Source: Sphyrna mokarran (Eukaryota). Taken from it: a stretch of DNA of 64,000 bases. Position numbers and translations under genes: made by a program. The DNA is taken from the NCBI GenBank assembly GCA_024679065.1, contig JAGIQG010000004.1, positions 99,324,001-99,388,000 on the forward strand. Reading direction: 5' to 3'. The notes below the pieces were generated by a model, which was not told where the DNA came from, ran no database searches, and was given only the letters and a program-made list of their open reading frames with translations. This document shows, piece by piece, positions 1-64,000 of the stretch (its first letter is position 1; every line of letters begins with the position of its first letter).

Positions 1-239
1 AGACAATGGGGACTTGACCTTCCCAGCTATCTGCTCCCATTCCCTTCTGAGACTGGAGCTCAAAAATTTTGTAGTCCCTGCAATGGAACCATGGTAGCTC
101 TCCTTTTGCCCACCAACACCAGCATTGCCTCTGGTGTTGTATCTGTTAGTCTGTGTGCTCTGGTGCTATTTTCTTGTGGGACAGGTTTGTCTCCCACAGC
201 AGTGCAAATCTGACATACCATGTTCTCGGTCTTGATAAT

Positions 240-462
240 AGACGAGAAAGACACAGCACTGGAAATGCTCAGCGGGTCTGGCAGCATCTGGGGAGAGAGA
301 AATGGAGTCAGTGTTTCAGCTTGATGACTTTTCATTAGAAAAGTTGATTAGTCTGGAACGTCAATTCTGGTAATCTTTCCACAGATGCTGCCAGACCCAT
401 TGAGTATTTACAGCATCTTCTGTGGCCCTCTCAGATTCCCAACATCCACAGAATATTGTTTT
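240..462. mobile_element. Palindromic (inverted-arm) Penelope-like non-autonomous repeat with decayed hammerhead core
   Basis: Perfect 17-bp inverted repeat gggtctggcagcatctg (274-290) / cagatgctgccagaccc (382-398), with longer imperfect arms. The - strand of 313-338 reads ctaatga-aaagtcatcaagct-gaaac, a mutated CUGAnGA...GAAA core. The Penelope assignment is from recall. Confidence 0.6.
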
Positions 463-1254
463 TGATGATAATTGGATTTGTGAGTTAGAAGCAAGCAGAC
501 TGGGACAAAAGTGTGTCGAACTCAGTGGGCATGAAGGGAACTATGACACCACCTGTCTTATTATGTCAGATGCAGCAGCTCGATACTCATCATTATAATG
601 GAAAATCACTACTTTGTTCACACTACAATGTTGGCCAAATTGCACCCACAGATAACAATATACTTCAGAAGTCGTATCACTTTTATGTACAATATGCTTT
701 TGTAGCAGTTGTCTTTTTTTTTTGTTTTACATTGAATTATTGAATGAATGATTAAATAGACTCCAGTGGAAAGCAAATAAACTGACCTTTTGCATCAATT
801 TAATCCATGGCCAACATTTTTCTGCAAACGGTTGGGTATCAGAATTTAACAGTGCAATATTAAGTAAATGAATATAAATTTTATAAAATAATTCATGAAC
901 TTGTGTTGAGATTACATGTTGTTTTGGAAGTTGCATATAATAGACAAGCCATTGGTCGCAACTTTTGCCGTACTCGTTCAAAAAAATCAAAACCCCAAAT
1001 AAATCATGAACATAAGTTAGTGTTTAGGACTTTAAAAAAAATCACCCTTCATTGTATACCCTGCATTGTACACACCCACCCAAATACCTGCCCAAGTGGA
1101 TGATTTGTTAAATGTTGGAACAAAAGTCAAACATTTATCTTAAATTTTCAGATACTGAAAGACTGTACGAGCTAACATAATATGCTACCAATTGGTTTTC
1201 CTTTCCAAGGTGGATGAGCAGTTAGATTAGCAAATGATCATATAAAAAATTTAG

Positions 1255-1390
1255 GCCGGAATCTTACTGTCGTTCACACCGGCAGGATTTTTCCATCCCA
1301 CTGCAGTGAATGGAGACTAGACTGTCCGCCAAATTCTCCGTCTTCGTTGTAGCAGGAGTGTGGCGTGAGCAGCCGGCAAGAGCATGCTCT
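1255..1390. mobile_element. Short MITE, PIF/Harbinger-like
   Basis: Starts ggccggaatctt and shares the internal motif tcccactgcagtgaa(t/c)ggaga with copies at 26790 and 9368 and an inverted copy at about 1657. Confidence 0.55.
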
Positions 1391-1656
1391 TAATTTGGCC
1401 AATTGATAACACTGAATTCATAGTTAATATCAAATCTTTTGATAGGCTGCAAGTGCACATTGTATCAACACCCATAGAGTAAACAATGGTTAATGTTTCC
1501 ACCTCTAATGAAAAGCTTACACCAAGAATATTATTAACCTGTCCTTTCCATTTAAAATTGCTAATGGACGTATTTCCAACATTTCATATAGTTTTTGCAT
1601 TTAACCTCTGCTCATAAATAAAAAGAAACAATGCAGTGCATAATTTAAAATTACAA

Positions 1657-1775
1657 CTGGAATTCTCTGGCCATTTATGCCCCGCAGGAGAGGGGACAGT
1701 GAATTTGATGCTTAGCAAAATCTCCATTCACTGCAGCGTGATGGGCTAATCTCAATGGCGTGAAGGCCATTCCAC
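1657..1775. mobile_element. MITE, inverted copy of the 1255 family
   Basis: Contains tctccattcactgcagcg, the reverse complement of the family motif, and a ctggaattctctggcc terminus. Confidence 0.5.
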
Positions 1776-1980
1776 CCCAGAGGGTGGTAAGGATATGGAA
1801 TGCCCTGCCTGCTGCAGTTGTAGATGCGCCAAGTTTGGTGGCGTTTAAGTGGTTAGTAGATAAGTTTATGGTTGAAAAGGGAATGGTTTAGGTTAGAGGG
1901 TCATTGCTTTTTCTTAATTGGTCGGCGCAACATCAAGGGCCGAAGGGCCTGTTCTGCGCTGTAATGTTCTATGTTCTATG
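1776..1980 (+). mobile_element. CR1/HER1-type LINE 3' end
   Basis: Encodes QRVVRIWNALPAAVV, typical of the CR1 ORF2 C-terminus. Ends in gggccgaagggcctgttctgcgctgtaatgttctatgttctatg, a (TTCTATG)n tail. Confidence 0.85.
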
Positions 1981-2036
1981 AATTTCGGTCTATATTTTTG
2001 GAGCAACTTAATTTTTGCTTCCAAGTGTAATGAGCA

Positions 2037-2150
2037 CAAAGAAAGACTTGCATTTATATAGCTTTTCACCAGACATCTCAAAGAGCTTTGCAGCCAATGG
2101 AGTGTTTTTTGAAATGTAGTAACTGCTGTAATGTAAGAAACAACAAAACC
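2037..2150 (-). mobile_element. DeuSINE (SacSINE1-like) 3' tail fragment
   Basis: acttgcatttatatagc...aaagagctttgcagccaatg...gaaatgtagtaactgctgtaatgta resembles the reverse complement of the recalled tail. A related + copy lies at 12558-12665. Confidence 0.6.
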
Positions 2151-2152
2151 TT

Positions 2153-2581
2153 GGGCAGAGTTTAACACCCCTCGCATGGGTGATTTGGAGGCAGGAGGGC
2201 CATGTGATTGGTGGGGGGATGGGGAGTTGCAGAGTTGAGATTCCGTTTCCTTTCTATGGCTGCCCTATTAAGCCTGGGGTGGGAAAAAAGCCGGCGAGCA
2301 GTTTTCTGCCCAGACACCAATTGAGGTCCTTAATTGGGCAATTAATAACAATTAGAGACGTAATTTTCTTGGGGCTCCAAAAGATCAGGTTGGCAACAGC
2401 GCTGCCAATATTGGTGGCAGATGTGGCGTCACTGCCGCCCTCAATTCCACTCATGGGGTGGGATTCTCCGACTGTACTCACCCCAAAACTGGAGAATCCT
2501 GCTTGAGTTCAATGAACTTTGCATGGTTTGCCTTCCACCTAGTACAATTCCAGTGGCAGGCAGGACTGGAGAATTCCACCC
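2153..2581. mobile_element. Nested or degenerate Harbinger-like non-autonomous elements
   Basis: GC-rich block with TIR-like ends, ggggtgggattctcc (2455) and ggagaattccaccc (about 2580). Confidence 0.45.
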
Positions 2582-3529
2582 ATGGTGTGTACTATTCTTC
2601 AAAGCTGTTCACAATTATTTTGTTGTGAATATTGGACTTCGAAGGCTATTTGTAAGCAAAGATTGCCAGTAATTATTAGTCACACACTGCAGTCATTCTT
2701 GTTAATCTTTCCAAGTACATCCTGATGATTATTAAAATTATATTATGAAACAGATGAACTGTTACTCTATTCAAATATTTCCCCATGTATTTGTATACAG
2801 TCTTTACAGGTTTATCTTCAATAGACACGTTGGAGGAAAAGAGGATGGTGAATCTATTCTACTTACTTTATGTCCAAAGTAGAATTTATGCCCTAGAAGT
2901 CACATCTTCAATTTTGTGACTTCAACAGAAACTTTTCATCTCATTAATTTTATTTTGTAAAATCTCATAAATTATTCCCTCCCCACACAGCTCTGGGATG
3001 ATTGAGTAAATGGTTGTGGGCACCATCAGTGCGAGTCTTTACTTAACGTAGCAGCGTGGAATGATCCTCCTTTTCTAGTGAAATAATTTTACTCAACCCT
3101 CAAAAATCAGATAAAAACACTGGAATTATCTTTTGAGACAGATGGATATAAATGTCCACGAAAACATGCATTTTGACTTGTATTTTTCTAATTGGAAATA
3201 GAATACTTTAGGCTGAACCTATATTATACATCATCCAAGCATTTAGAGTGTTGAAACACTCCATTTCAAGAGTGTTGGTCTGGTTCAATGAATTATACCA
3301 TGGTTTTTTTGCATTGATGTGCACATAAACTGCAACACACCCAACTTAAAACTATTACAATATAGTGTTTTAGCTTTACTGCTTTCTGATAGCATTTTAT
3401 CATTAACTCTTGAGTAGATGACACTTATCAAATACAGGTGTAATATATTTTAACAATCTTCCACACTATAATAGACAACATCACTGTCTTTCAAATAGTG
3501 ACATGTTATTTTCATCATTTGTTTGTTAG

Positions 3530-3661
3530 GTTTAACTGCTGCAGCAATGGCTGAAGCGATGAAGTTACAAAAACTGAAACTTGCGACGATGAATAATCTC
3601 CATGGTAATGGTAGTCAAAATGGCACTGAGTCTGAGAATGAAGAACTGAATTCTAGCACAG
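3530..3661 (+). CDS. DACH2: Dachshund homolog 2, internal coding exon (132 nt, phase 1-1)
   Basis: Acceptor ttttcatcatttgtttgttag|GT and donor ACAG|gtgagt. Encodes GLTAAAMAEAMKLQKLKLATMNNLHGNGSQNGTESENEELNSST, matching recalled human DACH2 GITAAAMAEAMKLQKMKLMAMNTLQGNGSQNGTESEPDDLNSNT. It lacks the DACH1 poly-Ala run. Confidence 0.95.
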
Positions 3662-4520
3662 GTGAGTTCCCCGTCTGTAAGTATAAGCTACTCAAAGACA
3701 AAAGTTATTTGGAGTTAGTTTGCCATGAATAGTTATCATTGTATCTTTAACAGAATGTGCCTCCACTACCTTCATATCACAGTGCCATCATGGCAGCTGT
3801 ATCCCGTCAAAAATCTACTACTTTGCAAAATCTCCCTCTCAAAGTCAGCCCTAAATCTGCTGCAAAAGCAAACATAAGTTTGTGGCACTTGATGTTGTGA
3901 GTGTATTAAAAAGCAACACAGAAATTTGCAACAAGGCAAAGGTACAAGATGAATTGCCAGAACGCAGTTCCATCCTTGATCTCACAAAAACTTGGACCCT
4001 GCAGTCAACTTCCCTATGAATCTTATGAAATTGTTGGACTTACAAAAGTATGAATCAAAGTCAGTAGTTAGAGCTGCTATATCATCATACAAGACAAAGG
4101 TTAAGAGCATACCTTATGATCAGCCCAGAAAAAGAGCAGTCAAAACTGTGGAGTGTCACTCTTGCAGATAATAAACTGTTCATAGAGATTTCTTTAAATG
4201 TTAGCTTTTAGAGATGTATTTCTTCATTTTGACCTCTCTTTCTATCTCTTAACCAAACTTTGTTTCTCCTTTTATTTCTTTTGCTGTCTTGTAGGATTCT
4301 ATTTCTTCCTCTATCATTTCTTCTTTTTTTTCTCTTCGTGCTTAAAATCATTGGTTAAGGAGATAGACTTTTGGTTACGTCATTCATCAAGATTCTAGAC
4401 GTTCTGCTTTCTCGACTTTACTATTACTATTCGCAATTTGCAGAACAAAAATTATTGAGGAAAAAGTTCCAACTCATTCTCACAGACAAATTTTGGGTCT
4501 AAAGCTTTTCAATGTCTATA

Positions 4521-4646
4521 GCTGGGATTTTCCGGCCATGCTGGACCCGAAAGCAGAAAATCCCGCATGAAGTCAACAGATCTTTCTCTGGTTCGCCCCT
4601 CGCATGCGATGATTCCTGTCGCGGGTGGAACAGAAAATTTCACCCT
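4521..4646. mobile_element. Short MITE, PIF/Harbinger-like
   Basis: TIR-like ends gctgggattttcc and gaaaatttcaccc. An inverted relative lies at 38419-38522. Confidence 0.55.
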
Positions 4647-5079
4647 CGTGTGCTGTAATGCTTCCAAACATTTAAAAAAATTAGGGCAGGCGGTCTGATT
4701 ACAGAATACTGATTGCACCTCATTATGTGATAAAGCAGGTTGTTCTTGAGAATCTTCCAACAGTCGTGTCTCCATCAGGAAATATTGAGTAACAAAGTCA
4801 ATCTATTGGATTGATCACAAACTATTGGATTAACTGAACTGATGAACTGCCAACTTTCTAAAAGGTCCACAGTTTTCCATGGTGTGCATAAATCTTTAGG
4901 TACAATAGGATATGTAAGAGATGCAGGTCAAAATGAATATATAAAAATACTAATCAATAGTTCAAAATCCTTTTCACCAAATTCACGTTTTTTTGGCATT
5001 TTCACTAATCAGACTTAACTGCCAGAGCATAAAAAGTCAAATGAACAGTTAACATTGATAAATTAGTAAATTTTACACT

Positions 5080-5376
5080 GGGTGGCATAGGCGCCACAGT
5101 GGATAGCACTGATGTTTCACAGTGCCAGCGACTTAGGTTTGATTCCAGCCTTGCGTGAATGTGTGGAGTTTGCACATTTTCCCCATGTTACGTGAGTTTC
5201 CTCCCACAGTCCAAAAATGTGCAGATTAGGTTGATTGGCTAAGCTAAATTGCTCCTTATTAGCCAGGAGAATTAGCAGGCGAAATGCATGGGGTTACGCA
5301 TTTGGGTGGGATTGTGATTGGTGCACACTTGATTGGCCGAATGGCCTCCTTCTGCATTGTTGGGATTCTAGGATTT
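5080..5376 (+). mobile_element. HE1-type V-SINE with CR1/HER1 tail
   Basis: tRNA-like head (cacagtggatagcactg...ggtttgattcc), V-domain gtgtggagtttgcacattttcccc...tttcctcccacagtccaaa, and tail atggcctccttctgcattgttgggattct. Confidence 0.9.
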
Positions 5377-5689
5377 TGAATGCAATATATGCTTAAAGAA
5401 TAGTGTTCTAAGAGATAAAATGGCATGATATTTAAATGTTTTGGGATTCAAGAAGGTTGGTTGAAAAACAAATCGCCAAATGAAATCATTGCAATAAAAC
5501 TCAGGACCCAGCTGTACAGAACACTGGGAACTGGGAGTTGAACCTTTATACTGGACAGACACCAGAAATTCTCACCCAACTTCAGTAGACTATTTGCTGG
5601 TTCATCAAATTTTCCATCCCATCCACAACAATTACTGCAGTGAATGCGACTGAAAACTCCACCCTAGATTCCTGAGAAAATCAGGGGAT

Positions 5690-6040
5690 AAAAAGTTTTA
5701 AAAGAAGACAGGAAAGCAAAAAGCAAAGGACATGGAGATAGTTGAGAAAATGAAGTGAAGATAATAGAAATTGAAGAAGTAGGTGAGAGACTGTGCAGTC
5801 TCAGAGAGTGGATTGAGGAACAAACTAAAGACAGCATAGATTGTAAAGGGAATAAAACAAGTGAAAAATGGAGACTGTGGATAGACAGAAATAGGTACCG
5901 GAGACAGATACTGGAGAGTCAGGGGAAAATAGTATGCACTGAAATGAGAACCAAGTTGAGAGAGCAGAATAGATATTGGAATAAACTGCAAAGGGAAGAG
6001 ATGTGGATATTGAGGAGATTTGGAATGAATGAAAGTGAGA
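5690..6040 (+). repeat. Purine-rich (GA) low-complexity tract
   Basis: Strong A/G strand bias with no clean period. This explains spurious ORFs 5698-5991 and 5755-6201. Confidence 0.6.
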
Positions 6041-6455
6041 TGTTATTGCATATTTTAATTGTGAAGATCAGATTAAATTTAAAAACAAATGATAACATCT
6101 CAATGACAGTACAAATATTGATGCATCATTTGTGTCATTTCATCATTGACTTGAATAAAGTACAGTACTGCTGCATTTGGGAATTAGTAAGTAGTTTATA
6201 ACAAGGGTTTCTCATGGAATAAACCAAGTAGAACACAAACTACTGCTTCTGGTTTCACTCACATCTCATTAAAATTATCTATTTAAGTAAACTATTGTAC
6301 AGTTATGTGCAAGGCACATTCTCATTAGCTGCTACTGATTTTAGAGCTTAATTATTCCAGGTTAACGGACAGAGAAAAATGTCTACCACTGCATCAGCCA
6401 GCTACATCCCCTTGCTGCCTTGTAGTTTTCTATTGACTATCTTTGCTACTACTGA

Positions 6456-6665
6456 GGGTCAGTTAGCTGAATTGGCTGGACGGCAGGTTCTTGGCAAAGC
6501 AACAGCAGGGTTTCAATTCCCCTACTGGCTAAGATTTTCCAAGAATGCCACCTTCACAACCTTGCCCTTCATCTAAGATTTGGCGATCCTCAGATTAAAT
6601 TACCAACAGTCACCTCTTTCAAGGGGAGAGCAATCTATGGTCCTCTGGGACTGTAGCATCTTTTT
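6456..6665 (+). mobile_element. tRNA-derived SINE (non-HE1)
   Basis: A-box-like agttagctgaattggct and B-box-like gggtttcaattccc. The body aaccttgcccttc...cctcagattaaattaccaacagtca...aaggggagagc...tatggtcctctgggact is recalled from shark SINEs. Confidence 0.65.
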
Positions 6666-6989
6666 GTTTTGCTCTGTTACTGCATAGAAACTGGCTGAAG
6701 AAAGCAATTGTCATCAAAAGTATCTTTACCTGAAAACTGTTACACTACTACTCCACTGATAAAATAATGCAAATGGAATTGCAGTAAGAAATAGTTCTGT
6801 AAAAGATGTAAAGTGTGCAATAATATTGATAAAAAATTTAAACTCTGGGGAGAAAAAAATTGAACAAAGAAGAAAAAATGTTCACAAGTACACCTTAAAT
6901 ACTTGTGTGCGCACACTGGTTTTATTTGGCTTAATTTCTTAATTATATCCCTTTGCATCAAAGTGTGTAACAGAACAAAGTGCTGTGCT

Positions 6990-7550
6990 TTGATTTGATT
7001 TGATTTATTATTGCCATTTGTATTTGCATATCGTGAAAAGTATAGTTTCTTGTGTGCTACACAGACAAAACATACTATTCATAAAGAAGGAAACGAGACA
7101 GTGCAGAATGTAGTGTTACAGCCATAGCTAGGGTGTAGAGAAAGGTCAACTTAATGCAAGGTAGGTCCATTCAAACGCTTGACAGCAGTAGGGAAGAAAC
7201 TGGTCTTGAGTAGGTTGGTATGTGACCCTAGACTGTTGTATCTTTTTCCCAATGGAAAAAGGTGGTAGAAAGAATGTCCGGGGTGTGTGGGGCCCTTAAT
7301 TATGCTAGCTGCTTTGCCAAGGTAGCAGAAAGTGTAGACAGAGTCAATGGATGGAGGCTGGTTTGCATGATGGATTGGGCTACATTCACGATCTTTTGTC
7401 ATTTCTTGTGGTCTTGGGCAGAACAGGAGCCATACCAAACTGTGACACAAACAGAATGAATGCTTTCTATGATATGTCTGTAAAGGTTGGTGAGAGTCAT
7501 AGCTGAGATGCCAAATTTCCTTAAACTTTTTAGAAAATAGAGGGTTTGCT
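6990..7550 (-). mobile_element. Rex1/Babar-type LINE 3' fragment, degenerate
   Basis: Frameshifted - strand ORFs LYFLKSLRKFG..TLTNLYRHIIESI..CVTVWYGSCSAQDHKK and AASIIKGPTHPGHSFYHLFPLGKRY..TNLLKTSFFPTAVKRLN match the Rex-Babar RT C-terminus. It has an (AAATC)n tail at 6991-7006. Confidence 0.85.
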
Positions 7551-9367
7551 GGAATGTAAGCCAGCCATAGGGGAGGTTTAAGCGATGAATGGCAATAACA
7601 GTTGATTTTCCAGACCCATCCTCTCCAAGAACAGTATATTTTAGAATTATTACAAGTGGAATTCGCTCCCTGATTGCTGAATGTAACTGCGTCAGAGTCA
7701 GGTGGTAGAATGCGAGTGATTCCAATGTATCGTGGTCAAGCAAATGATAGATTTGGTAAGGTTAGAATTAATTCTCAGTTGCCACATTAAACAAGGGCAA
7801 GTTTATTTTGAACTGGCTTTTGCATTGAGTAACACCGAATTAAGGTTGAATTTAATGTAAGTTAACAATACACTAGCATAATGCAAATGGTTTTGATTAT
7901 TGGAAACTTGCATTAAAATTATCTTCCCATGCACAAGATGTACAAAATCTCCCAATTCTTATTTGCACTGAATGGAAATCTTCCTGGTTTCAGCTTTTGA
8001 CTTCACGGAACAGCCAGATTAATGATTTATAGCATCAGTAAAATTGTCAGTAATTTATATGAACTTTAAACTCTGAGCCCCAAGTATTGAAATATTCCAA
8101 AAGTTCTCAAACTTACTATTTTGATTAATTGCGCTTTCAGTTACAGATCATCTTCCTTTGTGTTAGACAGAGGAACAGTATTCATTGAACAGTATCTGTT
8201 TGAGTGTTCACTGGAGTGGCTAGGAAGCTCAGCCTTGAATAGTTTTTACTTCAACTATAGTAGTCTTGGTCTTTATTTAATAGTTTCTGCATGATTCTGC
8301 ATTGCCATTCCCCGATGACTAACAACCTGTTACAATTCTACGATACTCCAAATTCAAAATACCATGCTTTATTGTTTTAGTAAATTGCTTTCAATTTATT
8401 GCTGCCTGTGCTTTGTAATCCATAAAACATTAAGACTGGTGTGCACGGTTACATAAAAACATTTCATTGATTGGTCCTGCTACCTGCCATAGGAACAGAG
8501 TTAGGTATAAGTTTCGATACTTTATTGTTACCCTAACAGTGTTCCTATCGGAGTTTAGTTGGAAACAAATTGCATAAGCAATCCCAACCTATTTTCATAA
8601 GCACACAATGGGGGATTTGTTTTTCTGTTTGCAAGAAGAGCAAAGCACCTCCAGTGATATAATGTTATTACATCTTATTTGCCTTTATTGCAATAAAACA
8701 AAAGCCTCCAGTTAGGCGCAGTGGTTATCATAGGGACTGTCAAGTATGGCTTTAGACAATCTTACCCTTTGATAATAAGTTTACTTAAAGTAAAAAATGA
8801 AGCTGAATGAACAGGTAAATAGTGGGAGCACATTTTGTCATCTGTAATGAGTTAACCCGGTTGCAAGTCTATGATTGTTTTATTTTATGCTTACTGGTTA
8901 GCATCAAACAATGAAGAGCATTTTGGAGGCGCCAGATCAATATAAATTCACTGATTGCCACAGGGCACCAGCCGAGCCCAAGAATGAGCAGCGAATGTGG
9001 GTCAGGTGGTAAATCTGCAGCCAGATTAACCTATTAGGATCACAATTGCATTGCTCCCTGGAGGAGAAAGATTTTTGTTATTCGACTTCTGATCATAACG
9101 AACATATAAAAATGAATGCACATCATATCAATTACAGTTAGTAATACCAAGGAATTGTTCACACTTTAATGACCATGTCGACAGGAAGTTCTCGTAAGAT
9201 ATTTTTAAAGTAATTTTGGCATTTTTCTCCTAACTGGTTTTCTTCCAGCTGACTGGGGTCTTCTGAACTTTCCAGAAGGAATGAGAGGGTCTTAATAAAG
9301 ACCGTTTGGATTGGTTAATGTCCAGCGACTCCACTAGAAATAAACATTGCTGTTCCTCCATCCAACT

Positions 9368-9462
9368 GGGCCGGATTCTCCAATCCCGCTGTAGTGAATG
9401 GAGATTGGAGCGGGCACCAATTTCTTTGACTTTGCTGCAGAGGGAGCATGGTGTGACATCTT
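9368..9462. mobile_element. MITE fragment of the 1255 family
   Basis: ggccggattctccaatcccgctgtagtgaatggaga. Confidence 0.45.
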
Positions 9463-9779
9463 GCCCATTGTTTTTTTCACAACATTATCATTTCTGAACT
9501 GTCACCCATATTTTGCCTCAGTGTCAATGAAGGAAATGGATATTGGGATTCATTGATAACCGAATATGGGTGTAGATTTGTTATTAGGGATCATTAGTCC
9601 AAAAAGAGAAAAAAAGAGATTAAAAGAATATTCAGATTTAAGGTGGACATGCCATAGGGACCTGGCTGACCTGAGGATGCTGAAAAAGTTAGTGCAGAAG
9701 TGACAGAGACTCTGATTGTGGAATCATTGCCCAGCTAGTCTCCCAAGAGAGACTATAATACAGGGTGACAGTCAACCAT

Positions 9780-10070
9780 AAGGCAGTCAAGGGATGGAGA
9801 AAAGTACTTCAAAGGATGAACTGAGTATCAAATGCTTATATAGAAGCTGATCTCAAGGATGCTGATACTAAGGAATGGCATATCAATGAGAGAAAAGTCG
9901 GGACCAAGGATCGATCCTTGTGGGGGCTCAAGATATTAAGAAAGTAGGTGAGCCATTGCTAGAGATGCACTGGCACATACAGAAGACGTATTGGATGAGG
10001 ATTACAGATTACTATACTGAACTTTTCAGAGTAGGGAGGAGGATGAGGAGGGACAGGCATCACCATCATA
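9780..10070 (-). mobile_element. Old L2/CR1-group LINE RT fragment
   Basis: The - strand of about 9885-9925 encodes PQGSILGP (RT motif). A decayed YADDTQ-like segment (gatactcagttc) lies about 60 nt downstream on the same strand. Confidence 0.55.
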
Positions 10071-10086
10071 ATAATCAAACACGTCA

Positions 10087-10745
10087 GGTGTGATTTTCCC
10101 GGCCTGCTGTTCTGGTTTAGTAGTGTGCAATTTCAGCGGGACCCAAAAAAAAAATGGGATTTGTGGCCAGCAGGTCTTGATCTTCCCAGGCCGTTTTTTT
10201 GTGACATGATCAGCCTCACACCCGACAAAGATGTGAAGCTAATTTAAATATTTTTAATGTAATTTACATCTGTTTAGCAAGCCCCGGATGCTATTGCCTG
10301 GGTTCACTTAGGTTTCTAACCTCACCAGTGAAAGTTCCCACCAGTGAGGATCACAGCTAGTCCCCAGAAACTGGGATCAGACATGATAGCCCCATCAGTG
10401 AAAGTGGAGACCCCTGAGACCCCTCTGGGTGGTCAGTAGCAGGGGAAGCAGTGCCAGACTGGCACTGGCAGCCTGGCACCAGGCACCAAGCAGCACCAAG
10501 GGGGCCAGGGCTCAAGGGTGGGAAGTCAGAAAGAGGGGAACTCTGCACCCGGGGGAGGGGGTAGGGGGAGAGGGGGCTAGTGGTGGAAGGAGCGGTGACT
10601 GATCTCCCATATAATGTGCAGACTTGCACACAGTGGGCGGAATTTTCCCAGAAACCTTCTAAGGCGGTGATCTTACCCTGCTGAGTGGGATGAGCTGGTA
10701 AGATCGTGAGAGAGCAGAGAGATCAGGTTCGTGCCCACCATTTGT
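10087..10745. mobile_element. Degenerate Harbinger-like non-autonomous DNA element(s)
   Basis: Ends ggtgtgattttccc and gggcggaattttccc flank a GC-rich interior with ggcactggca repeats. Confidence 0.45.
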
Positions 10746-12557
10746 GTCTTCAGTTAGGAACATTTTGGAGCTTCAATAGAGATGTGATGAAGTAGGGATA
10801 AACTTGGAATTAAATATTTTCTTAAAGGTCAAAGAGTTAAACCTCAAGCCTGAAGAATGACATTTTGAGACACGGTAACAGTCATTCTGAATACCAAAGT
10901 AACAAGGGTCTAGCCACTCTAATTCAATGTGTAACCTAAACTTGCCTCCTATGTATTCATAAAGCCAATAATGAAGTGTAGAGACAGGCAATGACGGGAA
11001 GGCCAAGAATGGGTTTTATTTTTGTGGACAGAGGGTATCTCACAATGATTCCTAATGTTCTTGACAAATAAAGCAAAAGAACAGCTCTAACAAAATGTCC
11101 AATATGCAGCACGTCTTGTCTGTCAGTGAGTGACTCTGCATCATGCATGTGGGCTGGTTTGCAATAATTGGAGTGCGCAGACACGTTTCAAAATGTGTCC
11201 GTGGCAAGACTGTCAATATAAGTTGTTTCTTGACTGTGTAATATGTTGGAACATGAATATGCATGAGAGACAATGAAAGAAAATTTCACGATTATGTGAG
11301 ACTGTGGCATGAGCCAGCAGAAAAGTTGCAACAATGTTTGTAACAGGTTGATGGTAATATTTTGGAATGCTTGAGCATTGGTCTAATGAACAATATAATT
11401 GGGCAGAGTTATCTTGGCATCTTCCTCTGCATCCTTGCCCAGATTATATGAACAACGTAAACAGAAGTTTGTACCGGTGGCATCTCCCAGTAGGTATGCT
11501 GCATCGCTGCCTTCTGGGAACTGTGTCCTGGATGGCCAATTGGAACAACCTTTCTCACCCTATGTCTATTCTGCAGAATCTTCAGCTTGTCAATCATTGG
11601 AACAGGTGATTTGAATCTGTGCCACTCTGTCCCTTGCCCATCAGCTTGGTTTGCTGTTTCTATATCTGTTGGATCATTCTTTAATTTTTGGCCAGTTGCT
11701 ATTTTTGCTTGAAGCCTTTGGGGAAGCTTCATTGCCTTTTTGAGTTTGCTTACCTTAGCAATGACTACATTGCTTTCAGTGTTGGCTGCAGCTTTGGAAC
11801 GGCTGATGGCAGATGCAATTATAATATCTCACGCCAAGGAACCTGGACTCGGGGCTCATTGGAAGTACTTAAGAGGTGCTAACCTCAGGAGACAGCTGTC
11901 TAATACAGTAATCTCAGCATTCCATTCCCAGCACCTTCACACCAGGATGGAAAAATCTACACTGATATTCTTCTTTACAAAACAGTGCAAGGCAAGCCCA
12001 GTTCCTGGAATATTAAGTTCAATTCCTGTCCTCCCATTAATTTGAAACGCAAAATGGTTAAAACAATTTCCACTTCTATCATAACTGTTAATCTCCACAG
12101 AATCTGAAAATATCCCCTTAGTTTCAAGGAGAAAAATACTCATTTACTCTTGGTGTAAAAATTTGCATTGCATTCACTCAATTTAAAGTTACTTTTAAAA
12201 GATCTCATGCTAACAATTACAAAGGGGAGTTGCAGTGACTGTTGATAACTTGCATGCTGCCAATTAGATCCTGATTACAATGTAAAAATACTGTACAGGA
12301 TTAATTGAAAAACAGGGAGTTCAGATAAAGTTTGAAAATAGGGAGTTCCTACGGAAGTCACTGCATTAAGCTGTTTTTTTTTACATCACAGGCTGTTGGC
12401 TTTTTCTCCCACAGTATAATCATCCTTGATCATGTGATAATTTTAACCTCTTGCCCTCTACAATCCAACCACAGACACAAAGTACAATAATCTATGAATA
12501 TTTATGTGCCTCTGTCAAAACATACAATCTTTTTTTGATTTAAAAAAGTAGCACAGA

Positions 12558-12665
12558 CTTCCCAAATTACAGAAGTGATGACCTTTCCAAAGTACTTCAT
12601 TGACTGTAAAATGCCCTAGGAGGTATTGAGATGGTGAAAGGTGATTATATAAATGGAAGTTTTCT
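12558..12665 (+). mobile_element. DeuSINE (SacSINE1-like) 3' tail fragment
   Basis: aaagtacttcattgactgtaaaatgccct...gtgaaaggtgattatataaatggaagt is the reverse-complement relative of 2037-2150. Confidence 0.6.
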
Positions 12666-14048
12666 CAAATCTTATAAACAGTAGTTTAGATATATGCCTC
12701 CAATAGGTATTTTTGCAATTACAATCACTTGTTTAAGAGAATAGCTTGTAGCTTGGTTTGTCCACTCAGTTTCCTGATGGACAAGGCACTGGCAGCAGTC
12801 AATAAGGTATCAGCAGTTCACAAGATCTGTGAAAAGTAGACCTCCACTGCCACTGCAACATGCAGAGTGTGGAGATTTATATTCCTAAGTGCAGCTGATG
12901 ACAGAAGAACTACGTATTGACAGCTCAATCTGCCACTAAAGTAAAAAGTATTTTACAATGTAATCTTAGCCCCCAGGAAATGGAGAATGCAGCTCGGGCA
13001 TCGCAGAAAGACAGCAGCTGAAGATGAAAAAAACTCACTAGCCTCTGATCTACAGGTTTACTTGCTGGGCAGTCAATTGTAATGGAATCTTGTCAGGGAA
13101 AATCAACATCACAAAGGCTACTGCAGTGAGGTTGGGACTAAAGGTTGACATTTTAAAAGAGAATCACATGTATTATTTAACAAACCACGAACCATGATTG
13201 CAGAGCCAGCAAAGAAGAGGTGATGCAGATTAGGCCAGTGATAATGCCTAGGTTGCAATTCATAGCAGAACCTTTTTAGCTGTGCACCTGAAATGAATCA
13301 CTTATTAGCTTCTGACACAGCCACATTTTCCTTATTTTAATTGCACAATAAATGAAGCTTTATAATTCTTGCTCCCGTTTCACACAACTGCCTCTTGCCA
13401 TACTTGTCACAAAAACTCAAAATAATTTCCTTCTAAATATTATAACCATTTTAGCTTTGTATAATCTTTGTAAATTGGCTCTGAATTTAATATTTTGCAA
13501 AAGTTGCTAGCACAGACCATTAGGAAAGGAATAGTGTCACTTCAACCTACTCCTATTATCATTATGACTAATTTAATAACCTTCATAGCTTTTCTATTTC
13601 TGAAGTGGTAGACTTCACAGACTATGTTGGGTAGAAATATTCTTAATTAAGTCTGTTTATTTTTATTGTATCACCATCATCATCATCCTAAAAATAAATG
13701 ATCATTATGATTTATGCATGAATTTCTCAAACTCTGAATTCTGTCATCTCCAAAAAGAATAGTCAAAAAACGAATTCCTACTGGAGGGGTAAGATTTTAT
13801 TTTGATATAATCAGCATTGCAGTGAAGATAACAGTTTTAACAATAGTGCTGTGTGAAGTTTAACATACAAGTGTTTGACATGTTGGCTTTGCATTAAATA
13901 TTTGTGTGTTGATCTTCGTATAGTATAATTTCAAGGTCAAAAAGTCAAATTGGAAGATAATGATGGCGCACGATCATTTAGAGCATACCAAAGTTTTTTT
14001 TTAAAGTTTCTTCCTTAATGTAGTGTTTAACCCAATCTTGTATTCCAT

Positions 14049-14163
14049 GGGTGGAATTTTCCCGTCTCACTCTCCACAGGAATAGTAGCAGGCGGGACGC
14101 AGACCATGTATCTTGGGCGAGATTTTGTGGACATGGGGTAAGCGTACCCAGAAAATCCCACCC
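14049..14163. mobile_element. MITE with 13-bp TIRs and 3-bp TSD (PIF/Harbinger-like)
   Basis: TIRs gggtggaattttc / gaaaatcccaccc (one mismatch), flanked by CAT at 14046-14048 and 14164-14166. Confidence 0.75.
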
Positions 14164-17100
14164 CATGTGTTTATGAGCCTAAGGTGTATCTGGCAGACTG
14201 TTGAACTAATTTCAGAGGGAATATTCTATAAAAATGTTTGTCTCACCACCAGCCATATTTTATACTATTCCATGTTCAACAAAACTGTTAACAGTGTGAA
14301 CACTCTTGTCTTTACCTTATTTCAAAGCTCAGAGTTAAGCCTGTACAAGATCAAAAAGGTCAAGGAGGAAATGCTGCAATAGAAAGGGAAGAAAATCAAG
14401 TGCAGGTTCATGGCTGAAGCTCTGTGATTTTAGTCTCCATTTCCAGTCTTGCTGATGCAAATGTATTTTGTTTAATGACCCTGAAATCCTGGTTGTAATT
14501 AGATGTGGGAATTGTTCATACTTACAACAGATGATGCTCTTATAATAAAATGAGTGGTGTTAAGATGGAGCCTGTAAACAGGAGTCAGATTTATATAATC
14601 TCATTTTGCTGCCATGGCAACAAACTTAAGAACTGCAATAGAAATAAACATACAAAGTTTCAGTGCTGAGAGTATAGAAATGAAAATAAATGAATCAAGA
14701 TAGATTTGATTTTCCATCACCTGATGTGACACAGTTATAGCTTATTGGTATCCAGCCAAGTCAGCACATATTGTTAGCATCGCTTATTAAAATGCCCAAA
14801 AGGATTTTGAATTTGCCCCATAAAATCCTGGTATTAAATCCTATATGATGTAATAACATTTGTAATCTTTGGCCTTTCTTGGCAAACCATTTATAACAAT
14901 AAAACAGATATAATTTTACAAGGAATGCAATAAAATGTTTTAGTGAGATGCATACAGTCATCTTTTACAGTTTTGATAATACTTATCCCATGGAAGTTTA
15001 TAAAGATACAATACCCACAATAAATAGGGTTCCATAGAGTTATCTCAAATTTCCAACAACATTTTGTGAAATGATCTAAGATCATTGGTTATAGAGTTTC
15101 TCCTCACTGAATGACAAGAGATTTTATAACTTGTGCTGAGAATGGCGAAAGGAGTTGAAATCCAGCAGTAACAATGGACTGAAAGGTCAGTCCTACTGGT
15201 TTTTGCAAGCCGTACAGGTTGGTCTGGTTAGCATTAGGAATGCTGGTATTTCTTTTAATATGTGTGTGGCCTTTTGTTTCGTAGTACATAGCAGCACAGA
15301 AAGAACATTTGAACGTTGCTTCATTGAGGATAGGTTTCCAATTCTATTTTGTGATCATGAGGTATACTGGGAATTTATTGCAGATGGATGGCTTATGAGT
15401 ACCTTAGAGTGTATCAGCAAACACGGGATTTAATTGAACTTATTAAAGGCCCATTAAGGCCTATTACTAAAGGTCAACTGGGATTTCCCACAACCTCTAG
15501 ATCCTCACAGGTGGCAGGGGATAGACTTGTTGCCTAGGGTGACAGATCGGCAGGGGTGTGGGAGGGTGACGGCGTGGCGGCAGGTAAGCTTAGAGGCATG
15601 TATGACGCCACATCCCACTTCCAGCGTTAGCGACAGCCACAGGCTGCCCTGGTCAGAGGTTACCCATCCCCTCCCCACATTGCATACAAAATCCAGGCCA
15701 AGTTGGGGAGTGGATGCCTCCATTTTGGTTGACCTCTATCACACATCGACATTCTGCTGCTTATAAGCTGGAGAACCTCCTATGGGGTCTTCAGTGTTGA
15801 GACTTTCTCCACCGCTCTTAGTAGAATGGTGAACCCATCCTTTGCCCAGTAATTGCATCATTTGTGGAAAATAATGGGGTCGAATAGCTGCTTCTTAAAG
15901 TGAGGCGTGATTTTCATCCTTGGAGTAAGTACCGGGAGTAGGGAAAATCCTCAGTTCAGCCTGCCCACTTCAGGAGAAAGTGCCTGCAAGGAAGGGCTGT
16001 TCGTTATCCTTGCGGGTGCAGACTGCATTCAGGCCAGCTGACCCAGGAAAAGTTTGGCAGTAGCCACAAGAGATGTCAGATGTGGAGACAACCTCTTTAA
16101 AAGGCGTGAAAGGATTTCTGTGCTCTCAGCCAAGCATTCATGACGAAGCTTGACTGAGAGCCCAAGAATCCATTCACTTGTTGAAACAGCTGGGCCCTGG
16201 AAAAAATTTGCTTGATTTTGACTCTGGCTCTCTGATCCATGCTGTCAATTTCACAATGTTTGTTTGCTCAATCAGGATAGAAAAGTTTCAAATACTTGCA
16301 GTTTGAATTATTGATACAATAAAGCGTTTGAATGATTGCTATTTTAAGTGTTTTTTTTTGAGTCAGTCGAAAATTATCAATTCATTATTTTTAAAAGAGT
16401 TTTTCTTTACACACTTTACTGTCACTGCAGGGTTCATTGGTCCAATACAGTGTGTAGTGGTGTTAGTGAGTGGCATATCATGGTATGGGTGGATAAATAT
16501 AGGAAGACCTTTACCTTTCAAATGTTCCTTCATGTAAACGATATTCATTAAATCTCTGAGATATCATGAGCCACAATGCTATGAAACACTGGTCTAATTC
16601 CAGGAAAATTAGAGGTCAAGAACATGCCTAGTCCACAATGGAGCCAAGTGTGTCCAGAGTGCAGGGTGCAGGCTCATGACTGGAACCAGCCCTCATCCTT
16701 AACAGGCATTCCTGACATTCAGAAGGGTTTGGGAATCATGGAATTGGACCTAGCCACCATTTCTTTTTAGAGAAAGCCCAGCTTATAGCGTGGGCTTCTG
16801 ACCCCATCTGATACTGACAATGGGGTTTGGAAAATTGCAGGACAAATCCTGCCCCAGATGCACTTTGTCTGAGTCCTCAACTCCCTAACTATTTTAATAG
16901 GTAGAGGAAAAATATCAGAAAGCATTTTATTGTTGGAAAATAGGTTTGATTCTGGCTCATGGTGTGAAGAAGTTCAGAGTTTCATTTTACTTTATGTGAA
17001 ATGATAATCCCTGATTAAGTTTGGAATTATTTGACTGTGAATTGGAGATCATTTCGATCTGATCTCTCTGTATCTCCAATTTATTATCATTAAGGTGAGC

Positions 17101-17239
17101 TGGTCAAATGCTGATAGCTTTTTCATTGGATCCAGAACTTTGTAAACTACAGAAGCAGTATGTGATGGAGATAATCATCTCCTCAAGAAGTCCGTTCTGA
17201 AAAATTCTATAGAACATTGCACTGACAAGGAAATTAGGT

Positions 17240-17814
17240 GGGTGGAATTTTCCCGGAATTTGGCAAAGGCTAATAATTGGCAGGAAAAGCAACATCAACA
17301 GTAGTGCTGGACATAGGAAAACAAATCTCAAAGGAAGCGTCCCCTGATGTAACGCTGGTGGGTGGCCTCTGGTTCACCCGTCCTACCTGCAACGAGGTAC
17401 CCCAAAGATGTGGGCGCCATTTTTGAAAGTTGTCCAATGCTAATCAGTTCACCTGGAACCCCCTACACAACCCCCTGCAGTGGTTGGGTGTGATCTTCTC
17501 CCCTGAGTGCTGCACTTGTGAGCTTCCCAAGTGTCTGCGTTGGGAGACCAGTTTGTGATTCAGGCTGTTCCACCCTCATGCCAACATGGATGAATTTTCT
17601 GATAGGGATGGGGGCTGATTCAAGCTTACAATGGACCTGATAATGATATTCCCGTTGTTGAACATCAAGGAAAGCACTGCATCACTGACAGGGAGAGGGC
17701 ACAAACACATGAGACATTTACATCGGAGCAAAATGTGATGTGGGAGTCCTTGCAAGATTCTTCATTCCTGTCATCGAACCCACCTGATACAAATGGAACC
17801 AGAAAATTCCAGCT
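17240..17814. mobile_element. Harbinger-like non-autonomous element
   Basis: TIR-like ends gggtggaattttc and gaaaattccagc. Confidence 0.55.
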
Positions 17815-17894
17815 GATATGTACAGTTCTCTACGTTCCCCCAAAAGGAAATAGCTATCCTTAAGATTTAGCCACAATGACATTTTTAATGGCAA

Positions 17895-18025
17895 CGAAAG
17901 CAAAATACTGCAGATGCTGAAAACTTGAATAAAAACTGGAAATGCTAGAATTGCTGACAGGTTGGTTAACATCTGTGATGAGCAAAGCAAAATTCACATT
18001 TCAGGTTGGTGACCTTCCATCATAT
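17895..18025 (-). mobile_element. Penelope-like single arm with decayed hammerhead core
   Basis: aaagcaaaatactgcagatgctg...aatgctagaa is related to the 240-462 element. The - strand reads (a)tgatgg-aaggt-cacca-acct-gaaa, with stem II kept and the core mutated. Confidence 0.55.
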
Positions 18026-18367
18026 TTCCTCTGACTATCTTGAATGCAGTGCAGAGAAGACCCATCTGTTCATAATTAGACTGCAACCTTTTCTAGTGAT
18101 GATCAACTGTGCTGGAGGTGTAGCAAGTGACTGTTGTCATTTCATTTACACCTGGAGAGTAATCTCGCCAACAAAATCCAAAGTTTCAGGTTTTGCTCAA
18201 AGAAAACATATTCAACTCAGTTTGGATTTTGGAGTTAGTGGCCATTCCTCTTTTTTTCTTCTACTGTTTCATCAGCCCCAAATGTAAAGTACATTTGAAT
18301 CACATTGGGATAAAAATCCTAATTTCTTCACGTGCCTTTTCGCCGACACTCTTTATGCAAAGCACAT

Positions 18368-18664
18368 GGGGTGGCACAATGGTTAGCACTGCCACCTCAT
18401 CGCGCAAGGGACCCAAGTTTGATTCCTGGCTTGGGCCACTGTCTGTACAGAGTCTATATGTTCTCCCTGTGTCTGCATGGGTTCCCCTGGGTTTCCACCC
18501 ACAGTCTGAAAAATATGCAGGTTAGATGCATTGGCCATGCTGAGTTCTTCCTCAGTGTACCGGAATAGGTGTTGAAATGTGACAACTAGGGAACTTTCAC
18601 AGTAACTTCATTGCAGTGTTAATGTAAGACAAATTGTGACACTAATAAATAAATTTTGAACTTT
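18368..18664 (+). mobile_element. HE1-type V-SINE with alternative (Rex/Babar-like) tail
   Basis: HE1 head and V-domain, then tail tttcacagtaacttcattgcagtgttaatgtaag...tgtgacactaataaataaa. The same tail occurs alone at 39547-39615. Confidence 0.85.
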
Positions 18665-19423
18665 AGCTGTTATCTTAGCCTCATTGATGTCAAGGACTAA
18701 ACCTCTTAGCTATCTAAGACAAGGTATTCTCTCAGCTTCCCAGGAAATTCCAAGGTAGATGTAAGCAGACAGGACTCAGAAGGATTAAGGTAAAGGGTTG
18801 CATTTGGGAACAGTCAAGTCATAATGTTTCTTTACTGACTGACAATTGCCTTTCGCTCCTCAAAGCAGTAAAGAAGAAGCTTCTGATGTGAATGCGTTTG
18901 TCTCAGGGAGCATCCCATTGACCCACCTTCACTATTAATAGTAGAGCATCCATTTGCTAGGAATGCACTTTTGGATTGCTTTTGCTTCTATCAATAATGG
19001 AGAGAAGTTTACAAATTAATTAAAGCAGTGACAAAGTGAAAGAAACTAAAACAAGAGCAATTGGAAAGAAGATGGGTAGCTTGATTAACATAGAAGCAGG
19101 ACAGGCGACCCAATCTGTAATTCCCACCCACCATTTTAAAGGTTGACATATCTCAGAGTGACCATACAGAACCTCTTCACAGAGAATCAAAACAGAATCC
19201 TGGCTAGAACAATGCCAGTAATCAGAAGAAGAGAGCAAACAAACTCCACACCATGGATGCCAACTTTCCCCACTGATGATGTGTTTAGCTAAAAGTCCTG
19301 ATCTCAAATGGCAATCATCCTTTCCTCGCTTCAGATATAAAGATATATACAATATAACCAGGACCTCAGCTATGGCTAGGAACTTAAGTATTCCAATTGC
19401 TGTTCAAATCCAAAGATAGACTA

Positions 19424-20142
19424 GGGATGAAATCTTCCATGGCCTGGCTGGCAACTTTAATGGTGGGTGTGGGAGTGGGGGGGACAGTATTTGATAGGAA
19501 TCCAAAAATTGATTTTACTTTGACGTGAATTTCCACCTGGGTCTTCTGCTGGCGTCTGCTATGTCAGTTTAGGAAACCAACCCCAGGCCTGTGTGAAACT
19601 GATTTCCATCCCACTAATGGGATGCAGATGAAAACCCGACCAGAATCTTCCATCCATGTACAATTCTCCATAATGTCCTTGCAAAAACGTAGTGGTCCAG
19701 AACCTGTCAGGAGCAACTTGGCATGCCAAGGTCAGGACTCAGCTGAACCAATGCCAGGGGCTATCCTTGGAGTTTGGGATGGAGGCTGCCAGCAACCCAG
19801 GACTCCAGAACACCAGGGATGGGTGAATATCCATCAAGTGGATCTTCCATTTTCAGTGTCATCGAGGCGGTCCACCTTCCAGCCTCAGAGTGTTCCTGGA
19901 GATCCATCTTCTTCTGTAAGAGGTCCATCTTCTTCCTTCAACAGTGCATCAGTGAGATTGGAAGCTTTTCAGTATGCCGCCCAGATCTGACGATTGGACT
20001 CACACCATCACGCCCACCTCGCAACAGAATCTGGCGCTTAGCCCCCGGTGCATAATTAATGAAGCTGGTGCCAGAAATATATGGCATGGTTTGCTTCCAG
20101 CCTCAGCAATGGGACTTAGTCCCAGATGGGATAATTCTGGCC
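19424..20142. mobile_element. Harbinger-like non-autonomous element
   Basis: TIR-like ends gggatgaaatcttcc and gggataattctggcc around a GC-rich interior. Confidence 0.45.
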
Positions 20143-21971
20143 ATAATGTTCCAGCAGTCTTTGTCGATAGTTGCTGGATCACTGCAGAAATTAAACAGTG
20201 AGATGGAGGTGTGGGAGAAGAATGGGAGTTGGAAAAATGTTGACAACAAGTAGTTCTGGGCTGCCCTTGTTGATAGAATTTGAAAACAGAGACGAAAAGG
20301 GAAAGTATAGCTGGTGTTGGGGGCCATATTATTAGCAATACATTGCAAAGGTATCATTCAAAGCGTCAAAAATTAAGTCTGGTAAAAACAAATTATAAAT
20401 CACAGCTACCTGCTATTTTGACAGTTAATACAATACCTCAGGCTGCCCACTTAGATTGTGAAAATTGGCTTGCAACCCAGAAATTCCCCACACTAAATAG
20501 CCTGTAGAGAGAGAACATCAGAACAGTGCTGGCTGTTTTTAACAAGCTGTCCAATTTGTACATTTACTTGGTTTGTGTTGTTTTGCATTAGCCAGAGAAT
20601 AGAACAAAAAGCGTTAACCATATCTTTGGAGTGGTATCCTATACCTCTGAGTGTCTGTGCATCCAATTTGTTTAACTGCAAAAGTAACAGTATAACTGCC
20701 AGTACATTGGTTCCCTTTATTTGATCATGAAACTGTATATCGGGTTGTAATGGCTGCTGTATGTTGTGCATATTTCAACCCCTCATAAATTTCAAATTGA
20801 TTAACAACACAAGGAAACATAGTTTGACCTGGTTCTTTGATCACACATGCAGAAAATATCCATAAACATTCTATATCAAAGGGAAATGAGCCTTTTTTTC
20901 CAAGGTTGTTTTTGTGTATGCGTGATCAAAGTGGCTCCAGTAATTATTATAAAGAACAAACCTCTTTACTGTAGAATTTCATTTTTGCACTGTACTTAGA
21001 ATTTAATAGCTTCTTTTTTTCCATGTATACTCTGGTGGCTGATTGTAAACCTATTGTTCCTCAACAGACTTTTCCAAAGAGTTAAAATGATTTCTGTTGA
21101 CTGGTTGCACAGCAACAAACTTTTCTCCTATAATCCTCATGATTGCATTTTCATGCAAAAATTCTTTTCAGTCTATTTCGTACTAAACTCCATCCAACTT
21201 GGGTTACATTGTAACCAGTATATTCTGAGAATTCCAAATGTTGTCCCATTTAGATACACAAGCTTTAAAAAGCTTGTGGCACGCCCTTACTATCTTTAAA
21301 GAAGATACACTTCCATATGAGCTCTGGGTTAGGTTTACAGTTGGTGTCATTTTCTGGGTTTCTGGGGCTCTTTTACCAACCATGCCAAAAATGAATTCGC
21401 AAACTCTTATGGATATTCAGCCTTACCCTCTTCACCCAAATACTCTGTAAGACCTGAATTTCCAATTCTTTCAATGCAAATGCTCAATTTCTTCAAAGAA
21501 TCCATTTTCATGGCTGGAATTTTCCAGCTCTGCCACCAGTGGGATCGTCCAGGTGCCACCAAAAATCCATAGATTTTTGTTTGGCTTCCCACGGGCCCAG
21601 CCTCGGTATGTTCACCTGGCAGTAAGGATACTTAATTTGCCAGCAAGAAGAGAACTAACTTCACAAAGTAAATCAAAGAAAAAAGTTTAATAAAGAAACT
21701 TCATTGCACCAACTGTCAGGCCACGCAAGCTCACCACAATGCCCATCTACATCAGCTGACCACCACATCATTTTGCCATGGGGTACGTTATTTACCGGGT
21801 CAGCTGACCCTCATGGTATGTTAACATTGGTTACATTATATCAAATTCCAGTGTTAACTCTGGTTGCATTATAACATATTATGGCTTCTGTATTGCCCTC
21901 CCCATTGTCCTATGCGTCTCTTCCTTCCTTTACTAACCGTTTGTGAGCATCACTGAGACCCCCATGATCAG

Positions 21972-22152
21972 CAAAGAACAAAGAACAGTAAGCACAGGAA
22001 ACAGACCCTTTGGCCCTCCAAGCCTGTGCAACTCATTAGTCCAATGAGATCATTTGTTTGTATCCCTCCATTCCCAGTCTGCTTATGTGACATTCCAGGT
22101 AAGTCTTAAACAATGCGAGCGTGGCAGTGCATTCCTGGCCCTCACCACACTC
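21972..22152 (-). mobile_element. CR1-type LINE 3' tail fragment
   Basis: aaagaacaaagaac...agcacaggaaacagaccctttggccctccaagcctgtgc is a reverse (TTCTTTG)n tail. Confidence 0.75.
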
Positions 22153-22154
22153 TC

Positions 22155-22476
22155 AAAGAACAAAGAACAAAACAGCACAGGAAACAGGCCCTTTGACCCA
22201 ACGAGCCCGCACCGCCACCCCAATGTTCCCACCTCTGCCCATGATCCCTGTCTTATGTTTATAGATCTATAGATTAAAAACCAAATTTGAGACAATTTAG
22301 GGAGAATTTGTTTTGCCAATTAGCCTAAGAGCACATCTTTGGGATGTGGGAGGAAACCAGAGCACCCGGAGAAAACCCACGCAAGCACGGGGAGAATGCA
22401 CAAACTCCCACAGACACAGGCCCAAATCCATGTATCTGCACAGCACAGCGATAGTCACTGAGCTGTCGTGTTGCCC
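22155..22476 (-). mobile_element. HE1-type V-SINE with (TTCTTTG)n CR1 tail
   Basis: gtgggaggaaaccagagcacccggagaaaacccacgcaagcacggggagaatgcacaaactcc is the reverse V-domain. The tail matches 21972. Confidence 0.85.
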
Positions 22477-22699
22477 ATCAAATGGTCCAGGTCAAGCGTA
22501 CACTAACGACGTGAAGCACTAGGATACTCTCGAAAAAAATCCAAAAGCAGCCCTCTCACGACCCATCGCGTGTATGCCCCTTGTTAGACAACAAGGTGGA
22601 CCAAAGCACCTGTAGGATAAAAACAAGTACATCAATATCATCATCTATTTACACACTTCCCAGGGACTCCCAAGGCTCATGATCCCCATTTTAAATCAG

Positions 22700-22960
22700 T
22701 TTTCTATACCCCTCCATTCCCATTCTGTTCATGTGCCCATCTAAGTATTTCTTAAATAACTCCAGAGTGCCTGCCTCCACCACTTTACTTGGCAGCGCAT
22801 TCCATACCCCCACCAATCCTCTGTGTGAAAAAACTCCCTCTAGCATCCAAAAAACTCCCTCTAGCATCTTGTGTAAAAAAAAAAGTCCCTCTGATATCTG
22901 AGTTATACCTCGCCCCTCTTGCCTTGAGCCCGTGACCCCTCGTGATCATCACCTCAACTT
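22700..22960 (-). mobile_element. CR1 LINE fragment with internal tandem duplication
   Basis: gcctgcctccaccactttacttggcagcgcattccatacccccacc...ctctgtgtgaaaaa. The unit aaaaactccctctagcatc is duplicated at about 22829-22868. Confidence 0.7.
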
Positions 22961-24692
22961 AAATCAGTGCAATTCCCACTCTAAACCTTTGTCATCTGAG
23001 CACCCCCTTTCTATCATTAAGGGTCTGATTAAATCCCACCACTTTGACCCAGTCCTTCTGATATCCCCTTTTCTGGCTTGATGTCTGCTTATTTCTGATT
23101 CTACCTCTTTAAAGTGCCTTGCTGTGTTTTGCTGTGCAAACGTTGTTGTGTAGATGTAAGCTATTATTGTTATTATTGTTTTTAAGGGCCAGTACATTGT
23201 TCTGCAGTACCTGGTGAGAATGTTTTGTTCTAGTGTCACTTGTGAGTGACCTAGATTAATGAATGGGCATGATGTGTGGAAACTAATCCATAAGCATCCT
23301 AAATTCCTTGTGACTACTTTCTATGTGAAAGAATAGTCAAGCAGGCAAAAAGATTAACAATCATGGCTATTAAATAAACTGGGCCATTCTCCTGGAAAGC
23401 TATTCAGTGTGTGAGGGACAACTGAGAGCAGACAGGGATAAGTAACAAAAAATAACATCAGATTTATTTCATAATGAACAGAGTGTTCTTGTAAAGAACT
23501 GGGAATTGAAAACAATTAGCATTAAGAAATAACAAGATGATTTTCTAATAGATGAGGACGTTTTCTAGTAAATGGGCTTTAGCACTGACTGAGATTAGTT
23601 ATTTCTGCTGCAGGTATTTTATAGTTCTGACAGTAAGGGATTTATTTTATTGAAAAATTATTTTGGTGCGTTTCAGGACTAAGAATGTTATTGTGGTTTA
23701 AGCCCTGGTGTTGGGGGTCACGTGTGCCCAGATGCAAAATATAGTTCCATCTACATCTGTCCCAAAACTCAGAGTCACACCTCTTACTACACTACATACC
23801 TAGTTTTTATCTTTGTTGGAATGACACAGGGCTCCACTTTCATCCCAAATGTAGGCGGTGGGAGTCGGGAAATTTCTGGCTCGGTGCACCCCACCTCAGA
23901 AGTATCAGCAAAAGCGTGATGTTTATTTGGGAAGTGACACTGATAACATGTGTCTGATCTCCCTCCACCTCACAACTGGCCTTGCTCAGTGCTCTGGGAC
24001 TTTGTCCCAATTACAGTGAAATCATTAAGACAAGAAACAGCCCTTTAGCCTTTACCCCCATACTCTCCCCGTGTCACCTCACGCACCTACCCACCCACAT
24101 CTATGGCCCCTCATATCCTCCATACCAAGCTATGCCACTCCACTCAGCCCCATGGACCCTTAAGTCCTCCAAGCCAAGCTATGACATTTCATGTCCATTC
24201 ACCTACTATACCCTTGGTGCAGAGCTAATGAACTTATAGTAACAATACAGTGTGTATAAAGCCTCTATAAAAAGTCACTTATTCATTACTTTCTGCTTAT
24301 TTAAGCTGATTTCTCTGATTCCCTATAATCCAGACATAGCAATATCAGAAACTGCAGGTACTTGACACCTTTTTGTCTTGTGTGAATCAACATTGTGTAA
24401 TTGACAGAATAGATCACTGAACAAGAGCTATTTTCCCCTTGGCCACAGCTGTTTCAACAGGCAATGGGCAGGATTTTCACACCTCTTCACAGAATGTCCT
24501 CCAGTGGCAGAGGTAGCTTGCCATTGGCTACCAGTGGGATTTTCTGGCTGATTACCAATAAAATAGAATCCAATTGCACCCCTCGTTAGAAATTATTGTA
24601 CCGAATAATATCAAGCACCTGGGCAGAAGAAAGTCTTCTATTCTTATAGAATGGAAAAATTCTTGTGCAGGTTATCTGGGTTGCAAGTATTC

Positions 24693-25012
24693 GGAGCGGC
24701 ATGGTATTAGCATTGCTCCCTCACAGCACAAGGAACCTGCTCAATTCTCCGCTTGTGTCAATGTCTGTGTGGAATTTGCACATTCTCCTCGTGTCTGTGT
24801 GGGTTTCCTCCGGGTGCTCTGGTTTCCTCCCACAGTCCAAAAATGTGCAGGTTAGTTGGATTGGCCACGCTAAATTCCCCTTAGTGTTGGGGAGGAATTA
24901 GCTGGGGTAAATTCATGAAGTGATGGGGTTAAGGTCTGGGTGGTATTGTGGTCGGTGCAGGTTCGATGGGCCGAATGACCTGCTTCTGCACCGTAGGATT
25001 CTATGATTCTAT
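24693..25012 (+). mobile_element. HE1-type V-SINE with CR1/HER1 tail
   Basis: Near-consensus V-domain tgtgggtttcctccgggtgctctggtttcctcccacagtccaaa and tail ggattctatgattctat. Confidence 0.9.
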
Positions 25013-25757
25013 TGCATCTTACCCAATACTATGAATTTACTGTCACTGTGTCCATATGTAACAATTTGCAGAATATGTTAATGAGGGCAATCAACAAAAT
25101 TTGCACAGTGTTATAAATAACTAACAAGATATTTTCCTGTCAAAATAACAATATTACATGTTGCTGCTAAAATAAAATTTGTAGTTTCTGGCTTAGTTAA
25201 TAGTCATGGTGGAATCACTTATAGGGCAGTCACAAACTAACACTGCATTATACTGTTGCTGCTCTTAATATTAATAACTCACACTGCATATATATTGGAT
25301 GATATTTGTAACAAGATGCCAACAATTGACATTTCATTTACTAGAACCTGATGAATTGATTAATGAATCTTGAAATGGGGGAAACATACCATGCATGATT
25401 GAGGAGAGATTAAACTGGCCAGGGTGGGTGTGGAAGGAATAAGAGGTCGGGAAACAAGAGAAATATCAGGGCTCATGAGTTTGCTCCCTAGCTTCATTCT
25501 GCTGCCCTCGTCCTTCTATATGATAGAGGTCGTCAATTTAGAAGATGCTGTCAAAGGAGCCTCGGTGAGTTACTGCAGTGCGTCTTGTAGATATACACAC
25601 TGCTGTCACACTGCACGCATGATAGAGAGATTGAATGGTTGTGATCTTTCCTCCTCATCCATTTAAAATACATTCCCTGCTCAGCCGTTAGCCTTATATG
25701 ATTTTCCCGTCCACCCTAGGATTTATAAAGCAGGGTCTGGAATTCTCAGTGGCGACG

Positions 25758-26058
25758 TAGAATCCCTACAGTGCAGAAAGTGGCCTTTGGACAATTGAGT
25801 CTGCACCAACCACAATCCCACCCAGGCCCTATCACCATAACCCCACTTATTTAGCCTGCTGTCATTTGGGGGCAAATTAGCATGGCCAATCAACTTAACC
25901 TGCTTATTTTTGGACTGTGGGAGGAAACTGGAGCACCAGGAGAAAACACATGCAGACATGGGGAGAATGTGCAAACTCCATACAGACAGCTGCCCGAAGC
26001 CGAAATTGAACCCAGGTCACTGGCGCTGAGAGGCAGCAGCATTAACGACTGGGCCATT
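25758..26058 (-). mobile_element. HE1-type V-SINE
   Basis: tagaatccctacagtgcagaa...tttggactgtgggaggaaactggagcacc...ctggcgctgagaggcagcagc. Confidence 0.9.
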
Positions 26059-26790
26059 CTTGACAGTTGTGGTTTCATATCCAACATAACAATAATATAA
26101 TGTATAGATGTGTCACAAGCCTTTGACCCCACTTCCTTCCAATACAATCTCCCTACTTTCTCTCAAGTGCTAGAAAAACCCCTCAGTCCTCAACACCTGG
26201 TCTCTCCTCCCTTTCTTTGTAGCCTGAAATGTGGCAGGTGATTGGAAGAAAGAAACATAAGATGTGACTTATAAACAGAGAACGGAAATAGAAAGAATGG
26301 AGAGGCACACAAGAGTACAGACAGGAGGAGGAATCGTATAAAGAGGGAAGGAAGAAGAGAGAGGATTAGAACTGGAATCAAATAAAGAGATAGGAAAATG
26401 ACAAGAGAAAGTTTAACAGCTAAAGATGGTATGGTGATTGCCCCTTTAAGGGCAGCACAGCAGAGAGTGTATCTTTAACACAGTGAGTGAAAAAAGAAAT
26501 ACACTGGAAGACAACAGAATAAGAGGCGAACAAAGAATTAGACAATCAGACAAAGTTACATGAAGAAAGAAATAATTTTCTTCTGTTTCCTCCCCGATGA
26601 ACAACAAACTTTATTTAAGATCAAGAAAAGCTCTTTATTTAAACCACAAGAGAATTATTAATCCTTTTCTCATTTTTCTTGAGAAAAGAAAGTCTAGTAC
26701 AGTATTACACAATGCACCTAGGTAGGGCGCGCGTGTGCTGAACATCACTCAGAATAACACACTGCTTCATCCTCGTGATATCAAGATGTA

Positions 26791-26916
26791 TGGCAAAATT
26801 TTTTGACCATTCACGCCGGTGGGATTCTGCAGTCCCACTGCAGTGAACGGAGAGTGGCAAATTCTCCGTCCTTGGTTGCAGGGGCAGCAGAGTACGAATG
26901 GCCGGAAATTATGGCC
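26791..26916. mobile_element. MITE of the 1255 family
   Basis: Imperfect TIRs ggcaaaattttttgaccattc / gaatggccggaaattatggcc and internal tcccactgcagtgaacggaga. Confidence 0.65.
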
Positions 26917-27590
26917 ATATTTATGAAAAACACTGATACCCAAACAACTACTGTGGTATGTGGATATCTTGTTTACCAGCCAGGATGCTTCCATTTATGC
27001 TGTAATAAAAAGAAAGAGGAGACATCAATTTAGTGTCCACGACACTAAAAGTTCTACCATCCCTTAAGAATGGGGATTGCCTAACTTGGGATTCCTTTAC
27101 ATTCACTTCTTGTTGCAATGTTTTCATTGATACTTTGGAATGCTTTCCCTAAAATCCTCTACTTTGATACTTCTCTCACTTGCTTCAGAATTCTTCCCTT
27201 TTGAACATCAGAAATTCTTCTCCCTTATTTTTTGGTATCCTGTTCCACCACAGCACAATGCTTCAGGGTGTTTTCTTATATTTCAATATATTATAAAAAT
27301 CTAAGTTGTTGTGGTTGTGAAAAAAGTATGAAAACTCCAGAAAAAAGTTTGTTGGAATTAAAACATAAATATGAAAGAAAAAGATGGCTATGTTGGCATT
27401 ACCTTCTATTTCAGTGTAAATATGTGCTTTGTATCTAATGTTTCCCTATAATTAGCCTGAGTAAGGATCAGATAATTTAGAGAAATCATCAATTATGTCA
27501 TCTGGGTCCCATAATCACATATTTAGACTTAAAATATATCGGCTACATTATTTCTTTCAGCAATCAATGTGGCTGGTGGATCGATACATT

Positions 27591-28331
27591 GGGCCCAACT
27601 TTTACATAAAGTTGAACCCATTTTTGGGTGTGAAAATGTGGTAAAGTCAGGCATGAGGCAAGAAGTGCAATCATTGCCGACCTCTGCTCTGGTTCCTCCT
27701 TTACCAAGGTCTGAAAATGACCACGATCGGGACCACGCCTGTTTCCACTTGCATGCACTTCAATTGACTTAATGGGCTGCACGCCCAACTTTACTAGCCG
27801 TTTCCCCCTTTACCACTGCATTCGCCCATCCAGAATCAGTGTGAAACAGATATGCTCCCCAAAAATCTGATTCAGACGCTCTAGTTAATTAGGAGGTAAG
27901 TACATCTCTGGAGATTGGGGGAGGTGGTCTGCTGCCACTCTACCCGGGATCGGTGAGGGGAAAGGAGATCCGCTGCTACTCTCCCTGAGATCAATGAGGG
28001 GGAAGGGGGTGGGGGGGGAATAAGGGGATCAGTAATGTTGTGGGGATGGGGCAATGTATGTTGGGGGCAGAGGGTCATACATCTGGCCCAGGAGCAATGC
28101 GGCAGGGGAGCGGCACTTTATCCTTTTTTTTCTGCACATGTGCAGTTGGAGGTGTTAATCGGAGCTGCAGGATTTTGGGTGCAGTAAGCCTGCCCAGAGG
28201 TTTGTGCAGCGAGATTTGCAATTACTGATATTTTTTTGGGTAGAGTGCAAAGGGGGTGTCTGAGAATGGCTCTAAAAGTCAGATCTGAAACGCTCCCAGC
28301 TTCAAGTCAGTCCAGTAGTAAAATAGGGCCC
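27591..28331. mobile_element. Non-autonomous DNA transposon with TIRs and 3-bp TSD (PIF/Harbinger-like)
   Basis: Ends gggcccaacttttac and gtaaaatagggccc, flanked by ATT at 27588-27590 and 28332-28334. Confidence 0.7.
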
Positions 28332-28343
28332 ATTGTTACTGTA

Positions 28344-28750
28344 GGAGAGGTGATGGCCTAGTGGTATTATTGCTAGACAATTAATCCAGAAACTCAACTA
28401 ATGTTCTGGGGACCCAAGCTTGAATCCCGCCACAGCAGCTGGTGGAATTTGAAGTCAGTAAAAAATATCTAGAATTAAGAACCTACTGACGATCATGAAG
28501 TCATTGTCAATTGTCAGAAAAATCCATTGGGTTCATTAATGTTCTTTAGGGAAGGAAATCTGCCATCTTTACTTGGTCTGGCCTACATATGGCTCCAGGG
28601 CCACAGCAATGTGGTCGACTCTCAACTGCCCTTTGAAATGACCTAGCAAGCCACTCAGTTTCAAGGGCAGCTGGGGATGGGCAATATGTGCTGGGCAACC
28701 AATGACACTCATGCCAGTGACACCCATGTCTCTCAAATTAAGAAATAAAC
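28344..28750 (+). mobile_element. tRNA-derived SINE with tail shared with local CR1/L2-group LINE
   Basis: Head gatggcctagtggtatta...gaatccc. Tail aagggcagctggggatgggcaatatgtgctgggc..ccagtgacacccatgtc matches the LINE 3' end at 37208-37272. Confidence 0.8.
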
Positions 28751-29299
28751 TTGGCATCTAAGTGCAGTGCAGCAGCAAATATAACATCCTGGAAAACCAT
28801 TTGCATAACAATTAGTTTATGTTATTAGTTTATAACAATGCCTCTTCCTTTAAACATAAAATGCCTCTCTAGATCAATATAACTATTCCAGTCATTAACT
28901 TTTTCTTTTCTAGATCTAAAAATTAACAATTGACTTTTAAAATTAAATTGAGCACAATAGAATCTGTTAAATAATATATTAGTTACATGTAATAATTTCA
29001 ACAATTTTATGCTAATTTCTATATTATCACAGGTAGTAAAGTGATATCGCGTGATTCAGTTCTCTTATACACTTAGCACATGTTAACCCACTCCACCTGG
29101 TCTTTAGCTTTACCTGGCAATAACATGGTATCACTTAGATGACAAGAGGTTGTGTCTCCATTTTGTAGAATTGCGTTTGTGCTGTCAGTGGTGAGTTGAC
29201 ATGAGCGATATGTATGTTTCTTCTGGTGTTGTAGAACTCTTGCTTGATGCTGCTCATGCAGTATCAGTTGTTGGTGATATTGTTGATGTTGCACTGCTT

Positions 29300-31450
29300 C
29301 TTGGTGATGCTGTTAATGTTGTCTCACTAGTTTTGAGAAGCTACTGGCATTGTTCATGATCTTTTCTACTTCTCTAGCTCCAGTGTAGTTCAAATAGGAA
29401 TTCTTATTTCTTCTTGTTTGCTTATTGATTTCTGTCTTACTAATGTTTGACCTTTAGAGTCTTAGCTTCCCCAGAGGGATGAGTGGTGGGTTCCAGCTTT
29501 TCCAGCCACCTGTTGATGGGCTCAGGGAGAGATTTTCCATGTTTGTTGAAGTGTTGATATCCTTTTTACTTGTGCATCAGTGAGTTATTGGTTTTCTTTC
29601 TCCTGCTCACTTAAAGGATGTATATTGAATGGCAGAGCTGCCTTTTACTTTTCCCCATTCATCCACTCTGCAGGTGATTTCATGTGAACATTGAGAGGTG
29701 TAGATCAGTTGACAATAAAGGTGGGGTTAGGGTCTTCCTTTTGTATCTGGCATTTCCTAAGGGTTTTCTTAACCTTTCATCTCATCTTTCTACAAATCCA
29801 TGCCCTCTTGGAGAAAAGAACCCAGCAAAATCCTTAAATTCTCTGGAAATGAATTGGGTTCAGTTGTCATATATTACTCCTTCAGAAATCCCTTGCTCAG
29901 CAAACAGAAGATAATTGTTGTAGCTCTCAAGACTTTCACCTTTCGGATACAAAGGAATTTTCAGGAGGAGCTTTCAATTATCTTGATCATATGTGAACAA
30001 GCTTGACTCCCACAGTATGCCATCATCTAGGCAGTACTTCAGTCGGTACCATTTCCTCTTTGTTATATCTCTTTGTATCTCTGGCATACAGTGCATGTAA
30101 CAAAAACCATTGGATGTCTTTGTCAATGACTATCCAATACACAGCTGACCTGGCTCTCAGATCTTCTCATTTTCATGCAGCCTTCATGCATCTTCAGGCG
30201 AAGTTCTTCCTGCATCAGTTTTGGATATGATTATCTGGATCTGGCTTGCTGAACAGCATATTACAGTGAAATGTCACCTCTGGTAGATCAGTGCTGCAAT
30301 ATTGCTGATTGTGTTTGCTGTATCTTACCAGGCTCTTTCTGGATCACTTTCTGAGAGAGCATTCATTTTTGCTGGTCTTATTTTTGACTCAGTTTTAGTG
30401 GAGTTACATTCACCAGATGATGGTTCTTCTATGTCATGCTTCTCATACATTGACAATTGAGATACAGCATCTACTAGCATCATTTTTCTTCCTGGTTTGT
30501 ATTTCAGTGTAAAATTCTAATTCTGAAGCTTGAAGAGTAGCTTCTGCAGTCTTGGTGATTCACACAGATTTTTCTTGTAGAGCTGTTCCAATGGATGATG
30601 ATTAAGTTTTACGATGAACTTCTTCCCATGGAGATATGTGTGAAATTTCTCACATCTCTGTTGGCCATTCTGGACTTAAAGGATTTAGATGATGTTAGAG
30701 CTTTGGATGAAAACGTGATTGATTTTCACTCTTGTGCCAGGACAGTTCCCAATTCCTTTGTACCAACATTTACTTGCAGAGCGATAGGTTTCTCTCTGTT
30801 ATAGTCTGCCAGAATTGTCTCTAGTAGATTGTTTTCTCAAAGTCTTTGGTATGATGCTGACTACTGTTACTCAGCATCTTCTTGTATCAAGTCTCATAGA
30901 TTTACTGTGTTTTTAGACATGAATAGTAGGAAAGAACTCATTACTGGATCAAACTTACTCTTTACGGCCTCAATCTCGAAGATGACAGTGACTTTTTTAG
31001 GATAGGACTTGACCCCATCAGGTGTGCACTACATTCTGCAGAACTGGCATCTTCATGATCCTTTTGTCTGTGTTTAGCTCGATCCCAGATTTTCTGGTTA
31101 TCATCAACTATGCTGACTGCTTCTTTATGTCCTCAGTATGTCTTGATAATATTCTGCTGGAATGCATCCTGACTCACTTTAAGATCAAAAGAAAGACACA
31201 GGAATTTGTATTGTTCAAATGGTTGTTGCACACTGTCCTCATCAAGCTTCGTGTTCCAGTAGCTACTATGCATTTATTGTAACCATTTTGTTTTTGCAGG
31301 ACTTCTCAGTATTTCTCTGGCAGTAATCTGGGTTGATTTTTTTACAAATCCAATTCAAATCCATTTAAAATATTTGGGTCTTACTTATGGACATCTGATG
31401 CCATCATGTTGCGCCTTCTAATTCCCATAAGTTTGAAACAATCAAACTCA
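29300..31450 (-). mobile_element. Degenerate Ty3/Gypsy LTR-retrotransposon pol remnant
   Basis: The - strand of about 30460-30656 encodes CEKFHTYLHGKKFIVKLNHHPLEQLYKKNLCESPRLQKLLFKLQN*NFTLKYKPGRKMMLVDAVSQL, a Gypsy RNase H. GVKSYPKKV at about 31000 resembles GVKPDPEKV. Boundaries are approximate and no LTR was recognised. Confidence 0.8.
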
Positions 31451-31741
31451 AAATGCTTCATCAAGTGTTTTTCTTACAGCTTTTCACATGGCTGATGGAC
31501 TGGTGTATTATAGCTCCTGATTTCAGTGCGGCAATGGGATGCACATGTGCACATATGCGTGATTTCTACACAAATAATGCGATGTAATTTAAAAATGGTA
31601 GTATTAATAAACCAAGGATATCTCCTCTAAGAAAACCTATAGAACTTTTCAGAGAGATACAAGGAGCTGGATAGACTTCTAGAACATCTCAGTTCTGGTC
31701 TACGTTCTTCCGTGCAGTTGCTATGTTGCAGTCAATTAATA

Positions 31742-31945
31742 GGGGGAATTCCCTGGCCATTTGCATATGAAAGATTCTCCAGTCCTCCTAGCAGTGCACC
31801 CCTGCCCACAGGTTTCACAGCAGCATGAAGTGACATCAATGAGAAATCCCACTGACTGCGCAGGGACCAGAGAATCCTATCATGCCAGTGAACAGCATGC
31901 CATCTCCCATCACCAAGAAACACGCAGCTGGAAGGCCAGAGAGTG
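31742..31945. mobile_element. Harbinger-like MITE
   Basis: Ends gggggaattccctggcc and ggccagagagt, with internal gattctcc/gagaatc inverted motifs. Confidence 0.5.
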
Positions 31946-33061
31946 GCTTTAAAGATTTTTACTAGAATTCAAATGATAAGGAAAGGAAGTGGAGACTGTG
32001 GAGGAGAGGTTTGGTTGGAGCACACCACTTGAGCAATGACTTCTTGAAGAATGGACCAAGGAGTAAAAATAATTCAATAATGTTTCTGACTTTCAATAGT
32101 GTTATGGATACAGTAGATGAAGGGGTGGAAGAATAAGGGAGAATCAATAGTGATAGGAAGAGTTGGTGGATTAATTGGGCAACAGAGAAGAAAAACTGAT
32201 TCCACAGCAACATGCTATTATCATTGCATTAAAACCTGTGTCCACCCATACCCACCAGCTTTGTCAAACCTCAAATTAACTAACATCGCAAAGGAACGAA
32301 AATGTGAATGTTTAAAAGATTAAATTTTATAAACAAAAAGGCATCTCAAAAAGAAACTATTTTCAAATAATCAGTGCAAGAGAAGGCTACTCAATGAATA
32401 CTGAAATGGGAGACTTTGTGCATTTAAAAACAACATCTTTGCAGTTTAAAAACAATAAATTCTATTTCCTTTTGGGTGTATGCTGGTTGTAAAAAGGCCT
32501 GGGGAGCCAATCCAAGAACACAGCTGTAAAGGCTGGTGAACTAATTGCTTTTCCTTCCGCTGCCTCATTCATCTTCATTCTTCACCAGTTACAGAAAATT
32601 ATCAATATTCTCAGTTGTATTTCATCCGTAATCCCTTTTTTGTGCAGCATTAGGCACTGCCAGATGATTCCTTGGCAGGAGTCAGGGTGAAGAGCCATGA
32701 AATGCCACTCATGGCAGATGGCACTGTTCAGAAGAAATATGACAAACACATGCAATTTGTTAGCGAACTCTGGTATTACTAGTCACGTGAGCTGTCATAA
32801 TCACCCGAGTGGCTTTATGCTACGCGAACACGGAAAGCCAGATTCTCCAGTAAGAATAGTTTATCACAAAAACCCTGATTAAAATAGTCCCACCTATTCG
32901 GATACTTGTTGCCAATTGCACCATTTATTGCAAGATGTGGACTCTTCTTTATGACCCCTTCATCGGTGAAGAATTGTATTGTTTACCCACTTCAATCTAT
33001 CCCCTGTGCCCCATGAGAAAAAGATACCTTGTGACAGAACAGCCACTTAACTTCTTTAAAA

Positions 33062-33895
33062 ATTCTTTCTTGGTATGTGGCAAGACCAGTATTAATTGCC
33101 ATTCCTTAATTGCTTTTGAGAAAGTGGTGGTGAGCTGCCATCATAAACCACTGTTGTCCATAAGTGTGTAGGTAAGTACACAGTGCTATCAGCAAGGGAG
33201 TTCCAGGATTTTGATCCAGTGAAGGTTCGGGGAGATAGTTCCAATTTAGCATGGTGTGTGGCATGGAGTGAAACTTGCAGTTGGGGTTGTTTCCCAAATC
33301 TGCTGCCCTTGTCCTTCCAGGGGGCATGGGTTGCCGGTTCAGAAAGTGTTATCTGTTGAAGGAAACTTGGTGGGTTGCTGTAGTGCATCTTGTACATGGT
33401 AGACATTGCTGCATTGGTGGTGGAAAGGTGAATATTTGTGGATGAGGTGTCAATCAAGTGGACTACTTTGTTCTGGATGATGGAAAGCTTTTTGAGTGTT
33501 GGTGTTGCGTTCATCCAGGCAAATGGCAAGTATTTCTTCACAATCCTGATTTATGCCTTATAAGTGGTGGACAGACTTTGGGAAGTCATGAGGTGAATCA
33601 CTCGGCTAAATTCTCAGCTTCTGATCTGCGTTTGTAGCCACAATATTTATATGTTTGGTCCTATGGTAACTCCTTTGGGATCTTGTAATGGGAGAATTAA
33701 GTGATGGAAATGCCATTGAAGGTCATGGGGATGATTAGATTTTTTTTGTTGGAGATGGTCATTGCCTGGCAGTTGTATGGTATGAATGAAATCTACCATT
33801 TAATCAGCCTAAGCATAAATATTGTCCAGGTTTTGCTGCATATGAATAAGAACTACTTCAGTATTTGAGGAATTATGAAATGCTGAAAATTGTCA
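33062..33895 (-). mobile_element. CR1/L2-group LINE 3' fragment
   Basis: ORF remnant KYLPFAWMNATPTLKKLSIIQNKVVHLIDTSSTNIH...MYKMHY...KSWNSL. Same family as 36505-37278. Confidence 0.85.
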
Positions 33896-35310
33896 AATGC
33901 AGTCAGTGCATAAGGAGGTGTTTATCAGTCTCTGAGTGTGTTACCATACTAATTGCTTTTGCACAGTTGTTTGGTGAATCTTTGGAAGTAGCCTTGCGAA
34001 GGATATTTTCACAGGTTTGATAATGACTAAGAGGCAATTCTTCAGCATATCTATTGGCTGTGTGGATAAAGCAGTTACAGAACGAGTAGTAAAAAGCTCG
34101 ACGATAGGGAAAGATTTCTCATGTAATATTGGAGAACCATTTTCCTTTTAAACAATAGGCTACAATATCAGTGAATGTCAGCACTAGACTTTTAATGGTT
34201 TTTTTCTGTGAGAAGGAAGTTACACATTAATCAGACTTTAAGGTGTACGCCAGTAAAAATCTGACAATTTCTTAGCACGGTGCACATCGCTGCCTGAAAG
34301 TAATTCCATGGGTTCCGTACAATTTCCTCAGGAGAACATAACTTTCCATTTAATAAACTGCACATAATACAGGTACATTTCAATTCTATTGCATTATACC
34401 ATGCATCACACAATAGTTGAGAAAGATGTGTACTGACAATGGGCACCATCACAGGAACACCAGGCTGCCGCTTGTAAATGATGAGTTGCTGAAGGGAAAT
34501 GACAATAATTGCATTTGATTACCTTGGCTCGCAGTAAGGTTATGTTTCTGAACTCAATAACATAAGCCCTTGCCTCGGCAGCAATTTATATCTGACCAAT
34601 ATTTCGATATCGAGCACTTGGTCACATAAGCCAATGGAGTGTTGCGGTGTCAGTTCAGCTTGATGCAAATGCTTTTATTGCAAGTGAGTTGGAGCCCGCG
34701 AGAGTAAGAGTTACACCTGAAGCCCTCCGGGCAGGAACAGATTTGTTTGGATTTCCAAAAGCATACATGCACGCCAGGCAAAATGGAAGACCACATTCTT
34801 GCGTGGGAGGAAGGGCAGCTTTGTTTGCAAGATGAACAGCTACAATTCACTTTCTATGTTTATATGTCCCAAGGAAACTACATGTTTATGTTGTGAGATC
34901 CATAAAACTTACCATTTTTATAAAGACATGTGCTGAGATTTATGGGACAGGCCCAATATAAACACTTAAATCCTATTTTGTACCCATAAAATGTTATTAA
35001 AAGCAATAAAAAAGGCATATATCTTACTGCATTCTATAAATGAATATAAGTATTGTATAGTTATGCATTCAGTTTCTGAGAAAGGGCATCTTGCAGCTAA
35101 TGTTGTGCTTTAATCCATGGAAATTTTCAGTAATTTTCAATGTAATACATTTAATATTTGCCTTCAATTATATAATTCCCACAAATTTCTTCATAAAACT
35201 CACTGTTGCTTAATGAACATGATATTCGGCACAATAAGCTTAGCTCCAAGTATGATGCTACATCATTTGGGCAGGTTTGACAGTAGATATAAAGCTAACA
35301 GTACTAACTG

Positions 35311-35873
35311 TTACTCACTAGAGTTTAGAATGAGAGGAGACCTTATTGAGACATATAAGATTCTGAGGGGGCTTAACAGGGAAAATGCTGAGAGACTGTT
35401 TCCACTTGTGGGAGAGTCTAGCACCAAAGGGCATAATTTCAGGGTAAAGGGTTGCCTATTTAAGATGAGAAGGAATTTCTTCTGTCAAAGTGTGGTGAAT
35501 CTGTGGAATTCTTTCGTGGTTTGTGAAAAGAAATCCCACTCACTTGACGAAGAAGCAGCGCTCTGAAAGCTAGTGGTGTTTGCTACCAAATAAACCTTTT
35601 GGAGTTTAACCTGGTGTTGTAAGACTTCTTACTGTGTTTAACCGAGTCCAATGCTGGCATCTCCACATCATGAATTCTTTACCACACAGAGGGCAGTTGA
35701 GGCTGCATTATTAGGAATGTTCAAGGCTGAGATGGACAGATTTTTAAGTAGCAAGGGTTTTTTGGGGATACGTTGGGAAAGTGGAGTTGAGGATTATCAA
35801 ATCGGATCTCACTAAATGGCAGAGCAGATTTGTTGGGCCCTTCGGCCTATTTCTATTCCTGTGTCTTGTGGTC
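35311..35873 (+). mobile_element. CR1 LINE 3' end, interrupted by Penelope-like insertion
   Basis: Encodes YSLEFRMRGDLIETYKILRGL..ERLFPLVGES.TKGHNFRVKG..RRNFFCQSVVNLWNS. Tail is attcctgtgtcttgtggtc. Confidence 0.9.
35515..35671 (+). mobile_element. Penelope-like 3' fragment with hammerhead motif, flanked by 9-bp direct repeat
   Basis: Direct repeat gaattcttt at 35506-35514 and 35672-35680. Motif cac-ttgacga-agaagcagcgctct-gaaa-gcta-gtg, then aataaac...ctggtgttgtaagacttcttactgtg...gtccaatgctggcatctccacatcat. Confidence 0.75.
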
Positions 35874-36022
35874 TGTTAACTATTAGAAAAAAAACATATA
35901 ACTTCCATTATTAAACATGGAAATGTGAAAGTTACTGTTGGAGATGAACTGCTTCAGATACCAGTACCTCACTCAGACAATCATTACTGAAATGCATTGA
36001 CTGATGTAAATTTGATATACGT

Positions 36023-36062
36023 ACCTGATGTACACTAAACCTGATGTACACTAAACCTGATG
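36023..36062. repeat. 16-bp tandem repeat, 2.5 copies
   Basis: acctgatgtacactaa acctgatgtacactaa acctgatg. Confidence 0.9.
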
Positions 36063-36504
36063 AAGGAGATGATGGTTTGTATCTTGGGCAGGCAGCATTT
36101 GGCGTGACTGAGCACACTCAAGATGATGATACTTTCCTGCTTTACGGCCCTTTTAAACTTAAAGATGACCCTCATCTTACTATGGCATGAATGGCAAGCT
36201 GTTGCTGACATGAATCTTTTGCTTCGTGTTTCCAACTCCCTTCCCTCATACCAGCCTTCCCTTTCTAAGTTCCTGCTTTCAGACCAACCAAGAAATGCTG
36301 TCTGCCAAACTCCAAGAGGAGGAGAGCGCAACGGCACAGCATTGATAAAAGGATCCTGTCACCAGATCCACCGCTTGCAACCAGCAGCTCAGATACTGGC
36401 TTCCTATACCCTGGAGGCCGTCAGCATGTAATGAGGCACCAGACATAGTCGACCTGCAGCCAGGACAAAAATAAAATATAGTTTGTTTTCGAGCTCATTG
36501 GAAG

Positions 36505-37278
36505 CTGAGGAGACAAGTGGCAAGTAACATGCACGCCACACAAATGCCAGGCAATGACCATCACCAACAAAGGGGCAATCTAACCACCACCCTTTGACAT
36601 TCAATGGTATTACTATCACTGAATCACTGTCAACAGCTTTGGGGTTACCATTGACCAGAACTGGACTTGGCACATAAACATAATGGCTACAAGTGCATGT
36701 AAGTAAATCATTTCCTGAATCTCCAAAGCCTAACCACCATCTACAAGGCACAACTCAGGAGTGTGATGGAGTACACTCCAATTGCCTGGATGGATGCAGC
36801 TCCAACAGCACAAGAAGTTTGACACCATTCAGGAAAAAGTAGCCCGCTTGATTGGCACTACATCTCCAAACATCCACTCCCTCTACCACCGAAGCTCAGT
36901 AGCAGCAGTGGAGTTGAGGGTTATCATTTCTACAAGATGCACTGCACAAATTAACCAGCACTCCTCAGACAGCATCTTCTAAACCCATGATCACTTCCAA
37001 AGGAGGACAAGGGCAGCAGATACATGGGAACCCCACCACTTGAAAGTTCTTCTCCAGCCACTCACCATCCTGACTAGGAAATATATGATCGTTCCTTCAT
37101 GGTCGCTGGGTCAAAATCCTGGCATTCCCTTCCTCATAGTATTGTGGGTCAACATACAGCAAATGAATTGCAGCGATTCAAGAAGGAAGCTCACCACCAC
37201 CTTCTCAAAGGCAACTAGGGATAGGCAAGAATTGTTGGCCAGCCAGTGAAGCCAATGTCCCATGAATGAATAAGGAAA
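36505..37278 (+). mobile_element. CR1/L2-group LINE 3' fragment
   Basis: Encodes TIYKAQLRSVMEYTPIAWMDAAPT then, frameshifted, KKFDTIQEKVARLIGTTSPNIHSLYHRSSVAAV. The 3' end is ggcaactagggataggcaag...tcccatgaatgaataa. Confidence 0.85.
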
Positions 37279-38418
37279 ATCAGGTAGTGCTGAAAAGGAC
37301 TCTGATGATGAGCATAGAAGAGGGCAGTGAGCGTGCACATCAAGATATTGACTGGCTTATCAGTCAGCCCACTATTCAAGAGCATGGAGGAGTATAGCAC
37401 AAATCTTCCCCACTTTGCCTTTCTTCATTTACCTATTTTGCAAATACAGAATCAGGCACTGCCTCTCCCCACCCGTTGCAGCCTGTGTGTGGACAGATCC
37501 TCCAGCACCCTTGGGAAGAGACAGTAACACTCTGGTACCAAACACCTCCAAAAGCATTCCCAACTATTTTAAAACATTTTCTAATTGAAAATGTTCCATA
37601 AATTTAACTCATTCAACAACGTAGGTGCCTGGTCCTACTGCAGGGCCCATCTTTCTGCGCCATGTTCCTTTTAAGGACTGGACAATGCAAGCATTGCCAG
37701 GACCTCTGTTCGCCAAATTTGGAATCTTGGCATTGGGTTAGCTGGTTGGGCAGTTTAACATCAGGGTAGTGCCAATTCAGTATGTTCATGCAAGGCACCC
37801 AGCTACACACAACCATCTCATTGACAAATTCCACGTGGGTCACACAGCTCATGGTGCTGCCTACTCACTTGGAAACAAGGTAAACCTACATCATTTTATA
37901 ACACCATGCCAATGAACTTTGTACATGCCATCTTTTAATCGTTTCTGCATTGCTCCAGCTTTGTGAACTAGAACAGGATCCTTCCAGTAAAATAACTAAA
38001 AAATACATCTTCATTACTTTCAGGTTACCTTGACCTGAGATTGTGGTTAATTTTTATTTGGGAAACTGTAAAATTGAAGAATTTTTCAAATGAAAAGCAA
38101 ACATTAGAAATTCACACAGGTTATGTTAAAATGATTTGCATTTTCTACTACTGTACTCATCGGCGAATTAATTGTTTTTTCTGTTCATTTTTATTGAAAT
38201 GGAAATTCTTCAATCTTACTTGCTTAGCTTTACCTAACAGGAAATACGCTTTGGATTAGATTTTGTTGTAGCAAAAATCTAATGGCTGAATAATCTAATA
38301 TCTAATGGCATCTGTCTTGAGTTAAGTCTGTGTCTACACCCTTCATCCCGAAAGATACACTTGCCCACACTGCAAGTGTGAACTGTTAACATTGTAGGAG
38401 GGAAACCAGACATCTGAG

Positions 38419-38522
38419 ATGGAATCTTCTATCATAACGGGCAGAGGCGGACCATGCAAAAGTCCATTGATTTCGGGTGGGAATTTCCAGCTGTGGGCGG
38501 CTGTGACTGGAAAATCCCATCC
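38419..38522. mobile_element. MITE, inverted relative of 4521-4646
   Basis: Ends tggaatcttct and ctggaaaatcccatcc. Confidence 0.5.
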
Positions 38523-38567
38523 CTGGAGTCTGGATGAACAGGGTCACCTAAAATGGTGTCTCCTTAA

Positions 38568-38870
38568 CCATGATGTAGAGATGCCGGCATTGGACTGGGG
38601 TAAACTCAGTAAAGTTTTACAACACCAATTTTAAATCCAACCAATTTATTTGATAGTAAATTTGCGAGCTTTCGACTCTATGGCCTTCGTCAGGCAAATG
38701 GCAAGTGCGTCTTCCAGACCCGGAGAGGAAACTGGAACACTCAGAGGAACCCATGCAGACACTGGTTGAAAGTGCAGACATTGCACAGACAGTGACCCAA
38801 GCTGGGAATCAAACTCAGGTCCCTGGCACTGTGAAACAGCAGTGCTAACCATTGTGTCAATGTGTTGCCC
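38568..38870 (-). mobile_element. Chimeric SINE: HE1 tRNA-like head and V-domain joined to Penelope-like hammerhead tail
   Basis: 38870 to about 38705 is an HE1 head (acacaatggttagcactgctg...gtttgattcccagcttgggtcactgtctgtg...gggttcctctgagtgttccagtttcct). 38699-38568 is the same tail family as 35515-35671, in the same orientation and with no spacer. Confidence 0.8.
38660..38699 (-). ncRNA. Minimal type I hammerhead ribozyme motif
   Basis: The - strand RNA reads AUUUGC CUGACGA A GGC-CAUAGA-GUC GAAA GC UC GCAAAU. It has a perfect 6-bp stem I, intact core boxes, a 3-bp stem II, a palindromic AGCU minimal stem III and cleavage triplet CUC. Confidence 0.75.
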
Positions 38871-39546
38871 AAGTGCAGAAAAAGAAAAAGAGAGGGAAAG
38901 CACAATTGGATTGAGAGAGGCAAAAAAAAGGAAAAGGATGCTTAAAAAAGATTTGAAGTGTTTATCAACACCTAAATCAATGCAAAACCTGAACGAATGT
39001 GTCTGTGCTTGCCAGAAATTTATCTTCACTGTCAGAGAGGTTGATTGGCAGTCATTAACACTAGCATGTTACTTAAATGATACTTCTGCTCTTAATTATT
39101 AACTCTAAATATTTGTGGCAAGTTTAGTTCATATCTATTGCACAAATACAATGACTTTGCAACATTCAATGCATGCCAATGGTGAGGAAAGCAGGATCGT
39201 GCTGTATTCATGAAACTAATGACAATATGGACAGCTTCTGGATAACTGTGCATCTGCTTCTCACTGAAATTCTTATACCATATACCAATAGATAACGACA
39301 AGCGCCATTAGCCTCACTGTTATTTCGACATATAATCTTGTCCTTATTTCTCTAAAATAATTTATATAGCTCAATGGGCTCATAATTCCTGTGCATATCA
39401 CATGCCTATATTAAATAATTCATTGTGTATAGAGATCCAGACACCCATTATTTCTGTGTTAGAAAATTAAAGCAGCGTTGTCAACCACACATCTTTCAGC
39501 AACTTAGTTTGTGTTTTTACATAGGTTTGAAGATAGTGATCAAGTA

Positions 39547-39615
39547 TTTTCACAGTAATGTCATTGCAGTGTTAATGTAAGCCTACTTGTGACACCAATA
39601 AATAAACTTCAAACT
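39547..39615 (+). mobile_element. 5'-truncated SINE tail (same tail as 18368 copy)
   Basis: ttttcacagtaatgtcattgcagtgttaatgtaagcctacttgtgacaccaataaataaactt. Confidence 0.75.
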
Positions 39616-39749
39616 TATAGTATTGTTGCTGGATTTCCACACATATCACACATTTACATATCCAAGAATTAATAAGAAAGGTGGCTTTGAACAAGTACTC
39701 TCAATTTGTGATTTTATAATTTTGCATGAAGTTTAATTACATTCAGGAT

Positions 39750-39960
39750 TTTTTGATTTGTTCACGAGATATGTGGGCATCACTGGCAAGGCCAACATTT
39801 ATTGCCATTCCTAATTGCTCTTCAGAAGGTAATGGCGAGTTACCTTCTTGATCTGCTGCAGTCCATTTGGCGTAGGTATAGCTGCAGTATAGTTTGGGAA
39901 CTCAAAGACAGTGACCCAGTGACAATGAAGGAACAATAATATATTTTCAAGAATAATTTG
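39750..39960 (-). mobile_element. CR1/L2-group LINE extreme 3' tail
   Basis: gtgggcatcactggcaaggccaacatttattgccattcctaattgctcttcagaagg is the same tail family as 33062 and 37278. Confidence 0.75.
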
Positions 39961-42900
39961 GATAGGGTGCTGTTTATCACAAAGAATACATAGTACACAA
40001 ACAGGATATTCAACCCAAGATGTCCATGCCAATTCTTATGCTCCACTTAATTCTGTTCCTGTTTTTCCTCATCTGAATGTAGCAGCATAATCGTCCCCCT
40101 TCTTTCTCATATACTTGTCTAGTTTATAAGCATCCATACTATTCACTCTCCCCACTCTGTGGTAATGATTCCCACTCTCTGAGCAAAGAAATTTCTTCTG
40201 AATTCCCTATTCAATTTCTTGGTGACCATTTTATATCGATGAGTCTAGTTATACTCCTTCCCCATAAGGAGAAACATTTTCATTGTATCTCCTCTAAATT
40301 ACAAAATATTTTAGTAAAGGTTTCCATAGGGTCACCCCCTCAACTTGCTTTTCTTACTCGCCAGTTGGAGAATTGGCCAGAGCCCCATGTTGCTTCTCTT
40401 GTGGAAGGCTACTCTGATATTAAGTATCACATATCACATCATATTAGGCACTTAAAAGGCCAGCATTGAGCCTTCCCTGAGATTAAAGTTCCTGGGAACA
40501 GCCGTCATCGCTGTCAGAGCCACCAGGAGCAGTGGCAGCTACTGATAATGCACCTAGAGGCCCAGATCAACTAGGGAGCCCAAGACAATAACTTTGGGAT
40601 GGGCTTTGAGAGGGAGAGGGAAATAGGGAACGGAGGCCAGAGGAATGGGGTTGGCTCTCTGGGGTCTTCTCCCTTTCTGATGCTGGACCCCGATTATGAG
40701 AGAACCCCACTCCCGAAAACCTGTCTGGCTTCGCATTTTGAGCTGAGTGTCTGCTATTACTTACGCTGAATATCAGCAGCGATGGATAAAGTTCTTAAGC
40801 TATTGATGAGCCTTCCTGAATGGGCTTAATCAGGTGGAGACAGGAAGATGGCAGCGTCCCCATAATGTATCCTCTCATCAGATTAGACACACCACCACCT
40901 CACCTCGCAGGGGCAGCAGGGTGTGGGGGGAAGGCAAGAGTATTATGTTCTGCCCAATAACTTACCCTCACTTATATTTTGTATCAGATGATGGATAGAG
41001 CCTGTTGGATTAGTAACTCCAGGCTCTGGGTGTCTACGTAGCAATGTTTTGAAGTGAGATAGAATCACTCATATAGTAAAATGTACCATTCAACATCTAA
41101 ATGTTCTGCACCTCATGCTGTTGGCTGAAACCTTCACCCTCATTAAGATTTTCCTCAAGTTGAACATTTTAGACCATTATTTCCAGAATGGAAACTTTTG
41201 CTATCAGTACTATGTATAACTTGAGCAACATTATGAACCTGTGGGAGTGCAGTCCACTGAGAGAGAGAGAATAGAGATAGCTTGATTGATGAAAAAGAGC
41301 TGCATATTCATCCTTCAAATCAACCAGAGACCCTCAGTTACAAATGGATTGTAGGCTCACATTTCCATTTCTGCTGTTTAGTCCCAGCTTATCATCAGCT
41401 TTCTGATTCATATCTGTAGTTCATCAAAGAAGAAAAATATTTAAGACCAGCAACGCAATCGGGTGCCCTTTTGTCAACTTACACTGCCCTTCAACAAAAA
41501 ATTGTAGGACACCTTGCAATTAGATTCACAAGATTAAATGTTTGGGGACACAGGTATGGATTTAAATATTCATTTCTTGATATTAATCTTTTAAAAATGT
41601 TGAAAATTATGTTAATATCTTCGCACACTTGACCGATGGTTAAATATGGTTATAATGACCACTCTAGTGTGCTTTATGCAGGAATGGCTGTCAGACAGTT
41701 GATTAAAACATGAGGTACAGTTGAGTGCTTTCATCAGCTTGAATTCCTTATATCAGCATAAAGCAGACTGGAGCATTAATTATTACTATTGGTAGATGTA
41801 TTGTGACGCAATTGAGCTACAGTTAAACTCATTGTAGATACATTAGCTTTCAACATGCATGCCATGGACTTTGAATGGATTCACTGTGATTTGATAACCT
41901 CATGAGTACGGCAGCCATAACATAGCAATGGTTCAGAGAATACCTGCATCACTTGGGAATGGCAAAAGCCATACAGATCTGCAAAGTTGTATGTTGTATT
42001 TGAACTATGGCCTTATTTGGCCACCAATTCAAATGAAAAATGTTTGAGTCGTCTCATCACAGTGTTTAAAAATGTGAGCTTGCAGTGCAGAATGGATTTG
42101 ATTGGATCTTTGCAATGATGATGTGGCAGAACAGGACTTCTCCCATTCTTCTGACATCACTACAATCTTGATCCAGTTTTTGGGTCAGGATTCACCACTG
42201 CAGCACCCAAACAGGTGACAAAGGATCTTTAAGGGACAGATCAACTGGTGGAACCTTAACACCTGTAAAGGTGTAGGCACAAAGTAGTCCCAATCCTGCT
42301 GGGTGATGTCCATCTTGCTGCCAAAGCAATCTTACTGGAGGCGGTCAATTCCGAGGATGCCTTGGGAAGCATCAACCAATTAAGGATAGCAGCTGGAGCT
42401 AGCACCCAGCTGTCCAATGGGAAAGCCTGCAGAGCTCTTCTGCTGGCAGTCACACAGAGAGATGGGCATAGCTGTAGCAGGCAGGAGAATGCCTGGGCAT
42501 CTGAGGGATGAAGGATATATGAAAAGTTCTTTGTGGCTGCAGTTGCTGGGTCATCATTTTGTCGGGAAGGTGGTGTGTGCAGCAAGGGAGAGAGATTCTT
42601 GCACAGGAAGGCCTGTCTTGCAGCTGACGCCCTGTAGCAAATCTGGTGTCAGGGTGGGGGAGAAAATGGCCTTGCCAATTACCCAGCCTGCATCCATGAT
42701 GAGCCAGGCTTCATCCACAATGTGAGGCTTGTCTGTCGGTGGTAAGATGTTGGCAATAGCTCCAACTTGGCCCAGAGTGGTCAGTTGATTGCTACTCATT
42801 GAGTACTCATTGTTGCTTGGGGGAGGGGGGAGGAGGGTGGTTGGCCACTTCTGTTGCTCAACTGCTTCCTGCAAGGTTATCTGGAAGTGGCATTATTGAA

Positions 42901-45900
42901 CCCACTCCCAAAGGCCTCAATGGATTCCAGCCAATGTATCAGACTTCTTCTTCACTCTTGGTGTGGTCAAGGTAGAGAGCAAATTGGTGGGCCTTTGGGG
43001 CAGAAATGGAGGGATACTAGGCCTCTCCCTTTAAAGAATGTGGAGTCATTAACTGTTGCCATGCTGGGCCTGTATCACTTAGCATCAGGCTATCCTAGAG
43101 ATTATGATAGTTGGGTTGGATGGAGAAATCTGAGCCAAGAGACAGGTCCTCTCTTCCCAACAGTATTTTCACATGGCGAGTGAGGAAAAGGAGCCAGCAG
43201 CAGTTCTTGCAGCGTTAGTAGGATAGAAACCAGAGCTGGGGTGATGAGGCAATAATGGGCCTCAAAGCCGTATTTGCTATTATCTCACCCAATTGGAGAC
43301 ACATTATTGAAATACTGTGCTATGATCCTGACCAACATTGTATCCAACTTAGGATGGCTCAGTTATGACACAGGAGGCTGAAGATGTTCGACGTAATGGC
43401 AAGCATATCTCTACAAACGAGAGAGTCTAATTAATAAATGGAGAGGATGGAGAAAGTTAGAAAACAAAAGTTGTAACCCTGTTTTTTTTTCAAATAAATT
43501 TTCCTGTTTTGTTTATGATGATCAAGCTCTTAATGTTCTGGAATTCAATGCAAGTTAGACTGGCATTGAGCATCACTGTGGTATTTCTGCAGAATGCCTC
43601 TCCTGACATTTCCAGTCCATGATTTACCCTGTTGAAATTATGTCGGTGTCAACTTGGCCTACAGGACCGACATCTTGTGCTCCGAATTTGAATCGTTTAG
43701 GTGCCACTTGATTTCTAATGTCTAGTAGTGCACACTCCTGCATTTCAAACCTTGCACACTTCATTTAAATGGATACCTCATAAATAGTGTGCAAGGCATG
43801 CAATGGATTTGGTATTACGAAACCCCACAAATCGCAGTTCCAGAATCATCCTTGCTTGGTGGAATCTTGTTATCCAGTTTAGCTGCTGATGGGAAGTAAT
43901 GAACTGTAAATTCAGAAGGATAAGAAGATTGGTGTCAACGGATTCAGACACTCATTACTTTGGTAACCCAGTTGCCTTACCTAGCTACTTAAAGAGTCAG
44001 GTGAGCATTTCAGTGTTAAGCATCAGCTACTACTGCAAAAACAAAGTTAAACCTTTGTATGTCAATCTGAGGCTCAAACCATTAAAAATGCTCCAATTTT
44101 TTGAACAATAACACTTGTTTGATACTGTCTTTAAAAGTATTGAAGGATAGGAATGTCCCTAAACTCTGAGATTAGTGGGGTATGGGGATATAGAGGTAGG
44201 GGGATTAGCTGCAGTATGTATGACCTCATGCTACTGTGTCTGCTTTAGTTATCTGGAATTAGGGAATCTCTGGGGCTCTGATAGTGATATTCTAATTAGT
44301 AGATACTGAAATTATTCATGGACACAAGTACAAAAGACCTAAAGAAGAAGAAGAATTTAGGCAAAAGAATAAACTATTTCCTGTACATCAGAAGAATTAT
44401 TCACAAAAACAGTTTCTTCATAAACTGGATTAGTTGCTCTGGTTTGTTGTACAACTTGCTTTTAAAAAATTGTAACATGTTTGCTGACAAACCATTTTGT
44501 GATGTTGAGCCCAATATTCAAACCCATCAAATGTAACATTAGTAACATCAAGCAAGTTAGCAGAATGGTTTGTTATGAAAACTCACAACTAGTTTGACTT
44601 TATCATATGGTTTACAAACTCTTATGCGTAAACAAATGTTGAAAGATCACTTTTGATTTTCTATGTGGGCCTTCGGCTGAGGTCCAGATCATTTTGAATG
44701 ATGTTTCTGAAGTAAACATCAACTCTTGCAAAGTGTTTGCCTCCAGTTTTCTTTTCCTGGGAAAAGCGCAAACCAAGGATGAAATTAGGTTGCAGCTAGT
44801 GCAAGCTCGATATTATGCATCTCAGGATGGACATCTCTTGCCCTTTGGTCATAGTGCACTCATGAGCTACATTGGGATCCACAATCAAACTTTCATTACA
44901 GCACACCCTAAAGATGGTATCAATTCATTATAAACACAGCCCACAAGTTACCAAGCTGCTCATATTCAGTCATTTTAAAAAAGTCAATGTTATTTTGGTC
45001 AATGTGTAAGCCACATTTTGTGTTAATTTAACCCTGAAAGGAAGCATCTCACAACATAAAGAAATTCTTTTATTGATTTGGTTAGTGGTCACATTAGCAT
45101 CAGAACTCAATAGTTAAATTATCACAGTTTTTCTTTCTTATAAAATGTGATCTTTATTCCTATCAAAAGATCAAAGATCCAATATATTAAAAACATGATG
45201 CTCAGAAGAACAGATTGGCCAGTGTTTTACACATCTTCCCAGCATAGAGGAAAATGAGGCTTTGTTGAATCACAGCAAATACAACCTGTAACATTACAGG
45301 ATGTTTATACCACAAGAGGTGATGAGATAGATGTGGACGAGGAGATTATTCCAGCCAACCTAGATTATCCAATCCAGAAAATTTGACAGTTCCATCATCA
45401 AAACATTTAATTCTTTATGAAATGATTACAGGAATTTTATTTATGTCTTCAATATTCTATCCTGAAGTCTTTCTAAGTATTCATCATTCTGTGTGTAATA
45501 AATAACTGACATGAGCTTGTTCTGAATGTGTCCTGTTGCCTAACCTCTCCCAGCCAGCATCATGTTATTTACCCAATCTTCCAGATTTAACTTTTTATAC
45601 ATCTCACAGGTCTCCTCTTCAAGAGTAAAAAGCTCAATACTTATAAAATGAATGATCAAGCTACGATACAAGTCTACTAGAAATTTGACTGGGTTTCAGA
45701 TTTAGTCCAAACATTAAGTCACAATGAAAGACATCCCATTGTTTCTTTAAGGTCAGAAGGTTATAATTAATACGCCACTACAAATACCTCTCTGCAAGCA
45801 TCCAGTGAATTATGGATGTCAAGGTGACAGCACATTTGCCTCAGGTATTTACCAAAGCCATTAGTGTTGCTGTAGGCATTCTCTATCTATTAAGAATGTT

Positions 45901-47596
45901 CCCTTATGTAATAGTCAGAACTCTACAGAGAAGAAATTTAATTCATATTATCATCAAAAATAATCAGTCTTCAAATCTGTAATGAAAAACACCACCTGCT
46001 TGTTTACCCACAGATCTCTATCTGCATAATGAGCAATCTCATGCACATTGATTTTAAGATTTCTCTATTACCAATTTAATGTGTTCTCATTTTAAATACG
46101 ACGCACCAGTATGCAATAAAAATATTAATTTCCAACATGACTACTCCACTGAGCATCACCAGTACATTCTGTTCAAACAACTGAATGGATATATTACTCC
46201 ACCAATACTTAAATAATTGGAAGATGATTGCGAAAAAAAATAAAAATTTGAATTGGTAGCATTTTCCAAATTGTATCACTTTGTAGGACACATTTCTTTG
46301 ATACTGTATATTTATAAATCTAAAATACCATAAAGAATATGAATAATAGAAAATCTTGATGAATATTAAACTAGATGTCACTGTGTATTACTGTACCCAA
46401 CAATGCAAGTATAATGGATATAATAATATCATACAAGTTATTTCACTTTGCCTTTTGGATATTTTTTATTATTTATCTTTCCTGGTATTCTTTATTGTAA
46501 ATACTTCCTGATTCCAGAAGAATGGATTAAATTGACACTCTAAGTTATGAGACCCCAAAAGAAACTTAGTTTCTGCCCCAATTATTTAACTTTGCTTAAC
46601 ATTTCAGGAAGCTTACACTAACCACTCTCCTACTGCAAAGGTCCATATAAAGGGGCTGGGGAAGATGCATTTTGTTATCAGAATGCAGAACATATTGCTG
46701 CTCTTACACCACTGCACAATACATTGTCCTGACATTGGCCAGTACCAAACAATGATAAGGTCCTGTTGAAATGAATAGCGTTAATTCAGAAAAGCTGCAT
46801 TTCACAGGCCATTGAGTAAACCTGCGATGGTTGTTGCTGAAAGTGCATCTTAAAGGAGAAACACAACTGTAATGATCAAGGTAATGGTGAATTTAATCTG
46901 GAGAGATAGATAAATGGTGTACTGGCCTTGATCAAGTTTTGAACATCTTTCTTACAACGTGGCACATTAATAGATTATCAGGAATACACCAATAATGCTT
47001 ACCCAAAAGTGACAAAAATATATTTGTATCATGCTCAAAAATTACAGCTTTATTTTTTAAAAGAAAACATCTGAAATAAGTGTGGGATCAGCTTTCCAAG
47101 TATCTTTATTCATATGACAGATCTTGAAACAGATATTACTATACAAATATTTTAGTTGGCAAGTGGCATAAAAAGAACAATGAAATCTTATCTAAAGTGT
47201 AATTTTGTCAAATGATGAATTATCTTTTTAAAAGATAAATAACTATTTGACATGTAAAGCCCTCATGCTGCAAATAAATTGAACAAAAGCTGAACTGAAA
47301 TTTCAGGCTAACTAAACTTGCTTAAAGTATACGTATTGTAGATCTCACATTGCCTATTTGAACACCAAGTATTAGAGCTACTACTGATAAAATGTAACAC
47401 TATTAACAGGATGTTATGATAGTCACAGATAATCTTACAAAACACATCTCCACAAAATATCAGCTTACTTTCTCTGTTTCATATTCACACACTGTACTTG
47501 TGAACTCAATTGCTCAGTCTGCCAAGATGAGGAAGCAAGTGTTCTCCAGTTGTGTTTAATTACCTAATTTATGATCCATTTGTTCAAGCACTTCAA

Positions 47597-47752
47597 GTGG
47601 AAGTAAATCTTGGTGGGGCAAAGAGAAACTCCAGTCACCCACTACCAGAGGGTCAGAAGACGTTGTCAACCATGTCACACTGTCTAGTCAATACAATTTC
47701 TCAGCCACACACCTGTTTAGCCTATACCAACAGAATTGAGCCAAGAGTAAAG
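47597..47752 (+). pseudogene. DACH2: Decayed DACH2 cassette exon (pseudo-exon)
   Basis: Translates in phase 1 as (G)GSKSWWGKEKLQSPTTRGSEDVVNHVTLSSQYNFSATHLFSLYQQN*AKSK. Recalled human DACH2 is GGSESSWDKDKMQSPFAAPGPQHGIAHAALAGQPGIGGAPTLNPLQQNHLLTN. Position and strand are correct. The acceptor reads cttcaa|GTGGA instead of cag|GTGGA, there is a TGA at 47737-47739, and there is no GT at the expected donor. Confidence 0.8.
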
Positions 47753-50050
47753 TATAGTTTACACGTATCTTTTCTTTTAGGCCTGCAAAGACCTGTGTAT
47801 GTGTGTGTGTTGATGACAGCCAAACTAAGTCATCTATAAACATAAGAATATTAAAGGATGTAAAAGTGGTTGGAGAGCATGACTACTTGGTAAAAGGACC
47901 ATTTCACACTGCAGGAACCACACTTCCAAAACATTCAGAGGAGGAGAGGAGCGAAAAGGAGAAAAACTGGAACATAAACAGAATTAACTCATGGCTAAAG
48001 CACAATTTGTGTTGCTTTCTTGTATCTTCCAGCACAGTGACTAAACTGTTTACATATTAAGGCGAGAACAATAATACTGGAGTGACATTATGTAGCTCAG
48101 TTCATAATACACCTTAAGCATAACTGTCAATCATTGAAAATACTCTCTGTAGCTAACCCTTCAGCAAGAATCACAACTGTCAATAGCAAGCTCACGAGGA
48201 ATTCCCTGGCCTGCTGGGAGGGGAGGATTTATAACCAGTCATGAACACAGGGATCCTCATTCTTAGCAGCAATTAGTTTAACACCCATGGGCCTCCTTGG
48301 GAACTCCAAACAACTCATCACATCATCAGTACAATCTGGTACATTAAAACACGATTTGATGCCGATTTGTAAACACTATAATTATAGGGAAATGACTCGC
48401 TATACAAATGTAATTTAACATTGTGATTTATATATCTAGGTGTGAAATTATATGTGAACTGGACATTGTAGTGACACAGAAGGTTGAATCTAACTTTTTC
48501 TGGTCGTTGAGACTATAGCCATGAATTGTAGTGTGTGTTTATTTCTATGCTATTGAACTACCAGTGTATAGTTGATCAAGAACCAAAGATGTAATGAAAG
48601 GCTGTTTTTATTGCTTAAATAGTTATCTTCACCATGCTGCTGTTATTTAGTTTCCAATTACAGTAACGAGGAATGATCAGAAGTAAATGAGTTAGGTAGA
48701 GAACAAAGGTTCTGCACATAAATTGCAAAAGAGAAAGTTACACCAAGATTGCTCCTGCACAGGTCTAATTTAGTAGAGTTGAAAAGAATGGGGACATGTT
48801 TAGTTTCTTAAAATGCAAGCCTAGCCTGCTACAGCTACTGATTTGGCCAATGAGAATGTTATGGTTCAGGCTTTCCCTCAACATTTTGCCTCGCTGACTT
48901 TCCTATTGTAATGTTGTGCATGGATGGGTTCATATTTACTGCCAGAACAGAACTCTATGAGATTATTCAATCCAAGAGGTCTCTAAAGGCAGAGCTGCCC
49001 ATCATCCATAATTAAACAGTTCAGACAGTTACACTGAAGCCTGATGAGTAGGTGCTCATACTTCATCTGCTTTCTGAACACCTGTTAATACTACTGCCAT
49101 ATACAGCCAAATTAGAACAAATCCTCTGTAACCAATTTCCCGACTGACCTGGTCTTGTCCCGTTTACAATTACACACAATTTTCAATTCCTGGCACAGAA
49201 TTCTGGTATCGTGGAATTGGAGCCAACAGAATTTTTGATGGAACTCAGGTTTTGGCCTTGTTCACAAAGCCATGGTAAATTTTGATTGGTGAAGATTGTA
49301 ACACGTAGTTTTTCTGCCTGCCCTGTAGCAATGTTTGGGGACTTTGTTGGGTTATCCCAAAAACCCCATTAAGATACATTTCCAATAGACTCAAGGGTAA
49401 ATATATCTTGATAAAGGTCTCCCATTGGTTACTTATTTCTTTGTAATGATCGTCTCAGCTCAGATTGGATCTTGAACTTTATCTCCATAATGACACTGCA
49501 ACCAATAGCCCATGCTGGTTAAATGAGTGCTAGAGGATAATTGGAGCAATAGTAGGTGTGATTCTGGGCTGTTTATGGGCTCTATTCTTTACTATCTTAC
49601 AAACACCATCAATCAGACTTTTTTTGTATTGTGAACTCAGAATCAAGTGGGCTAGTAACTGTATACAAAGTACATCATAGTCCATTATTATACATTTAAT
49701 ATATCATAAAAAAAATTAAGCTTCAAAACAACATCAAATGAAGATATTGTGGCCGATTTGCATTCAAATCTGATGGTGGAAACGAAGTGCGTGCCTATTT
49801 AAAATAGGCAGTCTACTTATCCATTCAAAATTTGATTATTTTAACTTTCAGGTAGTTGGATGCATCACTGTTTGAAGAAGGCAGCAGCACATGAATGTAT
49901 GCAAATTGAGGTATAATCCCATCAGAAGAATCTTTACTGAATTTGAATATACTTTAGAATAAAATCTTCGATCTTCCAAAAACAATATATCTTGTCCTGC
50001 TGTCATCCTCACTTGAACTCTGTTATTCTGGATACCATAACCTAGTTTCC

Positions 50051-50327
50051 ACAGAATCACTTTAGTGCAGAAGGAAGCCATCCATGACATCGAGATTGCA
50101 CCAAGTCTCTCAAAGAGCATCTTACCGAGGCCCACCCCCACTGCTCTATCCCGTGCATTTACCAAGGCCAACCTATCTAATCTTTGGACTGTGGGAGGAA
50201 ACCACAGCACCCAATATACGCAAGCACAGGGAGAACGTGCCCACTCCACACACAGTCATCTGAGGCTGGAATTGAATCAAGAGTGGTAAGGCAGCAGTGC
50301 TTTAACAACTGTGCCAACATGCTGTCC
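50051..50327 (-). mobile_element. HE1-type V-SINE
   Basis: agtgcagaaggaagccat...tctttggactgtgggaggaaacc...ggcagcagtgctttaacaactgtgcca. Confidence 0.85.
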
Positions 50328-50525
50328 TGGGAGGCTGATTCTTCTGGACATACAGTTCCGAGTAGAAGCAAGTTGGAACATTTATCTGGCATTATCAACA
50401 CTTATATAATGCTCTGCACACAGGAGGGTTGAAAGTTGTGCTGACATTTGCTGATGGAGCTTTACTGAGCTCACCTCTCAAATAATCATTAAAAAGCTTT
50501 GCAATATTGCTCTGAAGACTTACTC

Positions 50526-50852
50526 TAGAATCATAGAATCCAACATTGCAGAAGGAGGCCTTTTGGCCCATTGAGTCTGCACCGACAACAATCCCACCCA
50601 GGTCCTATCCCTGTAATCCCTGGTTTACTCTGATAATCCCTCTAACCTACTCATCCCAAGATATTAGGGACAATATAGCATGGCACTCAATATAATCCGC
50701 ACATCTTGGAACTGTGGAGGAAACCAGAGTGCCCAGAGGAAACCAGGGAGAATGTGCAAACTCTACACAGACAGTGAACCAAGCCAGGAATCGAACCCAT
50801 GTCCCTGGAGCTGTGAGACAGCAGTGCTAACCACTGTGTTACCATACTGCCC
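50526..50852 (-). mobile_element. HE1-type V-SINE
   Basis: tagaatcatagaatcc tail and ggaatcgaaccc...cagcagtgctaaccactgtg head. Confidence 0.9.
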
Positions 50853-52569
50853 ATTCTACTAGAATGAAACAATAAATAAATAAGAACGATAATACCGTTT
50901 GGGTCGATAGAGGAATACTTGGAAAACTGGTAATTTTAAAATGTTTTAGTGATATCTCGTTAATCAATTACCAACATTACGGCATTTTATCTGTTCACAT
51001 TTGTGTCAATTAACCTTGGCATTTTCTTTATATTAAGCACATTAAGTAAATATTGGCTACTGGCATTGCCTCAAATAGTAAAATATATAAACTAGTATTG
51101 TTAAAGACTCCAAAATTCCCTCTGAGGGAGAATTTGTCTGGTTCCTTTGATCACTAATGATCGCCAAAGTAAACAGCACCCAGCCAATAGCAAGTTCAGT
51201 TCAGAGTTTGATATCTTGCTGCAGGAGGTTAGCAAGTCATATTGTGGGTCCACACTACATAATCCCTCAACATTGAGGAAGATTTGAATGTACTGTTAAA
51301 ATTACAACTGAAAGATTCACCAGTTGTTCTCTTGTAATTGCAATAAAAGTTAAATTTAAAAATTCAGAAGGTACGGACCATTGTTTCCAAATCTGCTCTA
51401 TGTTAGAAATGGGACAGATTCAGCAGCAATGAAAATGACTTATATCATCTATTGGACATTCTTCTAGATAATAAATGATGAATAAAATACAAGTACTCTG
51501 AGATTCGTTGTCTTTTAATGTAATAAACATGATTAAGAATAAAAAACTATGTTTCAATGGTGTCTTCACAAATATTGATAAGATGTTGATTTATGTGCAT
51601 GAGAAAACCAAGAAAATTGCCACAGCTATATTATTAGGAACTTTGATATAAAACGTTTATTAACCAACATTGTTAGTAACTTCATTTACACAGCATCACA
51701 AGAAACTTTTTCTTTTTTCTAACTTTGTCTCAATTTAAGGTTTGCTTGAAAATGATACAGCCATTACAATGCAAGCGTTAAACATTGCATTATACCAGGG
51801 ATATCAAAGAAAAGCTTAAGTGCTGAAGGAGGAGATCCCAGAATTTAATTGCTAGTATCAACAGGTTGTCGCTCATTCAGTCACAACTGTGATTTGAAAT
51901 TTTGCTATTGTTTCTTGCAACATCATCTTCAATGGTAATATTAGTTATAAGGTCATCCAGAGATCAGAGATGATGCATTCATATATATGCTTTCCAGAGT
52001 AAGTCCCTACATAAAATGGTTTACTCATTAGAGCCCAGACATGTAACGTTAAAGTAAGTAACAAAAGAAATGTAAGCTGGAATTCTCCCACACCGTCCGC
52101 CTCCAGAGTTTTAGCAGGCGGGTTACAGAGAGTGTGAAACACCATCGACAATGGGGCGAGGACTTGTGGCTTTTAGACCAGCACGGCCACAGTGTTCCGC
52201 TGATTTACTCCCGATCAGTAAATAGGCCTTTTGGGTGAGCGAAGTATCTGCTGAGGGGTCGTCAGGTTTTAAGGAATCATTGCATCCTCCATTATTGAGA
52301 TGCCAGCTAGAAATCAACTAAATTGGACAGATGACCACAGATCTGATTTAGTTAATAAATGACTCTAGAACATTAAACCATGTCTTAACATCTTTGTCAG
52401 ATATTTAAGAGTTGTTATGTTATGTTGTAGTTATATTTGTTGTTAGGTATTTAAGAGTTGTTCCTTTCAATTTAAAATGACACAAAGTGTTAAATCAGAC
52501 ATGGAATGATGGTCACATTCGAGTGGAAAAGCCATTAACGCGTGCAACCTTTTTTTTTCTATATAAAAG

Positions 52570-52742
52570 GATTAGAGTTGCCATTCATGATGATGCCCCA
52601 CCCCCTCATCCCTGTCAGCCTACCTCCTGCATCGGTTACCATGGCAATGAGCCAGATGAGTCACCTCAGCACCATAGCTAACATGGCAGTGGCAGCCCAA
52701 ATGCACAGTCCCCTTTCCCGAGCAGGAGCTTCTGTTATTAAG
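52570..52742 (+). CDS. DACH2: Dachshund homolog 2, internal coding exon (173 nt, phase 1-0)
   Basis: Acceptor polypyrimidine tract then atataaaag|GA, and donor AAG|gtaagc. Encodes GLELPFMMMPHPLIPVSLPPASVTMAMSQMSHLSTIANMAVAAQMHSPLSRAGASVIK; HSPLSRAG is DACH2-type. Confidence 0.95.
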
Positions 52743-53896
52743 GTAAGCCTGAAATCATTGCAATCTTTTTGTAGAAATAACTGGTAATTAGGATTTTGCT
52801 TACCTTTGTAATCAATAGCAAAACTGATGAACTGTTTTATTTCTCTGAAGGCTATTCCACATCCAAATGTGGCCTGACTTTTTACTTGAGAATGATGGGA
52901 GTGAAAAACCTTAAAGCTCAAGGTTAAGTTGCACAATCATAGAATACAGCACAAATCAATTGTACCGTGTGCTGACCTGAAACGTGCGGTCTGTAAACTT
53001 GACTTTCTATCCAGGGTACAGACAACTGCACACACACATAAGCCTGATGCATAAAACAAACTGTTGGGCTTTTCCTAAAGGTGCTATGAAGAACAATAGT
53101 CAGATTTCAGTTCCCTTATCTGTATTGAACCAGCCTTATATACATGGTACAATTAGATTTAAGATAGTACACTTGTGCTTTATCCTCATAAATGGTGGGT
53201 ATGCATGGGTGCAGCAGACGTGGTGGGTGGAAAGATAATGTTAGATATGCTTCAAATGGCTGACAGCTTTAAAGATACTTTTTCTTTTCATCTCAACTGC
53301 TGTTTTAACCTTACCACGACACACTTTGAAATTTTTGATTTCCCACCACTTGTTCTCTTCATCATTTAATTTACCTTTCTTAATTTGAGAATGTCTAAAC
53401 CTGCTATTCTGTAACTGACTCACAGGGGTGTGCAAAAGTACACCTGCAATTTCCTCCTTTTGGGTCCAGGAATGAGTGTACTACTATTTGAGGCAAACAG
53501 AAAGAATATCATTGCACTCGGTCATCTAAAGTTCTTAAAGATCATTCCTTAAAAGACGGAAAAATCTAGAGAAAGACTTCCAGTATAACTGTTCCCCAGC
53601 CACCTGGATAATTTGAAACAGAAGAACACTTTGAGGAATCTTTTCCATTTAGTGACTCTTTCAAGCACTCACATCGCTGTCCTGATGCATGCATCAGGAT
53701 ATCTGCTCATGACTCTTTGTAGTAAAGCATAAGTTAGCACTTTAGACTGGTCCTGGAGGGTGAACTGGTAAAAGTAAGAGTTAAATGTATACCAGTACCT
53801 AACTAGGTTACTGGGATTTTCCAGCTTGGAAGGTTCAATTTCAACCCCCGTCTGAAGTGTCAATATACAAGTTTGTGGGTAAAATTGTTTCAAGCT

Positions 53897-54420
53897 ACAA
53901 GACCACAAGACATAGGAACAAAAATAGGTCGTTCAGCCCATCAAGTCTGCTTTGCCATTCAGTGAGATCATGTCTGATCTGATTCACTTTTACTCCATAA
54001 CGCTTGATTCCCTTACTGATTAAAAATCTGTTTATCTCAGCTTGAACAACCTTAACAACCCAGCCACTACAGTTCTCTATGCTAAAGAATTCCACAGAAT
54101 CATGACCTCACTCAAGAAAAGAAATTCCTCCTCACTTCTATCTTTAATCATTGACCCCTTGCTCTGAGAATTTGCCTTTGATTCTAAACTCTCCCAAAAG
54201 GGAAACAACCTCTCAGCATCTAACCTGTGAAGCCTCCTGGGAATCCTATAAGTCTTAATAGGGTCACCTCTCATTCTTCTAAACTCCAATGAGAGTTGTC
54301 CACGTAAGAAAATCACTCCCTACCCAAGGTCCCATTGAACTTTTGCTGGGCTGTCTCCAATGCCAGCATATCTTTCCTTAGATAAAGGGACCAAACTGTT
54401 CATGGTATTCCAGGTGTGTG
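53897..54420 (-). mobile_element. CR1 LINE 3' end (same family as 35311-35873)
   Basis: Remnant SLEFRRMRGDPIKTYRIPRRLHRLDAERLFP...ILWNSL and tail gaccacaagacatagga. Confidence 0.9.
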
Positions 54421-57400
54421 GTCAATCCGTAGTAAACACATATGCAGAATAGTTCCAGGTTTGGGCAAAGTCAAAAATGGTCAGATTCCATAGGATAGAA
54501 CTTTGGTTACATTGAAGTTATTGCTCAAACATGCATTCAATTTTATTTATAAATAACTCACTATATACTGAAAATATTCCCTTGGCCTTTGCTTCATTGT
54601 TTTCTTCATTAAGCTATTGAATATTGAATGGGCAGTTTGCACTCTATCAATCACATCAAGAGTTGATAGACTTTGAATGCAATTATTAATGGCAAGGAAG
54701 CAACACCTCAGAGTTGCTGACAACTCTGCTGCTGGACAATTTGCATTACTCTACCATTAACATTGCAAAAGTGGCATCTTTCCCTTAAAATCCCTGTGAA
54801 TTGCATGAAGTTGCAATATTTCTTCATTAATTATCCATTAAGTTCCCACAGAAAATAACATCTAGTAATCAGAAGCATAAGTATTCTTTTGTTGTTGGGT
54901 TTAATCGTTGCCTATCAACCTTACCAGACCAGAACATAAAAAACTTTGAAGCCTTGTTCTTTCATGCAGTAAAGTGCTGTTGGGGATTTTAAAAGTTTTA
55001 TTCTTTTTTCTTTTGTTTCCTTGATATCTCTTTTCTCTTCTTAAATCAATTCTTTGTTTCCCTTTCTGTACCTGATATAACATTAAATTCACCTACTGCA
55101 ACTAACTGTCCTTCGTGATTCTTTCTCTGTCTGATTCTCATTCCCATCAATCACCAAGCTTGCAGATACCCTGTTTTCCTCCCCATGTCATTGTCAACTT
55201 GCACTGCCAACAACTTACAAGGCTAAACATTTATGAGCTGAGGAGAGGGGGAAAAGATCTGATTAAATATGCAACACTGAGATATCCCATTCAAGGAAAT
55301 GTTTGTCAATATTTATTTTCAAGTTTACTACGTTAAGCCAATAATTCATTTTTATTCTAGATTAGAACTTTTGGGGAAAAAAAATCAACTTTCATCATGA
55401 CAATTCGTTTTTTTAAAGGAGCTGCTGTGCTAATTATTCACTGAGAATTCAAGCCATAACCTAATTGAACACTAGTTATTGAGCTGTGGAATGATGAAGG
55501 CTGCAGTTCATTATGGTTTGTGTCCAGCTGAGCAGGGTTGGAGCTGTTACTGTTGGCTGTTACAGTCTACAGTTTCATGACTAAAGGTTCTGGACAACTG
55601 TATAATCCTCCACCTCATGGAGGACGATGCAGTTATGTCATCAATCTATTGCATATCTTGTGACAGAATTGCATCAAGAATCTGCAGTGGCCACTTCTTT
55701 CAATGACTCATTAGGAGGTGGTTACCTTCTGAAGCCTCCCTGCTCTCCCTCTTTCTCACCCCGTTGGTCTTTCAGACTTTTGTTACTTGTGGCTGGGAAT
55801 GACTTAAGTGTATCTTCAAATGCTTTTTTTTCCCTTTTGGAGTATAGTGGGGAAATGATGGAAGGATTCCCGAATTATTTTAATCAGCCACTTTAATCAT
55901 ATTATGAATGCTCCTTCTACGGCTAAAAAAGTCCTGGCATTGGACTTGGTCTCGGAAGCTGTAGTCCAGAGGTAGGGACACTACTACTAATATGTGTGGC
56001 GCAAAACCTCCTTGACAGGAGGCTTTTGGGCATTCTGAAGTTGCCAGCAGGGGGCACAAGAGAGCATCCAGTTTTTCATTTTTGCCTTCATCAGGCCACA
56101 AATTCAATGTGCTAAGTTTACCATTGCACCATCCCAGCTATATAAATATCAATAAAAAGGAAATATCAATACAAGAAAAATACAGCAATTCAAGGGAAAA
56201 AATCCATAGCTTTAGTTTTTAAGTGGGATGACTTTATTGTTTCTCTATGAACATTGTGACACATTAGAAAAGTAGTTTCTTCAATGATTCAAACCTCCAT
56301 TAAAATAACAGACTCATTGTTAGCATTCATATGATAACATTGCTGAGTAATTGTCAGGCTATAACATTTGACAGTTTGCAATTTTTAGAAGTGGAAATAG
56401 TTCATTTTCTTTCAATCTGCTGAGAATATGACATGGAGACCAAATTGCAGCACTCAGAACGTTTTGCAGTACAGAAGGTGTTTCCTGCAGAGGCAGGAAG
56501 TAATGTTGCAAGCTTTTGGAGAATAGCATTATTGCTAGAAGTGCAAAGATAATGCCATTGCCTTAACCTTTATAAACCTGTCACAACTGGTACTGGCTGC
56601 TATGATAGCTGGACACACAAAAAAAAAATAAAACCACCACTATCTGCAATGGGAAGTGACCTTTTTATCCACGATCATTATTAGGGGTGAGCTGCCCTTT
56701 ACCTATGACAGGGCTAATACTGGCATAATAACCTTTACATCGTTAGGAGTCCTACTGGGAAAATTGAATACCATTTTCTTTAGTCAGGCAATCATATCCT
56801 TCTGATGAGATGTTAAATTAAAGTCCAGTCTTTCTATTCTGTTGTTGGACAATAAAACTCAATTCCATTTAGTGCAGACCGTTTTCCAATGTTCTGGTCA
56901 AACACTCCTCTCTCAATATCGTAAAATTAAATGCATCAGCCTACTACCTATTTCATTGTTTTCTTTTGTACGGCAATGCTGGCATAGAATGGATGCTAAA
57001 GTCCGAAAGTAATTCACTGTATGAAGTGTTTTCTGACATTGGTGATGCACACAATGTTTGTCATTATATCATGGATCACAATGTTTTACCAGTATAAACC
57101 AATGCAATATTCATGCATCTTTTCCAGCTGTTCGTACCAGAGAAAATAAATTTGGATAAACACATTTGACGTTCTTTTCCTCTTCAGTACAGCTAGATAG
57201 TTTCACACGTGTATGATTACTTTCATCATTAAACTCTCATTGCTTGGTTTAATGTCATACCATTAGTCACTTGATTTATTTAGCAAATGATATAGTTACT
57301 TATCAGATTTAAAACAGGCTTCCACAGGATAGTAGTTACCTAATGAGGCACTGCTTGTAGGGCTTGAGTAACAGAATGCGTCGACTCATTAGCTCACTGA

Positions 57401-57624
57401 CTGATAATAGGTTTGTTTAGTTACATGCTTAAGCACAATTCCTAAACTAGTCATGCCTAAAATAGATAACAAGGCATTAAAATAGCTACCTGGTCTTAGA
57501 TTTAAATGTTCCCCAAGGGCCTGATGTTTTATTCTGTGACGCAGAGTCCCACTTCTTAAATTTTTAAAAAGTTTGTTTCCTCCCATTTCCCTGTTAATTT
57601 TCTCTAAGTCCCACATGCTTGAGG

Positions 57625-57905
57625 CACCTGGCTGAATTGTTACCTGGATGTTACTCAGGAGTGAATCTCTGCCGTGAATGCTAGTAGCTTGTTTGACAGT
57701 GACTGTTCACAGCAGAATTCAATTCCATCTGCGTCCCATGTTTAAACACAGATATCTGGATGGTGATCAGGAGCAGTATTTCCTATTCTAAGCAAGGACT
57801 GCTGAGATCAAGTGCAGTGGCCCCATGATTGGCCAACTTTGTATCGGGCCCAAGTGTCAGCATGTCTGGCTTCTAAGATGCAATTACTCTCTGGCTTACA
57901 CAGCT
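57625..57905 (-). mobile_element. Ancient AmnSINE2-like SINE relic
   Basis: The - strand reads ggggccactgcacttgatctcagc...ctgctcctgatcaccatccag...ctgctgtga...cactgtcaaacaagctactagcattcac, collinear with my recall of AmnSINE2. Confidence 0.45.
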
Positions 57906-57927
57906 AAATCATTGAAATTGTGATGTG

Positions 57928-58205
57928 TGTCATCTTGGCTCAGTTGCCAGCAGGCTCATCACTGACTGTTTGGATTGAAGTTCCACGTCCAGAATTTGAG
58001 GGTAAAATTTAGACAAAGTTGGGGGCAGGCGGATGCTGCACTGTTCAAGGCGCCATCGGCCTATTCCGTTGGCTTAGGCAGGGTTTTAATATCTTACAAC
58101 TACTATTAAAAGAGAAACAAAAAGCCCTCAGTGTCCTGGCCCATCACCACAAACAGATTAGCTGGTTAGTCATTTCATTGTTATTTGGAGGTTTTTGCTG
58201 GAAGA
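57928..58205 (+). mobile_element. DeuSINE (SacSINE1-like) 5' portion
   Basis: gtcatcttggctcagttg head, tgctgcactgt..aaggcgccatc, cagtgtcctggcc, and acagattagctggttagtcatttcattgttatttggag. Confidence 0.55.
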
Positions 58206-61032
58206 CAAATTAGACATGATAAGGTATGAAATAAATGTAAGTCTTTTGTTTGAAGCACGGGATAGATTTAAACCTGGATTCAGAGACAGCTGCAAACCAC
58301 TTTGGGGACATGACCATTGCACTTAGTTTATTTTGGAAAAGGGAAATTCTTAGCTCAGATTGAGATTTGTGTTTCTCTAACAAGCAGTCGCTGTAATGCA
58401 TGAAGGAACAAGGTCTTGTACTAGAATGAAACATAGAAATTTAAGGTGGTTAAAGTTTTAATTAGCTAAAACATCCTATTAAATAATAGAACCTATGCAC
58501 TGCTATGCAATCTGTTAAGTATTTAGTGCACTACCCCTTTAAGATTAGATACATTAGCGGTTTTCATATTTAAATTGCTAGAATGTGAGACTATCAGGGA
58601 TTAGCACCTGCTTACTAGCCAGATAGTTTATTAAAATAACACCATTTACTAATGCAATTTATTTTATACTCATTCAGGATATTTGTGCCAAATAGTCAGT
58701 TAGTTCATTCTGCTTAAACTCTGCTTATTTCCTGTGAGGGTCAAAAGGGTCATGATGAAAATACATGATCTCACTCCTTTTGTTGGCCATGCATTACTTG
58801 CAAAAACTTCTTCACTGAACATTATTTGTAATAAATGGACCATACAATGAACACATATTGGTTATGTTTGTTATCATACGATGGGGATTTGATTTCATCC
58901 TTATATGACTCAAAATTAATTTTTGCATTCCTGGATTTGCTGCTGTGAGCAGGACTTAACCCTTAGATCTCCAACAGCTTTGGGGAATTCCAGTTTTCCC
59001 TGATTGAAACATTTAAAAGTACATTCAGCTTACATTGAAATAAAGCTTGGGTGTTAAGAGTAGCTTAAAAGAAAACACACAGGATGCAATCAAGAATACA
59101 TTTTAAACAATTTTACTGGTTCTGTCTTTTTCTCTTCATCCTCTTTTACCTTGATCTATCCAAGATGAAGTAAGAGTCTCAGAGATTGGGGAAACCCATT
59201 CATGAACCCTCTGCACAACAGACAGAAAACAACTAAAATCTTGTTATTGTGTAGAGAACCTCTCTCACAACTTGAGTGTCCCACCTCTTACTTACTGCCC
59301 CACTTTTCCTTGCCTCACTCATGACTAACTTTTCTCTGAACTTTGTCCTTCTTTTCCCTTCTTCTTTGCCCTAAGCTCCGACTACGTTGTAGAAATTTGA
59401 TTTTTTCCTCTTCCTTCTCTCCATCAATCCAGATTTCTACACTTTTTCTCAGGACATGAAAACAGATGTTGCCCTTACCTCCCTCAGATTTCTGCTCCTC
59501 CTGTGATCCATACAGTTTTAGAGCATGTAGTGGGTGCCACTCTATCACTACTTCCAAATTACCTTCATCTTCCCTTGCACTATTTTCAGCCTCAGTCTTG
59601 TCACATGATATTGGCCTTCACTTCAGTTACTCAATTTTAATAAAAATACATCTGTTTTATTTATAACTAATATAACCATTTCATTTCGAGTTTAAAATAT
59701 CCTTTTTGCAAGCTTCCTCAGTCGCAACATGCATTTGGAGGTGGGGCCCAATTGGAAACCGTTGGCTTCTCCCTGACTGGGAATTGGCTCTGGGAGTTCC
59801 ATCCATCAAATCCAGGATGTTGTTATGGGTATGAAATGAGCCAATTCTGACTAACTTCACCCACAGCTGAATGATGTCTGACCAAAGCCTGACTGCAGCA
59901 ACTTTAGGCATCAAGCTTGTTGAGGTTTGACAACACCATTCTCAAAAGATCCATTTTCTTCGTAGAATCATTTCAGCTGTAATGCAAATCTGTCTCCACT
60001 TTATCTAGACAAGATCTCCATTTTTCTCCATCTGAAAAATATGAAGATCCATTTTCTGTGAAACATTCATCTAAACAGTATCACATGTGTGGTTTGTAAA
60101 AGCTATGTTAAACAACTGCTTTGCGTGGTATCTCTGTCACATTATTCATTTTTCCCCCTATTGTGTCTATTTTTTTACCTTCAGCCATTTCAATGGAAAG
60201 TTGCAAACATAGAACTTAAATGATATGCTCTGTTTTGAGTTGGAGTTGCCCATCTACGGGGAGGATTTTCTTCTTAAAATGGAGCAATTCATTTCTAACC
60301 AAGCCTCCATCCTGCAGATTCCCAAAAATTGGTGATTTTCTTTCCCCTCATCAACAGCACCAGAGTTCAAATGTCAGATTGACATTCACATTTTTATATT
60401 TTTGGGAGTCCCACACAAGCTCACAAATCACTGTCTGAGCAATGTTCATTGATTAACTTTATTTTCGCTCAGAAATATTACATTAGCACATGCAGGGTGT
60501 ATATGTTTTTGGATTTACTCATGTTGGTATCCAGGCTACATGGACCAAAAAATATTGGAAATGGAAATAATTCACTATATTAAACAAACATGGGTGAGAG
60601 AAAGGATGTTACTTTTCATATCTGAATTATAAAATGGGATCAGTAAACTTTACTCTGATAAATAAATTATTTTTCAATAGCGATGTTTTATAGTGTTGTA
60701 GGTAAATTGATGCCTTTGGGATGTGTTAATGGTAAATAATTTATTGACTAGATTTAAATATAAGTAAGCAGAAAGTACCCCAATGATCATTTAATAAAGA
60801 ACAGAATATTTTGATTTGACCTGTATTTGAGTAGAAATATGTTGAAATGTTTAATGACGGTATTTTCCACAGTAACATCAGTAGTAAGAAAATATTTAAA
60901 TATGTATATACAAACGTGAATGAATAATGAAAATTAACCTTGTATTTCGGAATGTAGGGAATGCCACTACAAGCCAGTAAAGATTACACTCATCTACTTG
61001 GACAACCTCTTGAATTTTTGTTCTGCCACCAG

Positions 61033-61168
61033 GAGCGGGTTCATAATAGCCCATCCCCAGCACCATCCCTTGAAGACAGTCACCGGCCTGGAAGTCATCC
61101 CTCTTCACACCAGAGCAGCAGTGTGTCTAGCTCACCATCCCAACATGACATTGCCTCTGACAGAATAT
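61033..61168 (+). CDS. DACH2: Dachshund homolog 2, internal coding exon (136 nt, phase 0-1)
   Basis: Acceptor tttttgttctgccaccag|GAG and donor ATAT|gtaagc. Encodes ERVHNSPSPAPSLEDSHRPGSHPSSHQSSSVSSSPSQHDIASDRI. Confidence 0.95.
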
Positions 61169-62280
61169 GTAAGCAAGTTCTTGTTATTGAACTTTCTGAA
61201 CTATTATATACAGCCTGAAATTTACAGCTCTTTTTTGTGTCGATAAAGTATTTCTGATATTACTGTTTAACCCATTATTAATGTTTGAATACACTATTAC
61301 ACATTTTTAAATAATTACCAAACTGCTGCATTGAGAGAATAGTAGCAACAAGCAATACACTGGTCACTTTGAATTGGAGCTTACATAATGGCATGAGCCA
61401 AGATCAAAAATAGATTGTTATTTTCCAATGATCACGTAAGATAGAAAATGAATTGATCATAATACACACATCTATATCTATCTCACATAAAGACATGGTG
61501 ATTTTATTTTACTGACAGATCGGTGGACATCACTGTAATGATGATAGTGAATGTATAAAACTGATCTAATTACTGCAAAGTTTATGAATGACATTTCATT
61601 ACACAACAAATTACCAGGAAATGATAAGTCAACACTAGAAAATCTGTAAACAACTATTTCCATGTTTCTCTGAATATATTAAAATTACAAGTACATACAC
61701 ACGTATACACAAACGCACAAGCATATCTCCCATGATGTTGCAACAATGAGTCAAGTTTGTACTTAGGGTTGCAGATCTCTTTTGAAAGAATTTGGAAATT
61801 CATTTGCGAGAAATATTTGAAAGAGACTACAAAGTTACTGTTTTTACAAATAATTTCTTCAACCACAGCAAGTAGGTTCATGGACGTATTGAGAAATTTC
61901 TACATATAATGAGATGGAGGAATCAACTTTGTTTTTGTATCTAAATTTACAATATGACTTTTTTTTTGCTGCTTTATCTGCAATGTTTCTTCTTTATGAA
62001 GCAAGATTAAGTATACTTACTGAATTTTGCTTTATAGTAAATATTTCCTCCAACTTGAATATATATTGTCCTGTCAGAGGTTGCGAGCTGTTTAAATGAA
62101 CAGAGTTCAGAATGAATAACAACAAATGCAATTTCTGCACCAATTTAGAATATTTAGAAAACATTTCACATCAAAATTTGACTTATTTAATACTTCATTT
62201 TTTATATATAATGTTAATTTCAGTAACCTGTTGAATATATTAATTAGATATGGGCAGAGCTCCTATCTGGATAACTTCTT

Positions 62281-64000
62281 GGCTGCAATTTTCTGTTCCA
62301 GTTAGCATTGGCTATGTTTGACAATGGGAGCAGAAAATATCATGAGAAGTCCAAGGACGCTTTATACAGTGCGTGAAAGTTTGCTATGATTGCGCCTCCT
62401 TTTATTCAGCCCCTATAGTTGTCGCTTTTCCCACTGTTCCGTGATAGGAACATCATTATTACACACTTCCATTTCATTATTGGGCCCATTCACCAAAACC
62501 TCCTCCCCACCACAATAACAAATTCCATCCATGGTAACGCAATGTTAGAACAGCACAAATAACAACTGCTTCAAAGAGTGTGCAGATGGTGAGCATCACT
62601 CTAAGAAGAAGTCAGAGGTGAGCGCAGCACAAGAGGAATGGTTTCATATATTAAGGGGGCTAACTTGAGCGTGCATACTCTGACTGGGGTGCTGGAGTGA
62701 CCAGCCTTTGACACAGGAGTTCCAGGCTCTGACATCGGGAGACTGAGGTAGCACGGGAAGAGTACCAGCGACCTAGTTAAGGGAGACCAATGGTGAAGAG
62801 ACTTTAGGATACTGGGAGAGAAGCCTGTTAAATGTGAAAAGCACCCTTCCTGAGATTGACTTCTGCTGCTAGGCAATAGATTTCTTGAAAGACCCTCACA
62901 GAAGGAAAGATAGCTCAACAGTTCAGAGAGTACACATTGACAATCACGGAAATGAGTGACACAGGCTGTTTATATTGTGGGCATCTTCCTCATTTCCTAT
63001 GAGAAGCAGACACAACTGATGTGTTCAGTCACTATGAGGGGAAGCCACCACCTTCTACAAAGCACATGGAAGAAGCTCTATCCTCAGTGCCCAGTCTTTT
63101 TCTGGTGTAGGAATTAAGTTTTCAAGTCAGGACTACAGAAACACAGCTCATCACAACATGGATCCATAGGTATGTGCAAATGAATGAGAGTTTATTTACA
63201 AGTGCTTAATACCCATGCCCATGTTGAGCAACTGGAGCTTCTTAACTTTCTAACCCTGCCATTACATTTTGGTGCATCCCCAATGTCCACAGTGGGAGTG
63301 GAGACAGCCTGCTGTCTGCTCTGTCCTGTTACATGTGATAACCTCAGCAACATCTCTGGAGGACTGAGCCTGGAAGGTCCCAGCCTGACTTTGGCATCCT
63401 GCTGTGTGGCAGTACCATCCAACTTGCCCTCTTCTGCTACAGTTGAAAAGATCACAGGAAAAGGGGATTTAGATGGATGGGGCACTTCCGGAGTCACCTG
63501 GGTGGATGGCCCTGGGGTGTGCATCAGCTGATCCTCCTCTTTAAGAATGCCTGAGGACCCTAGTTTTCCCTTTGAGATAAAGGGGCAGCGGGGGTGAGAT
63601 CGAGAAGCCCTGCCACTCTCTGGTATCAGCACTGATGGATCCCAGCAAGTGCCGCAACACAGAGTGCATGTCCTGCAGCAGTGTGGACCTTGTGTTGCCC
63701 AATATATAAGATGGTCAGACTCTTCTCCTCTCAAGCTGAAGAGTGTACCAGACATCCCTTCCTGATTTTCATGAATTTATCTTTGGAGCTACAACAACTG
63801 AGGCACAACCGAGTCCAGAGACTCATTATCTGACAGGGACTCAGCAAATAACAAGCCTTCAATATCAGGGCTTGTGAATCCCTCCTCTGCACTGCTGTCT
63901 GGTCTAGAGTTGAGGACCTGGTTGGTGGACTGTCTTCGCTGCTTCCGAGATGTCCCTGTTACAGACGAAATAGGACAACTCATCGCCGCCATCTCATCAC
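62281..64000. mobile_element. Probable long degenerate Harbinger-like element running off the window
   Basis: Begins with TIR-like ggctgcaattttct and shows an abrupt GC rise. No protein motif was recognised in the ORFs. Confidence 0.3.

Follow-up and report, generated by a model that had tools for sequence, protein, structure and literature searches.

The 64-kb stretch of shark DNA analysed here (the window) holds part of the DACH2 gene, and between two intact exons of this gene lies a sequence that can be read as protein up to an in-frame stop codon. The sequence-only reading had taken it for a fossil DACH2 cassette exon, fixed in the skipped state in this lineage, and had named as the alternative a poison exon that is still spliced. 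Here we ask which of the two it is, what became of its splice sites and how far the loss extends among cartilaginous fishes.

Exons in the window were found by tblastn and their splice sites were read from the DNA. Three intact exons frame the locus (a slash marks a splice junction):

3530..3661, forward strand: upstream DACH2 exon, intact, phase 1-1, translating to LTAAAM...LNSST, with the donor CAG/GTGAGT
52570..52742, forward strand: downstream DACH2 exon, intact, translating to LELPFMMM...SVIK, with a shifted-frame TAG 167 nt before the exon end
60958..61168, forward strand: next DACH2 exon, intact, starting at 61033 from its main acceptor or, in frame and with 25 aa more, at 60958 from an alternative one

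All 43 residues of the upstream exon are identical to those of the Mustelus, Scyliorhinus, Heptranchias and Rhincodon proteins, and all 57 of the downstream exon to shark and ray proteins named 'dachshund a', with 86-88% identity to bony-vertebrate DACH2. The orthology call rests on such named DACH2/dachshund a matches, no named DACH1 protein being among the listed hits. The three exons together encode the same residues as in Mustelus and two Scyliorhinus species and are 1-3 residues off other sharks, so that the animal would probably be a carcharhiniform. No neighbouring gene was found inside the 64-kb window. The 25 residues encoded by 60958-61032 (GMPLQ...FCHQ) are conserved at 21-25 of 25 positions in shark and ray isoforms, and are absent from one Callorhinchus isoform compared. 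Some isoforms of sharks and rays leave out the upstream exon as well (junction PGIISPTG/LELPF), so that the linker contains at least three alternative events. Isoform X1 of Scyliorhinus canicula (P0229) carries a 47-residue insert ahead of the upstream exon, for which the window gave no tblastn match and whose DNA may lie 5' of window base 1.

The sequence in question sits in the 48.9-kb intron that follows the upstream exon, 4.8 kb 5' of the downstream one, and the frame from 47599 translates to GSKSWWGKEKLQSP...QQN followed by a stop. Sawshark, sawfish, skate and chimaera proteins have 52 additional residues between the segments encoded by the two flanking exons. When these intact proteins were used as tblastn queries against the window, they matched 47614-47736 with 61-68% identity over 41 aa (E 4e-12 to 3e-10; 68% at E 4e-12), and the same queries recovered the flanking exons at 86-100%. 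A profile built from seven intact exons gave a single match when the window was searched in all six frames, at 47599-47736 (iE 5e-18, the next best at iE 2). Thus, neither a second nor an intact copy of the cassette exon was found in the window or the whole intron by the six-frame profile search, and the relic is not repeated. It has the position, strand and phase of the cassette exon and lies between orthologous flanking exons. Among 1.84 billion protein representatives the relic found four matches, the only alignable one being the intact sawshark protein P0122; P0247 and P0248 were rejected as homologues, as they are tandem-repeat proteins with scores summed from weak matches, and P0249 is the remaining one. 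A further search with the relic among proteins of 82-2000 aa returned seven candidates, none of which scored; this search is insensitive, since known homologues exist. No tandem repeat was found within 46500-48500 and no Rfam family in the window. The stretch 47597-47746 is homologous, and corresponds in position, to the 156-nt cassette exon of DACH2 (dachshund a), and the proposal of a fossil exon was thereby borne out by similarity, position and phase, as was the absence of an intact copy from the intron.

The lesions were read against two metagenome contigs with intact exons and splice sites, L001 and L002, and in four public sequencing runs. They are as follows:

47597..47746, forward strand: decayed DACH2 cassette exon of 150 nt (156 minus a 6-nt deletion)
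47595..47596, forward strand: ancestral acceptor, AG changed to AA; CAG stands at this place in the intact L001 and L002, AA in all four runs
47737..47739, forward strand: in-frame TGA where 6 nt were deleted, one stop in place of three residues (H-L-L/I); present in all four runs
47747..47752, forward strand: ancestral donor GTAAAG, with A at -1 and A at +5 (intact L001: A at -1, G at +5); GT in all four runs

Both reference exons are 156 nt long and of phase 1-1; CAG precedes them and GTACG follows. That of L001 is identical to bird DACH2 in 51/51 residues and ends in ACC AAC A/GTACGT; with a 6-nt gap, window 47740-47749 agrees with this end in 8 of 10 letters, as against 3 of 18 ungapped. 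An end motif of the L001 type occurs three times on this strand in the 64 kb. In two of the relatives, X14 and X18, a C at 47745 yields Ala-Asn-split Arg directly before the GT at 47747. A gap-free alignment of 156 nt was rejected: towards the 3' end it takes 10 or more substitutions where one deletion and 1-2 substitutions suffice. The gapped alignment to L001 and the C at 47745 therefore place the relic at 47597-47746 and make GT 47747 the ancestral donor.

These data confirmed the loss of the acceptor and revised the rest of the anatomy that had been proposed. The extent of 156 nt has to be shortened to 150 nt by the deletion. A TGA does stand where His was expected, but it marks the 6-nt deletion and not a changed His codon. 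Likewise, 47753-47754 is indeed TA, but by the alignment 47753 is intron position +7 and not a donor position, and the GT at 47747, which the sequence-only reading had used for its poison exon, is the ancestral donor and not a cryptic one, retained in all four runs. The loss of the donor may still be functionally true, GT 47747 being weakened at +5. The window donor, AGA/GTAAAG, lacks G at both -1 and +5; in the accessible text of PMC1934990, G at -1 is present in 97.5% of donor sites without +5 G. The donor letters suggest that the change at +5 may have come from one inserted A.

As compared to the intact DACH2/dachshund a exon (P0049, P0062, P0042, L001), the relic shares position, phase 1-1 and donor position, with 31/46 residues identical to the sawshark form and 85/140 nt to L001, but differs in having AA for AG, the 6-nt deletion, the TGA and no +5 G. 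It shows 16-19 residue differences in 48 codons from the sawshark, sawfish and chimaera exons. L002, which we take to be the DACH1-type paralogue, has a paralogous exon of the same length class (156 nt) and phase that matches the relic in 83/140 nt and 21/46 residues. The L002 exon is intact, however, and ends in Pro-Asn-G/GT, whereas the 3' end of the relic and its flanking exons follow DACH2; the best match of L002 to named DACH2 proteins is 34/51.

The four runs, out of 22 listed public ones, were compared over 47430-47920; all four are contigs, and RNA is on record for none. X1 is identical to the window in 491/491 bases and may be its own source. X6, X14 and X18 are three other organisms from three other studies, and the listing covers 7 of the 9 letters that differ in the main piece of X6, 15 of 19 in that of X14 and 17 of 21 in that of X18. 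For all three, the AA, TGA and GT sites are free of listed differences and no 6-nt insertion is present. In X14 the frame is broken again by a 14-nt tandem duplication behind 47725, which contains a TGA.

Twelve listed sites vary within the relic among the four sharks, 10 of them nonsynonymous and two synonymous, which corresponds to an omega of ~1.5. The probability of this outcome is 0.45 under an omega of 1, 0.11 under 0.5 and 0.019 under 0.3. Coding constraint on the relic has thus been released; an omega of 0.3 or less is rejected, and 0.5 is compatible with the data. The relic varies at 12/150 listed sites as against 12/174 in the downstream intron (p 0.83), that is, it changes at the intron rate, like a dead exon. 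When the changes were polarised by hand with the intact exon, the branch to the window species took about 10 of the 12 substitutions and that to X18 took one; within the relic, these related sharks differ strongly in rate.

The slowest relic, that of X18, differs in 14/48 residues. Dating the death of the exon by amino-acid change was rejected, as intact ray exons are as divergent as this relic. Against Callorhinchus, 14 of 52 residues differ in the intact exon of Mobula, 11 in Hypanus/Hemitrygon, 10 in Amblyraja and eight in a turtle, so that protein divergence by itself gives no date for the loss. The downstream exon of the divergent rays (P0044, P0043, P0056) shows 1-2 differences only. Judged from these residues, the intact exon is probably under relaxed selection in Mobula, Hypanus/Hemitrygon and Amblyraja. 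A Ser>Leu change at codon 5 is common to the intact Mobula exon and three relics, and relaxation may have come before the death of the exon. The shark mutation rate is low according to the accessible part of PMC10587355, and a relic that stays legible for long is plausible at such a rate. The earlier suggestion that slow shark evolution kept the relic legible fits that report to this extent.

How the exon is distributed was read from annotated isoforms. These are predictions, those of one species are not independent of each other, and a decay-sensitive transcript would escape them; the chondrichthyan counts leave out the fragments P0237 and P0241, which do not cover the region. In chimaera, rays and sawshark the exon is present in 37/61 isoforms: Callorhinchus 5/6, Pristiophorus 10/15, Narcine 3/5, Pristis 3/4, Rhinoraja 6/9, Amblyraja 7/10, Hypanus/Hemitrygon 2/5 and Mobula 1/4. 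The three isoforms of Leucoraja (P0013, P0018, P0029; isoform X1 is not among them) and the five of Heptranchias (P0005, P0010, P0223-P0225) are without it. Among galeomorphs (10 species) none of 39 annotated isoforms includes the exon, and the skip junction occurs in all species. In a set of 138 bony-vertebrate proteins, enriched for inclusion by the query, 117 include the exon, 14 skip it and seven are unclear. Isoforms that skip the exon were present in all eight exon-bearing chondrichthyan groups, and skip isoforms of DACH2 occur in chimaera, rays, sawshark, chicken, turtles, a swift and a carp. Skip isoforms of DACH2 itself thus extend across jawed vertebrates, and the shark fixed an old option. 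Exons 3530-3661 and 52570-52742 joined directly are in frame, as had been noted from the sequence, and the junction reads LNSSTGLELPFM. The proposal that this lineage has fixed the skipped isoform therefore stands in so far as the skip is in frame and the cassette very probably dead; its account of skipping, given for DACH1, is incomplete, since DACH2 too has long had the skipped form.

One early loss in galeomorphs would be the simplest reading of these counts, and its basis in DNA is the four related sharks. Both trees given in the accessible text of bioRxiv 10.64898/2026.02.13.705779 place Heptranchias outside the galeomorphs, so that the absence of its exon, if real, is a second loss. The absences in Heptranchias and Leucoraja are possibly further independent losses, or annotation gaps.

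The relic is very probably a dead cassette exon in a gene that now makes only the skip form, the exon being, as we infer, absent from the mRNA. The course of events would be as follows. Ancestral jawed vertebrates would have had a 156-nt phase 1-1 DACH2 exon that was spliced in or out, and in an ancestor of the window shark and its three relatives inclusion would have ceased. Perhaps in this order, the acceptor AG would have become AA, six bases would have been deleted with TGA arising at the site, and the donor would have been left without +5 G. The spliceosome would now join 3661 to 52570, a protein shorter by 52 residues would be the sole product, and the remnant would drift as intron sequence. 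Two observations speak against a dead exon. The four runs show no change in the branch-like motif, in either AG or in the GT, and a fully dead site need not keep these; and the sequence immediately 5' of the relic varies less than the relic itself. This flank is:

47455..47596, forward strand: intronic flank upstream of the relic, 3 listed variable sites in 142 nt among the four sharks

Against the 12/150 sites of the relic this gives a Fisher p of 0.03, post hoc and uncorrected. The wider flank has 3/167 variable sites (p 0.015), and the 142 nt are what is left after dropping 25 bases with probably hidden differences. The flank is also less variable than the downstream intron and may be a conserved non-coding element. 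One explanation is that the exon is dead as coding sequence while the flank is kept separately, as an enhancer or splicing element, which would have aided the persistence of the relic. This is compatible with the dead-exon reading, and besides the low variation the flank occurs as a single copy in the window. We hold it to be unlikely, though by no means negligible: the difference is one post hoc comparison of four genomes in which differences near piece ends are hidden, and the flank shows no similarity to that of the paralogue (189/200 shuffles score as well; L001 begins 6 nt before its exon). About 350 nt 5' of the relic lies an AT-rich inverted repeat, 47206-47252 (-12.8 kcal/mol, z -3.45, 1/200 shuffles as good), perhaps a small transposon remnant.

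The remnant could instead be spliced as a poison exon, from the AG at 47596-47597 or that at 47587-47588 to the donor at 47747, with nonsense-mediated decay (NMD) tuning the DACH2 dose. The elements involved, in addition to the donor, are:

47564..47568, forward strand: branch-point-like CTAAT (candidate), 28 nt 5' of the ancestral acceptor, without a listed difference in the four runs
47587..47588, forward strand: second candidate acceptor, an upstream AG that would give a 158-nt exon and a frameshift
47596..47597, forward strand: shifted AG that would give a 149-nt exon (47598-47746) and a frameshift

Both acceptors shift the frame by +2 and lead to the TAG 167 nt before the next junction. 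NMD is set off by stops that precede a later junction by more than 50-55 nt, and the position of this one agrees with a poison exon. The AGs, the CTAAT and the GT are without listed difference in 4/4 runs, the upstream flank is less variable, and since a poison exon requires no coding constraint, an omega near 1 is expected from it as well. However, the six unchanged bases are expected anyway at ~7% divergence, the donor is without G at -1 and +5, and the polypyrimidine tract amounts to 60% as against 75% at the three used acceptors (two of the windows being a few bases off). Conservation also speaks against it: the poison exons reported in the accessible parts of PMC11357089 and PMC4379411 are as conserved as coding sequence or more so, and the relic is not conserved above its intron (p 0.83). 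Nor was a relic-bearing protein found among the seven candidates of the weak search or the 1.84 billion representatives. The poison exon, which the sequence-only reading had offered as its alternative, thus agrees with the position of the stop and fails on conservation, and we regard it as improbable. In the fullest form of this reading, a one-base shift of the acceptor would have made a regulated poison exon out of a galeomorph coding cassette, reusing the ancestral branch point and donor of an exon that predates the DACH1/DACH2 split, with Heptranchias, stingrays, devil rays and skates independently letting the coding form decay; the chance that this whole scenario is right is quite small.

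It is highly improbable that the gene yields a working truncated protein that stops at the TGA, with the N-terminal SKI/SNO/DAC domain and without the C-terminal part. The 46 open codons after the split Gly up to the stop are kept in 4/4 runs, but the frame requires splicing at AA, which is not an acceptor, omega is ~1.5, and neither the seven weakly searched candidates nor the 1.84 billion representatives held such a protein. An assembly error or a private allele of the sequenced animal would have been conceivable from X1, the sole near-identical run and possibly the source of the window, but its chance is negligible, since the AA, the TGA and the length of the 3' end are common to X6, X14 and X18, which excludes an assembly error.

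For a dead cassette exon there are parallels. That single lineages lose alternative exons has been described (PMC2231371, as far as its accessible text goes). There, as here, outgroups retain the exon and one lineage has lost it from an otherwise intact gene. The described losses concern human, mouse and dog, whereas the present one concerns cartilaginous fish and an exon common to both DACH paralogues, and its remnant, unlike those described, can still be aligned codon by codon. With the poison exons of SMNDC1 and SRSF4/5/6, as presented in the accessible parts of PMC11357089 and PMC4379411, the relic would share, on inclusion from the shifted acceptor, a stop well before the downstream junction; it differs from them in being conserved no better than its intron, in its weak donor and in its host, a transcription cofactor and not a splicing factor. 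In literature on DACH1/DACH2 splicing and isoforms and on sharks and elasmobranchs we found no report of this exon in sharks, although supplementary exon-loss tables could list it, and no function of the 52-residue segment or phenotype of its loss.

The relic is a clear but ordinary case of exon loss; its importance would be much greater if the remnant is truly spliced as a poison exon. It provides a legible, datable series of lesions for the death of a cassette exon, and the shared lesions, together with a possible second loss in Heptranchias, are usable as phylogenetic characters. For the biology of the gene, it means that a large group of sharks can do without a linker segment of 52 residues that is ~80% identical from chimaera to turtle.
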